From Planctomycetota bacterium (lineage in GTDB: Bacteria; Planctomycetota; UBA1135; UBA2386): 64,000 nt of DNA. Positions 1-64,000 of the stretch are shown here, one piece after another. Location: contig OZ245006.1 of the NCBI GenBank assembly GCA_965223545.1, forward strand, positions 5,088,001 to 5,152,000, read 5' to 3'. Both the position numbers and the translations under genes were made by a program. A model generated the notes under the pieces. It saw only the letters and a program-made list of their open reading frames with translations, was not told the origin of the DNA and did not search any database. Within the stretch, counting starts at the first letter, position 1; the number at the start of each line of letters is the position of its first letter.

Positions 1-782
1 TCGGTCAAGAACGCGTAGTTGCTGTAGTTGCCGAGCTGCCATTGGTAGTGCTCGCCGTTGGAACTGGGCCCGCGGTTGCGGCCGCCGTAGCTGGAGGCGT
101 TGGACAGCGCGATCGCCTCGGCTTGCAGGTAGGAACCGAGGACGTGTTGGCCGCAGCTGGGCACGTAGCCCCACAAGGTCTCGCGCCCGGAGCTGTGGAA
201 GTCGAGGACCTTGGTGAAGCGTTGATCCTCCGACCAGGCGACCATGGCTTGCGTCTCCGGCTCGGAGGCGGGTGCCCTACCCTTGATCCCGGTGTTGCAC
301 CGCGACGACCACAAGAACGGATAGTTGCGGTTGAGATCGATGCCGTTGCCGTTGGTCCGCGAGCGCCAGTAGCCGTCCGGGTTCCACACCGGTGCGACCC
401 AGATCTCGTTGTCATCGACCAGTCGGGTGATCTCGGGGTCCACGCCGTAGCCGTTGGTGAGCCGGCTGATCGTGTCGAGCGCCACGATTGGAGTGCCGTA
501 CTCGTTGCCGTGGTGGGCCGAGACGATCATGACCGAGGGCTCGTCCTCCTCCTGTCCGACGTTGTCCGAGATCTTGACCGCGTACAGGCGGTTGCCGCGA
601 ACGGTCAGCGGCGTGCCGTAGGTCGCGTTCAGATCGAACAGCTGGCAGATCGCGGGGAAGTTGTTGGCCGCGGCGGTCATCTGCTGAACGATCCCGTTGT
701 AGTCGGGAAAGCCCGACGGCTGCGCGAGAGCCGCGGTGGACAGAGTGGCGGTGACGATGGTGGAGACGCAGAGTTGCTTCAC
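1..782 (-). CDS. M14-family zinc carboxypeptidase, secreted (3' end runs off the window; not in the supplied ORF track)
   Basis: Hand translation from GTG 782 (GAGGA upstream): MKQLCVSTIVTATLSTAALAQ signal peptide, then AVKISDN..EDEP, HHGNE (HxxE zinc motif), VWNPDG, DLNRNY, SEPET and DFHS, as in carboxypeptidase T-like M14 enzymes. Confidence 0.88.
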   Translation of the reverse strand, partial: MKQLCVSTIVTATLSTAALAQPSGFPDYNGIVQQMTAAANNFPAICQLFDLNATYGTPLTVRGNRLYAVKISDNVGQEEDEPSVMIVSAHHGNEYGTPIVALDTISRLTNGYGVDPEITRLVDDNEIWVAPVWNPDGYWRSRTNGNGIDLNRNYPFLWSSRCNTGIKGRAPASEPETQAMVAWSEDQRFTKVLDFHSSGRETLWGYVPSCGQHVLGSYLQAEAIALSNASSYGGRNRGPSSNGEHYQWQLGNYSNYAFLT

Positions 783-916
783 GACGGATTCCTCTGAGCG
801 AGGCAAGAGGGTGGGGCGCGGGGAGCGTCCGCGCGAGCCCGAATGTAGCGCCCGCGGCTGGGTGGCGCCTCACGCGGGCGCTGCAGACCGAGTACCAACG
901 CGGTACCAAGCAGGTA

Positions 917-3883
917 TCAGCGGGCTTGCAGATCGATGCGCAGCGGCGCGCACTCCGCGATGACAATGCGGTTGCCCGCCACTGCACCCCAGCTGGTGTC
1001 GGCGCGCAGGGTGTAGTTCCCGGGTGGAAGGAGCGCTCGAAAGGCGAATTGGCTGCCGGCCGTAGAGGTCGCCCGCAGGTCTTCGATCAGTTCTCCGCCG
1101 GGCGCGAAGATGCGCAGCCGCGCTCGCCGCGGCGGCGCCGCGGCGGGTCCGTCGCCGGTGCGCAGGACGATGTCGCATTGCGCTGCCGGCCTGAGAGTGA
1201 CAGAGCGTCGGGTTTCGCGGTGCGGCTCGATGATCAGCGTGTGCGGGCCCGTGGTGTGTCCGTCCGCGCGTGCTCTCAATCGGTACTCACCGGCAGCGAG
1301 CCGGAGGTCGATCGCCGGAGCACCGAGCTGCGCGCGGTGGGCGGTGCGGCCGTCGAGGTCGCGCACGCACAGCTCCACTCCGCGCAATGGCGCCGATCCC
1401 GATGGAGCCAGCACTCGGATACAGGCCACGCCGAACTGAAGGGGCGACAGCTCGCCGAAATCGTGGGTGTCGCCGGGGCCGAGCTCGATGGTGCCGAGGT
1501 GTCGTTCGCCGCCGATGCCGCACAGCCATGCGCGGTACGCGCCGGCGGGTACTCGTTCGATCTCGAGGGGTGCTTCGACCGAGAGCGGCCACGCCCGAGG
1601 CCACGGGTAGCCGATCGGCTCGAGTCGCAGACTGAGTCCTTGGCTCCCCGCCCGGCTCTCGACGAGGGCTGCGCGCACACGGCCGGTCGGCCGGGCCTCG
1701 GTCGCGGTCAGCTGGAGCGGGGTCGAGGGGGCTTGCAGCGCAAGCCAAACCACCGGCAAGTTGCCGCCGCGGGGTCCGCGCCCGGGACTGAAAGCGGCGA
1801 GGACGAAGTCCGAGCCGCGCGGCAGCGGGAGCTCGAACTCGCCGTTGGCGTCGGTCGTCGTCATTGCCGTGCACCGGCGCAGGCCGCCGTCGATGCGGAT
1901 CGCCTGCACCACGCTGCCCGCGAGGCGCTCTCCGCCGACGGCGTCGACAGTGCCACGCACGGATGCGATGTCGATCGCGACGTCCCAGTGGTTGTCACCG
2001 CGATGCAGTTCGCGGCGCTCGGTACCCCAAACGCTGTCTCCAGCCGCGTCGCCGACGACCAGAAGCGCGTCACCGGCTGGCACTGCGGCCACCGAATAGC
2101 GCCCATCGGAGTCCGTGGTGGCCGTGCGCCACAAGAGGTTGGCGTCGCTGTTCTCGAGAGCGCCGCCGGCCGGTCGTACCGCGACCGAGAGGTCGGCGAT
2201 GCCACGGCCGGTCGGGTCGGTGACGCGGCCGGCCAGCGCGCCGTTGCGATGTAGCTGGACTCTCGTCGAGGTTCGAGTGCCGTCCACGCGGAGCGCTTGC
2301 CAGCCGAGCGCGTCGCCGGCACCGACCGCGACGAGGACGTAGTCGCCGGCGGCGATCCCATCGAACCGAGCCCGCCCCTGCGCGTCGCTACGGCTCAGCG
2401 CGGGGGCGTCGACCAGGCGGGCGTCACCGCTCGGGTAGAGGCCGAGCGTGGCGTTCTCCAGCGGTGCGCCGCCGGCGTCGACGACGTCGGCAAGCACGCG
2501 GCACGGCCGCTCACGCAGTTGTAGGTCGAGGTCGTGGTGGGCGGCGGAAGTCAGGGCGACCGACGCCATCGGCGAGGCCGCGGCGCCGCCGGCTCGGGCC
2601 CACAGCAGCGTGTCGGCGCGGTGCACGAACGTGGCGGCGTAGCGGCCCCGAGCATCGCTGCGGGCGATCAACGCCGCGGGCATGGCGGCGGCGGGGCCGG
2701 TCGCGCTCCACACCTCGGCGCCCGCCCGCGGCCGACCCTCCGCGTCGACCACCCGCCCGGTGACGGTCGCGGCGAAGCCGATCTCGATGCGGTGGTGTCC
2801 ACTCCGTTCGACGGTGAAGCGAGTGAACCCGGTGTCGCCGTAGCGCAGCCGCACCAGACCGGTTGGTACGCCGTCGAACACAACTCGCCCCTCGGCGTCG
2901 GTCGTGGCGTGCCGGAGGCTCTCGAGCGTCGCCGCGGGGGACTTGTCGTGGCGTCCGTCCCACTCCTCGAGGGCGACCGTGGCTCCGGCGATGGGGCGTC
3001 CGTCGGTGGCGCGCACCAGCGAGAACTCGAGTGCATGGCCGCGTCCTGGTCCGCTTTCGTCCCTGCCGACACCGGGGTGCGCGGGTTGTCGCGCCGTCGC
3101 TGCGGCCACGGCGGTGGAAGTGGACCCGGGCGATTCCGGTTTCGGCGTGCGCCCGGTGGCCGGTCGTCGGTCATCGGCCGAGTACCAAACGGAGACTCCG
3201 AGCACCGCCAGCAGCGCCAGGGCCATCCATCGCGCGCTGTTGGTTGGCACCCGAGGGGCGGGTGCCGCGGTGCTCGGCGCGCCGGCCTCGGCTGGACCGC
3301 GCGACTGCGCGGTCAGGTGCGGCAACGCCAGCAAGACCAGGACTCCCGGTGGTGCGTGGCGGCCCAATCGATCGCGCAGCCGCGCAGTGCCGCGTTGGAT
3401 CTGCGTGCGGACCGTACTCGCCGGCCGGTCGAGCCGCGCCGCGATGTCGTCGGCCGACAGTGCCTGCAGGTAGTGGAGACGCAGGACCTCGGCGTACTTC
3501 CGAGGCTGTGCCTCGATCGATGCGGACAAGTCGGCCAGCAGCTCGCGGGTCGCGGCTTCGTCACGATCGGCGCGGACCTCGTTGCAGTTCAGGCGCGTGG
3601 GGTCGAGCTTGCGGCGGGCTCTGCGTCGGCGGGCGTCGAGAACCTTGTGGCGCAGGATGCCCTGCAGCCAGTGAGCGAAGGCCTTCGTTGTGTCGAACTC
3701 GTCGGCGTGCAAGAAGGCGGCGATGAACGTCTCTTGCACGACGTCTTCGACGTCCGCCCCCGGGACCCGGAGTTTCAACGCCGCACTGTGGACTCGGTGG
3801 GCGGTGCGGTGGAACAGATGGGCGAACGCGTGCGGGTCACCGGCGCGAAACCTGGCAAACAGGTGCTCGTCGGTGGGGCGCAT
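917..3883 (-). CDS. ECF sigma-70 factor fused via a TM helix to carboxypeptidase-regulatory-like (Ig/prealbumin-like) repeats
   Basis: Sigma2 (EDVVQETFIAA..WLQGILRH) and sigma4 (IAARLDRPASTVRTQIQRG), hydrophobic segment WMALALLAVLGVSVW, then repeated GRVVD.GRP.AGA.V / TD..GR(F/Y) motifs. Confidence 0.85.
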   Translation of the reverse strand: MRPTDEHLFARFRAGDPHAFAHLFHRTAHRVHSAALKLRVPGADVEDVVQETFIAAFLHADEFDTTKAFAHWLQGILRHKVLDARRRRARRKLDPTRLNCNEVRADRDEAATRELLADLSASIEAQPRKYAEVLRLHYLQALSADDIAARLDRPASTVRTQIQRGTARLRDRLGRHAPPGVLVLLALPHLTAQSRGPAEAGAPSTAAPAPRVPTNSARWMALALLAVLGVSVWYSADDRRPATGRTPKPESPGSTSTAVAAATARQPAHPGVGRDESGPGRGHALEFSLVRATDGRPIAGATVALEEWDGRHDKSPAATLESLRHATTDAEGRVVFDGVPTGLVRLRYGDTGFTRFTVERSGHHRIEIGFAATVTGRVVDAEGRPRAGAEVWSATGPAAAMPAALIARSDARGRYAATFVHRADTLLWARAGGAAASPMASVALTSAAHHDLDLQLRERPCRVLADVVDAGGAPLENATLGLYPSGDARLVDAPALSRSDAQGRARFDGIAAGDYVLVAVGAGDALGWQALRVDGTRTSTRVQLHRNGALAGRVTDPTGRGIADLSVAVRPAGGALENSDANLLWRTATTDSDGRYSVAAVPAGDALLVVGDAAGDSVWGTERRELHRGDNHWDVAIDIASVRGTVDAVGGERLAGSVVQAIRIDGGLRRCTAMTTTDANGEFELPLPRGSDFVLAAFSPGRGPRGGNLPVVWLALQAPSTPLQLTATEARPTGRVRAALVESRAGSQGLSLRLEPIGYPWPRAWPLSVEAPLEIERVPAGAYRAWLCGIGGERHLGTIELGPGDTHDFGELSPLQFGVACIRVLAPSGSAPLRGVELCVRDLDGRTAHRAQLGAPAIDLRLAAGEYRLRARADGHTTGPHTLIIEPHRETRRSVTLRPAAQCDIVLRTGDGPAAAPPRRARLRIFAPGGELIEDLRATSTAGSQFAFRALLPPGNYTLRADTSWGAVAGNRIVIAECAPLRIDLQAR

Positions 3884-3904
3884 GCGGTTCGGTCAGCGCG
3901 CAGA

Positions 3905-5533
<1,629 letters not shown>

Positions 5534-5663
5534 TGCTCGAGAGGGGTTGAACAGTGTGCGGCGAAACCGCGGTCGGCGGATCAATGGTAACCGCGTCCAC
5601 CGTCGTGCAAAGCACCGTGCCCCGGCGGAATCGACACGCCGGCGCCGCCGCGCCGGCATGCGC

Positions 5664-7298
5664 TCACGCGGGATCTTCGGCGGGTAGGTCCCCGGCGCGC
5701 TGCATGCGCTGCCGGCGCCGGTCATCGGCTCCCTGCTCTGCGTCCATCCGGCCGAGGAACGCGCTGCCGATCTGCGCGCGGATCAGGCTGGCGAACAGGG
5801 GTGAGACGCGTTCGACGGCGCGGAACATCTCGATGGCGATGTGCCGGTAGGCGAAGTGACCCTCGGGGCCCGAGCGCAGCTCGATGAAGTACGCCACCTG
5901 ACGGGGGTCGAACAGCAGCCGCACTCGTTGGAGGAAGGCGAAGGGCGTCACGTAGCCGCTGGCGGCGCCGTGCGCGCGCGCAACCACGGTTGCGTCTGCC
6001 GCGGCTTGCTCCAGAGTTGCGCGGAACTCGTCGCCCAAACCGGCGTCGTCGATCAACGGCGGCACGACGAAGCCGTGCTCGGTGGTCAGGGGTTGCTGCT
6101 GTTGCAGGCCCTTGCGGTGCCGGCCGATGTCCCGATAGGCGCCGAAGTCGACCATCAGCTCGAACTCGAACGGCTGTGCCCCTTCGAACGCGAGTGGCAG
6201 CGGATCGCGTCGGCCGCGCCGGGCGAGGGCGCGGGCGAAGACCGCTTTGCGTTCGGCGTCGGTCATCGACCGGGCGTATTGCTGCAAGACGGCAAACGAT
6301 CGGTGGTCGCTCTCGTAGAGCAGCGATGCCAGCAGGCGCGTATCCAGCTCCGGATCGAACGTGAGCAGTGTCGCCGCCGGGACCCCGGCGCTGCTTGCTG
6401 ACGCCGCCACAGCGCACTCCGCGGCCAGGCCCGGCAAGACCTCGTACAGCGACGCGGTGAACTCGTCCGCTCTGGCGTGCGCCAGCAAGGTGCGCACCGC
6501 GTGGTCTCCCTGTTCTTTGAGCCGCTCGCCGACCAGGCGGAACTCGTGCAATGGGTGGCTCTTGAGCTCGCTGATCATGTCCGACAGCGTGCGCGCGTCG
6601 ACGACCATCCCCCATTTGGTGAGCAGCGCCGGCGTGAGCAGATAGCGCGCCGCGTCGAACGCCTCGGCCTTGATCGCGCGCCGATACGCTCCCGGCTTCT
6701 CGTCGGGGCGCAGCGGCCGCTTGCGCTCGAGGTGGCCGAGCAACATGTCGGTGGCGCGCTGATAGAGCGCGAAGGTGGTGTCGATGGTCCGTTCGTATGC
6801 GGCGGCCGCCGGTCCACCGGCTGCCATCACGTCCGGGTCGCGCCAGTGGCTCTCGTTGCTGAACGAGATGTAGCGCGTCGACGACTCCTCGAAGCTACAA
6901 CGCCGCTCGCGCTGGATGAAGCGGGTGACCAGCTGCGAGACGTTCTCGACCGCGATGTGCAGCACCGACCCTTCGCGCAGCGAGTTGTGGCCGTGATCGA
7001 TGGCGTAGGTCTTGAGAAAGGTGCCGGACTTGTCGGCCAGCACGTCCGTCAGCACGTCGCGGGGCGCCTCGCCGACGTCGAGGTCCTCGAGCGTGCGTCC
7101 GGCCTCCTGCAGCCCCTTCTTCAGCCGGGTGAGGAAGTTGTCACGCATCGACAGCTGGCTGCGGGAGTAGACCCCGTTCAGCGTCGCCGCGACCTCCGGT
7201 GGCAGATTGCGCACCAGATAGACGTCGGCGTGTGCACTCTTGTCGACGACCGAGAAGTAACGGGACAGGAGCCGGCGTTCGTGGGGCGAGTAGCTCAT
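5664..7298 (-). CDS. thyX: Flavin-dependent thymidylate synthase, tandem-domain (long) ThyX type
   Basis: YSRS, GHNSLRE and EESSTRY in the N-domain; RDIGRHR and FIELRS..GH..YR in the C-domain; about 544 aa, i.e. two ThyX modules. Confidence 0.8.
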   Translation of the reverse strand: MSYSPHERRLLSRYFSVVDKSAHADVYLVRNLPPEVAATLNGVYSRSQLSMRDNFLTRLKKGLQEAGRTLEDLDVGEAPRDVLTDVLADKSGTFLKTYAIDHGHNSLREGSVLHIAVENVSQLVTRFIQRERRCSFEESSTRYISFSNESHWRDPDVMAAGGPAAAAYERTIDTTFALYQRATDMLLGHLERKRPLRPDEKPGAYRRAIKAEAFDAARYLLTPALLTKWGMVVDARTLSDMISELKSHPLHEFRLVGERLKEQGDHAVRTLLAHARADEFTASLYEVLPGLAAECAVAASASSAGVPAATLLTFDPELDTRLLASLLYESDHRSFAVLQQYARSMTDAERKAVFARALARRGRRDPLPLAFEGAQPFEFELMVDFGAYRDIGRHRKGLQQQQPLTTEHGFVVPPLIDDAGLGDEFRATLEQAAADATVVARAHGAASGYVTPFAFLQRVRLLFDPRQVAYFIELRSGPEGHFAYRHIAIEMFRAVERVSPLFASLIRAQIGSAFLGRMDAEQGADDRRRQRMQRAGDLPAEDPA

Positions 7299-7362
7299 CG
7301 GGCGCCGCCCAAGAATGCCGTGCACGTCGGCTCGGGTCGAGATCCGAAGGCGGTTGGCTCGA

Positions 7363-9309
7363 TCACTGTTTCTTGCCCCCGGCGGCCTCTGAGGGTGTGG
7401 GGAGTAGCAGCACTCGCGCCAGACCGGCGATGCCCGGGTGGTTGGCACCGGGACTGCGCTCGGAAAACGCGATCTCGAGTCGCTTGATGCGGGTGAGCCG
7501 CTCGAGGTCGAAGTAGGTCGGCTGGCTGGGATGGGCGACCGCCTCGACTTCGACCGGCGCTCGGTTGTTGACGGTGATCCGGTATCGGCGCGGGAGGTCG
7601 AAGCGCGACGCCTGATCGGCGTGCGCCGCGGGTGGCTCGAGGACGAGAACGCGCGCCCGTATTGGCTTGCGCAGATCGATACGCAGCCGCGGCTCGGCGT
7701 CGTCCGCAGCGCTCAGCCAGCTGCTGCTGGTCATGCCGTCGAAGGCCTTGCCCGCGCTGTGCTCCTTCTTCCATTCGCTGCTGGCCTCGATCTCGGCGAC
7801 CTCCGCCTTCTGCAGAACATCGGCGGCGGCGTCGCCGGGCACGCGCAGCATCCAGGGTTCGAGGACGTGCTTGGCGGCGACCTCGATGGTCTGTCGCAGA
7901 GTGGCCGCGCCGTCGGCCTCGCCGTTCGCGGAGACCGATGCCACGATTTCGTATGTCTGGTTGCCGTTGCGCTCGGGCACGTGGCGTGCGGCGTAGGCCT
8001 CGCCTTGCCAGGGCTGGCTGGCGTTCCCCTCGAGCGCCGCCAGCGGCTCTCCGTTCGCGAAGTACTCGACTCGATGCACGTGCCACACGTCGCCGGCATC
8101 CGCCGTCGGTGTAGGTCCGATTCTCGAGAGCCACAGGTCGACCGGAGTCCCGTCGCCGCCGCCGACGGCGCGCACGCCGAGCTCGTTCTCCGGGGCTTCG
8201 GCCACGACCTCCGGCCGTTTCCGCCCGCGCTTGCTGCCGGTCACCGGGGCCGACGCCCGTTCGAGGAACAAGAGAGCGAAGCAAGTGTCCGTTTCGGCGT
8301 GGCGCGAGCGCCAGCTGCCGTTGTCGGCTTGGCCGTCAACCAGGAACTCGGCGCCGTCCCGATACCAATCGTGGTCGCCGAGCTTGTCGAGCTCGAGCAG
8401 CGAGCACACCCGTTCGAGGCCGTACAGGTAGTAGTGGAGGTTCAGGGCGGCGCCGCCGGGGTTGGTGCTGACGGAGTAGTTGTGCGTCAGCCAGGCGACG
8501 GCGAGTTGGGTCGACTGTTCGATCGCCCGGCGTTGGCTGCGGCTCAGTCTCGGCGCATGCGTGGAGATCAGCGTGAGCGCTGTGATCCCGGCGGTGGTCA
8601 TCGAGGCCGTCTCGGCGACGTCCGTCAGCTTGTAGTGGAAGCCAGCGATCTCCACACCGTCGACGGTGGTCGGTCGGTGTTGGTAGTCGAAGGTCGCTGA
8701 CAGCGACTCGAGCCAGTGTTTGCCCGGCACTGCGATGCCGATGGACGCGGCGGCGCGCATCGCGAGCAACGCGAACTGGGTGATCGACAGGTCGACGACG
8801 CGGTGCAGTGCACCGGCTCCGCCGTTGGGGTAGTCCCATGAGCCGCGCGTCTGCAGTGCGAGAATGGTGTCGAGCTGTTCTTCGATGAGCGCGCGATCTT
8901 CGCTGTGACCTGCCTGCGCCAAGGCCATCACTTGGGTCGCGATCGCGTAGATGCGCGTGGGGCGGCAGGTCCGCAAGTACGCCAGTCCGCGCTGGATCGT
9001 CGCGTGCTCGCCGTCGACGCCGGCTTTCAGCAGTGCATAGACGCACAAGCCCGTCTGTCCACCGCGGAACAGCTGCTGTTGGTATGCCCAAGACCCGTCG
9101 CGCTGCTGGCGTGAGAACAGGTACTCGATGCCGCGCTGGACGCTCGCGTCGATGCGCGCGCGCAGCGGCGCGACCTCTTCGGTGGGCGTCGGCTCTTCCT
9201 GTGCGAAGACTGGCTCGGCCGCCAACCATGGCGACAGGGCGGCGAGAAGCGTGGGGGCGAGCGCGTCGACGGGCGGGTGTCGCGGGGCGCGGCGGGCGGG
9301 ACCGGGCAT
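7363..9309 (-). CDS. Secreted prenyltransferase/squalene-cyclase-like alpha/alpha barrel protein with C-terminal discoidin-like domain
   Basis: QW-like repeats (YLFSRQQRDGSW, LQTRGSWDY, LVDGQADNGSW), DLSITQFALLA, ASMTTAG, YYLYGLER; C-terminal AFDGM..SSW typical of F5/8-type domains. Start uncertain. Confidence 0.7.
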   Translation of the reverse strand: MPGPARRAPRHPPVDALAPTLLAALSPWLAAEPVFAQEEPTPTEEVAPLRARIDASVQRGIEYLFSRQQRDGSWAYQQQLFRGGQTGLCVYALLKAGVDGEHATIQRGLAYLRTCRPTRIYAIATQVMALAQAGHSEDRALIEEQLDTILALQTRGSWDYPNGGAGALHRVVDLSITQFALLAMRAAASIGIAVPGKHWLESLSATFDYQHRPTTVDGVEIAGFHYKLTDVAETASMTTAGITALTLISTHAPRLSRSQRRAIEQSTQLAVAWLTHNYSVSTNPGGAALNLHYYLYGLERVCSLLELDKLGDHDWYRDGAEFLVDGQADNGSWRSRHAETDTCFALLFLERASAPVTGSKRGRKRPEVVAEAPENELGVRAVGGGDGTPVDLWLSRIGPTPTADAGDVWHVHRVEYFANGEPLAALEGNASQPWQGEAYAARHVPERNGNQTYEIVASVSANGEADGAATLRQTIEVAAKHVLEPWMLRVPGDAAADVLQKAEVAEIEASSEWKKEHSAGKAFDGMTSSSWLSAADDAEPRLRIDLRKPIRARVLVLEPPAAHADQASRFDLPRRYRITVNNRAPVEVEAVAHPSQPTYFDLERLTRIKRLEIAFSERSPGANHPGIAGLARVLLLPTPSEAAGGKKQ

Positions 9310-9458
9310 GGGCCGGCCCAGGGTATCGGATCGGCCGCCCGCGGCGCGTGCCTTCCCAGGGTGCTGGGCGCGACGCGTACAAACCGAGAGCCGGCCCTCG
9401 TGGCCGGCTCGCGGTCGGGAGGGTCCGAACAAGACCCTCGACTTGATCTCCAGACCAG

Positions 9459-9677
9459 CTAACCCACCATACTCACGGCGACCAGGGTGTTGCCCTGACG
9501 CTCGATCGCCAGCCCGTCTGCCATGGCGAGGCGACCGATCTCATCGAGCAGTGCCGCGCGCGCGTCCTCGACCCAAGGCGCAGGGCCCCGGGCCGATCGG
9601 TCGCGCCGCGCACGGCTCTCGAGATGCGCCAGGCACCCCAGAAGCGCGACGATCTGTGGATCGGTTGATGGTCTCAT
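9459..9677 (-). CDS. Small hypothetical protein (72 aa)
   Basis: ATG preceded by GGGAG; fills the gap downstream of trxB on the same strand; helical-looking sequence. Confidence 0.4.
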   Translation of the reverse strand: MRPSTDPQIVALLGCLAHLESRARRDRSARGPAPWVEDARAALLDEIGRLAMADGLAIERQGNTLVAVSMVG

Positions 9678-9720
9678 TCGTGTCTCCCACCACCGAATAG
9701 TCCCGCCGCCGGGCGAAGTT

Positions 9721-10656
9721 TCAGCCCTGCTCTTCGAGCCAGCGCTCGGCCTCGATCGCGGCCATGCAGCCGGTGCCCGCCGCGGTCACCGCTTGGCGGT
9801 AGTAGCTGTCCTGGCAGTCGCCGCAGGCGAACACGCCGGCGACGTTGGTCGCCGTCTTACCGGGAACCGTGCGCAGGTAGCCGTTGTCGTCCATGTCGAG
9901 CTGGCCCTTGAACAGGTCGGTGTTGGGCTTGTGGCCGATCGCCAAGAACAGCCCGTCGGAGTCGACCCGCTGCTTCTCACCGGAGGCCGAGTGGGTCAGC
10001 TCGAGGCCGTCGACGGCGCCCTTCTCCACGTCGAAGACGTCGGTGACGTTCTGCTGCCAGAGGACCTCGATCTTGGGGTTGTCGATCGCACGTTGCGCCA
10101 TGATCTTGCTGGCGCGCAGCTCGTCGCGGCGCACGACCATGTAGACCTTGCTGGCGTACCGCGTGAGAAAGGTCGCCTCTTCGCAGGCCGAGTCGCCGCC
10201 ACCGACGACGTGGACTACCTTGTCCTTGAAGAAGAAGCCGTCGCAGGTGGCGCACGCCGAGACGCCGCGGCCCTGCAGCTTGGTCTCGTTCTCCAAGCCC
10301 AGATACAGGGCCGACGCACCCGTGCTGATGATCAGCGTCTCGCATTCGAATGTGGAATCGGCGCTGGTGCGCACGGTGAAGGGACGCTTGGCGAGGTCCA
10401 CCGATTCGGCGTTCTCCTGGACGACTTCGGTGCCGAAGCGCTCTGCCTGGCGGCGAAACTGCTCCATCATCTCCGGCCCCATGATGCCGTCCGGGTAGCC
10501 CGGGTAGTTCTCGACATCGGTGGTGATGGTGAGCTGGCCGCCCGGTTGGTTGCCGCTCAGCAAGAGCGGGTTCAGCATGGCCCGGGCCGCGTAGATCGCT
10601 GCAGTGTAGCCGGCCGGGCCGGAGCCCAGGATGAGGGTCTTTCTTGGATCGCTCAT
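9721..10656 (-). CDS. trxB: Thioredoxin-disulfide reductase
   Basis: GSGPAG, GGQL.ITTDVENYPG, CATC redox motif, GGGDSA, RQAVTAAGTG. Confidence 0.97.
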   Translation of the reverse strand: MSDPRKTLILGSGPAGYTAAIYAARAMLNPLLLSGNQPGGQLTITTDVENYPGYPDGIMGPEMMEQFRRQAERFGTEVVQENAESVDLAKRPFTVRTSADSTFECETLIISTGASALYLGLENETKLQGRGVSACATCDGFFFKDKVVHVVGGGDSACEEATFLTRYASKVYMVVRRDELRASKIMAQRAIDNPKIEVLWQQNVTDVFDVEKGAVDGLELTHSASGEKQRVDSDGLFLAIGHKPNTDLFKGQLDMDDNGYLRTVPGKTATNVAGVFACGDCQDSYYRQAVTAAGTGCMAAIEAERWLEEQG

Positions 10657-10702
10657 GGTGCTGCGGTTGCGTCACGCCGCAAGGGCGCGCGAGCCGCGCA
10701 CC

Positions 10703-11167
10703 TTACCGGATCGGCCTGGCCGGCAGAGAGGGGATTCTGGCGAGCTCGTCCGGCGTCATGCGGCGCGGGTCGATGCGCACGCTGCCGTTCGGGTTGAAGC
10801 GACGCTCGTGGTTGAACGCGGTGGTGGCGACGAGGTCGACGCGCAGCTGGCCGTCCTCGCGCACCAAGACGAAGGTGCGCTCGGCGTCGCCGCTGTTGGG
10901 GTCGCGCACGGTGAGCAGGATCTCGGGATCACGGCGCTCGTGCGCGACGACCACGAGCCGTTGTTTCCCGGTCGTGCGGTGCATCGGCAAGTGGGGAATC
11001 AGCTGGCGCGACTCGCGGCTGAGCACCGCGCGCAGGCCGGCGCGGTCGCCCGCGAACAAGGCGTCCTGATAGCGGGCGAACACCAGCTGTGATTGTTCGA
11101 ATGCGTGATGATCGGCGCAGCCGAGCAGCGGCAGCAGGGCGAGGACCGCGGGGAGAGGAGCGCGCAT
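10703..11167 (-). CDS. Putative lipoprotein, unknown function
   Basis: MRAPLPAVLALLPLLG-C lipobox; short mixed alpha/beta body ending FVLVREDGQLRVDL. Confidence 0.6.
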   Translation of the reverse strand: MRAPLPAVLALLPLLGCADHHAFEQSQLVFARYQDALFAGDRAGLRAVLSRESRQLIPHLPMHRTTGKQRLVVVAHERRDPEILLTVRDPNSGDAERTFVLVREDGQLRVDLVATTAFNHERRFNPNGSVRIDPRRMTPDELARIPSLPARPIR

Positions 11168-11358
11168 ATCGCTTGCATCGGCCCGCTGGCAAGGGCGCTT
11201 GAGTCGACCGGTTCCGGCTCGTCGGAATGGGGCCCGAAAGGCACCGAGCGCCATCGGTCGGTTGCGGTCAACCGGACAGGGGCGTGACGCGGCGGGCTGC
11301 GGCGGCTATCGGTATAGGGGCCCGGGAATCGTTCCGTTACCGCGCGCCGGGGCACCGC

Positions 11359-13017
11359 ATGCACCGTCTCCTACTCGTCGCCCTCTGCTTGGTCACCGCC
11401 TGCGGCGGCTCGTCGCGGACCGGGGGCGGGCCGCCGCCGCCCGGCCCGGGCGGCCCGCCGGGCACCGGCGGACCGCCGCCAGTGGCATCGGGAGTGACGT
11501 ACTGGGTCGACGCGGCGCGCGGCTCGGACGACGCCGACGGGAGATCGCCGGCTTCGGCGTTCCAAACGCTGCACCGGGGGGTGCGCGCGCTGGACGCGGC
11601 GGGTGGCGACGAGCTTTGGCTGTCCGGGACGTTTCGCGAGACCCTGACCTTGAGCGGCATCAACGGTGGTGGGTCTGTGCCTCCGGATCCCAGCCGGCCG
11701 ACGATCATCCGGTGTGCGGAAGATGGCGCGGGTCGACCGGTGCCGGCGGTGATCGATGGCGGTGTGGTGGGCGCGGCGGCGTTCCCCTTCGACCAGCGCG
11801 GACTACCGCCGGGCTTCGGTCCGGGCCAGGGAAACTATCTGGACCGCGGTATCTCGATTGCACAGTGCAACTACATCACGGTCTCGGGCATTCGTGTGCG
11901 CGGCATCGCGGGGGACGCGGTCTACGCCTGGCGGTCTTCGCACCTGCGGTTCGAAGGGCTCACCACCGAGTGGAACGCGTTGTCGGCGATCAAGGTGGTC
12001 AACGGCAAGCGCGTCGACCCACCGGTGTTCGACATCACCGTCGCCCACTGTGACGTGCGGCAGTCGAACCTCGGGCTCTGGGCCAACAAGGCCCTCGGTC
12101 AGGGCTTCAGCATGCAGACCGAAACGGTGTCGTTGGCCGAAGTGCACGGCTTCTCGGTCTACGGCAATCGGTTGCGCAACTCGTTGATGGCGGGGATCGA
12201 CTTCAAGTTCAGCTCGCGCGACGGGCTGATCTACGACAACGACCTCGAGAACATGCGCGCCGCGGCGATCTACGCCAACGAGGGGGACGCCACGCGGATC
12301 TTCCACAACGTGGTCCGACACGTCGGCTACTACGATCCGGAGGATGGCTCTGGCCTGCAGAACGCCAACCAATATCTCGGCCAACGCGGCGGCACCGCCG
12401 CGGGCAGCGAGGACGGTGCGGTCGGAATCCTCATCGCGAACGGAGACCTGCCGCCGTTCGTCGAGTACGAATCGGGCCGGAGCTCGGGCATCGAGGTGTT
12501 CGAGAACACGGTCAGCTGGACGCGGCGGGGCGGCATCGTGGTCTGGAACCAGTGGCTGCGGCAGGGTCGTTCGGGTTGGCAGCTCGACGACCTGCACATC
12601 TACAACAACGTCGTGCACGGTGCCTGCCAGGCGCCCAACTCGGCCACGTTCGGCATCTTCGTCGACGACGGGGTCAGCAACTCGCTGGTCGCCAACAACA
12701 TCGTGACCGCGTGCCCGTCCCCGGCGATCGGCGTCGGCACCGCGGTCTCGCCGATCCTCGCCAGCACCGTACGGGTCACGCACAACCTGTTGTGGGGCAA
12801 CGTCGCGGGCGGCGCTCCCGGCGCCAGCGCCGTGTTCGCCGACCCGAGATTCGTGCGCAGGCCGGGCGCGGTGGGGGCTGCCGAGGACTTCCGGTTGCTA
12901 CCGGCGAGCCCTGCGGTTGGCGCCGGGACGTCCGTGCCACTCGCCAGCGTGGTCGGCGGCGTGGTCGACATCGGCGCGTTTCAGGTCAACGCGCCACCGT
13001 GGCGTCCCTCGCCGTGA
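11359..13017 (+). CDS. Lipoprotein with right-handed parallel beta-helix (pectin-lyase-like) repeats
   Basis: LCLVTA-C lipobox, Pro/Gly linker, YWVDA..GSD..DG.S..AFQTL, Asn-ladder repeats (IYDN, IFHN, VFEN, IYNN, VANN), C-terminal ADPRF..DFRL..SPAV..DIGAF. Confidence 0.8.
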   Translation: MHRLLLVALCLVTACGGSSRTGGGPPPPGPGGPPGTGGPPPVASGVTYWVDAARGSDDADGRSPASAFQTLHRGVRALDAAGGDELWLSGTFRETLTLSGINGGGSVPPDPSRPTIIRCAEDGAGRPVPAVIDGGVVGAAAFPFDQRGLPPGFGPGQGNYLDRGISIAQCNYITVSGIRVRGIAGDAVYAWRSSHLRFEGLTTEWNALSAIKVVNGKRVDPPVFDITVAHCDVRQSNLGLWANKALGQGFSMQTETVSLAEVHGFSVYGNRLRNSLMAGIDFKFSSRDGLIYDNDLENMRAAAIYANEGDATRIFHNVVRHVGYYDPEDGSGLQNANQYLGQRGGTAAGSEDGAVGILIANGDLPPFVEYESGRSSGIEVFENTVSWTRRGGIVVWNQWLRQGRSGWQLDDLHIYNNVVHGACQAPNSATFGIFVDDGVSNSLVANNIVTACPSPAIGVGTAVSPILASTVRVTHNLLWGNVAGGAPGASAVFADPRFVRRPGAVGAAEDFRLLPASPAVGAGTSVPLASVVGGVVDIGAFQVNAPPWRPSP

Positions 13018-13051
13018 CGTGACACCTCGTGCCGGCTGTCCGGCAACCGCG

Positions 13052-14287
13052 CTACAGGCCGGCGCTGCCGGCACGGCGTTGTCTGTAGCGGCCCACCATA
13101 TGGCGAACGCGTTCGATGACGGCGGGATCGTGGATCAACCGGACGTCGTTGTTCGTGTTGTTGACGTGGCCGAACCTGACTTCACCGCGGACGATCGTCA
13201 CGCCGCGAATCTGGATCTTCGCGTCGCCGGCGCGAAACCTCCCAGTGACGTAGACCACACCGTTCAAGTGCGCCACCGACCCCGCGTCGTCGTCGAGATC
13301 GCCGTCCACGACGAGAAGGGTGTCGTCGAGCGTCAGGTCGCCCATGAACCGCAGACCGCCGGCGACGAACACCAGCTTGCCCTCGCCGTTCTGCTCGTTG
13401 GTGTGCAGCCATTCGACGAGCTTGTGCATGTTGGCGCGCTGGCTGCCGGCCTCGATGATCGCATCGCTGTAGGCGCGAAGCTCGTCGAGCCGCATGCCGA
13501 ACACGGCGCCGCTGCCGGCGTCGTAGACCGGTGCCGCGAGTTCGCTCGGGCTCCCCGTCACCGTGGTCGGGTCGGCGATGGTCGTGGAATCGACGATCGC
13601 GACCGGCAGAGTCGCCGGATCTCGGTAGGCGATCGCGGCGCCGCTCGTTCCATCGATGAAGCCCTGCGGCCCGATGACCACGTCGCCGGGTGCATCTACG
13701 CAGAGCGCGGCCGGGACCGGCGGGTTGACGTGCAGCCAACGCAGCTCTGATGTGATGCTCGTGCTGCCGACCTGCTGGTTGGGCTCAGCGTCGAACGGGA
13801 CGGACGGATCACGCCGCCGGTAGACGTAGCTACGCACCCCGATCTCCCACGCGCTTCCCGGGGCCAAGTCTCCGCGCTGGGTGCTGATATCGCTCACCTC
13901 GCCGTGCCGCACTTCGTAGCGGCCCCACAGGTCGCCGCGAATCTCGAACTCGCGCACGAGACCCACCGTCGGATCGATGGTCTCGATGCGCGGTGGGTTG
14001 GCGGACGGGTCGAGTGCTGGGTCGAAAGCGGAGATCGGTTGGCTCGACCGGCTGCGGAACCAACCGACGGCATCTTGCAGCCCCGAGCGGGCGAACGTCT
14101 CCGCCAGCGATGCGCGGTTGTAGCGGGCGTCGCGCTCGCCGCGACGCGCCGCCATGAACGCGGTGTGGCTGACCACCATGCTGGTGGTGATGATCACGAA
14201 CAGGAGCGCCCAGATCAGCGCGCTGCCGCGTTGGGCAGTCGGTGCCCGCAATTGGCTACAACTGGAATGATGCGCGCCTCGCTCCAT
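13052..14287 (-). CDS. PilX/GspK-like minor pilin, paralog 2
   Basis: Class III signal RG|SALIW (no Glu5, as in PilX/GspK), hydrophobic helix, A...A.SG motif; beta-rich C-terminal LVVDG/GVVYVTG repeats. Confidence 0.7.
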   Translation of the reverse strand: MERGAHHSSCSQLRAPTAQRGSALIWALLFVIITTSMVVSHTAFMAARRGERDARYNRASLAETFARSGLQDAVGWFRSRSSQPISAFDPALDPSANPPRIETIDPTVGLVREFEIRGDLWGRYEVRHGEVSDISTQRGDLAPGSAWEIGVRSYVYRRRDPSVPFDAEPNQQVGSTSITSELRWLHVNPPVPAALCVDAPGDVVIGPQGFIDGTSGAAIAYRDPATLPVAIVDSTTIADPTTVTGSPSELAAPVYDAGSGAVFGMRLDELRAYSDAIIEAGSQRANMHKLVEWLHTNEQNGEGKLVFVAGGLRFMGDLTLDDTLLVVDGDLDDDAGSVAHLNGVVYVTGRFRAGDAKIQIRGVTIVRGEVRFGHVNNTNNDVRLIHDPAVIERVRHMVGRYRQRRAGSAGL

Positions 14288-14293
14288 CGCCGA

Positions 14294-15256
14294 TCACTCC
14301 TCGCGGAACCCGATCTGGCGGGTCGCTTCCGCGGCGGCGATGCGCTGCTGCGGCCCCTCGGGAGTGGACGCCACCAGGCGCACGATCAGCAGGCCGCCGG
14401 ACGCGTCGCCGCTGATCTTGGTCTCGAAGCCGTGCGGAAACGTCGCCGTCGCCCGCGCGAACGCCGGCACCTGCGCGGCGACGCAGCCGTTGCGCGCGAC
14501 GATCAGGTTGCGGCGGCTGAACATGCCGAGCTCGGTCTCGGTGGGGTCGCCGGCGAGCCGCTCGTCTACAGGCATCAGCAGTGTGCTGCCGTCGGGCTCG
14601 ATCGTGCGGAACGCGGTCGCCGCCGGCTCGTGCGGGTCCCAGGTGTACCGGACGCCCTGTTGATACAGACCCAGCGCCAGCCGGGTGCGCCGGTCGACGG
14701 GAGTGATCGCCATCAGGTCCGGAAGGCGAGCCATCGGAGCGCTGGTCCAGCGGCTGAGATCCGGTTGGCCCGCGGGTCCGGCCTCGGGGAACCAGCAGAC
14801 CAGGCGAAGCACGTCCACCCGGAGCAGGTCCGTCGGTGCTCCGACGTCGGCGGCGTCGACCAGGGCGTGGCCGTCGCGAACACCGAGGAACAACACGTTG
14901 CCGGTGTAGACCGCGTCGGGTGGGTCGATCCCGAAGCTGGCGTCGGGCGACAACACCGGCATGCGGTTGCCGCTCAACGGTGTGCGGTCGCCGAGTCCCA
15001 TCCGCGCCAGGTAGGCGCGAGACGCACCGTCCTCGGTGTACAGCTGCATCGCCCGGCCCGCGTCGTTCTCGATCATGGCGGCGACGCGCTCGACCAGGGA
15101 GGCGGCCCGCATCTTGTCCTTGACCAAGTTCTGCGAGGCGGCGAGACCGCGCAGGGACTCGACGATCACGGCCGACATCACCACGAGCGCGACGCAGACC
15201 GCGGAGATCTCGACCAGGGACAGTCCGTGTTCGGATTGACGGCGATGGTGGATCAT
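14294..15256 (-). CDS. PilW/GspJ-like minor pilin
   Basis: Prepilin motif HG|LSLVE followed by a hydrophobic helix; ATGA overlap with the upstream stop at 15253-15255. Confidence 0.7.
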   Translation of the reverse strand: MIHHRRQSEHGLSLVEISAVCVALVVMSAVIVESLRGLAASQNLVKDKMRAASLVERVAAMIENDAGRAMQLYTEDGASRAYLARMGLGDRTPLSGNRMPVLSPDASFGIDPPDAVYTGNVLFLGVRDGHALVDAADVGAPTDLLRVDVLRLVCWFPEAGPAGQPDLSRWTSAPMARLPDLMAITPVDRRTRLALGLYQQGVRYTWDPHEPAATAFRTIEPDGSTLLMPVDERLAGDPTETELGMFSRRNLIVARNGCVAAQVPAFARATATFPHGFETKISGDASGGLLIVRLVASTPEGPQQRIAAAEATRQIGFREE

Positions 15257-18200
15257 GGCGTGGTCCTCCGCACGGTGAACTCCAACTCGTGGTGCGACGG
15301 GTGAAGCTCGCCGCTTGCGTGGAAGCAATCGACCCGAGCGACGTAGTCTCCTGCCGGGAAGTTATCGGCACTCAGCACCATCAGATATGACTCGTCGCCC
15401 GGCCCCGCGTCGGCGAAGCGGCGCAGGATGGCGTCGGGCGGCGATCCCGGTGTCGCCGGTGTCTGATCGATGGCGTGGAACCAAAGGCCGTTGGCGACGT
15501 TCTGATAGGAGATCACGTAGTAGAGATCCGGCTCCTGCTCGTCGGCCGGGTCCGGGTAGGCAGCCGTGAACGGCTCGCGGTCGAACCGCACGAACGACGT
15601 CGACCACGTCAGTGGCAGGACGCTCGGGTTGACGAGGATCTCGTCGGGATCGGGGGTAACGAACTCGACCACCGGCGTGTGGTTCGCGACCGTGGCCAGC
15701 GGACGCGGCGCACCCGCGACGTGCAGTGCCCGCAGCCCGTAGAGGAACGCGCGGAAGCACGCGGCCTGGTGGTCGGCGGCCGACGCCGGCGACTCGCCGA
15801 ACGGCACGAAGTAGGCGGTCAGTCCGGTGGTCACCGGGTGGTCGAGCGCGATCACGGCGGCGCCGTGTCCTTCGGCCCCGGCGGTGGAGAAGCTCTCGAG
15901 CAGTGCCGCCGAGTGGTCCGGGTAGACGTCGGGGAAGGCGCGCTGCGGCAGGATCGAAGTGATCGTGCCGGCGAGAGTGAACGGCAGCTCGGCACTGACT
16001 GACGACGGCGTCATCACACCGAGCCGATCGGCCAGGGTGTCGACGTCGGCGACGAGCGTGGCGGCGCCACCGGCCGACAGGGTCGCGGCCAGTGCGTTGT
16101 CCGGCGCCCCCTTCTGCAAGAGGCTGGCGGCGCCGGCGTCCCCGAGGGTGCTGCCACTGGGCTGCTCGAAGCTGGTCCCCATCGGCAGTCCCGAGAGGCT
16201 CGTCGTGCAGCGGACCTCGCGGTGGATACCGCTGCTGGTGCGCAGGTTGCCGTCGGCACGGAAGGCGAGCAGGTCACTCGGCCGGAACAGCTCCGCCATC
16301 CACGGCTTGACCCAGAACGGCGAGGTGGAATCGACCAGGACTGGTCGGCCGAAGCGCTCGCTGGCGCCGAAGGTCGATGGGCTGCTGATGTCGTCGACGG
16401 CGACCGGGCTGGCGGCGCCGTAGAAGTCACCGTGCACCAGCACCGGGTTGACCGCGTCGGTGCCGCCGGGCAGCGCGATCTCGCCTCCGAGCAAGAGTCG
16501 GCCGGCGAGGCGTCCACCCGGGTTGATGAACACCGCCCCCGTCTGCTGCAGGACGTCGCGCCAGACTTGCAGCATGCGCGGCGCGTCTTCGATCACGCCG
16601 TTCAGACCGTCGGCCAGGCGCGAGCCGTCGAGCGACGGCCAGACGCCCTGCATGTTGCCGTTGGCGGGCGACTCGAGATCGTCGAACCACCAGTTGTGGC
16701 CGTTCTTGAACGCGGTGCCGAGCTGGGTGTTGTCGATGTACGGGTTGTGGCGCGGGTCGCCGAGGAACTGGTAGCGCTCGGTGATCGGCACGTCGTTCGG
16801 GTCGGTGCTCCACCAGGCGTATGTGATCGTCACGTTCTCCGGCTGGTTCGGCGTCGGCCAGACGCGGCCGGTCGTGGCGTCCGTGCCGATGCGGGTCGTG
16901 CCGGTGATCACCGACGCGTTCGGCATCTCGCGCTCGAGCGCGGTCTGCGGAATGCGGATGCGCCAGCGCATCGTGTTCTTCGGCTGCGACGGCGACGCCT
17001 CGTTGAGCAGGTTCATGTAGCCGCCGGTGTTCCACACCGGCGACGGCACGTAGTCGGTGCCGTAGAGCCACGAGTTGGAGGCCATGCCCTCGGCGCCGAC
17101 ATCCGGGCAGGCGAGTGGCGTGTTGTAGAGCTTGATGAACGTGTGCGGCGTCGGGACGGCGCTGTATCCGACCTCGTAGTACATCTCGTAGGCGCGGGCC
17201 GCGGCGGCAGAGCTCAGCGCCGTGCCGAACCCGTACTTTCCGCCGGCCGGGGTGCCGGCGGCCCCCGTATCGGGGTGCACACCGCCGGTCTGGTTGTCGA
17301 CGACCAAGTCGCCGCTGAAGTCGCCACCGGCGATCTCCAGCACGATGGGCTCGCCGAGCACGAGCGCTCCCGCGGTCGGGTCGGTCTTGTACGCGTGCAC
17401 GCGGAATTCGACCGGGTTGCCGCCACCTTGGCGAATGGTGTGCAGGCGCCGTGTGTGGGTGGCGACCCTGACGTCGGGCATGTCCTCGCGGACCGCCGGG
17501 TCGGAGTAGTTGCGCACCGGCGGGAACGGCAGTCCCTCGCCGTGCAGGTTGATGATCAGTGCGTTCTTGAAGCGCGTCGGGTCGGCCGCCATGTCGGCCA
17601 AGAGCAGCTGCAACGGCGGCTCGTCCTCGTTCTCGAGGCCGGCGAGGACGCGCTGCTCGAACAGGGCGCGCGCTTCTGGTTCGCGCATGCAGTGGTTGAA
17701 GCGGTCGGCGACCGCGTGTGGGAACGGATTGACCTCGACGTCGTAGCCGTTGAGGACTCCTGTCTCGGTCCGCACGCGGCCGCTGAACAGCTCGGCGGCG
17801 TACAGGGTGCTCGCGCCGTTGCCGGCGGCGAGCTTGCCCGGGTACCAGTACGCCCACGGTGCCGCGGCATCGGCCGCGGTCTGCTGGTTGACGTAGGGCA
17901 CGTACAGCTCGTTGCGGCCGTAGCCCATCTTGCTGATCCAGTGCAGGCGGAAGCGCACGTTCGGATTGGCGCTCTCGATCGAGCTGGCGGTGGTCTGCAG
18001 CTGGGCGCGCAGGGCGGGGAGCGGCATCCACAGCGATGGGGCCTCGGCGAGCGCCAGCACGTACACGTCGTAGTTCTTGACCGAGGGGTTGTGGGTGACC
18101 GGCACACTGACGATGCCCGCGGTACCGCCGGCGACGAGCACGGTGCCGCGGTCATTCATCCGGTGCAGCTCGATGCGGGCGTAGCGGCTGCGGTCGACGC

Positions 18201-18573
18201 CGGGGATCACCTCCAGCTCGATGGTCCGGTACCACCGCCACTCGCCCTGCGCAGTCTTGCTGTTGCCGGACATGATGTCGGCCGGCGATGCCACGGGGCG
18301 CGTGGTGAGGAACGGGTCGAGCACCGGCCGCGCCATGGCATCCAGGTCGGCCAGGGTGGTGATCCGTCGCTGGTCGATGTCGGACTGCAGCTCGGCGAGC
18401 AGGCCGATGGCCTTGCCGTACGCAAACTGCAGCTCGGCGTCCTCGTTGACCTCGCGCACCGAGATCGCGACCTGCTGCACCAGCAGGGTGACCGACACGC
18501 TGACCATCGCGATCGCGAACAGCAGCTCGATGAACGAGCTGCCTGCGATGCGCCGTCGCGAGCCGGCTCTCAC
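15253..18573 (-). CDS. Very large (about 1106 aa) prepilin-type protein, PilV/GspI-like N-terminus with long C-terminal extension
   Basis: GTG 18573 overlaps the upstream TGA (GTGA). AG|SSFIELLFAIAMVSV prepilin motif. The upstream part of the 1582-aa ORF lies over another gene. Confidence 0.7.
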   Translation of the reverse strand: MRAGSRRRIAGSSFIELLFAIAMVSVSVTLLVQQVAISVREVNEDAELQFAYGKAIGLLAELQSDIDQRRITTLADLDAMARPVLDPFLTTRPVASPADIMSGNSKTAQGEWRWYRTIELEVIPGVDRSRYARIELHRMNDRGTVLVAGGTAGIVSVPVTHNPSVKNYDVYVLALAEAPSLWMPLPALRAQLQTTASSIESANPNVRFRLHWISKMGYGRNELYVPYVNQQTAADAAAPWAYWYPGKLAAGNGASTLYAAELFSGRVRTETGVLNGYDVEVNPFPHAVADRFNHCMREPEARALFEQRVLAGLENEDEPPLQLLLADMAADPTRFKNALIINLHGEGLPFPPVRNYSDPAVREDMPDVRVATHTRRLHTIRQGGGNPVEFRVHAYKTDPTAGALVLGEPIVLEIAGGDFSGDLVVDNQTGGVHPDTGAAGTPAGGKYGFGTALSSAAAARAYEMYYEVGYSAVPTPHTFIKLYNTPLACPDVGAEGMASNSWLYGTDYVPSPVWNTGGYMNLLNEASPSQPKNTMRWRIRIPQTALEREMPNASVITGTTRIGTDATTGRVWPTPNQPENVTITYAWWSTDPNDVPITERYQFLGDPRHNPYIDNTQLGTAFKNGHNWWFDDLESPANGNMQGVWPSLDGSRLADGLNGVIEDAPRMLQVWRDVLQQTGAVFINPGGRLAGRLLLGGEIALPGGTDAVNPVLVHGDFYGAASPVAVDDISSPSTFGASERFGRPVLVDSTSPFWVKPWMAELFRPSDLLAFRADGNLRTSSGIHREVRCTTSLSGLPMGTSFEQPSGSTLGDAGAASLLQKGAPDNALAATLSAGGAATLVADVDTLADRLGVMTPSSVSAELPFTLAGTITSILPQRAFPDVYPDHSAALLESFSTAGAEGHGAAVIALDHPVTTGLTAYFVPFGESPASAADHQAACFRAFLYGLRALHVAGAPRPLATVANHTPVVEFVTPDPDEILVNPSVLPLTWSTSFVRFDREPFTAAYPDPADEQEPDLYYVISYQNVANGLWFHAIDQTPATPGSPPDAILRRFADAGPGDESYLMVLSADNFPAGDYVARVDCFHASGELHPSHHELEFTVRRTTP

Positions 18574-19772
18574 AGGCTCGCTCCTCCGGCGCGCCGCTGG
18601 CGGTAGCGGCCGACGCTGGCGCGCACGCGCTCGATCGCCGCGGCGTCGTAGCGCAGCACTATATCCGCGACGTCGCGGTAGTCGCCGAGCTTGACGAACC
18701 CACGGGAGATCATCACGCCGTTGACCTTGAGGATCCCCTCGCCGCTCTTGGTCTCGCCGGTCACGTACAGCACGCCGTCGATCACCGTCTGGTGGCCGAG
18801 GTGGTCGTAGAGCGGGCCGTCGACGACCAACAGGACGTCTTCGAGCGCGATCGTGCCGATCAGGGTCAGGCCGCCGGCGACATAGACCAGCTTGCCGCTG
18901 CGCCGGGTCTCGTCCTCTTCGAGCCACTTGACCAGCGCCCAGGCGTTGGCATCCGGGCCACCCTCGTCGAACAGGGCGTCGCTGTAGGCGCGCAGCTCGT
19001 CCAGACGCATGCCGAACACCGCGCCGGAGTTGGCGTCGTACACGGTCGTCGCCAGTTCGGCAGGGCTTCCGGTCACAGTCGCCTCGGCGTCGAGCGAGGT
19101 GGTGTCCAGCGACATGGTCACGGCCGGGTCGAGGTAGGCGATGGCGGCGCCCCCGCTGCCGTCGATCTCGGCCTGCGCGCCGATGCGCACGTCGGCCGGA
19201 CTGTCGACACACAGGGCGGCCGGCGCCGGCGGGTTGACGTGCAACCAGCGCAGCTCGGAGGTGACCGAAGTGCTGCCCACCTGCAGGTTGGGCTCGGCAT
19301 CGAACGGCGCGGCCGGGTCGCGGCGGCGAAAGATGTAACTGCGCACGCCGATCTCCCAGGCGCTGCCCGGAGCCAGGTCGCCGCGCTGCGAGCTGATGTC
19401 GCTCACTTCCGTGTGCCGGATCTCGTAGCGACCCCAGAGGTCGCCGCGGATCTCGAACTCGCGCACCAGCCCGATGGTCGGATCGATCGTCTCGATCCGC
19501 GGTGGGGTGGCGGTCGGATCGAGGGTCGGATCGAAGGCCGAGATCGGCTGACTCGAGCGGCTGCGGAACCAACCGATCGCGTCTTGTAGCCCGGAGCGGG
19601 CGAAGGTCTCCGCCAGCGAGGCGCGGTTGAAGCGCGCGTCGCGCTCGCCGCGCCGCGCCGCCATGAAGGCGGTGTGGCTCACCACCATGCTGGTGGTGAT
19701 GATCACGAACAGCATCGCCCAGACCAGGGCGCTGCCGCGCTCGTTCGCTCGGTATTGGTTGTGGGCGTTCAG
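18570..19772 (-). CDS. PilX/GspK-like minor pilin, paralog 1 (probable CTG start)
   Basis: Paralog of 13052-14287. The frame continues upstream of ATG 19715 through RG|SALVWA to a CTG at 19772 preceded by GGAG. Confidence 0.7.
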   Translation of the reverse strand: MNAHNQYRANERGSALVWAMLFVIITTSMVVSHTAFMAARRGERDARFNRASLAETFARSGLQDAIGWFRSRSSQPISAFDPTLDPTATPPRIETIDPTIGLVREFEIRGDLWGRYEIRHTEVSDISSQRGDLAPGSAWEIGVRSYIFRRRDPAAPFDAEPNLQVGSTSVTSELRWLHVNPPAPAALCVDSPADVRIGAQAEIDGSGGAAIAYLDPAVTMSLDTTSLDAEATVTGSPAELATTVYDANSGAVFGMRLDELRAYSDALFDEGGPDANAWALVKWLEEDETRRSGKLVYVAGGLTLIGTIALEDVLLVVDGPLYDHLGHQTVIDGVLYVTGETKSGEGILKVNGVMISRGFVKLGDYRDVADIVLRYDAAAIERVRASVGRYRQRRAGGASL

Positions 19773-20035
19773 CTTGCGCTCCGTCGGGTCCCCGTGGCGC
19801 AGATCGGCCAGCCCGGGCGGTCACTGAAGCGGAATCGCCGGCGCTGCAGCCCCGGCCCGACGGCGCGTTGCGATCCGCGGTCGGGTGTCGCGAAAGGAGA
19901 CTGTGACTCGGCGCGTCGAGGGCTATCGCGGCCCCCTCCGGGAAGCTCCGCCCTACCGCTGGGTGGTTGCGGGCTGTCCTGAATCGGGACGCCAACGGCA
20001 CCGCGATCGTCGCGAACCGAGCGCGCGCATCGAGA

Positions 20036-20089
20036 GGTCCCGGTCTCGGACCGGGACCGAGAAAAAGTCGCCAGTCGCGTGGACTGGCG
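20036..20089 (-). terminator. Intrinsic terminator after the Kelch gene plus a second perfect hairpin
   Basis: CGCCAGTC/GACTGGCG stem (20069-20089) followed on the minus strand by ACTTTTT. Adjacent 10-bp perfect stem GGTCCCGGTC-TCG-GACCGGGACC (20036-20058). Confidence 0.7.
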
Positions 20090-20094
20090 GGGCG

Positions 20095-21519
20095 TCAGCG
20101 CACGCCGATCACGGCATCGCCGCGGGCGCTCGTCGCGATGCCGCCCGGATTGGCGCCCGGATCGAGCACCGCCGCTTGGAGGAAGAATCCGACCCCGCCG
20201 AGCGCGGTGTTGGCCGGCACCGGGATGGCGAGCGTCGGGCCGGGCAGTGCCGGCAGGATCAGCGGGTTGCCGACGTGCAGGAAGCAGCCCACGGCCCCGA
20301 TGGAGGTCAGTGGCAGTGAGAGAGCTTGGACTCCGATGATGTTGGCTCCAGGGGCCCCGGCGGGCACGTTGCCGACCGCGACCTGCGCAACTTCACCGAC
20401 CCACGGCAGCGCGTTCGCGGTCAGGGTCGGCGGCGCGCCCAAGCTGGTCGGACAGCCGAGCGCGGTGGCGCTCTCCTGGAACGCCGCGATGGCGTTGGTC
20501 TGGTACTCCCAGAGCTGGTTGTCGATCGTCGCCACGACGGGGTTGGGGAATGGCCCGGAGCTGTTGAAGCCGCCGAACAGGTAGCTCCGCTGCAAGGCCG
20601 GCACGTAGACCGACTCCGCGCCGGCGCGCGCGGCAAAGCCCGAGAAGGTGCCGCGGTTGATCCAGTCGGTGCCGTCGTACTCCCAGGTTTGGTCGAGATA
20701 GCCGTTCGGCGTGCTGGTCGCGGCGCTGTTGAAGCCGCCCGCCATGACGAAACGGCTGCGGATCAGGTCGTAGCTCATGGCCGCCTGCAGGCAGCCGGAC
20801 CGGTAGGGAATCGTCGACGTCGGGGCCTGCGTCCAGTTGCCGCCGCTCCACAGCCACGTGTCGCGCAGCGCGTTGGGGTTGTTGTCGGTCCCCCCGAACA
20901 AGAGCGCGCGGCCGCCGGCGAGGTCGTAGGCTATGGCGTGGCGCGCGCGGGGGCCCGGCGACGTCACCGGGGTGGCCAACGTCCAGTTGACACCATCCCA
21001 CAGCCACGTGTCGGCGTAGTAGTTGGTGTTGTCGTAGCCGCCGAACAAGACGGTCCGCCCCATGCGCGAGTCGAAGAACATCCGCGTCCAGTAGCGCGGG
21101 CTCGGGTTGACCGCAGGCACGCGCTGGGTCCAACCGCCCGCGGGGCTCCATTCCCAAGTGTCGTTGAGCGGTGTGTCGGCGAGGTCGCGCCCGCCGAACA
21201 CCACCAGCACCCCGCGCCGCAGGTCCCAAGTCATCGCGTGGCGCTCGCGCGCCGGCGGTGAGCCGCTCGCCGGCGTCAGGTTGGTCCATTGCACGCCGTC
21301 GTAGCGCCACAGCTCGTTGGAGCGGTTTGGGCTGATCGCCGACGCCGGTCCCAGGTGGCCGCCGAAGAAGTAGAAACTCGTGCCATCGGTGGCAGCACCT
21401 CCCAGCGTGGCTCCCGTCGGCCCATTGGCCTGACCGGGAGACAGCAGCCAGGCGGGCTGGGCGGCGGCGGCCGCGGCGAGGAGGGAGGCGCAGATCACGG
21501 TGCAGGGGGCAAGTCTCAT
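20095..21519 (-). CDS. Secreted Kelch-repeat beta-propeller protein with extra C-terminal domain
   Basis: Signal peptide ending AAAAAQ; repeated (L/V)FGG...DTW.W/YDG..W Kelch units; about 130-aa C-terminal beta-rich domain. Confidence 0.85.
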   Translation of the reverse strand: MRLAPCTVICASLLAAAAAAQPAWLLSPGQANGPTGATLGGAATDGTSFYFFGGHLGPASAISPNRSNELWRYDGVQWTNLTPASGSPPARERHAMTWDLRRGVLVVFGGRDLADTPLNDTWEWSPAGGWTQRVPAVNPSPRYWTRMFFDSRMGRTVLFGGYDNTNYYADTWLWDGVNWTLATPVTSPGPRARHAIAYDLAGGRALLFGGTDNNPNALRDTWLWSGGNWTQAPTSTIPYRSGCLQAAMSYDLIRSRFVMAGGFNSAATSTPNGYLDQTWEYDGTDWINRGTFSGFAARAGAESVYVPALQRSYLFGGFNSSGPFPNPVVATIDNQLWEYQTNAIAAFQESATALGCPTSLGAPPTLTANALPWVGEVAQVAVGNVPAGAPGANIIGVQALSLPLTSIGAVGCFLHVGNPLILPALPGPTLAIPVPANTALGGVGFFLQAAVLDPGANPGGIATSARGDAVIGVR

Positions 21520-21606
21520 CGGCGAGATCGTAGCGGCGGTCGTGGACCCGGCGATCGGGTGCCTCCTCGATGCCGCGGACCGGTGACGCCCTGCCGTAAC
21601 GTTGCT

Positions 21607-22374
21607 TCAGCTCTGCCAGTCCAACAGCTGCCGCGCGCGGGTCGCGGGATCGGCAGTCGTGGTCAGCTGCTGGAACAGTTGCTCCAGCCGGGCGTCGTCG
21701 GTGCCGCCCGCTGCGCGCAGCTCTGCCATGGTGCCCAGGGCGCGTAGCCGGCCGCGCTCGAGCACGGCGACCCGGTGGGCCAGCGTCTCGACGACATCGA
21801 GCAGGTGGCTGCAGTACAGCACGGTGCCGCCGCGCTCGGCGAAGGTGCGCAGCACCTCCTTGACGATCAGGGTGGTTTCGACGTCGAGTCCCGAGAGGGG
21901 CTCGTCGAGCACCATGACGCGGGGGCGCGTGAGCAGGGCAGCGGCGAGGGCGACCTTCTGCGTCATCCCCTTGCTGAACTCGTACATCGCGTCGTGGCGG
22001 CGCTCCAGCAGTCCGAAGCCGTCGAGCAGCTCGGGAATGGCGTCGGCGATCTCTGCTTCGGTCACCCCGAACAGCCGCCCCTTCAGCGCCAAGAACTCGT
22101 CGGGCGTCAAGGCCTGGTAGAGGTTGGCGACCTCGGGAACGTAGGCAAGGAGTCGTTTGGCCCGCGATGGCTCGGCAGTGGTGTCGACGCCGCAAATGCG
22201 GACCGTGCCCGAGGTCGGCGGTTGCAAGCCGACGATGGCGCTGACGGTCGAGGTCTTGCCGGCGCCGTTCGGTCCGAGCAGCGCGACGATCTCGCCCTCG
22301 GCCGCTTGCAGTGACAGGCGGTCTACCGCGACGAACGCACCGTAGCGAACGGTCAGCTCCTCGACCTGCAGCAT
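21607..22374 (-). CDS. ABC transporter ATP-binding protein (ABC-2 exporter type)
   Basis: GPNGAGKT Walker A, FSKGM signature, VLDEP Walker B, CSH switch. Confidence 0.92.
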   Translation of the reverse strand: MLQVEELTVRYGAFVAVDRLSLQAAEGEIVALLGPNGAGKTSTVSAIVGLQPPTSGTVRICGVDTTAEPSRAKRLLAYVPEVANLYQALTPDEFLALKGRLFGVTEAEIADAIPELLDGFGLLERRHDAMYEFSKGMTQKVALAAALLTRPRVMVLDEPLSGLDVETTLIVKEVLRTFAERGGTVLYCSHLLDVVETLAHRVAVLERGRLRALGTMAELRAAGGTDDARLEQLFQQLTTTADPATRARQLLDWQS

Positions 22375-22385
22375 TGGCCGCGAGG

Positions 22386-23633
22386 CTATCCCGAAGCGGG
22401 CGCCGATCGAAGCGCGCCTTCCGGTCCACTGCGGCGGCGCGCGCGTGCGGCGTCGATGACCGCGTCCATGCGCTCGTACATGTGGTCCCAGCGGTAGTGC
22501 GCGCGGACCCAGTCGGCGGCGCGCCGGCCCATGGCGCGCGCCGCCGGCGGGTCGGCCAGCAGGGCGCAGACGCGGTCGACCGTTGTCTGCCGGTCGTCGG
22601 CCACGTGCAGCACGTCCTCGGGCACCGCCCCGAGTCCCTGCACCGCCTGCGGCGAGCCGACCACGGGCAAGCCCATGCTGAGGGCCTCCAGCACCTTGTT
22701 CTGCACCCCCCGTGCCAACCACAGCGGGGCGATCGCGACCGCCGCCCGGTCGAAGTAGGGCGGGGTCTCGGGCACCCGCCCGGTGACCTCGATGCCGTCG
22801 TGCCGGGCGAGGTCGAGCACCGCGCGGTTCGGGCGCGCGCCGACGATGCACAGGCGTGCCCGGGGAAAGCGCGCCCGGACCGCGGGCCAGCACTCGCGCA
22901 CGAACCAGCAGACCCCGTCGACGTTCGGCTCGTAGTCCATCACGCCGGTGAAGATCAGGCCGTGTGGGTCGCGCTCGCCGTCGCCGTGCGAACGAAAGTG
23001 GTCGACATCGACCCCGTTGGGCACGACCGCCGGCTGGATGCCCGGAATCTGCTCCTCGAACAGCGCGCGTTCGACCTCCGACACCACCAGTGAGGCGTCG
23101 AACGCGGCCGCGACCCGGCGCTCGAACTCGAGCAAGAGCCGTGCCTCGCGGCCGTACAGCCAGCGCGCGGGGCCACGGCACTTCGCCGCGAACTGGCGCC
23201 ACTTGTCCGAGTCGAGCTCGGCGAACTGCATGATGCGCAGCGGTGCGGGGTGTTGCAGGCTGTACAGGGCCATGTACGCCGAGTAGTGGTAGACCAGGTC
23301 GGGCGGGTCCTCGGCGAACCAGCGCTCGACCGCCGTCGCCAGAGTCGGGTGGCGGAAGTAGGTCAGGCTGATCGCGCGGCCGCGCGCGAGTCCGCGCAGG
23401 CTGGCCGCCTTGCGGCGGCCGGGGTGGACCAGCGGGGCGCAGACCTCCAAGACGCGCGGCTCGCGCCGCCGCAGCTCGGCCGCGGCTTCGAGATCGCGTG
23501 CTTCCTCGGCGAAGCAGCCGACGCGCAGCTCGTGGCCGGCTGCTGCAAAATGCCGCAGGAAGTGGTGCGTGGTGATCCGGTCACCGCGGTCTGGCGGGTG
23601 TGGCACGCGCTGGCAGAGGAACGCGATTTTCAC
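22386..23633 (-). CDS. GT4 glycosyltransferase resembling the PEP-CTERM-system-associated family
   Basis: RVPHPPDRGDRI, DSDKWRQF, FTGVMDYEPNVDG, ARGVQNKVLEA. Confidence 0.85.
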   Translation of the reverse strand: MKIAFLCQRVPHPPDRGDRITTHHFLRHFAAAGHELRVGCFAEEARDLEAAAELRRREPRVLEVCAPLVHPGRRKAASLRGLARGRAISLTYFRHPTLATAVERWFAEDPPDLVYHYSAYMALYSLQHPAPLRIMQFAELDSDKWRQFAAKCRGPARWLYGREARLLLEFERRVAAAFDASLVVSEVERALFEEQIPGIQPAVVPNGVDVDHFRSHGDGERDPHGLIFTGVMDYEPNVDGVCWFVRECWPAVRARFPRARLCIVGARPNRAVLDLARHDGIEVTGRVPETPPYFDRAAVAIAPLWLARGVQNKVLEALSMGLPVVGSPQAVQGLGAVPEDVLHVADDRQTTVDRVCALLADPPAARAMGRRAADWVRAHYRWDHMYERMDAVIDAARARRRSGPEGALRSAPASG

Positions 23634-23835
23634 GGGGCGTTCGGGCGTTGGGGTGGCTTGGTCTCGGGCGAGTCGGAGAGTGAGAGGCGAGAAGCGCGAG
23701 GCCGAGCATCATTGGAGAGCGTTTCCCCGGTTGCAAACCGAGGCTGCGCTGAGTCGTCGATCGTCCCAGCGCCGGCCTCAAGGGATGCGCCACACCGTTC
23801 CGATCAAGGGAGGAAGAGGGGCGTTAGGAGACTCC

Positions 23836-24705
23836 ATGACTATCGAAGGCCGTACCAGCTCGATCCTGGATCTGGTCAACAAGACCATCGACCTACCGAC
23901 GATTCCGGAGGTGCTGGTCAAGCTCAATCAGGTCATGGCGGATCCGGATTCCTCCGCGGAGGACGTCGCCAAGGTGATCGAGGTCGACCCCGCGGTCGCT
24001 ACGAATCTCCTACGCCTGGTGAATTCGGCCTACTTCGGGCTCCAGATCCGCGTGTCGCAGGTCAGCCAAGCGGTGTCCATCATGGGCTTCCGCATGACCA
24101 AGAAGGCCGCGCTCAAGGCCGCGGTGTTCAGCGTCTTCGCGCGCAGCCGCGACGTCGACGACCACTTCGATCCCGAGGCGTTCTGGAAGCACTCGATCTT
24201 CACCGCGGTGGCCGCGCGGTGCATCGGGCGCGCGAGTCCGCGCTACTCCGGGGTCGATGTCGAGGATCTGTACATCTGTGGTCTGCTGCACGACATCGGC
24301 AAGATCATCCTCTACGAGTCGGCGCACGACGCGTACATGGACGTGCTCGAGCACGCGCACCGCGCGGCCCGCCCCGACCTCGAGGTCGAGCGCGAGATGC
24401 TCGGCTTCACCCACGCCGACATCGGCAGTGTGCTCGCCATCAAGTGGCTGCTGCCCGAGGACCTGACGATCGCCATTCGCTACCACCACTCGCCGGAGCG
24501 CGACCCCTTCCACCAGTCGCTGTCCTCGCTGATCCACGTCGCCGACCACCTGGCGTGGAGCGCCGGCAGCGGCTCGACCCAAGGGCTGACGCCGCCCACC
24601 TTGCTCGAAGACGCGTACGACCGGATCGGGCTCGACCCGCAGCAGGTCGAGGATATTTTGCCGGCGATCCGCGAGGAGTACGTCGGCACGAACCTGCCCT
24701 GGTGA
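23836..24705 (+). CDS. Stand-alone HDOD domain protein
   Basis: AGGAG RBS; LPTIPEV, DP....LLRLVNSAYFG, FWKHS, GLLHDIGK, GFTHA, YHH. Confidence 0.92.
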   Translation: MTIEGRTSSILDLVNKTIDLPTIPEVLVKLNQVMADPDSSAEDVAKVIEVDPAVATNLLRLVNSAYFGLQIRVSQVSQAVSIMGFRMTKKAALKAAVFSVFARSRDVDDHFDPEAFWKHSIFTAVAARCIGRASPRYSGVDVEDLYICGLLHDIGKIILYESAHDAYMDVLEHAHRAARPDLEVEREMLGFTHADIGSVLAIKWLLPEDLTIAIRYHHSPERDPFHQSLSSLIHVADHLAWSAGSGSTQGLTPPTLLEDAYDRIGLDPQQVEDILPAIREEYVGTNLPW

Positions 24706-24801
24706 GCGGCCCAGGGGGTGCGGCGGCGCACCTCTCGATGCGCTTCGGCGCATATGCTTTCGTGGCGACGGGTGCGGGCCGCGCCTATAGTCGCGCGGCT
24801 C

Positions 24802-25878
24802 ATGCAGATCTCCGATATCCCCGTCGAGGGCTACGAGCGTGTCGTCCGTGCCGTCGACCCCGATTCCGGGCTGCACGCCATCATCTGCGTGCACGACACC
24901 ACCCTCGGGCCCGCCTTGGGTGGCCTGCGCATGTGGCCCTACGCCAGCGAGGACGACGCGCTGTTCGACGTCAAGCGGCTGGCGCGGGGGATGACCTACA
25001 AGTCCGCGGTGGCCAAGACGGGCCTGGGCGGCGGCAAGGCGGTGATCATCGGCGATCCCGCGGTCGCCAAGTCGGAGGCCCTCTACCTCGCGATGGGCCG
25101 GTTCATCGATGCGCTCGGCGGGCGCTACATCACCGCCGAGGACGTCAACACGACGGTGGCGGATCTGGAGATCATCCGCCGGGCGTCCCGCCACGTCACC
25201 GGCGTCTCGCGGGATGCCGGCGGCTGTGGCGACCCCTCGCCGTTCACCGGCTACGGCGTGTTCCTGGGGATCCGCGAGGCGCTCCAGTGGCAGCGCGGTG
25301 ACGGCGCGCTGCAGGGCGTGAAGGTGGCGGTCCAGGGCGTTGGCTCGGTCGGATCCGCGCTGGTGCGTCTCCTGGTCGGGGCGGGCGCCGAGGTGTTCGT
25401 CGCCGATCGGCGCCGCGATCGGGTCGAGGCTCTGGTCGGCGAGCTCGGGGTCACCGCCGTCGGCGAGAACGAGGTCCTCGAGCTGGACGTGGACGTGCTG
25501 GCGCCGTGCGCGCTCGGCGCGGTGATCAACGACCAGACGCTGCCCCGGCTGAGTTGCAAGATCGTGGCCGGTGCCACCAACAACCCGCTGCTGCGGCCCG
25601 AGCACGGCCGTCGGCTGGAAGAGCGGGGGATCCTCTACGCCCCAGACTACGTCATCAACGCCGGCGGCATCATCCACATCGCGGTGTCGCTGCAGCGCGG
25701 CGGCTACGACGAGGCGGCCAGCAACCGCCGGGTCGAGCGGATTCCGGAGGCATTGCGCGAAGTGTGGAGCATGGCGCGCGATACCGGAATCCCGGCGAGC
25801 GATGCCGCCGACCGGGTGGCCGAGCAGATCCTCGGCGAAGCCGAGGCGACGCCCGACATGAGCGCCGCGCCGAGCTGA
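24802..25878 (+). CDS. Leucine/valine dehydrogenase (Glu/Leu/Phe/Val family)
   Basis: HDTTLGPALGGLR, LARGMTYK, GGGK, ITAEDV, GDPSPFT, QGVGSVG, APDYVINAGG. Confidence 0.92.
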   Translation: MQISDIPVEGYERVVRAVDPDSGLHAIICVHDTTLGPALGGLRMWPYASEDDALFDVKRLARGMTYKSAVAKTGLGGGKAVIIGDPAVAKSEALYLAMGRFIDALGGRYITAEDVNTTVADLEIIRRASRHVTGVSRDAGGCGDPSPFTGYGVFLGIREALQWQRGDGALQGVKVAVQGVGSVGSALVRLLVGAGAEVFVADRRRDRVEALVGELGVTAVGENEVLELDVDVLAPCALGAVINDQTLPRLSCKIVAGATNNPLLRPEHGRRLEERGILYAPDYVINAGGIIHIAVSLQRGGYDEAASNRRVERIPEALREVWSMARDTGIPASDAADRVAEQILGEAEATPDMSAAPS

Positions 25879-25887
25879 CGGGCGGCG

Positions 25888-26550
25888 CTACTCGCCGTAG
25901 CCGATGCGCTCGACCGGGTTGACGATCGAGGACACCAAGTTCTTCGAGTGCGCGCTGATGCGCTTCAAGAAGCGCACGTAGAGTGCCAGAGTGACCGCGT
26001 CGGCGACGCCGAGCGACGTGTCGCCGCGCACCATCTGTTCCTCGATTTGCCGGCACTGCTTGGAGACGTCGGCTTTGTACGCGTTCATCAGATTGCGCGC
26101 TTCGGCTTCGTCACCGGAGCGAAACGCCGGCACGGTGCGCTCGAACAGCCCCAGCGCGGCGCGCTCGATGGCGACCAACTCGTCTTCGTGCTCGGCGACC
26201 TGCAGCCGCTCTTCGTGGTCGCGCGCCAGGTCGACGATGTTCTTGCAGTAGTCGCCGATGCGCTCGATGTCGATCACGATCGAGGCCAAGGTCAAGCCGG
26301 CGGCGCTGTCGGCGCGGTGTCCCAGCACGAGGTGGGTCAACACCTTGCGGCGCACTTCGCGCTCGAATGCGTTGATGCGCTTGTCGAGCTCGTAGACGTC
26401 GTCGCCGTCGTGCGCGACGTCCTTGTTGCGCAGGGTGTCGACCGAGGTCTGCACCATGGAGCCGCACAGGTCGAGCATGTCGTAGCACGACTGCAGCGCC
26501 TGCTCGATGAAGCTGTCGCGGCGCAGGAGGTTGAGGAGTTCACGAAACAT
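25888..26550 (-). CDS. PhoU-domain protein
   Basis: Two helical repeats with DIERIGDY and LKRISAH; directly downstream of the Na/Pi symporter. Confidence 0.85.
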   Translation of the reverse strand: MFRELLNLLRRDSFIEQALQSCYDMLDLCGSMVQTSVDTLRNKDVAHDGDDVYELDKRINAFEREVRRKVLTHLVLGHRADSAAGLTLASIVIDIERIGDYCKNIVDLARDHEERLQVAEHEDELVAIERAALGLFERTVPAFRSGDEAEARNLMNAYKADVSKQCRQIEEQMVRGDTSLGVADAVTLALYVRFLKRISAHSKNLVSSIVNPVERIGYGE

Positions 26551-26553
26551 GGA

Positions 26554-27702
26554 TCAACGCCCGAGCCAAACGACGAAGAACGGAATCAGATAGAACACGG
26601 TGATGATGTAGACCGCCGGGATCGCGCGGTTGCGCATCGTCAGCCGCGCGAACGTCTGGGCGATGGCAACGGGGATTCCTCTTATCGGCCAGACCAGGGC
26701 CACGCCAAAGACGTTGAACAGGACGTGGTGGAATGCCAGGCGGATCCCGGCCTCCGCCTTGCTCAGGTCGGCGCCGCTGTCGACGGCGGCGTAGGCCGCC
26801 AGAGAGGCCAGGACGGCCGTGCAGGTCGTGCCGATGTTGGCGCCCATGGTGTAGGGAAACGCCTGGCGGATCGTGAGCACACCGGCGCCGACCAGGGGGA
26901 CCACGACTGATGTGGTGATCGAGCTGCTTTGCACGAGGATGGTCAGCAAGAGCCCGAACACCAGGGCGACCGGGGCGTTGCGAAACACGGTCCGGTCGAA
27001 CAGGGTCTCGATGCGCGTCAGCATCATCGACTTGAGCAGGCGGACCAGCATGAACAGGCCGAAGAAGGTCAAGACGACGCCGGCGATGGCCAGCGCCGGC
27101 TTGTTCTCCAGCACCAGGCCGTCGACGACGCCGATCGCGGGCTTGGTGATGGCCTTGATCGGGTTGGAGAGCACCGTTCCGCCGGCACCCTCGAACGCCG
27201 CGGTCGCGTGATCCGCGGCCCACGTCAAGAAGCCGGTGCCGACTTCGAGCGGAAACAGCACCACCAGCACGATCAGGTTGAAGAAATCGTGCACGGTCGC
27301 GGCGGCGAACGCGCGCTCGTACTCGGCCGAGCGGGTGATGTGGCCGAGCGAGACGATGGTGTTGGTGACGGTGGTGCCGACGTTGGCTCCCATCACCATG
27401 TAGATCGCCGCTTCGAACGGCAGCGCGCCGGCCGCCACCAGACCGACGACGAGCGAGGTCGTGGTCGACGAACTCTGCACCAGGGTCGTCGCGAGGATGC
27501 CGGCGAACAGACAGACGAGCGGCGAGGTGTCCGCGCCGATGTTGAGCAGCTCCTCGGAGAAGCCCTTGCCCATGCCCTTGAACGCGGTGCCCATGGCGCC
27601 GATGCCGACCAAGAACAGGTAGAGCACGGCGAGGACGCCGAGAATCTGGGTCAGGAGCTGGACGGTCGACGGGGACTTGGGTGTCTCGAGGCGGGCAACC
27701 AC
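26554..27702 (-). CDS. Na+/phosphate symporter (NptA/SLC34-like)
   Basis: Two QSSS repeats, GANVGTT/GANIGTT and AAATVHDFFN. Start uncertain (GTG 27702 chosen). Confidence 0.9.
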   Translation of the reverse strand: MVARLETPKSPSTVQLLTQILGVLAVLYLFLVGIGAMGTAFKGMGKGFSEELLNIGADTSPLVCLFAGILATTLVQSSSTTTSLVVGLVAAGALPFEAAIYMVMGANVGTTVTNTIVSLGHITRSAEYERAFAAATVHDFFNLIVLVVLFPLEVGTGFLTWAADHATAAFEGAGGTVLSNPIKAITKPAIGVVDGLVLENKPALAIAGVVLTFFGLFMLVRLLKSMMLTRIETLFDRTVFRNAPVALVFGLLLTILVQSSSITTSVVVPLVGAGVLTIRQAFPYTMGANIGTTCTAVLASLAAYAAVDSGADLSKAEAGIRLAFHHVLFNVFGVALVWPIRGIPVAIAQTFARLTMRNRAIPAVYIITVFYLIPFFVVWLGR

Positions 27703-27811
27703 GCCGCTTTTGGTAGCTGCTTCTGCGGTTGGATGCGAGCGTTGCCGCCCCTTTTGATCCGCGCTCGAGACCCGCGGCTCCGGGAGCGGTGGTTGCCGTG
27801 TTCGCGCGCGT

Positions 27812-27925
27812 GCCAGAAGTCGTGGCCGGCGTCCGCGACCGCATGACGGTCGAAGGGGATCCGCTCGACGCGGTTTAGCGATTCCCTCGGGGACCAAGTC
27901 GGCCCGGCGCAAATGGCCGGGCTGC
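27812..27925 (-). pseudogene. Frameshifted 114-bp relic homologous to part of the DUF2723-like gene (30194-30306)
   Basis: Hand alignment gives 15 mismatches plus 1 indel; encodes HLRRADLVPE / LNR....PFDRHAVADAG..FW split over two frames. Confidence 0.8.
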
Positions 27926-28052
27926 GCCTAGCGCCCGACCACCAGGTCGAGTGCCGGCGCCAACGCGTCACGGATGGATTCTCCCCGCCCCTCCACTCCT
28001 CCCGACCACTCTCCCGGGCGGGGCGAGGGTAAAGTCTTCACCAGCAACCGAC

Positions 28053-29021
28053 GTGAATCCTCCACCCGCATCGCACTCCTGGCCGGCTCTGCCGTTCGAC
28101 GACTGGACCGATACCCTCGAAACCCTGCATCTCCGGACGCAGATCGTCGGCAAGATCCGCATGGTGCAGTCGCCTTGGCTGAATCACAGCTGGAGCGTGC
28201 CGCTCTACGTGTCCTCGTGCGGCCTGACGACGTCACTGGTGCCGTACGGTGCGGAGGGCTTCGAGCTCGAGTTCGACTTCCTCGCCGATGAGCTCGTCCT
28301 GACGACCACGACGGGCCAGCGCCGTGCAATCGCGCTCTCGCCTCGTTCCGTCGCTCGCTTCTACACGGAGGTGATGGAAGCGATGGCGGCGGTGCAGATG
28401 CCGGTGGAGATCCATCCGGCACCGAACGAGATCGCGAATGCGACCCCGTTCCCGGAGGACACCGAGCACGATTCCTACGACGGAGAGCAGGTGCGTGCTC
28501 TGTGGCGGGCGTTGTTGCAGGCCAATCGCGTGTTCCACCGTTTTCGCTGCGCCTATCTGGCCAAGGCGAGCCCGGTGCACTTCTTCTGGGGCAGCCTCGA
28601 CCTGGCTGTGACCCGGTTTTCGGGGCGTCCCGCGCCGGCCCACCCGGGCGGGATCCCGAACTTTCCGGACGTGGTCGCGCGGGAGGCTTACTCGCACGAA
28701 GTGACGAGCTGCGGGTTCTGGCCGGGCAATCGCGAGTCGAAGACGCCGATCTTCTACGCGTACGCATATCCGGCACCCGATGGCTTCGCCGAGGCGGAGG
28801 TCGAACCCGCGGCGGCTTACTGGCTCGCGAAGCTGGGCGAGTTCGTCCTGCCCTACGACGCCGTGCGGAATGCCGCGGATCCGGACGCCGAGCTCTTGTC
28901 GTTCCTCGAGAGTACCCACGCCGCTGCCGCGAAGCTGGCGGGCTGGGACCGCACCGCGCTCGAGTGCACGGCGCCGCGTGGCCCCGATTGGTGGCGCGAG
29001 AAGGTCGGTCCGGGGTCTTGA
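28053..29021 (+). CDS. DUF5996-like conserved protein
   Basis: WPALP..W..T..TLHL.TQIVGK, NHSW.V.LYV...GLTT, SPVHFFWGS.DLAVTRFSGR.AP, EAYSHEV.S.GFWPG. Confidence 0.8.
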   Translation: MNPPPASHSWPALPFDDWTDTLETLHLRTQIVGKIRMVQSPWLNHSWSVPLYVSSCGLTTSLVPYGAEGFELEFDFLADELVLTTTTGQRRAIALSPRSVARFYTEVMEAMAAVQMPVEIHPAPNEIANATPFPEDTEHDSYDGEQVRALWRALLQANRVFHRFRCAYLAKASPVHFFWGSLDLAVTRFSGRPAPAHPGGIPNFPDVVAREAYSHEVTSCGFWPGNRESKTPIFYAYAYPAPDGFAEAEVEPAAAYWLAKLGEFVLPYDAVRNAADPDAELLSFLESTHAAAAKLAGWDRTALECTAPRGPDWWREKVGPGS

Positions 29022-29142
29022 AGCGACGGGTTCCCGAGTCGCTGCCTCGTCAAACTTTACGCCGTGACCCGATGCAGAGCCGTGTTACTCGGCCAGTCGA
29101 CCGACGCTTCACGGCGAGACCGAGTCACCGCGGGCCGGCGCC

Positions 29143-29382
29143 TCAACGCACGCGATCCTGCGCCTCGTGCACGCCCTGCTGCTCGGCGCAGTGGGCGCAG
29201 CAGAAGATCCTCTCCTGGGGAGCCTCGATTCCGTGGCCAATGATCCGGCATCCGCACTGTGCGCAGGTCGGCGCGAGCGCGTGGATGGCGCACTCGAGGG
29301 AGTCGAAGGTGTGCTCGCTCCCGTCGTGAGTGGTCACGGTGAAAGACTTGTCGTATCGGTTGCCACAAGTGTCGCACGTCAT
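29143..29382 (-). CDS. Small Cys/His-rich metal-binding protein (metallothionein-like, 79 aa)
   Basis: GAGGA RBS; CxxCGN.YDK.F, FDS.ECAIH.LAP.CxxCGC..IGHG.E, FCCAHCA. Confidence 0.8.
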   Translation of the reverse strand: MTCDTCGNRYDKSFTVTTHDGSEHTFDSLECAIHALAPTCAQCGCRIIGHGIEAPQERIFCCAHCAEQQGVHEAQDRVR

Positions 29383-29879
29383 CGAGGTTCCTCGGTTGGT
29401 TCGGAGAGTCGGAGGTGCAAAGTCCGTGCCACACCCGGGGAGCCAGCGTGGGGCCGCGGGAGCACGGCGCGCGCTCGAGAGAGTGCATGCTACCGGGCCT
29501 GCATGTTGCGACTCGGCGTGCAAGAAGTGCAGTGCATCATCGGTCCGGGCACGCGATCAGCGCGGCCACGGCCGCAACCAAACTCGGATGCTGCTTGTGC
29601 CGGAGCAGCTCGGAAGACCTGACCCATGCGCCGCCGCCTCGAGAATGTTGTCGCTGCTCGACGATTCGTGGCGCCGCAGGCTTCCATCTCAACCCGCTGC
29701 CGAGCTCAACTCGGTCCCGAGGCGCGCCAGTGCGCGATGCAACCCGACCCGGGTGGCAACCTTTGGCTCTCCGGTTTCGTGGTCGCCGCGACTACTCGGT
29801 GTAGCCGTCGGCAAGTGTCAGACAGAAGCGCGCCCCTTCGTGGACATGGGTGCAACCCAACAACTCTCAACCATGGTGA

Positions 29880-31763
29880 CTAGCGCAGACCGCCCAGGAC
29901 TTGGGGCGGGCTGGCCCCCGCGCGCAGGGCGGTGGCTGCCGTGCGCGCGCGCGCGGCGTAGCGCCGCGGCTGCAGGTCGCGGCCGATCGTCCGATAGGCG
30001 CCCGCAACGACCTCTTCGAGCGGGTCGGTGTCGCGTGCGGCGACTGCGTCGAAGGCAGCGGCCGCCGCCGGCACCCGATTCTGGCGCAGCAGCTCGATGC
30101 CGAGCAGCATCCGGGCCCTCGCGTAGTGCACCGGCAGGATCAGCAACTGGGGATCCTGCCGGCCGGTGTCCAGGGCGGGAATCGGGCGTCTGCGCCAGAA
30201 CTCTTGGCCGGCATCGGCGACCGCATGACGGTCGAAGGGCATCAGCACGATGCGGTTCAGCAGGCCCTCGGGCACCAGGTCGGCCCGGCGCAAGTGGTCG
30301 GGCTGCAGCAAGCGGTCGAGGTGGGCGTCTCCGGGGCTGCTCAGGTAGACCGGGTCCCCGGCCTCGAGCTGGCGCTGCACCAGGCGCTGCAACCACACCC
30401 AGGGCTCGACGCGGGGGTCGAGCGCGGGGAGGTCGAAGCGCGGGGCGCGCGCGCGCACCTCGTCGATGTGCCAGGGCAAGAGCATCGTGGGGGTGAGGAC
30501 CGCGACGTCGGGGCGAAGCCCGTTCACCGCCTGCAGGTAGGACGTCGTCGCCCGGCCGGTGTCGGATTGCAGGAGGATCAAGGCGTTGGGGGCGGCGCCG
30601 GCCAGCAGGTCGCGGCCGTAGCGCTCCGCCGCGTCGACGCCGGACAGGTCCATGACCCGGTAGGTCCACAGCACCGGCAGCAGGGCCAGGGCCGGGAACG
30701 CCCAGCGCGAGGTGACCGACCACCGGGTGCCGACGAGGTCCCAACCGAACGCGGCGAGCGCTGCGAGGCCGAGCAGCGCGGGCTGAAAGAAGCCGTCGTC
30801 GTCGAGGATGTGGTAGGTGCTGGTGAAGGCGAAGTTGATGGCGATGGTCAGCACCGCGCCGCGCAGCAGCCACCGATGACTCGGCGCGCAGCGGCGGATG
30901 CCGAGGATGCCGACAGCGGCGGCCAGTGCGCTGACGCCGAGCTGCGCCGGCATGCGTGCCAGGGCGTGTCCCAGCCGCTCGAGCGACAGCGGATCGGTCA
31001 AGCCGTGCACGTGGCGCTGATAGGGGGCCGCGGTGATCACCTGCCACAGCTGCTCCCAGCTGTCGGGATCCCCCATGTTGAGGGGCGGGTCGCGCAGCGC
31101 GGCCAGCGGCAGATAGAGGAACACCGAGCCGCTGGCCGCGACCGCCAAGAGCGCGCGTCCCCAGCCGCCGGCAGGAGCTCCCGCGGCGCGCCACTGCCGC
31201 TCCAACCACAACGCGAGCAGCAGCAGATAGAGGGCGTTGACCGGGCGGTGGCCGCAGCACAAACCGGCCAGCACGCCGGTCAGCACCCACGCCCCGCCGG
31301 ACCACCCGGGCGGCGGACGCTGGCCCAGCCGCAACACGGCGCAGACGCTGGCAGCCAGCAGCAGGCCGTCGAGCGCGTAGACCTCGACGCTGACGGCTTG
31401 GTACCAGAACTGCCGCGCGACCGCGACGCCGACGGCGGCCGCGGCGCTCGCCGGCCGAGAGCGCCCCAGCTGCCGGCAGATCAGGAAGATCAGTGCGACC
31501 GTCGTCGCCGATACCCCAGCCGACAGGGCGTTGCAAACCAGGGCAGGCTCCAGGAACGGCAGCAGGTGAACCGCGGCTCCGTACAGGAGGGTGAACAGCG
31601 GATAGCCGGGCGGATGGGCCACGCCGAAACAGTGGGCCACCGCCGCCAGCTCGCCGGCGTCGCCGATGTAGATCGTCGGGCAGAGGGTGAGCGCGTAGAG
31701 CGCCAGCGCGGCGATGCCCAGAGCCGCCGCGACCTGCCGGTCGGTGTGCGGCCTGTCGGGCAC
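29880..31763 (-). CDS. DUF2723/TMEM260-like polytopic GT-C-fold membrane protein
   Basis: LY..TL.PT...GD.GEL, GVAHPPGYPL, W.QA..VEVY.L, YLPL.A..DPPLN.GDP; many TM segments. Confidence 0.85.
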   Translation of the reverse strand: MPDRPHTDRQVAAALGIAALALYALTLCPTIYIGDAGELAAVAHCFGVAHPPGYPLFTLLYGAAVHLLPFLEPALVCNALSAGVSATTVALIFLICRQLGRSRPASAAAAVGVAVARQFWYQAVSVEVYALDGLLLAASVCAVLRLGQRPPPGWSGGAWVLTGVLAGLCCGHRPVNALYLLLLALWLERQWRAAGAPAGGWGRALLAVAASGSVFLYLPLAALRDPPLNMGDPDSWEQLWQVITAAPYQRHVHGLTDPLSLERLGHALARMPAQLGVSALAAAVGILGIRRCAPSHRWLLRGAVLTIAINFAFTSTYHILDDDGFFQPALLGLAALAAFGWDLVGTRWSVTSRWAFPALALLPVLWTYRVMDLSGVDAAERYGRDLLAGAAPNALILLQSDTGRATTSYLQAVNGLRPDVAVLTPTMLLPWHIDEVRARAPRFDLPALDPRVEPWVWLQRLVQRQLEAGDPVYLSSPGDAHLDRLLQPDHLRRADLVPEGLLNRIVLMPFDRHAVADAGQEFWRRRPIPALDTGRQDPQLLILPVHYARARMLLGIELLRQNRVPAAAAAFDAVAARDTDPLEEVVAGAYRTIGRDLQPRRYAARARTAATALRAGASPPQVLGGLR

Positions 31764-31764
31764 G

Positions 31765-32664
31765 TCAGCTCCGCGCCAACGTGAGCACCTCGGCGCCGCC
31801 TTCGCCGATGAAGATGGTGTGCTCGGTCTGCGCGACGCGCACGCCGTCGTGCTCGACCAGCGGCGGGTACTCGATCAGCAGCTTCTGCTTCTTCAGCAGG
31901 GCGAGACTCTGCTCGACGCGGGCGGGATCGGGCAGGTGCCGCAGCAGCGTGCGGCGGGCGAAGGGCAGCCCGGCGCAAGCGTCGAGCGCGGCCTGGATGT
32001 CGTCCGGCAGGCGGTCGCGGGCTTTCGGCTTGCGCCGCAAGCCGAACACCTCGGCCTTGCCCTTGGCGTCGATGTAGCCCTTGCCGTCGCAGGCGAACGG
32101 TTCGCAGGCGATGGTCTGGTTGGCCTTCAATCGGCCGGCGCCGGTGTCCGGGTAGTTGGGAATGCTGGGCGCGCAGTGGATCACGAAGCGCGCGACGCCG
32201 TGCCCGGTCAGGTTGTAGACGGGGTTGAAGCCGAACTGCTTGATCGTGGCTTCGATCTGCCGGCCGATCTCGGTGATCGACACGCCCGGGCCCATGACGC
32301 TGATCGCTGCCTCCAGCGCCATCTCGCTCGCCGAGACGAGCGCGGAGCCGGGCGCACCGACGTCCACCGTGGTGGCGTTGTCGGTGACGTAGCCGTCGAC
32401 GTGCGTGCCGAGGTCGAGCTTGATGATGTCGTTGGGCTGGACCGTCGTCGGATCGCCGGGCGGCGAGCAGTAGTGCGCGGCGATGTTGTTGCGCGAGAGC
32501 TGCGCGGGGAACGCCGGCTCGCCGCCCTCTTCGCGGATGATCTCCTCTGCACGGTTGGCGATGTCCTCCAGCCGCGCCCCGGGCCGGATCATTTGCTTGC
32601 AGGTCTCGCGTGCCAGCGCCGAGATCCGGCCGGACTCCCGCAACTTGTCGAGATCGGGTTTCAC
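31765..32664 (-). CDS. map: Methionine aminopeptidase, type II (archaeal-like)
   Basis: AAHY, KLDLGTHVDGYVTD, NLTGH, IH...SIPN, EPFA, helical insert with LPFARR, YPPLVE...VAQTEHT. Confidence 0.88.
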   Translation of the reverse strand: MKPDLDKLRESGRISALARETCKQMIRPGARLEDIANRAEEIIREEGGEPAFPAQLSRNNIAAHYCSPPGDPTTVQPNDIIKLDLGTHVDGYVTDNATTVDVGAPGSALVSASEMALEAAISVMGPGVSITEIGRQIEATIKQFGFNPVYNLTGHGVARFVIHCAPSIPNYPDTGAGRLKANQTIACEPFACDGKGYIDAKGKAEVFGLRRKPKARDRLPDDIQAALDACAGLPFARRTLLRHLPDPARVEQSLALLKKQKLLIEYPPLVEHDGVRVAQTEHTIFIGEGGAEVLTLARS

Positions 32665-32680
32665 CGCGTTCTTGGCCCCG

Positions 32681-33868
32681 CTACTGCAGCACGCCGAGCT
32701 CGCGCCCCACGGTGACGAACGCCGCGGCGGCGCGGTCGAGCTGCTCGACCTCGTGCGCGGCGCTGACCTGCACGCGGATGCGCGCCTGTCCCTTCGGCAC
32801 CACCGGGAACGAAAAGCCGATGACGTAGATGCCGTGCTCGAGCAGCTTGGCCGCCATCTGATTGGCCAGCACGGCGTCGCCCAGCATGATCGGCACGATC
32901 GGGTGTTCGCCGGGGATGATCTCGAAGCCGGCTTCCGTCATCGATTTGCGGAAGTGGACGGTGTTCGCGGCGAGCTTGTCGCGCAGCTGGGTCGTCGAGG
33001 ACAGCCGGTCCAGGCAGGCGATCGTCGCGCCGACGATCGCGGGCGCGACCGTGTTGCTGAACAGATACGGCCGCGATCGCTGCCGCAGCAGCTCGACGAT
33101 CTCCTTGCGGCCCGAGGTGAAGCCGCCCGATGCGCCGCCCAAGGCCTTGCCCATCGTCGAGGTGATGACGTCGATGCGGTCCTGCACCCCGTGGTACTCC
33201 GGCGTGCCGCGTCCCGTCGGCCCGAAGAATCCGGTCGCGTGGCTGTCGTCGACCATCACCAGTGCGTCGTGCTTGTCCGCCAGATCACAGATCGCCGGCA
33301 GGTTGGCGATGTGTCCATCCATGCTGAACACGCCGTCGGTGCAGATGATGCGCGAGCGCGCGTCGGCCGCGTCCGTCAGACAGCGCTCGAGCTGCTGCAT
33401 GTCGTTGTTGGCGTAGCGAAACCGCTTGGCCTTCGACAACCGCACTCCGTCGATGATCGAAGCGTGGTTGAGCGCGTCCGAGATGATCGCGTCCTCCGCG
33501 CTGGTCAACGTCTCGAACAGGCCGCCGTTGGCGTCGAAGCACGACGTGTAGAGGATCGTGTCCTCCGTGCCCAGGAACGCCGACACCTTCTGCTCCAGCT
33601 CCTTGTGCAGATCCTGGGTGCCGCAGATGAAGCGCACACTGGAGAGGCCGAGCCCATAACGGTCCAGCGCATGTTGGGCGGCTTCCATCAGCGCCGGGTC
33701 GCTGGAGAGCCCGAGGTAGTTGTTGGCGCAGAAGCAGAGGACTTCGGCGCCACCGACCTGGATCACGGCCCCCTGCGGCCCCTCCAGCACCCGCTCGACC
33801 TTGTACAGGCCGCTGGAACGGATGTCGTCGAGCTCGGCGCGGATGCGGTCGCGGACAGTCGGATACAT
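32681..33868 (-). CDS. kbl: Glycine C-acetyltransferase (2-amino-3-ketobutyrate CoA ligase)
   Basis: [59 protein letters not shown]. Confidence 0.96.
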
Positions 33869-34050
33869 GGATGGGCTCCTCTGGGCGGGGCTACACGGTA
33901 GGAATCCACAGCGGAGGGGCAAGTAGAAGCAGCCCTCGGTGGCCTGGCCGCTCTCGCCCCTTGGTACGGGGTCTAAAGCACCGCCGCCGGCCCAGCCGAA
34001 GGCAGGGATGGAGCGGTCCGCTTTGGTGGCGGGGCTCCTTGGATTCTCGA

Positions 34051-34476
34051 TTGACGTCTCTCCGCAGTGTCATCCTGGCCGGGCTGCTGCTCGTGGTGCT
34101 GTCGGCGTGCGCCGGGCTGCCCCCGGTGCCCGAATACGCCCCCCGGCTGGTGCGCAGCCTGCAGACCTTCGAGCTGTGGGTCGACGGACGCCAGGTCGGC
34201 GCGGTGACCCAGCTGCAGATCGAGGATCCCTCGGCGCCGCCGCCGTTCTTCCAGGTGACCAATACGCACGGCCAATGGCTGGGTCACGTCGACCACCAGG
34301 GGCGGGTCTACCAGCGCGTGCCGTTCTCGTTCGACGACGTCTTCCGCGGCGTGCACCCACTGACCGAGGGCATCGGCCTGCTGGTCGGGGCCCGCGGGCC
34401 GGTCGCCATCCGGACTCCTCGGGATGCCGGCGTCGCGCCGCGCGAGGCCGCGCTGCGGGTTTCTCTGACCCCCTGA
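34051..34476 (+). CDS. Putative lipoprotein, unknown function
   Basis: Hydrophobic stretch ending VLSA-C lipobox; beta-rich body. TTG start assumed. Confidence 0.6.
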
Positions 34477-34517
34477 TCGCGCCCCGGATCGCGCCGCGGA
34501 TCGGCTAGCCTGCGTCG

Positions 34518-34991
34518 ATGAGCCAAGCCAGCCGGCCGGTTTCCGCCTCCCGCGTGGAGATGACCGAGATCGTGATGCCCAACGACACCAATCCGCTCGG
34601 CAATGTCATGGGGGGGCGGGTGATGCACTGGGTCGACGTCTGCGCTGCGGTGGCCGCCGGCCGCCACGCGCGGACGCCGGTCGTGACTGCCAGCGTCGAT
34701 CAGCTGGACTTCCACCGGCCGGTTCCGGTTGGCGGCATTCTGGTGCTGCTCGCGTCGGTCAACTACGCCGGCCGGACCTCGATGGAGGTCGGCGTCAAGG
34801 TCCTCCGCGAGGACCGCGCCAGCGGCAACCGGGACCACGTCGTCTCGGCCTACCTCACCTTCGTATCGCTCGATCCGGACACCTGCGCGCCGCGCGAAGT
34901 GCCGCGGTTGGAGCTGGAAACGGCGGAAGACGAGCGCCGCCACCGCCAGGCGGCGGCGCGGCGCGCCGCGCGCCGCGCCGCCCAGGCCTGA
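34518..34991 (+). CDS. Acyl-CoA thioesterase (HotDog fold, YciA-like)
   Basis: PNDTNPLGNVMGG, VVTASVD..DF..PV, GRTSMEVGV, AYLTFV. Confidence 0.92.
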   Translation: MSQASRPVSASRVEMTEIVMPNDTNPLGNVMGGRVMHWVDVCAAVAAGRHARTPVVTASVDQLDFHRPVPVGGILVLLASVNYAGRTSMEVGVKVLREDRASGNRDHVVSAYLTFVSLDPDTCAPREVPRLELETAEDERRHRQAAARRAARRAAQA

Positions 34992-35167
34992 CGCACGAGG
35001 GGCGCAACTCGCGGGCGGGCTGCGGTTTGGCCAGCCCCTGGCCCAAGCGGCGGGCGCGGCGTTGCGCAGCGGCCGGTGATGCACCAAGATGCTGCGTCGG
35101 CCCGCACTTGCCTGGGTCGCCGCACTGCACTACAGCCACGCCAGTCTTGTCGAAAGCTTCGGCCACA

Positions 35168-35623
35168 ATGTTGGATGGGTTCTCTGAGAAGGCGGTCAAG
35201 GCCGTCGAGGAAGCCAAGGCGCTCGCCGAGCGGCTCGGCGACGAGTCGGTGGCGACGGGCCACCTGATCTACGGTCTGACGGTCGACCGTGGGGTCTGCC
35301 TGTTCCATATCTTCCAAGACCTCAACGTCGACCCGGACATGTTCTCCGAGTACGTCCAGAGCCTGCCGCGCGAGCCGGCCATGGACGGCGAAGAGCCGTT
35401 CAACCGCCACTGCCGCACCGTGTTCGAGCGGTCGCGCGAGTGCGCCGACGAATTGTCTTCCAAGCAAGTGCTGCCCGAGCACGTCGCCGTCGCCCTGATG
35501 TCGGTCAAGGCCGGGTCGTGCTACGAGACGCTGAAGGAGTTCAGCATCGACCCGGCGTACGTGCGCATGCTCATCATGGAGAGCATGGGGCTCGAGACCG
35601 AGGCCGCCCCCGACTGGTTCTGA
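35168..35623 (+). CDS. Stand-alone Clp N-terminal repeat domain protein
   Basis: FSEKA...A...A..LG...V.TGHLIYGL and a second repeat FN......A..L....V.PEHV..AL; 151 aa with no AAA+ module. Confidence 0.78.
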   Translation: MLDGFSEKAVKAVEEAKALAERLGDESVATGHLIYGLTVDRGVCLFHIFQDLNVDPDMFSEYVQSLPREPAMDGEEPFNRHCRTVFERSRECADELSSKQVLPEHVAVALMSVKAGSCYETLKEFSIDPAYVRMLIMESMGLETEAAPDWF

Positions 35624-35639
35624 TTCGGCTCGCGGCGCG

Positions 35640-37229
35640 TCAGCGCCGCACCAGCCGTTGCTCGAACAGCTGGAACAGCGTGCCGGTGGTCCAGAACAGC
35701 ATGCACCCGGCGGGGAACGGGTAGAACAGGATCGTCAGGGCGATCGGCATGAAGAACAGTGCGGCGCCGCCGCCGCCCTCGTCGCCGGCGGTCATCGAGC
35801 GCGCGGTCCACAGCTGGGCGGCGAGCATGATGATCGGCAGCAAGTTCACGTAGCTCCCCAACCACGGCAAGGTGAACCCCAGCGGCAGCAGCCGGTCGGT
35901 CAGCGTGAGATCGTCGATCCACAGGAACGACTCGCCGAGGAGGTCGTACGACGTCAACAGCAGGTTGAACAGGGCGATCAGCACCGGCAGCTGCACGAGC
36001 AGCGGAGCGCAGCCCTTGAAGTGGCTGAACGGGCTGACACCGTGCTGCTTGTAGAGCTTGAGAATCGCCTCGTCGCGCGCCTCGGAGTTCTTCTTGTGCT
36101 TCTCCTTGAGCGCGGCGACGAGCGGCTTGAGCTCCGCCATCTTGTCCTTCATCAGCAGCTGCTGGCGCTGGCCGTAGATCGACAGCGGGAGGGTGACGAT
36201 GCGGAACAGGATGGCGAACACGACGATGGCGAGACCCCAGCTGCCGAGCAGTCCGTGCAGCCAGGCGAGGATGCTCTGCAGTGCCAGGCACACGGCGGCG
36301 AGCCAGTCCCACAAGTGGTGGAACAGGACCGGCTCGAGGCTCGGGTCTTCGGCCAGGAGCTGGGCGCGGTCTTTGGGGCCCGCGTAGACGGTGTACTCGG
36401 CGACGTCTTCCGCTCCGGCTGCCAGCGTCACGCCGGGCCGGATCAGGGTCACGCTCGGGTAGTTCTCAAAGTCCTCGGCGGCGATCAGGTTGGCCACCCC
36501 GTCGGCCGGGTCTCGCCCGATCCGCGCCTGCTCGAACGGTTGTGACGCGGCGTCGCGGACCGCGACGAAGAAGAACTGGCTGTGCAGGCCGCCGCCGGCA
36601 AGGCCGGTGCCCTCCTCCGGATACGTGCTCTCGAACGGTTCCTCGCTGGCGACGCCGGCGCCGTAGATGCTGCCGTCGCGGAAGAAGAACGGCAGCATGT
36701 CGGTGACCCGTCCTTCCTCGTACAGCTCAGGCCGGCGTCCGACCGAGTAGCCGAGCCCGGGGCCGACCGTGATGCCGGGCGTCAGTGCGATCGGCGCAGT
36801 CCCGCGATTGCGCAGCGTCACGGTCATCGCCAGCGTCGACCGGTCGCCGTCGACCTGATAGCGGACCTCGACTTCCAGGCCGTCGGCGCGCTGCGGTGCG
36901 GTGAAGACGACGGTGGTGTCGCCATCGCGCCGCGCGGTATAGGTCGGCGGTTGCGCGTCGCCGTCGAGACGCAGGGACAGCATCGGCCAAGTCGCCGCTG
37001 CCGCGACTTCGGGATCGATCAGTGCGTGTTCGGCCGGCCCACCGGCCCGCGCGCCGGCAGGGTCGGCGATGGTCCAACCGACGATCCCGGCGCCACGCTC
37101 GGCGAAGTCGATCGAGAACGCTCCCGACTCGACGCGTGGACCGTTCGGTGCGGATTGGGCGCGGGGTTGTGCCTGCGCGAGGCCGCACGCAGCGATGACC
37201 AGAACTGAGGACAGCAGGCGAGCTGACAT
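35640..37229 (-). CDS. yidC: Membrane protein insertase YidC
   Basis: Periplasmic domain ending YAGPK, then WGLAIV..I..R...LPL, GC.PLLVQLPV, FLWI.DL. Confidence 0.88.
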   Translation of the reverse strand: MSARLLSSVLVIAACGLAQAQPRAQSAPNGPRVESGAFSIDFAERGAGIVGWTIADPAGARAGGPAEHALIDPEVAAAATWPMLSLRLDGDAQPPTYTARRDGDTTVVFTAPQRADGLEVEVRYQVDGDRSTLAMTVTLRNRGTAPIALTPGITVGPGLGYSVGRRPELYEEGRVTDMLPFFFRDGSIYGAGVASEEPFESTYPEEGTGLAGGGLHSQFFFVAVRDAASQPFEQARIGRDPADGVANLIAAEDFENYPSVTLIRPGVTLAAGAEDVAEYTVYAGPKDRAQLLAEDPSLEPVLFHHLWDWLAAVCLALQSILAWLHGLLGSWGLAIVVFAILFRIVTLPLSIYGQRQQLLMKDKMAELKPLVAALKEKHKKNSEARDEAILKLYKQHGVSPFSHFKGCAPLLVQLPVLIALFNLLLTSYDLLGESFLWIDDLTLTDRLLPLGFTLPWLGSYVNLLPIIMLAAQLWTARSMTAGDEGGGGAALFFMPIALTILFYPFPAGCMLFWTTGTLFQLFEQRLVRR

Positions 37230-37315
37230 GGGCCGGGAGATTACTCGCCGACTCCGAGCGTGTGGCAGGATTCGACCAGAACCCGAGCCTCGCCGCTCCG
37301 GTCTCGGGCAGCGAC

Positions 37316-39070
37316 TCAGCCGTGGTCGCGGCGCTGCTTCTCGATCTCGGTCATCCGGGCGCGCAGTGCATCCGGCGTGCTCTCCGTCGCGATGCTGGTC
37401 TTGCCGACGCTGAGGTACGCGGTGGCGACGTCGGTCTGCGGGTAGCCACCCCGCTCGATCAAGATCGGGTCGTCCTTCGGGTCGAGCATCTGCACGATCC
37501 TCGAGGGAACGTAGCCCGAGAGCGCAGCTTGTCGCAGGGCGTCGGTGGCATCGCTGGCACGGTTGCCGACCACGGTGACGATCAGCGGCGCGTAGAAGAT
37601 CAAGTCGATGGCGCGGCCGTAGCCGGCGACGTAGTAGCCGTATTCCTTGTAGTCGCTGGTGAACGCCTCGAGCGTGCGCAGTGCCTCGTCGTAGAACTCT
37701 CCACGGCGCGACAAGTAGGACAGCCGGACCAAGGCCTCGGCCATCACCGAGTTCTCCAAGATGCTGCGGTTGCGGCGCTGCATCGAGCCGCGGTAGGCGG
37801 GCTCGCGGCGGATGTCGTAGAAGCCTCCGCCCGGCGCGCGCTGGCGCTGGATCACGTTCTCGGCGATCTGTTCCGCCGGTAGCAGTAGGTCGGCGTCGCC
37901 GGTCAGCTGCGATGCGTCGATCAGCGCGCGGATCACGTGTGCCTGATCGGACAGCATGCCCGGCAGGTGGTAGGTGCCGTCCCAGTAGTGGTACACCTCG
38001 CCGTCGCGGTCGATGAGATTGCGCTGCAGGAACTCGAGCGCCTGCATCGCGTAACGGCGCAGCTCGGCACGCTCGAGAACCACCGAGGCCTTGAGCAGGT
38101 TGGACACCGCCATCGCGTTGGCGTGCGCGTAGATCGTTCGGTCGACGCTCGGCCGGTTGGCGTTTGCCCTCTCGCTCGCGGGCAAGGCGTAGTAGCCGGC
38201 ATCGGCGTCTTGGCTGCCGAAGAACGCGCCGGAGGCCTCGTCGCGCATGAACTCGATCATCCAGCGCACGGTGCCCTCGGCGACCTCGCGATAGCTGTCG
38301 TTGCCGAGCAGCTGGTGCGCCTCGAGGTAGCAGCGCATGCGCTGCACGTTGGCGTCGAGGACCTTCTCGTAGTTGGGCGTGCGCCAGTCCGGAGTCTTCG
38401 AGTAGCGGAAGAAGCCGCCGTCGATGTCGTCGTGGATCGCGCCCTCCATCATCCGGTCGAGGGTGACGGTGACCACCTGCCGCATGCGGTCGTCAGCGCG
38501 CTTGGCGATCTGCACCAGGGCGAAGTCGATGGCCTCGGGGTGCGGGAACTTCGAGCCCTCGCCCCAACCGCCGAAGCGATGATCGAAGCGCTCGTAGATC
38601 GCGTTGCAGACGTGGTCGACGATCTCCAGCGACAGCTCCCCCGTCGGCGCCGACTCGTGCGAGGCCTGCTTGTGCTGCCACATTTCGCGCACACCGGCGG
38701 CGATCTCGCCACCGTGCGCGGCGTAGTGATCCCGCACCTGCGCCAACAGCTCGGCGAGCGGGTCGGCGTCCATGTACAGCTCGTGCGCGATCAGATCGCC
38801 ATCCGGGGTGAGGAAGGCGACCGTCGGCCAGCCGCCGGCGCCGTAGCGCTCGTTGACATCAGGCCGTCGGTCGGCGTCCGCGTGCACCGCGACGAACGAG
38901 GACTGCACGAGGTCTGTGACCTTGGGGTGGGCGAACGTCGTGGTCAGCAGCTCCCGGCAGTGGGCGCACCACGAGACGGTGATCGCCAGCACGATCGGTC
39001 GGCCCTCGCGTTTGGCGATCTCGAGTGCGGTGGGGTCGAACTCCCGCCATTCCACGGTCGGTGTCGGCAT
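37316..39070 (-). CDS. YyaL/SSP411-like thioredoxin-domain protein (DUF255 plus alpha/alpha barrel)
   Basis: WCAHC, RPDV..RY..GGWPT..FLTPDG, KFP, GGFFRYS..W..P.YEK.L, F..SQDAD. Confidence 0.88.
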   Translation of the reverse strand: MPTPTVEWREFDPTALEIAKREGRPIVLAITVSWCAHCRELLTTTFAHPKVTDLVQSSFVAVHADADRRPDVNERYGAGGWPTVAFLTPDGDLIAHELYMDADPLAELLAQVRDHYAAHGGEIAAGVREMWQHKQASHESAPTGELSLEIVDHVCNAIYERFDHRFGGWGEGSKFPHPEAIDFALVQIAKRADDRMRQVVTVTLDRMMEGAIHDDIDGGFFRYSKTPDWRTPNYEKVLDANVQRMRCYLEAHQLLGNDSYREVAEGTVRWMIEFMRDEASGAFFGSQDADAGYYALPASERANANRPSVDRTIYAHANAMAVSNLLKASVVLERAELRRYAMQALEFLQRNLIDRDGEVYHYWDGTYHLPGMLSDQAHVIRALIDASQLTGDADLLLPAEQIAENVIQRQRAPGGGFYDIRREPAYRGSMQRRNRSILENSVMAEALVRLSYLSRRGEFYDEALRTLEAFTSDYKEYGYYVAGYGRAIDLIFYAPLIVTVVGNRASDATDALRQAALSGYVPSRIVQMLDPKDDPILIERGGYPQTDVATAYLSVGKTSIATESTPDALRARMTEIEKQRRDHG

Positions 39071-39214
39071 TGATGTCCAGTGTTCACCGGTGCCGCGATC
39101 TGTCCAGACGCGGCGCTCCCGGCGGAGGGTGCGCTCCAGGTCACCATCGGCACGGCGGCGGGCTCCGCCTGAGAGGTCTCCCCGGTTGCGGTGGCGCGCA
39201 GGTTGGGTGATCCG

Positions 39215-39646
39215 TCAGGAGCGCACGCGGTCGGCACCGCCGTTGGCGTCCGGTTGGATCTCCCAGCCGAGGTCGGGAGCGGCGCCACCCCGGGGTTCCG
39301 CCGGCGTGAACTCGAGGCGTGGAACATCCGCCCACAGCCCCTCGAGGTCGTAGAAGGAGCGGGCTTCGGCCTGGAACATGTGGACCACGACGTCGTCGAA
39401 GTCGAGCAGGACCCAGGAGCCCTCGCCGTCCATGCCTGCGTTGTTCCGACAGAAGCGACCGTGCCGCTTCATGTTGCGCAGGACTTCGCCGGCGATTGCC
39501 CGGGCGTGACGGGCGTTGCGGGCGCTGGCGATGACGAAGTGGTCGGCGATGACCAGTGGACCGGAGACGTCGAGGATCTCGATGTCCTCCCCTTGCTTGT
39601 CGACGATGATCTGGGCGATCTCGCGCGCCAGTTCCTTGGATTCGAT
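39215..39646 (-). CDS. rsfS: Ribosome silencing factor RsfS (probable ATC start; alternative ATG at 39718)
   Basis: DKQGEDI.ILDV....IADHFVIAS, WVLLDFDDVVVHMF..EARSFYDLEGLWAD. Confidence 0.92.
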   Translation of the reverse strand: MESKELAREIAQIIVDKQGEDIEILDVSGPLVIADHFVIASARNARHARAIAGEVLRNMKRHGRFCRNNAGMDGEGSWVLLDFDDVVVHMFQAEARSFYDLEGLWADVPRLEFTPAEPRGGAAPDLGWEIQPDANGGADRVRS

Positions 39647-39834
39647 GGTTCGTACTCCTGACGGGTGCGTCGTTGCGGGGGCGCCGAGTGGCGTCCACTC
39701 GGCTCTGGGCCCCACCATAACAGTCGGCGAAAGAGCCGTAACCTCCCCCTGATTTCTGCGTGACGGTGACCGGAGGGGCCGGATCGGCCGCTCCGGTGGG
39801 GGGTTGCGCGTGGCGGTCGCCGCCGCGTCCGTCC

Positions 39835-41922
<2,088 letters not shown>

Positions 41923-42022
41923 GGAAAAAACGGGGTCTTTGGTCGGCGGCTCGAGGCCGATCCGGGCGAAAAATGGACGGGGACGATAGCTGCCGCCTCC
42001 GGTCCCGACAAGCGAATGCGGA

Positions 42023-42808
42023 CTACCGTTCGGGGCCGTCGGGAGGCGGCGCAGCGGGGTCGCCGGCAGCCGGGGCGTGGCCGTCGGATCCCGCGTTTGC
42101 GGGCGGTGCTCGGTCCGGCGCGGCCGCGCCCTCGTCCGCCGGCGCCTCCCGCGGGGTCGGCTGGATCGTCGGTTCCACGTAGGTCTCCGAGCGGCGGCCC
42201 GCGATCTGTGCGTTCCGGCGGTGGGAGCGGACCCAGTACAGCAGCACCGCGAGTGCGATCGACACCACGACGGCGATCTGGATGCCGCGTTCGACCTGGG
42301 TGACGCGCTCGATCGCGTCATCGATGATGTGGCCGAAGCGGTAGCCGATCCAAATGAAGGTCGGCACCACCAGGGCGATGCCGAGCAGGTCGAGCGTCAA
42401 GAACCGGCGGTACGACATCCGCATCGTGCCCGCGGTGAAGTAAGCGACGACGCGCAGACCGGCGATGAACCGGGCGAAGAAGATCACCAAGTCCCCGCGG
42501 CGGCGGAACCAGCGGTCGAAGCGCGACAGGCGACGCTTGTTGACCAAGAGCCGCAGTGGTCGCAGGCGGAGCAGTCTCGTTCCGAAGGTCTTGCCGAGAA
42601 AGAAGGGCAGCAGGTCGCCCAGCAGGATTGCGCCAGCACTGGCGCTCATCATCCACGGCCACTCCGCCCAGCCGCGGAAGCAGACGTAGCCTGCCGCGAT
42701 CAACACCAGCTCTTCGGGCAGCGGCAGTCCGATGCTGCAGAAGAAGAAGGCGACCGCGACCCCGAGGTAGGGGTACGCGGTGAAAGCGTCGACGAGCCAG
42801 TCAAACAT
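42023..42808 (-). CDS. DedA family membrane protein
   Basis: [15 protein letters not shown]...[12 protein letters not shown]. Confidence 0.9.
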
Positions 42809-42940
42809 GGTGGCGGGGGAGCGCGGACCACCCCCTTGGCCGTGAGTCGTCGAATTCCGCAGCGGGACTTGAAGAAGTCGTCGCGCGACTCCGGCTCGGA
42901 GTCGGGTGTCGAAGTTCGCGCCACCGTGTTGCGCGCAGCA

Positions 42941-43765
42941 TCACGGCAGCAGCTCGGCGAGCAGTGGATGGGCCGCGACCTGTGCGCGCGTGACCGCCGG
43001 GTCGCCGTCCAGCCATCGAACCAGCAGATCGAGGCTCTGCGAGAGGTCCGCGATGGCGTTGGCAAGCCCCGCGCGTTCTTCGGCGGCCAAGCGGGGTTCG
43101 ACTCCGCGGAACAAGCGCGCGGCGCGCGTGGCCAGTCGCCGCGCTCGTGCCGGCTGCTCCTGGGTCAGCGCCAAGCCGATCATGCGCACCATGACGTAGC
43201 CGTGCTCGACCTCGGCATCCAGCCCCGGATCGCGCGCACGCGCGCGCTCGATCAATGCTTCCCCCAGGTGCAGCGGCGTCTGCCCGGTGCGGTCTCGAAC
43301 TGCTGCGCCAACGGTGGGCTCGTCTTCTGCGCGCATCCGCAGCAGTACCGCGGCAGCCAGCAGCAGCCGCCCGGCCTGGTCGGGGCGGCGCGCGGCGGCG
43401 TCCTCGAGCATCGCGACCGCCGTCAACAGGCGGTCGGCGGCTTCTCCGGCATCCACCGCCCGTTCGACCCCTTCGAACGCCAGGAGGTCGGCGACGTAGA
43501 CGTGGCCGTCGGTCCACTCCGGAAGGAGCTGCATGAGGCGCCGGCCACGTGCCACGGCAGCGCCGAGCTCGCCGGCGCGGCTGTGACGGGCCATCGCCGA
43601 CCACAGGGCCGGCAACACCGCGGGTCTGGCCAGCACGCGGCCCCAGTCGGTGAGGCCGGCATTGCCGAGGCCCGGGTCCGCGGGCCCCGCCGCGGACGGT
43701 GCCAGTGCCGCGGCGCCGGCGAAGGCGACGGCGGACGCGAGCAGTGGTAGTGGCCAGGGAGTCAA
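42941..43765 (-). CDS. Hypothetical helical protein downstream of the ABC genes
   Basis: C-terminal part of ORF 42941-45037 has normal composition and an N-terminal hydrophobic segment. Start uncertain. Confidence 0.55.
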   Translation of the reverse strand: MTPWPLPLLASAVAFAGAAALAPSAAGPADPGLGNAGLTDWGRVLARPAVLPALWSAMARHSRAGELGAAVARGRRLMQLLPEWTDGHVYVADLLAFEGVERAVDAGEAADRLLTAVAMLEDAAARRPDQAGRLLLAAAVLLRMRAEDEPTVGAAVRDRTGQTPLHLGEALIERARARDPGLDAEVEHGYVMVRMIGLALTQEQPARARRLATRAARLFRGVEPRLAAEERAGLANAIADLSQSLDLLVRWLDGDPAVTRAQVAAHPLLAELLP

Positions 43766-43851
43766 GGTGTCGGAAGACGGCCTGTGACCATCATGCAACG
43801 GGAATCGAACGGTATTCCCAGTGATTTCCGCTCGGTGCGGCTCTCGGAATG

Positions 43852-44877
43852 TCAGCGTCTCCGGCGCGCGGCGATCGCGATCGCCCCGAGTACCAGGCAG
43901 ATGGTGATTGCCCATGGGCCGCCCAACGATTCCGCCGGCAGCCAGCGTTGCCCGCCGTATGCGTCGATCGCCCGTGCCGAGGGCAGCGCCTCGCTCCGAC
44001 TGGCGACGAGGAGGACGCCGGCCGCCGCCGGGATCGCCACTGCCAGGGACATCGAGTGGCGCAACAGCATGGCCAGCAACAGGGCGAGCGCGCAGGGAAG
44101 ACCGAACGTCAAGGCGGCCAGGGCCGCGTTGAGCCAGGCCGGGTACCGGCCGGTTCCGAGTCCGACGACCGACCCCTCGGGCCACAGCAGCCACAGACCG
44201 TCGCCGCTGCCCTCGATCTCGAGCTCCTTCACGGTGGTATCGGCGAACTGCAAGTGCAGGCCGGCGCCGCTTCCCTCGATCCGCAGCGTCCCCTCGTGCA
44301 GTGGGCGACCATCGGCGCGCACCGCGATCTCGGCCGCCGCCGCATCCCCTTGCCCCGCGTGCACCGCCAACGGGCTGATCCGGACCGCCGACAGACTCCG
44401 GTCGGAGTTCGCCAGCAGCCGCAGCACCGGTTGTTCCGGGCCGAGGATCGGCCGCCCCTGCGCCAGAAACGCGACGTGCGCGCGCACGGGGCCCGCGTCG
44501 CGTTCCGACAATGCCAACAAACCGTGGAAGGCGATGCCGACGATCGGCAGGGCGAGCGACAGCACCAGGAGGGCACCGGCCGCCATCGGCAGGCAGCCGT
44601 CGACCGCAGCGGGGTGAAGGCGCGCGACCAACCCGGCACCCGCGCGGTCGCGGGTCATGAGCGGCCACCCCTGCAGCGCCGCGGCGACGCCGGCGATCGC
44701 CACCAGCAGGACCGGTAGCTGCAGCCAGAGGCGGGCGTCGCTGTGCAGGTCGATGCCGGCGTCGGCCAGGACCGGAATGCTGTGCACGCCGAGGGCGGAG
44801 AGGCCGAGGCCGAGCGCCGCCGGGGCCCATACGTGCCGCGCGGTGTGCAGCGCGCCCAGGAGTGCTACGGCCTTCAC
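43852..44877 (-). CDS. Putative ABC transporter membrane subunit
   Basis: GTGA overlap with the ATPase stop; several TM segments flanking a soluble loop. Confidence 0.6.
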   Translation of the reverse strand: MKAVALLGALHTARHVWAPAALGLGLSALGVHSIPVLADAGIDLHSDARLWLQLPVLLVAIAGVAAALQGWPLMTRDRAGAGLVARLHPAAVDGCLPMAAGALLVLSLALPIVGIAFHGLLALSERDAGPVRAHVAFLAQGRPILGPEQPVLRLLANSDRSLSAVRISPLAVHAGQGDAAAAEIAVRADGRPLHEGTLRIEGSGAGLHLQFADTTVKELEIEGSGDGLWLLWPEGSVVGLGTGRYPAWLNAALAALTFGLPCALALLLAMLLRHSMSLAVAIPAAAGVLLVASRSEALPSARAIDAYGGQRWLPAESLGGPWAITICLVLGAIAIAARRRR

Positions 44878-45758
44878 CGTTGCTCCGGCTCCCGGTCGGG
44901 CGCGCGCTCGCCGGCCACGGGCTCGCCGGCCGCCAGGCGCCGGTAGAGGGAGTAGAGGTGCCGGCGCTCGGCGCGCACCTCGACGAGCTCGCCGCCCGCG
45001 CCGGCGATGGCGTGCTCGACCGTCGGCATCGCCGCATCGGTCAGCCCCCGGACCACGAGCTCGCGGGCGCCGGTCGCCAACAGCGCGTCGAGGGCGCCGC
45101 TGGCCCGGCACTCGCCGCCGTGCAGGACGTAGACCCGGTCGCACAGCTGCTCGATCTCCTGCAGATCGTGTGATGCGATCAGCGCGGTGGCGCCGCCGTC
45201 GACGCGGGCGCGGATCAGATCGCGCACCATCAGCGAGCCATCGGGATCCAGGCCGGAAGTCGGCTCGTCGAGCAGGAGGACTTCGGGTGTCGCCATCAAC
45301 GCCGCCGCCAGCGCCAGCCGGCGGCGCATGCCGGTGGAGAACGTGCCGTGGCGTCGGTCTGCCACCGCGCTGAGGCCGAGCTGGTCGAGATGCGTGGTGG
45401 CGTGCATCTGCGCGGTGCGGCGGTCGAAGCCCATCAGTGTCCCGGTCAGCGTCAGGAAGGTCTCCGCCGACAGGTTGGCGAACGGGAGCGGGCCCTCCGG
45501 TTGGTAGCCGACACGGCCGGTCAGTGTGCGGCTGGTCGGCGCGGTGCCCAGCACGCGGGCGTGGCCCGCGCTGGGTCGTTGGACCCCGGCGAGGACCGCG
45601 AGCAAGGTGCTCTTGCCGGAGCCGTTGGGGCCGAGCACGCCGACGATCTCGCCGGCGGCGGCAGTGAGCTCGAGATCGCGGAGTGCGGCTACCGGTGTGC
45701 GTCGCCAACCGCGCCGAAACGTGACCGACAGACCGGAGGTGGAGACGGCGGGTTCCAC
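44874..45758 (-). CDS. ABC transporter ATP-binding protein
   Basis: GPNGSGKS, FSTGM, LLDEPTSGLD, ASH. Confidence 0.92.
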   Translation of the reverse strand: MEPAVSTSGLSVTFRRGWRRTPVAALRDLELTAAAGEIVGVLGPNGSGKSTLLAVLAGVQRPSAGHARVLGTAPTSRTLTGRVGYQPEGPLPFANLSAETFLTLTGTLMGFDRRTAQMHATTHLDQLGLSAVADRRHGTFSTGMRRRLALAAALMATPEVLLLDEPTSGLDPDGSLMVRDLIRARVDGGATALIASHDLQEIEQLCDRVYVLHGGECRASGALDALLATGARELVVRGLTDAAMPTVEHAIAGAGGELVEVRAERRHLYSLYRRLAAGEPVAGERAPDREPEQR

Positions 45759-45862
45759 TGAACGCTCGATGATGTCTTTCTAAAACGGGCTGTCGGTTGA
45801 TGCTATCGTGCACGGCGCGCCCCGGCCCGCCACTGCAAACAGCCAAGGTCCGCCTCCGCAAG

Positions 45863-46642
45863 ATGTCTGGTATCCTCGTGTTTCCCGACGGCAACACCGT
45901 CGACGTTCGCGATGGCCTCGTGATCGGCCGCGTCGCGCAGTGCGACGTCACGATCGCCGACACCAAGGCGTCGCGCCGGCACGCGCGGCTCGTGGTGCAG
46001 GGCACGGTCGTCGAGATCGAGGACCTCGGCAGCAGCAACGGCACGTTCTTGAACGGCTCGCGCGTGCAGCGGCGGGTGCTGCGCAGTGGCGACGAGATCG
46101 CCATCGGCAAGACGGTCCTGCGGTTCTCGGATGGTGCGGGTGCGGGCGCCGGGCACGGCGACGAGCCTGCCGCCGGCGAGGATCTGTTCGGCGATGTCGA
46201 GGGCACCGGGATGCCCGGCGCCGATCTGGAGGGCGATCCGCGGACCGGGTTCGTCGAGCCGCCGCCGCCGTCGCGGCCGGCTGCGGGATCGACGCCCGCT
46301 GCCCGGGACGGGGTGACCGAGGGCAAACCGCCGGCACCGGCCGACGCCCCGCCGCCGGCTGCCGAGGAGGTCGAGGTCTTGGAGTTCGTCGACGAGGTGG
46401 TCGAGGTGCGCAAGGCCCCGCCGCCGCCGCGCACCGCGTCGCCGCCGCGCTCGACGCAGGCGCGTTCCGCCGCCAACCGGCAGGGCGGCGTGCTGCAGTA
46501 CCAGGCCACGGCGCGCGGCAAGAGCGGGTTGTTGGGCGACGATCTGCAGCAGATGTCGACGCCGATGCGGTGGGGGCTCGTCGCCCTGGCGGTCGCGGCC
46601 GCCGCCGGTCTCGGCTACGGCGCGATGCTGCTGGTGTCCTGA
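45863..46642 (+). CDS. FHA domain protein with Pro-rich linker and C-terminal TM helix
   Basis: IGR, SRRHA, DLGSSNGT.LNG, GD.I.IG; C-terminal hydrophobic helix. Confidence 0.9.
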   Translation: MSGILVFPDGNTVDVRDGLVIGRVAQCDVTIADTKASRRHARLVVQGTVVEIEDLGSSNGTFLNGSRVQRRVLRSGDEIAIGKTVLRFSDGAGAGAGHGDEPAAGEDLFGDVEGTGMPGADLEGDPRTGFVEPPPPSRPAAGSTPAARDGVTEGKPPAPADAPPPAAEEVEVLEFVDEVVEVRKAPPPPRTASPPRSTQARSAANRQGGVLQYQATARGKSGLLGDDLQQMSTPMRWGLVALAVAAAAGLGYGAMLLVS

Positions 46643-46656
46643 AGCGGCCGACCACC

Positions 46657-47568
46657 GTGACGATCGCCGTCTTCAGTCACGCGACCTGTGCCCGGCATCA
46701 GGCCGGCGTCGCGCATCCCGAGCGGCCGGAGCGGCTCGCAGCGGTGGCGCGCGGAGTGCGCGCCGCCGGGGTCGTGTTGGAGCACGTCGACGCGCCGGCC
46801 GCTGAGCGCGCGCAGGTGACGCGCGTGCACACGGCGGCGTTGGTGGACGCGATCGAGCAGCACGCGCCGGAGCAAGGCCTGGTGCAGATCGACGCCGACA
46901 CCGCGATGGGGGCCGCCTCGCTCGAGGCCGCCTACCGCGCCGCCGGCGCCTGCGTCGCCGCGGTCGACCGGGTCTTGTCCACCGCGCAGCGCGCCGCGTT
47001 CTGCGGTGTGCGGCCGCCCGGACACCACGCCGAGCGCGGCCGCGCGATGGGGTTCTGCTTGTTCAACAACGTCGCGATCGCGGCGCGCCACGCGTTGGAA
47101 TGCCACCAGCTGGAGCGAGTGGCGATCGTCGACTTCGACGTGCACCACGGCAATGGCACCGAAGACGCGGTCGCCGGCGACCCCCGAGTGCTGTTCTGCT
47201 CGTCCTTCCAAGAGGGCATCTACCCCGGCACCCCGCCGCCGCCCGCGGCCAACGTCGTGCACACGCCGCTGCCGGCGGGCACGGCGACGGCGGGCTTTCG
47301 CCGCGCGTTGGAGACGAGCTGGTGGCCGCGGCTCGAGCAGTTCGACCCCCAGCTGTTGTTGATCTCCGCCGGCTTCGATGCCCACGCGCGCGACCCGCTC
47401 GCCGGCCTCGCCCTGCAGGCGGAGGACTACGAGTGGGTGACGCGCCGGCTGCTGGAAGTCGTCGGTGACGCCACCGGTGGACGGGTGGTGTCGACGCTCG
47501 AGGGTGGCTACGACCTGCAGGCGCTCGAGGAGAGCGCGGCGGCGCACGTCGCCGGGCTCGCGGGGTAG
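46657..47568 (+). CDS. Histone deacetylase family protein
   Basis: HPERPERL, RPPGHHA, GFCLFNN, DFDVHHGNGT, SAGFDAH, LEGGY. Confidence 0.95.
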   Translation: MTIAVFSHATCARHQAGVAHPERPERLAAVARGVRAAGVVLEHVDAPAAERAQVTRVHTAALVDAIEQHAPEQGLVQIDADTAMGAASLEAAYRAAGACVAAVDRVLSTAQRAAFCGVRPPGHHAERGRAMGFCLFNNVAIAARHALECHQLERVAIVDFDVHHGNGTEDAVAGDPRVLFCSSFQEGIYPGTPPPPAANVVHTPLPAGTATAGFRRALETSWWPRLEQFDPQLLLISAGFDAHARDPLAGLALQAEDYEWVTRRLLEVVGDATGGRVVSTLEGGYDLQALEESAAAHVAGLAG

Positions 47569-47820
47569 GGCAGTGCGTCGAGAGTAGAACCAAGTGCCGG
47601 CCGGCGCGCCTTGGATAATCGTGGGAGACCTCCACGATGCGAGTTGCGGTTCGACCACGCCGACAGACGAGGGTACGCGGCTCATGAAGTTCGCGCGATC
47701 GCGCGCGCACGACCCGTTTCTTTACAGCGCCTGCACGAACTGCAAGGGAGGTGTTTGATATCTCCTAAGTCATGTCAAGGGGTTTTCGCTGGGGCTCGAC
47801 ATCGCGTGTGCACGGCTTGT

Positions 47821-49323
47821 TCAGGACTCTTCCACAAGACCAGGGAAGTGTTCTTGCATGAGATCACCGATCGGGTGAGGTTGACGTGGGGATTCCACGG
47901 CCAGGCCTGTGGCGTCCATTGGGCGGCCACTCAAGTCCCTCGTCGTCGGAGTCCCCACTCGTCCCTGTCGCCGTTGGTCGCGCTCATGCCGCTGTGGCGC
48001 GACGATGCTGCGCGTGAACTTGGCTGCGATGAGCGCGCGCGCGGCAACCTTCGTGAGCTCGTTGCCGTCGGCGTCTCGCAGGACGTAGCGGACTTGCGTC
48101 GACGCCGGCTTGTCATCGGCGCGCTGGCTGTCGCGACGCTTCAGGAGGGCGTAGACGCGGCGCGCCATCTTGCCAGCCAATGCGATGAGGATGAGGTTGT
48201 GGTGATCACCTGCGGCGTAGCGGCGAGCGTAGTACGCCGCGAAATCCGGATCCCACTGGCGAGCGACGTCAGCTGCTAGGTAGAGGTACTTCTTGAGTAC
48301 TCGTTGGCCGGTTTTGGTGATTGGCATCGAGGGGTCGCTCATGCCCGTCTGCTTCCGGCGTGGACACAGTCCGCAGTAGCTCACGAACTTCTTGCCGTTC
48401 GAGAACCGCGCGATGTCGCCTACCAAGGCTTCGATGGCCGCAGCGATCGTGGGACCGACGCCGCGCAGTTGCTCGAGTGTTCGGTCAGGATCGACGCCCA
48501 GGTAGAGCTTCTTGATCTTTGCGTCGAGCTTGCGAACGTCCGTGTTCTTGCGCTCGATCTCATCCAGCTCGTACACCACATCCTCTTGGATGGCCTCGTA
48601 GTCGAACGGCATCTGCCCCGCAGCTCGCAGCTCAGCGTAGTACTCGGCGGCCTGTCGGCAGGACTCGAGCACGCGGTCGACCAAGCACGGGTCATGCGTT
48701 CCCTTGGATCGCTTCGTCAAGAAGCGCTCCAAGCGACTCTTCCCAAGGCCGACCGCTTTCACCGGATCGACGTAGCGCCGCAGAAACCCCATCTTAGCGG
48801 CACTGAACTTCTCTGCCCCCAAGGCCTTCATGAGGCTGGGATTCGCCAGTACCAGTATCGCGTGCACACGACGCTTGTGGTCGCTGAGCTCGCGCGCCAA
48901 CCGCTCACGCCGCTTCACGAGTCGACGGATCGTCGTCTCGTCGGCAGTTGGAACACGCAGCTGGTGGACGCCCTTTGGATCCATCTGCGGCAGACGCGCA
49001 GCGGCCTCGGCGTCTACTACGTCGGTTTTGGTGTGCTTGCTATAGAACTTCCGCAGGTCGCTCAGCTTCTGTGGTTTGCTCACGTAGATCTGGAACCCTG
49101 CGGCGTTCACGTGCGCCGCGATGGGCAGCCACGCCAACCCCGTTGGTTCCATCACGAAGCTCACCGGACCCTCGGCACCTTCCTGTGCACGGCGCAGCAG
49201 AAGGTCAATACCCTCACGGCTGTTCTCGACTGAAAACGGTCTGCCCCGAGACTTCGCACCATCCAGAACGACGGCTCGGTGCTTGCTCCTCAAGCCGAGA
49301 TCCAATCCAACGAATCGATTCAT
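47821..49323 (-). CDS. IS110-family transposase/recombinase (DEDD RuvC-like plus Tnp20 domains)
   Basis: VGLDLG, MEPTG and KTDVVDA (DEDD); L..L.GVGP..A, RF...K.FVSYCGLCP, ITKTG..L...LYLAA; GGAGG RBS. Confidence 0.95.
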   Translation of the reverse strand: MNRFVGLDLGLRSKHRAVVLDGAKSRGRPFSVENSREGIDLLLRRAQEGAEGPVSFVMEPTGLAWLPIAAHVNAAGFQIYVSKPQKLSDLRKFYSKHTKTDVVDAEAAARLPQMDPKGVHQLRVPTADETTIRRLVKRRERLARELSDHKRRVHAILVLANPSLMKALGAEKFSAAKMGFLRRYVDPVKAVGLGKSRLERFLTKRSKGTHDPCLVDRVLESCRQAAEYYAELRAAGQMPFDYEAIQEDVVYELDEIERKNTDVRKLDAKIKKLYLGVDPDRTLEQLRGVGPTIAAAIEALVGDIARFSNGKKFVSYCGLCPRRKQTGMSDPSMPITKTGQRVLKKYLYLAADVARQWDPDFAAYYARRYAAGDHHNLILIALAGKMARRVYALLKRRDSQRADDKPASTQVRYVLRDADGNELTKVAARALIAAKFTRSIVAPQRHERDQRRQGRVGTPTTRDLSGRPMDATGLAVESPRQPHPIGDLMQEHFPGLVEES

Positions 49324-49399
49324 GTCCCCTCCATGTTCAACGAGTGAGTGTCGACGAGAGGACTCTCCCTACCCGCGCAGTCCGCCTGAGGAGGCGAGT

Positions 49400-49570
49400 C
49401 GCCAAAACGGTTCGTGTTTCGGGGCCGTGATTTCTCACGCCGCCAATCTCCTAAATCGGGTCCCCCACGCGGGAGGAGAGTCGCAGAACCAAATGAGGGG
49501 CCGCTCGAAGCGCCACCATTGCGGCAGATCGCGAAACCTCTCCGTCGCACGCCGGGGGACCCTAAGCTCT
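49400..49570 (-). ncRNA. Candidate IS110 bridge/seek RNA in the left non-coding end
   Basis: Nested stems GGGTCCCCC/GGGGGACCC, GGAGAG/CTCTCC and TCGC/GCGA enclose an internal loop (TGCCGCAAT / CTCATTTG) matching the target; downstream TTAGGAGAT is identical to the right end. Limits approximate. Confidence 0.65.
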
Positions 49571-49795
49571 CTTGCGGCCGATGACCAGACTCCCGACACG
49601 ACTCCTGCGGCTGCACCATCGCGCGAGTCTTCCACACCGCTACGGCGCGACGGGTGTGGAGAACTCTAGCTTCGCAGATCATGGAACCACACATACCGTT
49701 GCGGCGGTGGCGCCGAGAGTTCGGCGCCAGTTCCGGCGCCCAACGGGGATTTCGCGGATCGGTCCGGCACTTGGCGGCAAACCGATCTTTGACAG

Positions 49796-52498
49796 ATGAT
49801 GGAACCCGTGCGCGGCAATCCCCGGTTGATCGATCACACTTCCTTTCTGCGTCGCCTGGCCCGCACCCTGGTCGCCCAGGAGGAACTCGCCGAGGATCTG
49901 GTGCAGGAGACCATGCTGGCTGCAATCGAACGACCGCCGGCGGCTGGCTGGGAGTTGAGAGCGTGGTTGGCCGGGGTGCTGCGCAACCGCAACCGCCTGC
50001 AGATGCGCAGGGAGAGGCGACGCAGGGAACGCGAACAGGCCAGGGCCGCTGAGGGTTGGGAACCGTCCGCTAGCGCTCAGGCGGAGCAGCTCGATCTAGC
50101 GCGACACATCCTCGATGCGGTCCACGCCCTGCAGCCGGCGCAGCGCCAAGTCGTCCTGCTGCGGTACTTCGAGGGGCTGCCGCCACGGGAGATTTCGGCC
50201 AGGCTCCGACTACCCGTCAACACCGTTCGCAGCCGCCTCCGCCGAGCAATTCGCCAACTCCGTGCCAAACTCGACCGACAGTACGGGGCGCGTAGCGTAT
50301 GGGTGTGGGTGCTTGTGCCGCAGCTCACCCCACCGCCCACACCCGTTTGCGGCGAGCCTAAGCCGTTGGCGGTGGGGGGCGCCGGGGCGACACTCTGCTC
50401 GGGTGTGTTGTTATTGGCGGCCGCAGTCGGTGTCTCTTTGCTGCCGGGAGCATTCTCCCAGCGGCTCGGTGACAGCGACCAGGTCGTTCCTGTGACCTTC
50501 GCTAACTCACGGCAGGACCGAATGGGTCACGGTCCGGCAAATCGCGACGTGGCGGCCGGCCACGCGCCGGTCATGGGTCCGCCCAGGTTGCTCGTTAAGC
50601 CCGAGGCCGCACCGTTCTTGATCCGAGGTACGGTCCTCGATGCCGGCTCCCGAACGCTGGCAGGCGTGGACATTCGGGCGCGGATGTGGGTTGGATTCAA
50701 CTCCGAGGACGATCCAGAACGGGAGCACGTCCTTTGCAGCGATGCGAACGGTCGTTTCTGTTGGAGACTCGAACGGCCAACGGAAGCGGCTACCGTCGAG
50801 TTCTTTGTCGACGGACTGGGTTACGAATCTTGGCCATTGAGGTCGCGCATCTTTCGTGACCAAGTAGAAGCGCCGTACATCACCCTCAGGGTGGTCTTGC
50901 TCGACTGCGTGATCGTGGGGCGTGTCTTAGGCGCGGGCGGTCTGCCGGTCGCTGCGGCGCAGGTTGGGCGTTCACCGGATGCTCTGCAGGACTGCAATGG
51001 AGACGGTAGTTTCTCCATACCCGGGCCATCGAACCTGCCGCTGGTCTACGTCTTCGCCAAGGCACCAGGCTACGCCATCGCGCGCGTTGCGCTTCGTACG
51101 GGCGGAAGTGGATCTTGTAATCGGGCGCAGATTCAGCTGCGACCGCGCGTCGTGCTACAGGGCCGCGTGCGAGACGGCTCAGGCAATGGCATTGCCGGGG
51201 CGCGCGTGCGCACGTTCTACTCGCACAATCCCGATGCGACAACCGATGCAGATGGGCGCTACGAGCTCCTGCTCGACGCGAGACGTCGTTACGACAAGAT
51301 CTTCGCCAGCTATCCGGGGTACGCACGTTCCACCGCCCGAATAGCAATTGGATCGAAGGATTTGATGCTGAGAGATCTTGTTCTGGAGCCCGGAGTTGCT
51401 TTGCGCGGCCACGTATTCGACGAAATGGGACGCCCATTGTCCGGCGCGGAGGTCTATTTCGGTGCAGGGCCAAATGATTCCGCTCGGGTTCACGGATTAT
51501 CGCGGGATGATGGGAGTTTCGAGCTACTCGACCTACCCTCGCGGAGGCGTCTGCTTGTTACGAGCAAGACGGGTTATGCCCCGGATGTTCGCCAGCTGCT
51601 CCCGGCGGGATTGTCGGCGCGCGTCGTTCTTGCGCAAGGACAGTCGGTGCAAGGCACGGTAGTCGATCACGAGGGGCAACCGCTGCCAGGAATCCGACTC
51701 AACGCCTTGCAGCGAGTCGGGGAAGACTTGGTTAGTCTCGAGATGCATAGCGCGAGCGATGCCAGTGGCCGTTTCTACTTCGGGCAATTGCCGGTAGGAC
51801 CGCTCGTGCTTTCGAGCTACGCCGAAGGTTATCGGGGCAGCGAAATCGAGCTCGGCCATCCACGACCCGAAGAAATACGAGTCAAGATCTCGCGGGCAGG
51901 TTCGCTCGCCGGTCGCGTGCTCGACGCGCGCACTGGGACACCCGTGGAGTCGTTCTGTGTGCGTTTACTGGAAGCTTTGCCGGGTCCGGGCGAGAAGCCC
52001 GGTTCGGCTGCCGGCTCGACCTGGGCACGCGAAGGCTACACCTTTTCTGCAGGCGACGGATACTGGAGTACGGCCGGTACCAACCTCGAGTCCGCGGCGG
52101 CGTTCATAGTTCAAGCCAGTTCTCCGGGCTACGCGCCAGCGTTCGCCAAGGCAGTCAGTAGGCCCGAGCCTGAGCTTCTTGTTCTACACCTCCAACCGGA
52201 GGCCAGTATCAGAGGCATCGTAACCGTCGGCGAGGCAGCCCAACCGTTGGAGGGTGCCTTGGTGACATTATCTGGTGGTTCGGCTGCGCACCGCGAGATC
52301 CTCGCCGAGGATAGCTATCGTCGCGTGCTCGCGCGTACCGGGCCTGACGGACGGTTCCAGCTCAAAGCCGGAGCAGGCAGGTTGCTGCTCGAGGTGCAGC
52401 ACCCGACTTGCGCCACCCGTATCGACGGACCATTCGAAGTCGCCCCGGGAGGTACCGTGAATCGCGTCATCCACGTTCGGGCTGGTGTCCCCAATTAG
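49796..52498 (+). CDS. ECF sigma-70 factor fused via a TM helix to carboxypeptidase-regulatory-like repeats
   Basis: AEDLVQET..WLAGVLRN; LRYFEGL...EIS.RL..PVNTVRSRLRRA; hydrophobic LCSGVLLLAAAVGVSLL; several G.V.D..G.P..G repeats. Confidence 0.87.
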   Translation: MMEPVRGNPRLIDHTSFLRRLARTLVAQEELAEDLVQETMLAAIERPPAAGWELRAWLAGVLRNRNRLQMRRERRRREREQARAAEGWEPSASAQAEQLDLARHILDAVHALQPAQRQVVLLRYFEGLPPREISARLRLPVNTVRSRLRRAIRQLRAKLDRQYGARSVWVWVLVPQLTPPPTPVCGEPKPLAVGGAGATLCSGVLLLAAAVGVSLLPGAFSQRLGDSDQVVPVTFANSRQDRMGHGPANRDVAAGHAPVMGPPRLLVKPEAAPFLIRGTVLDAGSRTLAGVDIRARMWVGFNSEDDPEREHVLCSDANGRFCWRLERPTEAATVEFFVDGLGYESWPLRSRIFRDQVEAPYITLRVVLLDCVIVGRVLGAGGLPVAAAQVGRSPDALQDCNGDGSFSIPGPSNLPLVYVFAKAPGYAIARVALRTGGSGSCNRAQIQLRPRVVLQGRVRDGSGNGIAGARVRTFYSHNPDATTDADGRYELLLDARRRYDKIFASYPGYARSTARIAIGSKDLMLRDLVLEPGVALRGHVFDEMGRPLSGAEVYFGAGPNDSARVHGLSRDDGSFELLDLPSRRRLLVTSKTGYAPDVRQLLPAGLSARVVLAQGQSVQGTVVDHEGQPLPGIRLNALQRVGEDLVSLEMHSASDASGRFYFGQLPVGPLVLSSYAEGYRGSEIELGHPRPEEIRVKISRAGSLAGRVLDARTGTPVESFCVRLLEALPGPGEKPGSAAGSTWAREGYTFSAGDGYWSTAGTNLESAAAFIVQASSPGYAPAFAKAVSRPEPELLVLHLQPEASIRGIVTVGEAAQPLEGALVTLSGGSAAHREILAEDSYRRVLARTGPDGRFQLKAGAGRLLLEVQHPTCATRIDGPFEVAPGGTVNRVIHVRAGVPN

Positions 52499-52569
52499 TG
52501 GTTTGATCTAGATAATTTCGGCGTTCAGGCAATCTCAGAAGCCAGACAACCTCGCCATGGAGCCCGTCA

Positions 52570-54201
52570 ATGGACCTGCACTCAACCCTCACCTTTCCGA
52601 TCATCGTGCTCGCTTCCATATGCACTGCTGCTCAGCATCCGGATGTCGAGCAACCGGCAGAGATGTTCAGTCGTGCCGTCGATCACTATAACTCTGCTCG
52701 CTTCGAGCAGGCGAGAATCGGCCTCGCCAAGTTGATCGAGCGGCACCCGCGCCATTTTCGGGGCTACGCGCTCTACTGGGACTCAGTTGGAAAAACCCGG
52801 AGCGCCACCGAGCAATTGCAAATTGTGCGCGATCAGATGAAGCTGCTGCGCGGAGTTCCCGTCGAAGCCCGTGATGAACAGTTCTACTATACGATACTCG
52901 CCGGCGAAAAGCGGCTCGGAAGGGAAGAGGAAGCAGAGTCTTGGCGACTCGAAGCAATTGAGCGCATCCCGCGCGGGCTAATGGCTCAGCAAGCCAAGCT
53001 CAAAGAGGCGAGAGAAGAAGCTGATGTGTCGAAGGCCTGCGGGCTCTTTGCTCAGTACATGCGAGATTTTCCGGAGAATGTAAGCTGGTGTCAGTCGGCG
53101 GCCTACTATATCTTCGAGCGCATGTTCAAGAACCCTACGCGGTTCGAGAAAGAAGATGTCGTTGCCGCGGGGCGGATTCTCGACGAACTCACGGGGAAGG
53201 AAGTTGAGCTGATCGGCAACCCGAGGCGATTGTTGCTGTTGCGACATGTCATAGCCCGTGAACTGCTGCCGTTTGACGCCGCGCAATCTGCGGAGTTTGC
53301 TGACCGAGGCATTGAGTTCGTTGCCGCCACGGAGCGAGCGACCGACGAGTTCGAGGCGTCCGCCGCGCGCATCTATCACGAAGTGGCCCTTCTGGCGCGC
53401 GTGGAGCTGAGTCAGTGGGATCAGGCAGCCAACCACGCAGAGGAGATTTTCGGTGGAACAAAGCTCGTGGAGGCGATTGAGCCGCTGGCGGGCGCGTCAC
53501 TCTTTCCAGCCCACAGTGCTTACGGCGAAGCAGAACTTCGGTGGGCGCATGCTCGAGTGTTGGCGGAGCGCGGGCACGTCGAGGCGGCCTTGGAGCAGGC
53601 AGGATATGCGGCCTATTTGGCCCCGGAGCTCGAGACCGAATTGGAAGCCATGTTGGAAAACGAAGCCATGCTAGCGAATCCCGCAGTGGAGCGTCGGAGC
53701 TGGTTGGAATCACGGGTCGCCGCCTTTGCTGAGGGACGAGTGGGCCTGCGTCGGAAGCGCTTGCTCGAGCAAGAGGTTGTACAACGGGCGCCGGCCTTTG
53801 GATTGCTGGACCTGGACGGAAAGGAGGTCTCCCTCTCGGACTTTTCGGGGCAAGTCGTGCTCTTGTCGTTCTGGGCGACCTGGTGCGGTCCCTGCCTTGC
53901 CGAGCTCGATCAGCTCCACAAGGAATACGAGCGATTGAGTCAGCAATCGGTGGCGGTAATCGCCGTCAGCGTCGACACGCAGAAGGACAAGGTACCGACC
54001 TTGGTGGCGGAAAAGAGCTACCCGTTTACGATCGCGTACGCGGATGGGTCGATCGAGAGGTTATATGGGATCAGTTCGGTCCCGTGGCTGTTCGTGATCG
54101 ACGCCAGTGGCAACATCCGTTTCCGCCGGAGGGGGTTCCGCCCGGGGCACTTCCAGGAGAAGCTCTGGTGGATGGTCGAGGCCGCAGGAATTGTACGCTG
54201 A
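52570..54201 (+). CDS. Secreted protein with helical (TPR-like) N-region and C-terminal TlpA-type thiol-disulfide oxidoreductase domain
   Basis: Signal peptide; AP.F.L.DLDGKEVSLSDF.G.VVLL.FWATWCGPC..EL; YGISSVP..FVID..G. Confidence 0.85.
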   Translation: MDLHSTLTFPIIVLASICTAAQHPDVEQPAEMFSRAVDHYNSARFEQARIGLAKLIERHPRHFRGYALYWDSVGKTRSATEQLQIVRDQMKLLRGVPVEARDEQFYYTILAGEKRLGREEEAESWRLEAIERIPRGLMAQQAKLKEAREEADVSKACGLFAQYMRDFPENVSWCQSAAYYIFERMFKNPTRFEKEDVVAAGRILDELTGKEVELIGNPRRLLLLRHVIARELLPFDAAQSAEFADRGIEFVAATERATDEFEASAARIYHEVALLARVELSQWDQAANHAEEIFGGTKLVEAIEPLAGASLFPAHSAYGEAELRWAHARVLAERGHVEAALEQAGYAAYLAPELETELEAMLENEAMLANPAVERRSWLESRVAAFAEGRVGLRRKRLLEQEVVQRAPAFGLLDLDGKEVSLSDFSGQVVLLSFWATWCGPCLAELDQLHKEYERLSQQSVAVIAVSVDTQKDKVPTLVAEKSYPFTIAYADGSIERLYGISSVPWLFVIDASGNIRFRRRGFRPGHFQEKLWWMVEAAGIVR

Positions 54202-54248
54202 CCACTGCCCGGCGCACGGAACATTGCCGTGCACTGGTGCCCGGGCGC

Positions 54249-55346
54249 CTACAGCCGCTGCGCCCGCCGCCAAACCTGTAGCAAACGCGCCCCCGCATCG
54301 TCCCAACGAAACGCGCGCGCCCGCAGCCGTCGCTTGCGCGCCTGTGCCTCGGTCGGCTCGGTCTGCCAGGCGTCGAGCAACGCTGCGCACCACGCCTCGG
54401 GTTGATCGGCGGGCAGGACGCGCGCCGCGCCGCCGACGATCTCGGGCAGCGCCCCCTGGTCGCTCACCATCAGCGGCTGCCCCATGGCCAGCGCCTCGAG
54501 CGCGGGCAGGCCGAAGCCCTCGTACAGCGAAGGGAAGAGGATCGCCGTCGCGCCGCCGTACAGGTCGATCAGCGCGCGCTCGTCGACCGAGTCGTCGAGC
54601 AGCACGCGGCCGCGCAGGCCGAGCTGCGCGATGCGGCGGCGCAGCGCGCGGGCGTGGCCGTGGTCGCGGCCGACCAGGCGCAGGGCGGGCGGCGTCGGCT
54701 GGCCGGGAGCGCGCTCCAGAAACAGCGCGTAGGCTTCGAGCAGCATCGCCAGGTTCTTGCGCGGTTCGATGTGACCGACGTGCAGGAAGTACGGCTGCGC
54801 CGGTTCGGCGATGACGTGGCGAAAGAACGCCTCCTCGACGCCGCCGGGGACGATGGTGATCGGAGGTGCCGTCTCGGACAGCGCCGCGCGCAGCGCCCGC
54901 GCGGTGAACGCGCTCGGCGTCACCAGCTGGTCCACGCGGGCCGCGCTGCGCCGCAACGCCGCGCGCGCCAGCCGGCGTGGCCGGCGGCGAAACCTGGTGA
55001 GGTCGCGCAGATCGTGCACCGTGAGCACGACCGGGCACGACAGGCGGTGCGGCACTGGCAGGGTGCCCAGGTCGAGCACGGTCGCGCCGATGTCGGCGAG
55101 GATCCCGGGCAGGGCGCGGCGCTCGGCCAGCACGCGCCGCCAGGTCGGAGCGGCGGGGATCGGTACCCGGCGGACCTCGACTCCGGGCGCCGGGTGCAGC
55201 TCCGGGGCATCGGGCGCGCAGAGGATCGTCATCCGCTCCCCTTCGAGCAGGTGGCTCGCCACTGCCCGCAGCAGCGACAGCTGGCGCCGGTTGGCGCCCG
55301 AGGGCTCCGGACCGAGCTGCCACGCCGCGACCGCGACGTGCAGCAT
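54249..55346 (-). CDS. GT4 glycosyltransferase
   Basis: VLTVHDL, VG.IEPRKNL, FPSLYEGFGLPALEA. Confidence 0.92.
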   Translation of the reverse strand: MLHVAVAAWQLGPEPSGANRRQLSLLRAVASHLLEGERMTILCAPDAPELHPAPGVEVRRVPIPAAPTWRRVLAERRALPGILADIGATVLDLGTLPVPHRLSCPVVLTVHDLRDLTRFRRRPRRLARAALRRSAARVDQLVTPSAFTARALRAALSETAPPITIVPGGVEEAFFRHVIAEPAQPYFLHVGHIEPRKNLAMLLEAYALFLERAPGQPTPPALRLVGRDHGHARALRRRIAQLGLRGRVLLDDSVDERALIDLYGGATAILFPSLYEGFGLPALEALAMGQPLMVSDQGALPEIVGGAARVLPADQPEAWCAALLDAWQTEPTEAQARKRRLRARAFRWDDAGARLLQVWRRAQRL

Positions 55347-55518
55347 CGGTACGTAGGCGGGGACCGAGAGATCGGTGTCGTGTTCTACCACCGCGCTCTC
55401 CGAGGGGTCTCCTCCCGCACCGGTCGGCGGGTGCGCTCCGGAGCTGTGAGCATCGAATCGGAAGGCGGGGCAGCGTAGCAGGAAGCCGCGCGGCCGCCCC
55501 CTCCCGGTTTGCCCAACC

Positions 55519-57849
55519 CTACTCGGGAGTGATGCGAAACGCCGCCACGCCGTGGCGGGGGACCTCGAGAGTACAGACGTGGTGGGGCGCCTTGTGCGCC
55601 GAGCTCCAGAGCTCGACTCGATACTCGCCCGGCGCGATGTCATTGCCGGCGAAAGCGCCGGAGCCGGCTTCGACCGGCAGCGTGTGCATGCGGCGCGCTT
55701 CGTCGGCGACGGTCGAGGTCATCACCACCCAGAAGCGCTGCTCTTTCTCGAGCAGGGTGGGGTCGACGGTGCCGCGCACGGACACGGGGTCCGGCGGCGC
55801 CGGTGCGTTGGTCGGCGGTGCTGCCTCCGCAGCCGACAGCAGCCAACTCAGCTGCGCTTGCAGGCGTTCGAGGTCGAAGTTGGTTGCCGGCGCGGCGCCG
55901 ACCTTCGGGTTCCAGATCAGCGTGGCGTCGGGAGTGAGCTCGCGCAGCTCGACGGCGGCGGTGTTGCCGGTCCGCGCGTCGAACGCGGCCAACAGTGTTG
56001 GACCCGCTCCCACGCCGGTGAGCGCGAAGCTGCCGTCATGCGCGGTGCGCGCGAGACGCCAGCCGATGGCGGCATCGAGCCGGCGGTCCACGGCGGCCAC
56101 GATCAGCGCACGAGGGGCGGCGCCATCCGCGGCCATCGCCTGTCCGCGCACCGTCGCGCCCGGCAGCAGAGCGAGGTCGACTTCCGCCGGCGGCACCTCG
56201 CCGACCGCGATCTCGAGCCGGGCTTGGTGGCCGCGACCGTCGCTCACGCAGAGCAGATACCGCGCCGGTGCCAGCGCGGCGAACTCGAACTTGCCGCTGG
56301 CGTCCGGCCGACAGAAGCGAGCCGGGAAGCGGCGCGCTTCTGGCGCCAACGGGTACGCCGCAACCAGCGCGGGGTGGCGCGCGTCGGTCCCGCTCAAAGC
56401 TCCTCGCAATCCCTGGCCGTTGGCGACGGTGAGCACCACCGGTTCGGCGGGTGGTTGCCGCAGGTCGATCCTGGCGAACGGCGACACGCCGCCGTCCACC
56501 GTCTCCGCCCACAGCCGAGTGCGGCGGCTCTGCGCCAGCGCGACCGCGAAGCTGCCGTCGGCGCCCGCCTCCGCGAGGGGCATCGGCGGATAGAGCGCGC
56601 GCCCCCCGCTCTCGGAACAATAGAGACGGGCGTACGGGGCGGTTTCGCCGTGCTGATCGACGACTCGCCCGCGCACGATCGCGTGGCGGCCGAGCTCGAT
56701 GCGCCAATCGGTATCCTCGCGCAGAGTGCGGGCAACCGACCCCTGGCTGTCGCTGAAGCGAACGCGCACGGTGCTGCCGGCGGGGACGCGGAAGCGCGCG
56801 TAGCCGCCGCCGTCCGTGACCGCGCGGTGCACACTGTGGAACGTAGTGCGCAGGGTCGGCAGTTCCGCCGATTCGGCGAGCGCCAGCCCGATGGCAACTC
56901 CTTCGACGCCACGGTGCGCGGCGTCGACTGCGCGCACGCGGACGTCGATCTCGGTGTTCTCGGGGGTGCTAGTGTCGGTGTTTTGGGGCGCCGCGTCGCC
57001 GATCGCGGCGCGGGCCAGTGGCGTTGCGGAACCGCCAGTGCCCGGGTTGTCCCCGGCCGCGCTGTCCGGCGCGCGCGCGGCCGGCGGTGCGCTGCTCGGC
57101 GCCGGCCACCACGCCCACGCTCCGGCACCGAGGATCACCGCGGCGACCGCAGCCGCGGTCCACCCCCACTGCCGCACACCGAGCGGGGTTGCCGCCGGCG
57201 GTTGCGCGCCCGCTGCGCCGGCCGCTCCGGATGCGTACTTTGCCACTGCCTGCGCCGCCAGTCGCTCGATGCCGAACATGCCCAGCGCCGCCGCGGTCAT
57301 GCCGGCGGGCATCGCGGTCCGCAGCTGTTCGATACCCCGCGCGATCTGCGTGCGCACCGTGCTGGGTGTGCGCTGTAGGCGCGAGGCGATGGCATTGGCG
57401 GGCACTTGCTCGACGTAGTAGAGGTGCACGACTTCGCGGTACGTGGAGGGCAGCGCTCCGACGCTCCGCATCACCGTCTCGCGCGCCTCTTGCAGCGCCG
57501 CGTTCTCGCCCGGGTCTTCGCCATCGACGACCTCACCGCTCAGGTGGGTCGTGCCGCGCCGCCGCTGGGTGCGCCGCGACATCCGCACCTTGTTCTGCAT
57601 GATCCCGCGCAGCCACCCGACGAACGACTGGCCGGGGTCGAAGCGCGCCGCGGACAGGATGGCGGACAAGTAGGTCTCCTGGACCAGGTCCTCGATGTCG
57701 GCAGGGTTTGCCCGCGTCCGGCGCGCTTGCCGGACCATGTCGCCGCTCGTGCGGTCGAACAGCTCGGCAAACAGCTGTGGATCGCCGCTCTCTCGATACT
57801 CCACGAACAGGTCTTCGACCGAGTTTGCGGGGGGAAGGGGGGTGGGCAT
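55519..57849 (-). CDS. ECF sigma-70 factor fused via a TM helix to carboxypeptidase-regulatory-like repeats
   Basis: DIEDLVQETYL..WLRGI; IASRL..TPSTVRTQIARG; TM WTAAAVAAVILGAGAWAWW; GRVVD..G and DGSF repeats. Confidence 0.85.
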   Translation of the reverse strand: MPTPLPPANSVEDLFVEYRESGDPQLFAELFDRTSGDMVRQARRTRANPADIEDLVQETYLSAILSAARFDPGQSFVGWLRGIMQNKVRMSRRTQRRRGTTHLSGEVVDGEDPGENAALQEARETVMRSVGALPSTYREVVHLYYVEQVPANAIASRLQRTPSTVRTQIARGIEQLRTAMPAGMTAAALGMFGIERLAAQAVAKYASGAAGAAGAQPPAATPLGVRQWGWTAAAVAAVILGAGAWAWWPAPSSAPPAARAPDSAAGDNPGTGGSATPLARAAIGDAAPQNTDTSTPENTEIDVRVRAVDAAHRGVEGVAIGLALAESAELPTLRTTFHSVHRAVTDGGGYARFRVPAGSTVRVRFSDSQGSVARTLREDTDWRIELGRHAIVRGRVVDQHGETAPYARLYCSESGGRALYPPMPLAEAGADGSFAVALAQSRRTRLWAETVDGGVSPFARIDLRQPPAEPVVLTVANGQGLRGALSGTDARHPALVAAYPLAPEARRFPARFCRPDASGKFEFAALAPARYLLCVSDGRGHQARLEIAVGEVPPAEVDLALLPGATVRGQAMAADGAAPRALIVAAVDRRLDAAIGWRLARTAHDGSFALTGVGAGPTLLAAFDARTGNTAAVELRELTPDATLIWNPKVGAAPATNFDLERLQAQLSWLLSAAEAAPPTNAPAPPDPVSVRGTVDPTLLEKEQRFWVVMTSTVADEARRMHTLPVEAGSGAFAGNDIAPGEYRVELWSSAHKAPHHVCTLEVPRHGVAAFRITPE

Positions 57850-57933
57850 CGGGGGAAACGCTTCCGCTTCACAGGAGGTGTGCGGCCAGCAGATGTTGCG
57901 GTGGGGCAGTCGTCAAGTCCCTGCAAAGGCGGC

Positions 57934-57963
57934 ATTTGCGACGTCGAAAGAAGTTTCGCAAAT
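57934..57963. promoter_or_regulatory. Operator-like inverted repeat in the divergent ECF/hydrolase promoter region
   Basis: ATTTGCGA-N14-TCGCAAAT, AT-rich against the high-GC background. Confidence 0.35.
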
Positions 57964-58101
57964 CCTGGGACACCGGTCCTTGGCCGGCAAAGAACCGCCT
58001 GCGGGCTGGTTGTAGCGGCATCGGTTTGGCAGCGGCGGAGGGGCCAATCCGATCGGCAGGATCGCGGGACGCGGCGCCCCCTGCGGTCAACAGCACCACC
58101 G

Positions 58102-60207
58102 ATGCAACGCTACTCGACCAAACGGATTGGCGCGCGACGCCCGCCCTCGATCGCGCTCGCCTTGGGCTTGGCCACGTTGGCCGCGGCGCAGGATCCGCCG
58201 CCCCCGGTCGGCGGCTTCTCCGTCGCCGAAACGCTGTCGCTGCCACTCGGTTTTGCCGACGGCTACCGCACGTACGTCGACCTCCGCTATCCCGACCCCG
58301 CTGCCGTGGCGCCGCCGGCCACCGGCTGGCCGGCTCTTCTGCTGGTTCCGTCCTGGGGAGACAGCCGCCGCGGCCAGCGGTTGCCGGCGATCGAGTTCGC
58401 CGGGCGGGGCTACGTCACCATCTCGTACGATGTGCGCGGCCAGGGCGATACCCCGGGTCTCAATCCGACCGGCGGCGGCACCATCGTCGGTGGTCTGGAG
58501 AAGGGCGACATGGTCGAGGTGCTGCAATTCGCGGCGGCACGGCTGGGTCCGCTGTTGGACTTCGCGCGCCTGGCGGTGCGGGGAACGTCGCAGGGCGCGT
58601 CCCACAGCTGGGCGGCCGCGGCATGGAGTGGCAAGCCCCTGCTGGCCGCGCGCGGAGCGCACACGCACTTTCCGGTGATCACCGCGGTGTCGCCCGGAGC
58701 CTTCAACCCGGACATGGCGGAGACGATCGCGCCGGGTGGCGGCGCCGCCTTCTCCGGCCGGATGATCCTCAAATGGTTTCGGCCGGGGCCGCTGCTCGAG
58801 CCGGCGTTCCTCGCTGCCGGCCGCCAGGCGTTCCTCAATCAGGACTTCACCGCGTGGCGCGCGGCGATCTACACGCCTTGGCGCGATGACCCCGATCTGA
58901 TCGTGGACAGCACGGTGGCGGTGTACGCGCACAACGCGTGGTACGACTGGTGGGCGCCGGTCAACCCGATGGCGGCGGCGATCAACCGCATGCCAGCGGC
59001 GACACCGCGCCTGGTGCACGTGTCGACTGGCGAGCACGGCTCGCCGCTCAACGACCTCGAGCGCGCGACGCGGGAGGAGCAGGAGCGCCGCTGGTTCGAT
59101 CATTTGTTGAAAGGGCGCGCCGACGAGATCGCGCGGCTGCCGCGCTTCCAGCTCTCCATGCCACCCGCCGATCCCGCCGAATACCTGGCGATCGGTAGCG
59201 CTTGGCAGACGCGGCACTACGCGCAGTTCCCGGACACCGGCGCGACCGCGGCCAAAGTGTTCTACTTGGCGGCGGAAGAGAACCTCTCGAGCACCGCGCC
59301 CGCCGGGGCCGAGGCGACCGATCGAATCCGGCACCGCGTGCCCGCCGGCTACGGCCCGACGGCATGGCTGCAGACCAACAACGTCGCCAGCGCGGTCCTG
59401 GCGGATATCCCGCTCGACACGGTCGCGTATCGGTCTTCGGCCGTCACCGTCGAGACCGAGCTGGTCGGCGTGCCGACGCTCGACGTGCACATCGACTCGG
59501 CCGCCGCCAACCTGCAGCTGCACGCGGTGTTGTTCGACGAGTCTCCCAGCGGAGCACGGCGCTGGATCACGGACGGATTCGCGCTGTTGCGCGGCCGTAC
59601 CGGCGGTCCCCAGCAGCTGTCGATCGACTTCGCGGCGATGCAGTATCAGCTGCCGATCGGCCACCGTTGGTTGCTGGTCCTCGAGAACCACACCTATCGC
59701 CGGCCTCCGGGCCGCACCGACATGCACACGGTGCCGTACTTCGAGAGTTACGACATCGAGGTCGCGCACGACGCCGCGCGCCCTTCGCGCCTGGTATTGC
59801 CTCTGCGCGCCGCGGGTTTCTCCGGGCGGGCCGCCGTCGCGCGCCTGCCGATCTCGACGGGCGGCTCGATCGACATCGGTGTTCGCGGCGCGTCGTCGCG
59901 CGGTGGCTTGCTCTACGCTGCCCTGGTCAGCGCGTCGGGTACCGTTCCGGGCATTCCGCTGTTCGGCACGCAGGTGCCGATCAACTTCGACCCGCTGACG
60001 GCGGCGGGCCTGTCGGGGGGCGGCTTGGTGCGGGGCTTCGTCGGAGTGCTGGACGCCACCGGGCGCGGCGACGCGCAGCTGACTCTGCCGCCGGGCCTGG
60101 CGCCGCCGTCGGCAGTGGGCTCGGTGTTGTCGTTCGCCGCGATCGCGCTGAACAATGCATCGAGCATCACCGCCTCGGCGGCAAGCGACGTTCACCTCGT
60201 GTGGTGA
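58102..60207 (+). CDS. Secreted CocE/NonD (S15-like) alpha/beta hydrolase with extra C-terminal domain
   Basis: Signal peptide ending LAAAQ; GY....YDVRGQG, GTSQG nucleophile elbow, RWFDHLLKG, PepX_C-like ELVG.P...GHR; about 130-aa C-terminal appendage. Confidence 0.82.
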   Translation: MQRYSTKRIGARRPPSIALALGLATLAAAQDPPPPVGGFSVAETLSLPLGFADGYRTYVDLRYPDPAAVAPPATGWPALLLVPSWGDSRRGQRLPAIEFAGRGYVTISYDVRGQGDTPGLNPTGGGTIVGGLEKGDMVEVLQFAAARLGPLLDFARLAVRGTSQGASHSWAAAAWSGKPLLAARGAHTHFPVITAVSPGAFNPDMAETIAPGGGAAFSGRMILKWFRPGPLLEPAFLAAGRQAFLNQDFTAWRAAIYTPWRDDPDLIVDSTVAVYAHNAWYDWWAPVNPMAAAINRMPAATPRLVHVSTGEHGSPLNDLERATREEQERRWFDHLLKGRADEIARLPRFQLSMPPADPAEYLAIGSAWQTRHYAQFPDTGATAAKVFYLAAEENLSSTAPAGAEATDRIRHRVPAGYGPTAWLQTNNVASAVLADIPLDTVAYRSSAVTVETELVGVPTLDVHIDSAAANLQLHAVLFDESPSGARRWITDGFALLRGRTGGPQQLSIDFAAMQYQLPIGHRWLLVLENHTYRRPPGRTDMHTVPYFESYDIEVAHDAARPSRLVLPLRAAGFSGRAAVARLPISTGGSIDIGVRGASSRGGLLYAALVSASGTVPGIPLFGTQVPINFDPLTAAGLSGGGLVRGFVGVLDATGRGDAQLTLPPGLAPPSAVGSVLSFAAIALNNASSITASAASDVHLVW

Positions 60208-60223
60208 GCGAATGCAGCGCGCG

Positions 60224-61372
60224 TCAACGCACGGCGAGAGTAGTCTGCGCGTGGCTGGCGATCGCCTGACCGACGAGCGCGTAGCCGCGGCTGCTGAGGT
60301 GGCCGTCGGCGACGTAGTGTGGCTCCGCTCGGTCCTCGTTCTCTACGCCCAACATCGCGTGCGTCGACAGCAACTCGATCCCAGAGCGTCGTGCCACCGC
60401 GGTGTGGCAGGCCTGCACCGCAGGTTTGGCGAACGCGCCGCCGGGGTACGTCAGCAGCACCGGGATCGCGCCGGCGTCACGGCACAACTCGATGATGCGG
60501 TCGAGGTGGCGACCGAGAGTCGCGGCCGCCCGGTCGCCGGGGCCCGCGCGTCGGTGGGCGAGCTCCTCGCGCAGAGCGTGGTGTAGGTCGCCGGCTGCTG
60601 CAGCGCGGCGCGGTGCCTCGCGCGCGGTGTCGGGCGCGCCGCGCTGTAGTGTCAGACTGGTCGGCCACGCCTGCACGCGCATGCGCAGCTGATCGTTGTC
60701 GATGCTCCACTCGATCGGTTGGCGCCAACCGCTGTCGCCGACCACGAACAGGTCGCCATCCTCGAGCACCCACTGCCCGTCGACGCCGTCGAGCCAGAGC
60801 CGGCCGTCCTCGCCGAACCACACGACCGTGTCGCCGGTGTGCCAGGCGCCGGCGAACGGCGGTGCCGCCCGGTCGCCGTCGCCGCGCCACCAGTCCGCCA
60901 CCAACCGGGCGAAGCGGCGAGTGCGCCAGCGCCAGGGAAAGCCGTCGTCGCCGCCGGCCGCGCGCGCCGCGGCGAGTTCGTCGGGCGTCACCTCCGCTGG
61001 GTGTTGCCACAAGTCGTTGGTGCCGACCCAGACGTAGACCAGCGCGGGCCGGTGGCGGTTCAGCTGGCGCGGTAGTCGCAGCAAGACGTCGCGTGAGGTC
61101 TGTCCCGCCCAGCCGCCGTTGATGAAGCCGATCGGCCTGCCGGCGGCGGCGCAGGCGCGTTCGGCGACGGCGGGCCACGCGTCCTCGGTGGTGCTGGCGC
61201 CCAGGCCGTAGGTGAACGAGTCGCCGACGCAAAGCGCAGTGGGCCCGTCGCCGCCATCGGCGGCAGGCCCGGCACCGAGCCAAACGAACAGGGCGATCGC
61301 CTGCAGCGCGGCCTCGAACGCCGCCAGCGCGCCAGCGACCCCGAGGGTGACGAGCATCGTGCGCCGGCGCAT
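60224..61372 (-). CDS. Membrane-anchored SGNH/GDSL hydrolase
   Basis: N-terminal TM; CVGDSFTYG, NGGWAG, GTND, DGH. Confidence 0.85.
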   Translation of the reverse strand: MRRRTMLVTLGVAGALAAFEAALQAIALFVWLGAGPAADGGDGPTALCVGDSFTYGLGASTTEDAWPAVAERACAAAGRPIGFINGGWAGQTSRDVLLRLPRQLNRHRPALVYVWVGTNDLWQHPAEVTPDELAAARAAGGDDGFPWRWRTRRFARLVADWWRGDGDRAAPPFAGAWHTGDTVVWFGEDGRLWLDGVDGQWVLEDGDLFVVGDSGWRQPIEWSIDNDQLRMRVQAWPTSLTLQRGAPDTAREAPRRAAAAGDLHHALREELAHRRAGPGDRAAATLGRHLDRIIELCRDAGAIPVLLTYPGGAFAKPAVQACHTAVARRSGIELLSTHAMLGVENEDRAEPHYVADGHLSSRGYALVGQAIASHAQTTLAVR

Positions 61373-61480
61373 CACCGTCACTCTACGGCGGCGGTCCGCG
61401 GCCGCGACCGTTTCTCGACAACTGGGCGGCGGGGTCGACCTACCGTTGCAGCTCCGTGCTGGCGAGAGCTGGCGGTCATC

Positions 61481-63292
61481 GTGTCGTCGAACCAACCCCG
61501 AGGATTCCGTTGGACCGTGGTCGCACTGGTCTCCGGTGTGGCCCTGATCGCGGTCGTCGTCGTCGACGCGCAGCGGGCGCTCCGCGTCCACCGCGAGCGC
61601 GAGCTGTTGGCCGCGAGGGACGCCGCCGCTCGAGCGGCGCGCGCGCTCGCGGCGCAGTGGCACGATGCCGGCGCCTGGCGGACTTGGCCGCCGGCGGCGC
61701 GGTTCACCACGGCCGGCGACCGGCTCGCGATTCCGCCGGAGCTGCAGTGGGTCGAGCCCTCGCCCCGCGACGATTGGCGGCTGCGGCTCGATCCGGTGCT
61801 GGCGGCCAAGTTGAGCGAATGCGAGCGCGGGCGGCCGGGGGCAATCGCGGCGCTGCGCAAAGCGGCCGGGGAGCTGCCGCCGATGCTGCGGCTGTGGCTC
61901 GCCTGGGCGCTGCACCGCGGTGGCGACGCGCGCGGCCGTGATCAGCTGCTGGCGGGTGACCTGTCGCTGCCGACGGCGGAGGGGCGCGCATCCGCGCTCC
62001 TGCTCCGTGCTCTCGCCGGTTCGCCCCGTCCAGCCGGTCGCCCTCTGCGCACCACGCTCTGCCTGCTGCCGCGCTGGCACGCGCTCGCGATCCTCGATCG
62101 CATGCTCGCCGCCCGTGCGTTGACCGCCGGCGAGCGTTCCACTCTCGGTGCCGCCGTCGAGCACACCGCGACGCGGCGCGCACAGCTGGCCGAAGTCGAG
62201 ACCGCATTGCGCGCGGTCGCGCCGTTGACCGCGGCCATCACGGTGCGTGCGGTGCGCGGCAAGCTGCTATGGGTCGATCGCGAGCGTGGGCGCGGCGCGC
62301 TGGTCGACGCCGACACCGCGCTTGCCCTGGCGACCGAGATCGCGCGCGCCGAGAGTGGCCCCGCAGTCGATGTTCTCGCTCCGCAGGCTGCCGTCGACCG
62401 CAGCCCCGAGGGCACCGCGGTTGCCGTTCCCGGCTTGCTCACCATGGCGCCGGCCGCGACCGTCGCGACCGCTCGCTTCGACGGGCCAGTGGGGTGGGCG
62501 TTGTTGGTCGTCGCCCTGGCGTGTCTGTGCGGCTCGGCCACTCTGTTGGCGGCGCGCGCAGTACGGCGCGAGACCGAAGCGTCGCGGTTGCGAGCGGAGT
62601 TCGTGACGCTGGTAACACACGAGCTGAAGACTCCGCTGGCGGGGATCCGCTTGATCGCCGAGCTTCTCGTCGAGCAGCGCGTCGGCATCAGCGAGCGCTC
62701 GGTCTGGTTGCAGCGGTTGCGTGGCGAAGCCGGGCGCCTGGGGCTGTTGATCGAGAACGTGCTGGACTTGGGGCGCGGCGAGCGCGGCGAGCTGGCGTGC
62801 GACGTGCGGCGCCACGACCTGGTCGCCGTGGTGCGCGACGCGGTGGAGCTGCTGGAGTCGCTCGCCGCGCGGGATGGCTTGCGCCTCGAGCTCACCGCGC
62901 CGGAGGAGCCGATGTGGAGCGAGGTCGACCGCAACGCCATGCTGCAGGTCTTGCTCAACTTGTTGGACAACGCGCTGAAGTACGCCGCCGACGGCGGCCT
63001 CGTCACCCTCGATCTGTGGCCCTGCCGCGGCCGTGGCCATCTGATCCGCATCCGCGATCGAGGACCGGGCATCGCGCCGGGGGATCGGGAGCGAGTGTTC
63101 GAGCGCTTCGTCCGCGGTCCGGGCAGCGCGAGCGGGACACCGCCGGGGGTCGGTCTCGGCCTGCACCTGGCCCGCGCGATCGCCGCGCGGCACGGCGGGA
63201 CGTTGCGGTTGGTCGACACGTTCGACGGTGGTCCGGGCGCGTGCTTCGAGCTGTCGGTGCCGGCCGCGCCGCCGGCGGAGGCGATCGCGTGA
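61481..63292 (+). CDS. Sensor histidine kinase
   Basis: Two TM segments; THELKTPL H-box, NLLDNALKY, DRGPGI, F.RF, GVGLGL. Confidence 0.93.
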   Translation: MSSNQPRGFRWTVVALVSGVALIAVVVVDAQRALRVHRERELLAARDAAARAARALAAQWHDAGAWRTWPPAARFTTAGDRLAIPPELQWVEPSPRDDWRLRLDPVLAAKLSECERGRPGAIAALRKAAGELPPMLRLWLAWALHRGGDARGRDQLLAGDLSLPTAEGRASALLLRALAGSPRPAGRPLRTTLCLLPRWHALAILDRMLAARALTAGERSTLGAAVEHTATRRAQLAEVETALRAVAPLTAAITVRAVRGKLLWVDRERGRGALVDADTALALATEIARAESGPAVDVLAPQAAVDRSPEGTAVAVPGLLTMAPAATVATARFDGPVGWALLVVALACLCGSATLLAARAVRRETEASRLRAEFVTLVTHELKTPLAGIRLIAELLVEQRVGISERSVWLQRLRGEAGRLGLLIENVLDLGRGERGELACDVRRHDLVAVVRDAVELLESLAARDGLRLELTAPEEPMWSEVDRNAMLQVLLNLLDNALKYAADGGLVTLDLWPCRGRGHLIRIRDRGPGIAPGDRERVFERFVRGPGSASGTPPGVGLGLHLARAIAARHGGTLRLVDTFDGGPGACFELSVPAAPPAEAIA

Positions 63293-63987
63293 CGCGGGCG
63301 CGGTTGTTGGTGATCGAGGACGACGCCACTCTGCGCGATGGTCTGCGCGCCGCGCTGCGCAGCGAGGACTTCGAAGTGCACACCGCGTCGGACGGCGAGG
63401 CTGGTGCCCGACGGCTGGCGGAGGAGCAGTTCGATCTGGTGCTGCTCGATCTGATGCTGCCACGGCGCAGTGGGCTCGACGTGCTCCGCGGTCTGCGCGC
63501 GCGCGACACCGACACTCCGGTCCTGATCCTCACCGCGCGGGGTGAGGAGTCCGACAAGGTGCTCGGCCTCGAGCTCGGCGCCGATGACTACGTCACCAAG
63601 CCGTTCGGCATCCGCGAGCTCGTCGCCCGCGTGCGCGTGCAGCTGCGCCGGGGGCGCAAGGCTGTCGATGATGCACCGGCGCCGTTTCGCCTCGGCGATC
63701 GGAAGATCGATCTGGCAGCGTATCGGATCCTGCATGAGGACGGTGGCGAGCGCGCGTTGTCGCCCCGCGAAGCCGGCATCCTCGGACTCCTGTATCGGGC
63801 CCGCGGGCGGGCGGTGTCGCGCGCCGAGATCCTCGATGCCGTCTGGGGCAGTGGTCGCTACGTGTCCAACCGCGGCATCGACACCCACGTGCTGCACCTG
63901 CGGCAGAAGGTCGAGGCCGACCCGCGCCGGCCGCGCTTCCTGCTGACGGTGCACGGCGTCGGCTACCGCCTCGACCTCGATGCGTGA
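63289..63987 (+). CDS. OmpR/PhoB-family response regulator
   Basis: GTGA overlap with the kinase; IEDD, LLDLMLP, LTA, GADDYVTKPF, winged helix ending TVHGVGY. Confidence 0.95.
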   Translation: MTRARLLVIEDDATLRDGLRAALRSEDFEVHTASDGEAGARRLAEEQFDLVLLDLMLPRRSGLDVLRGLRARDTDTPVLILTARGEESDKVLGLELGADDYVTKPFGIRELVARVRVQLRRGRKAVDDAPAPFRLGDRKIDLAAYRILHEDGGERALSPREAGILGLLYRARGRAVSRAEILDAVWGSGRYVSNRGIDTHVLHLRQKVEADPRRPRFLLTVHGVGYRLDLDA

Positions 63988-64000
63988 GGCGCCGGTGATC

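Follow-up and report, generated by a model that had tools for sequence, protein, structure and literature searches.

An eleven-copy IS110-family insertion sequence in a Planctomycetota genome: a probable bridge RNA specifying a 12-nt target, and unequal dinucleotides at the two junctions

Introduction

IS110 bridge RNAs have been known since 2024, and computational prediction has yielded thousands of orthologues, among which this clade may already be included. The IS621 bridge RNA is 177 nt long, and elements of the IS1111 group have theirs 3' of the gene. The element analyzed here has an RNA region of about 290 nt, located 5' of the gene as in the IS110 group.

In the published description of how IS621 guides pair, the left guide pairs with the bottom strand and the right guide with the top strand, with the core included in both; all four pairings are said to take in the core, and the right target guide comprises four bases (PMC11208160). 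The accompanying structural account has the top strands cut just 3' of the core, each core staying with the left arm on that strand (PMC11208158), and two later reports present excision and integration as mainly top-strand events (10.1101/2025.10.25.684509; 10.64898/2026.08.31.748434). The seekRNA of IS1111 and IS110-type elements is likewise described as a non-coding region that supplies short guides to the target and to the element ends (PMC11187229). Two IS110 elements of Pseudomonas putida, ISPpu9 (PMC12288879) and ISPpu10 (10.64898/2026.03.19.712850), are reported as multi-copy, with all copies in one repeated intergenic or REP sequence; the likeness to our element is one of description, as host and sequence differ.

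Several features of the present locus match those given for IS621: a DEDD RuvC-like domain together with a Tnp domain, an RNA encoded in the left non-coding end (PMC11208160, PMC11208158), the order of 5' stem-loop, target-binding loop and donor-binding loop (PMC11208160), and, as far as that description goes, left guides in the sense of the left arms, right guides complementary to the right arms, a REP-like repeat as target and a -35 box in the right end. Other features differ. The protein has 500 aa instead of 326–328 aa and is only distantly similar, Thr stands in place of Ser241, the right target guide is 7 nt rather than 4 nt long, and the left donor guide stops short of the core. The core itself is AC as read by the guides and AT as carried by the element, whereas IS621 has CT on both sides.

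We analyzed a 64,000-nt window from a Planctomycetota bacterium (GCA_965223545.1, contig OZ245006.1, positions 5,088,001–5,152,000); coordinates below are those of the window, and all features described lie on its minus strand unless noted. Our reading, to which we assign a probability of about 0.88, is that the window contains a 1940-bp insertion sequence of the IS110 family, one of 11 identical copies in the genome, whose left end encodes a bridge RNA specifying GCCGCA-AC-CAAA. It brings together observed element ends, a conserved fold, covariation of loop and flank, an abundant target word, and homology to IS621 and ISCro4. The mechanism itself is already known, and the element is a further example of the IS110 family. 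It is a cleanly resolved natural one, with 11 identical copies, 95 free targets, a readable 12-nt target and many covarying relatives. The details that stand out are the unequal junction dinucleotides, a Thr at the nucleophile position (shared by about a third of members) and two GGTAT scars.

Results and Discussion

Copies and ends of the element

A search of its own genome gave a copy number of 11 for the IS110-type element. When window positions 47000–51000 were compared with the fetched copies using BLAST, identity among copies ran from 47751–47754 to 49705–49711 (49728 in one copy). The initial annotation had placed the left end at 49578 and had taken GCCGCAA at 49572–49578 as flanking sequence. 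As all 11 copies share sequence to 49697–49705, the left end lies about 119–127 nt beyond 49578, and both the heptamer and the surrounding linker GGCCGCAAGAG (49569–49579), formerly the supposed left junction, fall inside the block that is identical in every copy. Comparison with other copies, which had been proposed as a check on the ends, gave a left end different from the annotated one.

In gene orientation, all 11 copies read ...GCCGCAAC|GGTATG... at the left junction (49693–49705 in the window) and ...GGAGATAT|CAAA... at the right junction. The left and right flanks of each copy together give exactly GCCGCAACCAAA, with no base gained or lost, so the inserted DNA is GGTAT...GATAT (47758–49697, 1940 bp), beginning GGTATGTG and finishing ...ACTTAGGAGATAT. 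These limits are based on the identity of the 11 copies, on free sites in the genome, and on termini conserved in homologs, which have GGTAT at the left end and TTGAC-N3-CTTAGG.GA at the right; GGTAT and CTTAGG.GA are kept even where the flanks are unrelated. The left target half GCCGCAAC, which includes the target's AC, occupies 49698–49705 and is present at 11/11 left junctions. The right target half CAAAC occupies 47753–47757, with CAAA following the right end in 11/11 copies. By coincidence the true left junction also carries GCCGCAA (49699–49705), and the annotated match between hairpin loop and left flank consequently survives at this position, while the place originally named for it is internal.

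The initial reading in full was an element ending at 49578, with a duplicated CAA or CA core and an empty site GGCCGCAAACACC. GCCGCAA is indeed found at 49572–49578, CAA does stand beside both true junctions, and GCCGCAAACA (27 sites) and GCCGCAAACT (12 sites) occur free in the genome. We nevertheless consider this reading exceedingly improbable: the copies remain identical for another 119–127 nt past 49578, homologs mark the left end with a conserved GGTAT and have no repeat at their two junctions, and the 7-nt right guide complements AACCAAA, a word absent from GGCCGCAAACACC.

No orthologous empty site was found in 40 relatives searched with each flank, which gave only short matches (66–100%) to coding parts. 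Among 339 genomes of the class, the recombinase protein was detected (E <= 1e-40) in 1, its own genome. Assembled contigs of sequencing runs X1, X5, X6 and X7 contained neither a circle junction nor an empty site. Runs X5–X7 did contain pieces 100% identical to the element, with the flanks of the copies in its own genome. Loose ends of the assembled contigs often finish at GATC, which we took to be a feature of the library.

Recombinase and its relatives

The recombinase gene (47821–49323) encodes a protein of 500 aa that matches Pfam PF01548 (E 1.9e-24) and PF02371 (E 4e-21), both above the Pfam cut-offs. The only strong sequence matches to solved structures were ISCro4 (E 9.2e-17) and IS621 (E 2.2e-13). 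Both lines of evidence agree with the annotated membership of the IS110 family. ISCro4 (IS622; PDB 9t56; 10.1101/2025.05.14.653916), a protein of 341 aa, was the best match to a solved structure and covered both domains.

D8, E59, D101 and D104 align with the DEDD residues D11, E60, D102 and D105 of IS621. In an alignment of 56 relatives, D8 is present in 54 (the other 2 have gaps), position 59 is E or D in all 56, and D101 and D104 are present in all 56. T326 (...KQTG...) aligns with S241 of IS621. We identified the published S241 as the Ser of ...YESG... because the numbering of the IS621 chain runs two ahead (E62, D104 and D107 correspond to E60, D102 and D105). The position of T326 is S in 37 of the 56 members and T in 19, so a hydroxyl is always kept; the structural report, in its treatment of this residue, describes a conserved serine and says nothing of threonine (PMC11208158). 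The presence of eleven identical copies suggests an active Thr form, and an element of recent activity with this residue in the nucleophile position would offer a simple test of active-site tolerance. With only remote similarity between its 500-aa protein and IS621, the element could add one more, distant orthologue to those available for programmable recombination.

Protein relatives numbered 102 at E <= 1e-20 (self excluded), with 35–73% identity and lengths of mostly 480–560 aa. The 56-relative alignment was used to scan metagenome contigs, in which 95 relatives were found and the best 80 loci were kept. A scan of genome contigs with the single protein yielded 8 loci (best, 42% identity), of which only one (L027) was used.

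Conserved fold of the left non-coding end

The left non-coding end is 374 nt long, carries the bridge RNA region and is conserved in sequence in 23 related loci (E < 0.001). The hairpin described in the initial annotation, with all of its listed motifs, is present where it had been placed (49458–49562). Its outer arms GGGTCCCCC (49562->49554) and GGGGGACCC (49466->49458) pair with each other, and the inner helices GGAGAG/CTCTCC, TCGC/GCGA and a terminal CGC-loop-GCG are all in the minimum-energy fold. Within or near it lie GCCGCAA (49519–49525, and again at 49572–49578) and TTTG (49490–49493); CAAA is at 47754–47757. A separate 5' stem-loop, UCUCCACAC...GUGUGGAAGA, was identified at 49628–49662, where homologs have CCACAG...CTGTGG and the window has the compensating CCACAC...GTGTGG.

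Folding energy was z = -2.83 for the 121-nt hairpin (3/200 shuffles as good) and z = -1.14 for a 277-nt region (24/200 shuffles as good). The genome has a G+C content of 69.7%, and as folding energy is weak evidence at about 70% G+C, the case for more than chance structure rests on covariation. For 24 aligned sequences, RNAalifold predicted 33 pairs, 22 of them with compensatory changes. Removing four pairs judged spurious left a 29-pair structure in 6 helices. Across the 24 left ends, 93.7% of cells pair in this structure versus 80.0 +/- 0.9% in shuffles, and 22/29 pairs are changed on both sides versus 13.9 +/- 1.6 in shuffles; many of the 24 elements are close relatives of one another, and these counts overstate independence. 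None of 500 shuffles reached the observed value on any of five measures, and sliding the 3' partner by 1–3 columns lowered pairing to 39–56%. Helices 1–5 of the consensus, with compensatory changes, form the hairpin at 49458–49562. Helix 6, an inner stem-loop at 49421–49444, has 8 pairs, 5 of them changed on both sides, with 94.3% of cells paired. In the homolog alignment the stems are conserved and the loop segments are variable.

A covariance model built from homologous left ends (R1), one of the checks initially proposed, matched the window once, at 49398–49569 (131.3 bits, E 2.8e-39, model positions 1–174 of 174). It also gave full-length matches just upstream of the recombinase gene in 45 loci outside the training set, extending to protein identity as low as 27%. 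At E <= 1e-4, 62/63 related sources were matched. The matches include a subfamily whose guides and right junction have a CT core, as in IS621. An Rfam scan of 47000–50500 gave nothing better than chance level: its two matches (E 0.69 and 0.76) were to unrelated families of eukaryotes.

Guides in the target-binding loop and in the donor-binding loop

The predicted bridge RNA would consist of the 5' stem-loop, then the long hairpin with the target-binding internal loop, then the second stem-loop, whose flanking single strands would form the donor-binding loop. On the 5' side of the internal loop, the left target guide GCCGCAAU (49518–49525) has the same sense as GCCGCAAC, matching this target half over 7 nt plus a U.G wobble, in which the final U is opposite a bottom-strand G. 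On the 3' side, the right target guide UUUGGUU (49487–49493) is the exact complement of AACCAAA in GCCGCAACCAAA. Both guides together spell the 12-nt GCCGCA-AC-CAAA. The orientation given in the initial annotation, with the 5' side in the sense of the left target and the 3' side complementary to the right target, was correct. Its pairing of TTTG with CAAA is likewise real, in a guide of 7 nt (49493->49487) and not of 4 nt. The next base is less well behaved: the fifth right-target base predicted by the guide is T, yet C or G is found at all 11 sites.

Whether loops track flanks could be judged across 21 elements. On average, the longest stretch shared by the left guide and its own left flank was 6.3 nt, versus 3.2 nt with the flanks of other elements; for the right guide the means were 4.5 and 2.9. 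None of 20,000 permutations reached the observed sums on either side, and the result held when each specificity was represented by a single element (16 and 13 elements). Examples of left guides that follow their own flanks in homologs are CCACAGAT, CCCCATAT, GACGAAAT, AAGACGAG and TTCGATCGC; on the right, examples are TCCAG, CCCCC, GTGGG and CATG. In 16/21 homologs, at least 4 of the 5 bases predicted for the right target are those seen in the flank. This covariation of loop bases with flanking targets, the other check proposed at the outset, supports the identification of the internal loop as the target-binding loop of a bridge RNA. By analogy with IS621, we infer that changed loops would retarget the element.

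The hairpin could instead be merely a structured leader of the recombinase mRNA, acting in translational control or stability, with flank matches due to chance. The modest energy z-scores are compatible with this, as is a further hairpin before the start codon that can sequester GGAGG. We regard a mere leader as very improbable, since loop bases, beyond the stems, track each element's flanks (the permutation result above), loops vary while stems are conserved, and the same layout is documented in the published description of IS621 (PMC11208160). The additional hairpin, seen in the fold, lies right before the start codon, where GGAGG is the ribosome-binding site.

Returning to the bridge RNA, the donor-binding loop would read the right end with UUAGGAGAU and, with ACCGUU, the left-end GGT and the three bases preceding it. 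The left donor guide UUAGGAGAU(U) (49445–49454; UUAGGAGAU itself 49453->49445) is identical at 9/9 positions to the right end TTAGGAGAT at 47760–47768. It ends two bases short of the junction, and AT is not read. Its variable base covaries in some homologs (GGCGAT in L043 and L046, GGAAA in L053). The right donor guide ACCGUU(UUG) (49403–49411; ACCGUU 49411->49406) is complementary to AACGGT at the left junction, and its ACC is conserved opposite the conserved left-end GGT. In the integrated element this pairing is with the AACGGT of the left junction; in a circle, pairing with AT-GGT would need a G.T wobble. Handshake guides such as those of IS621 were sought in the RNA, with no convincing pairing found.

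Target word and host repeat

The target word GCCGCAACCAAA (GCCGCA-AC-CAAA) occurs in 95 free copies in the genome versus 0.8 expected from composition. The empty site reconstructed in the initial annotation, GGCCGCAAACACC, gives way to this word, which fits both guides and is the one found free 95 times. The word is the middle of a REP-like repeat that hosts 9/11 copies of the element; one more copy has only the right half of the repeat, and the window's copy is at GCCGCAACCAAA outside the repeat family. The commonest unoccupied form of the repeat is ...GGCCGC AACCAAAC[A/T]CGGA... Among 235 matches to a regular expression for the repeat, 77 had both these spacers, 5 had the shorter AAAC[A/T] and 1 had the GGTAT form. 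Two repeat units bear a 5-nt GGTAT scar, and GCCGCAATCAAA is found once in the genome.

Two alternative assignments of the target and core were rejected. First, the target could be GCCGCAACGGT-AT-CAAAC, with an AT core and the two GGTAT-bearing repeat units as the true empty sites. Homologs whose targets are unrelated nevertheless keep GGTAT at their left end, ACC of the donor guide pairs with GGT, and the spacing of the split promoter described below would be 12 nt. Second, the element could also carry AC on its left; this is at odds with the free sites, in which AC is present, and with the count of GCCGCAACAAAC in the genome, which is 0.

Core dinucleotides at the two junctions

Each of the 11 copies, which are independent insertions, has AC at its left junction and AT at its right; the swapped arrangement was seen in none, and thus the core is not duplicated. 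The initial annotation had proposed a core of CAA or CA rather than CT. The departure from CT is borne out, as the guides read AC; the duplication is not, and homologs are without such a repeat. In locus L040, for example, the left junction is ...AAAC|GGTAT and the right junction ...GATAT|TCCAGG, with no shared repeat. In the window, the CAA found at both junctions is supplied by the target itself (AAC-CAAA).

In 23/24 elements, the right target guide reads the core with the same two bases as the right donor guide (the core being AC, AT or AG, depending on the element), an agreement that a bridge RNA requires. In 20/21 homologs the left dinucleotide has the second base given by the guides. The right dinucleotide is AT in 17/21 homologs whatever the target (18 if a tie at L050 is read otherwise), several of these being close relatives, and equals the guide-read core in only 5/21. 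Left and right dinucleotides differ in 16/19 homologs with both junctions known (15 if the L050 tie is read otherwise).

It could be that the ends are correct and an AA or CAA core is duplicated at a minority target, GCCGCAAAC, with an element running from CGGTAT... to ...GATATC and a right guide of UUUG only. CAA is at both junctions in all 11 copies, the right guide of IS621 is described as having four bases (PMC11208160), 39 free GCCGCAAAC[AT] sites are present, and the ACCGUU–AACGGT pairing is perfect. We still find this option unlikely. It makes coincidences of GUU opposite AAC and of the 95 AACCAAA sites; in homologs, the bases before GGTAT are not repeated after the right end, where AT stands in 17/21 whatever the target; and the distance from TTGACA to TATGTG would be 21 nt instead of 17 nt.

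Under the preferred reading, with AC supplied by the target and AT by the element, the recombinase and bridge RNA would, by analogy with IS621, bring the circularised element and the target together, and the recombinase would cut the top strands just 3' of the two-base core and exchange strands. The same-core model of IS621 does not predict the differing dinucleotides flanking this element. If the element's core (AT) differs from the target's (AC), a left AC with a right AT is the expected top-strand product. If both strands were exchanged in a staggered way, mismatched duplexes would result, and replication would then also yield the reciprocal type; none of the 11 copies is of that type. Biased mismatch repair, or both strands cut at the same bond, would fit the junction pattern equally. 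The exchange is effectively 3' of the core on whichever strand determines the product. We tentatively propose, at somewhat less than even odds, that elements of this clade carry their own AT after the right end while their guides read the target dinucleotide, and that the junctions record either transfer of only the top strand followed by copying or an exchange in which both strands use one bond position 3' of the core.

If true, the junction asymmetry bears on the dispute between Holliday-junction models and top-strand copy-out/paste-in models. Because donor and target cores differ naturally here, which strand's information survives can be read directly from genomes. The top-strand, copy-out models for CazIS110-1 and IS621 draw, as presented, on biochemical evidence from those other elements (10.1101/2025.10.25.684509; 10.64898/2026.08.31.748434), as opposed to the genomic pattern considered here. 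A genomic argument about strand choice from junction dinucleotides was not found in the literature searched; the word 'core' is absent from 10.1101/2025.10.25.684509.

A possible split promoter

A -35-like hexamer, TTGACA (47773–47778), lies 15 nt before the last base of the right end, and TTGAC is kept 3 nt before CTTAGG in most homologs. A -10-like hexamer, TATGTG (49690–49695), begins two bases into the left end, where homologs have TATATC, TATACG, TATAAG or TATGTT at the same place. In a circle joined as ...AT|GG..., the spacing between TTGACA and TATGTG would be 17 nt, with TG just upstream of the -10 hexamer. By analogy with IS621, the RNA is probably made from a promoter whose -35 is contributed by the right end and whose -10 is contributed by the left end, and which would be complete only in the circle. 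A promoter scan of the integrated copy detected no complete promoter-like site. One terminator-like site was observed on the opposite strand, inside the recombinase gene.

A REP-like repeat family as target reservoir

Nearly all targets of the element in its own genome are supplied by a REP-like repeat family, which is present at some 100 sites or more, among them the flanks of the element copies at loci L002-L009. The repeat reads ...CTCAGCGCGGCCGNGGCCGC AACCAAAC[A/T]CGGA[G/T]... and is followed by a palindromic part, and the units are frequently arranged in tandem with a spacing of about 200 nt.

Two REP-like units of this genome (G000), both outside the window, read GCCGCAAC-GGTAT-CAAA (contig C1, offset 611329 on the plus strand and offset 7528243 on the reverse strand). 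In each unit, the sequence of a free target is supplemented by GGTAT, the five bases with which the element's left end begins, and the two occurrences are independent. Judging from the sequence, the GGTAT looks like a scar left by aberrant excision between the AT within GGTAT and the AT that follows the right end.

The element's left non-coding end and its recombinase

In the linker preceding the target-loop hairpin of the bridge RNA (window 49569-49579, minus strand), the left-target word is present once more, as GGCCGCAAG, and has the guide's sense. The corresponding linker of the homolog at L042 instead repeats 8 nt of that homolog's own right guide (ATTTGGTT). The repeated left-target word may be what is left of a duplicated guide. 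Immediately 5' of the recombinase start codon, a further hairpin is predicted (window 49324-49365, minus strand), in which GUCCUCUC pairs with the ribosome-binding region GGAGGGGAC. A similar GGAGG...CCTCC hairpin was seen in homologs. The fold may serve to control translation of the recombinase.

In an alignment with IS621, the recombinase carries Thr (T326) at the position of the catalytic Ser241; from the gene coordinates, its codon was placed by hand at window 48346-48348 (minus strand). Among 56 relatives of the recombinase, this position is Ser in 37 and Thr in 19. The protein is also ~170 aa longer than IS621, with a longer middle segment (window 48480-48835, minus strand, roughly aa 163-280) and a C-terminal tail of ~100 aa (window 47821-48125, minus strand, roughly aa 400-500). 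The tail has no Pfam match and is kept among the relatives, with R416, A428, R429 and R438 invariant in their alignment.

Element sequences in other sequencing runs

Assembled contigs from three sequencing runs (X5-X7), labelled as other organisms, were compared with window 47650-49800 and included pieces that match the element at 100% identity and share their flanks with the copies in its own genome. These pieces probably derive from the same organism in mixed samples. Many loose ends of the contigs terminate in GATC, which is probably a library effect.
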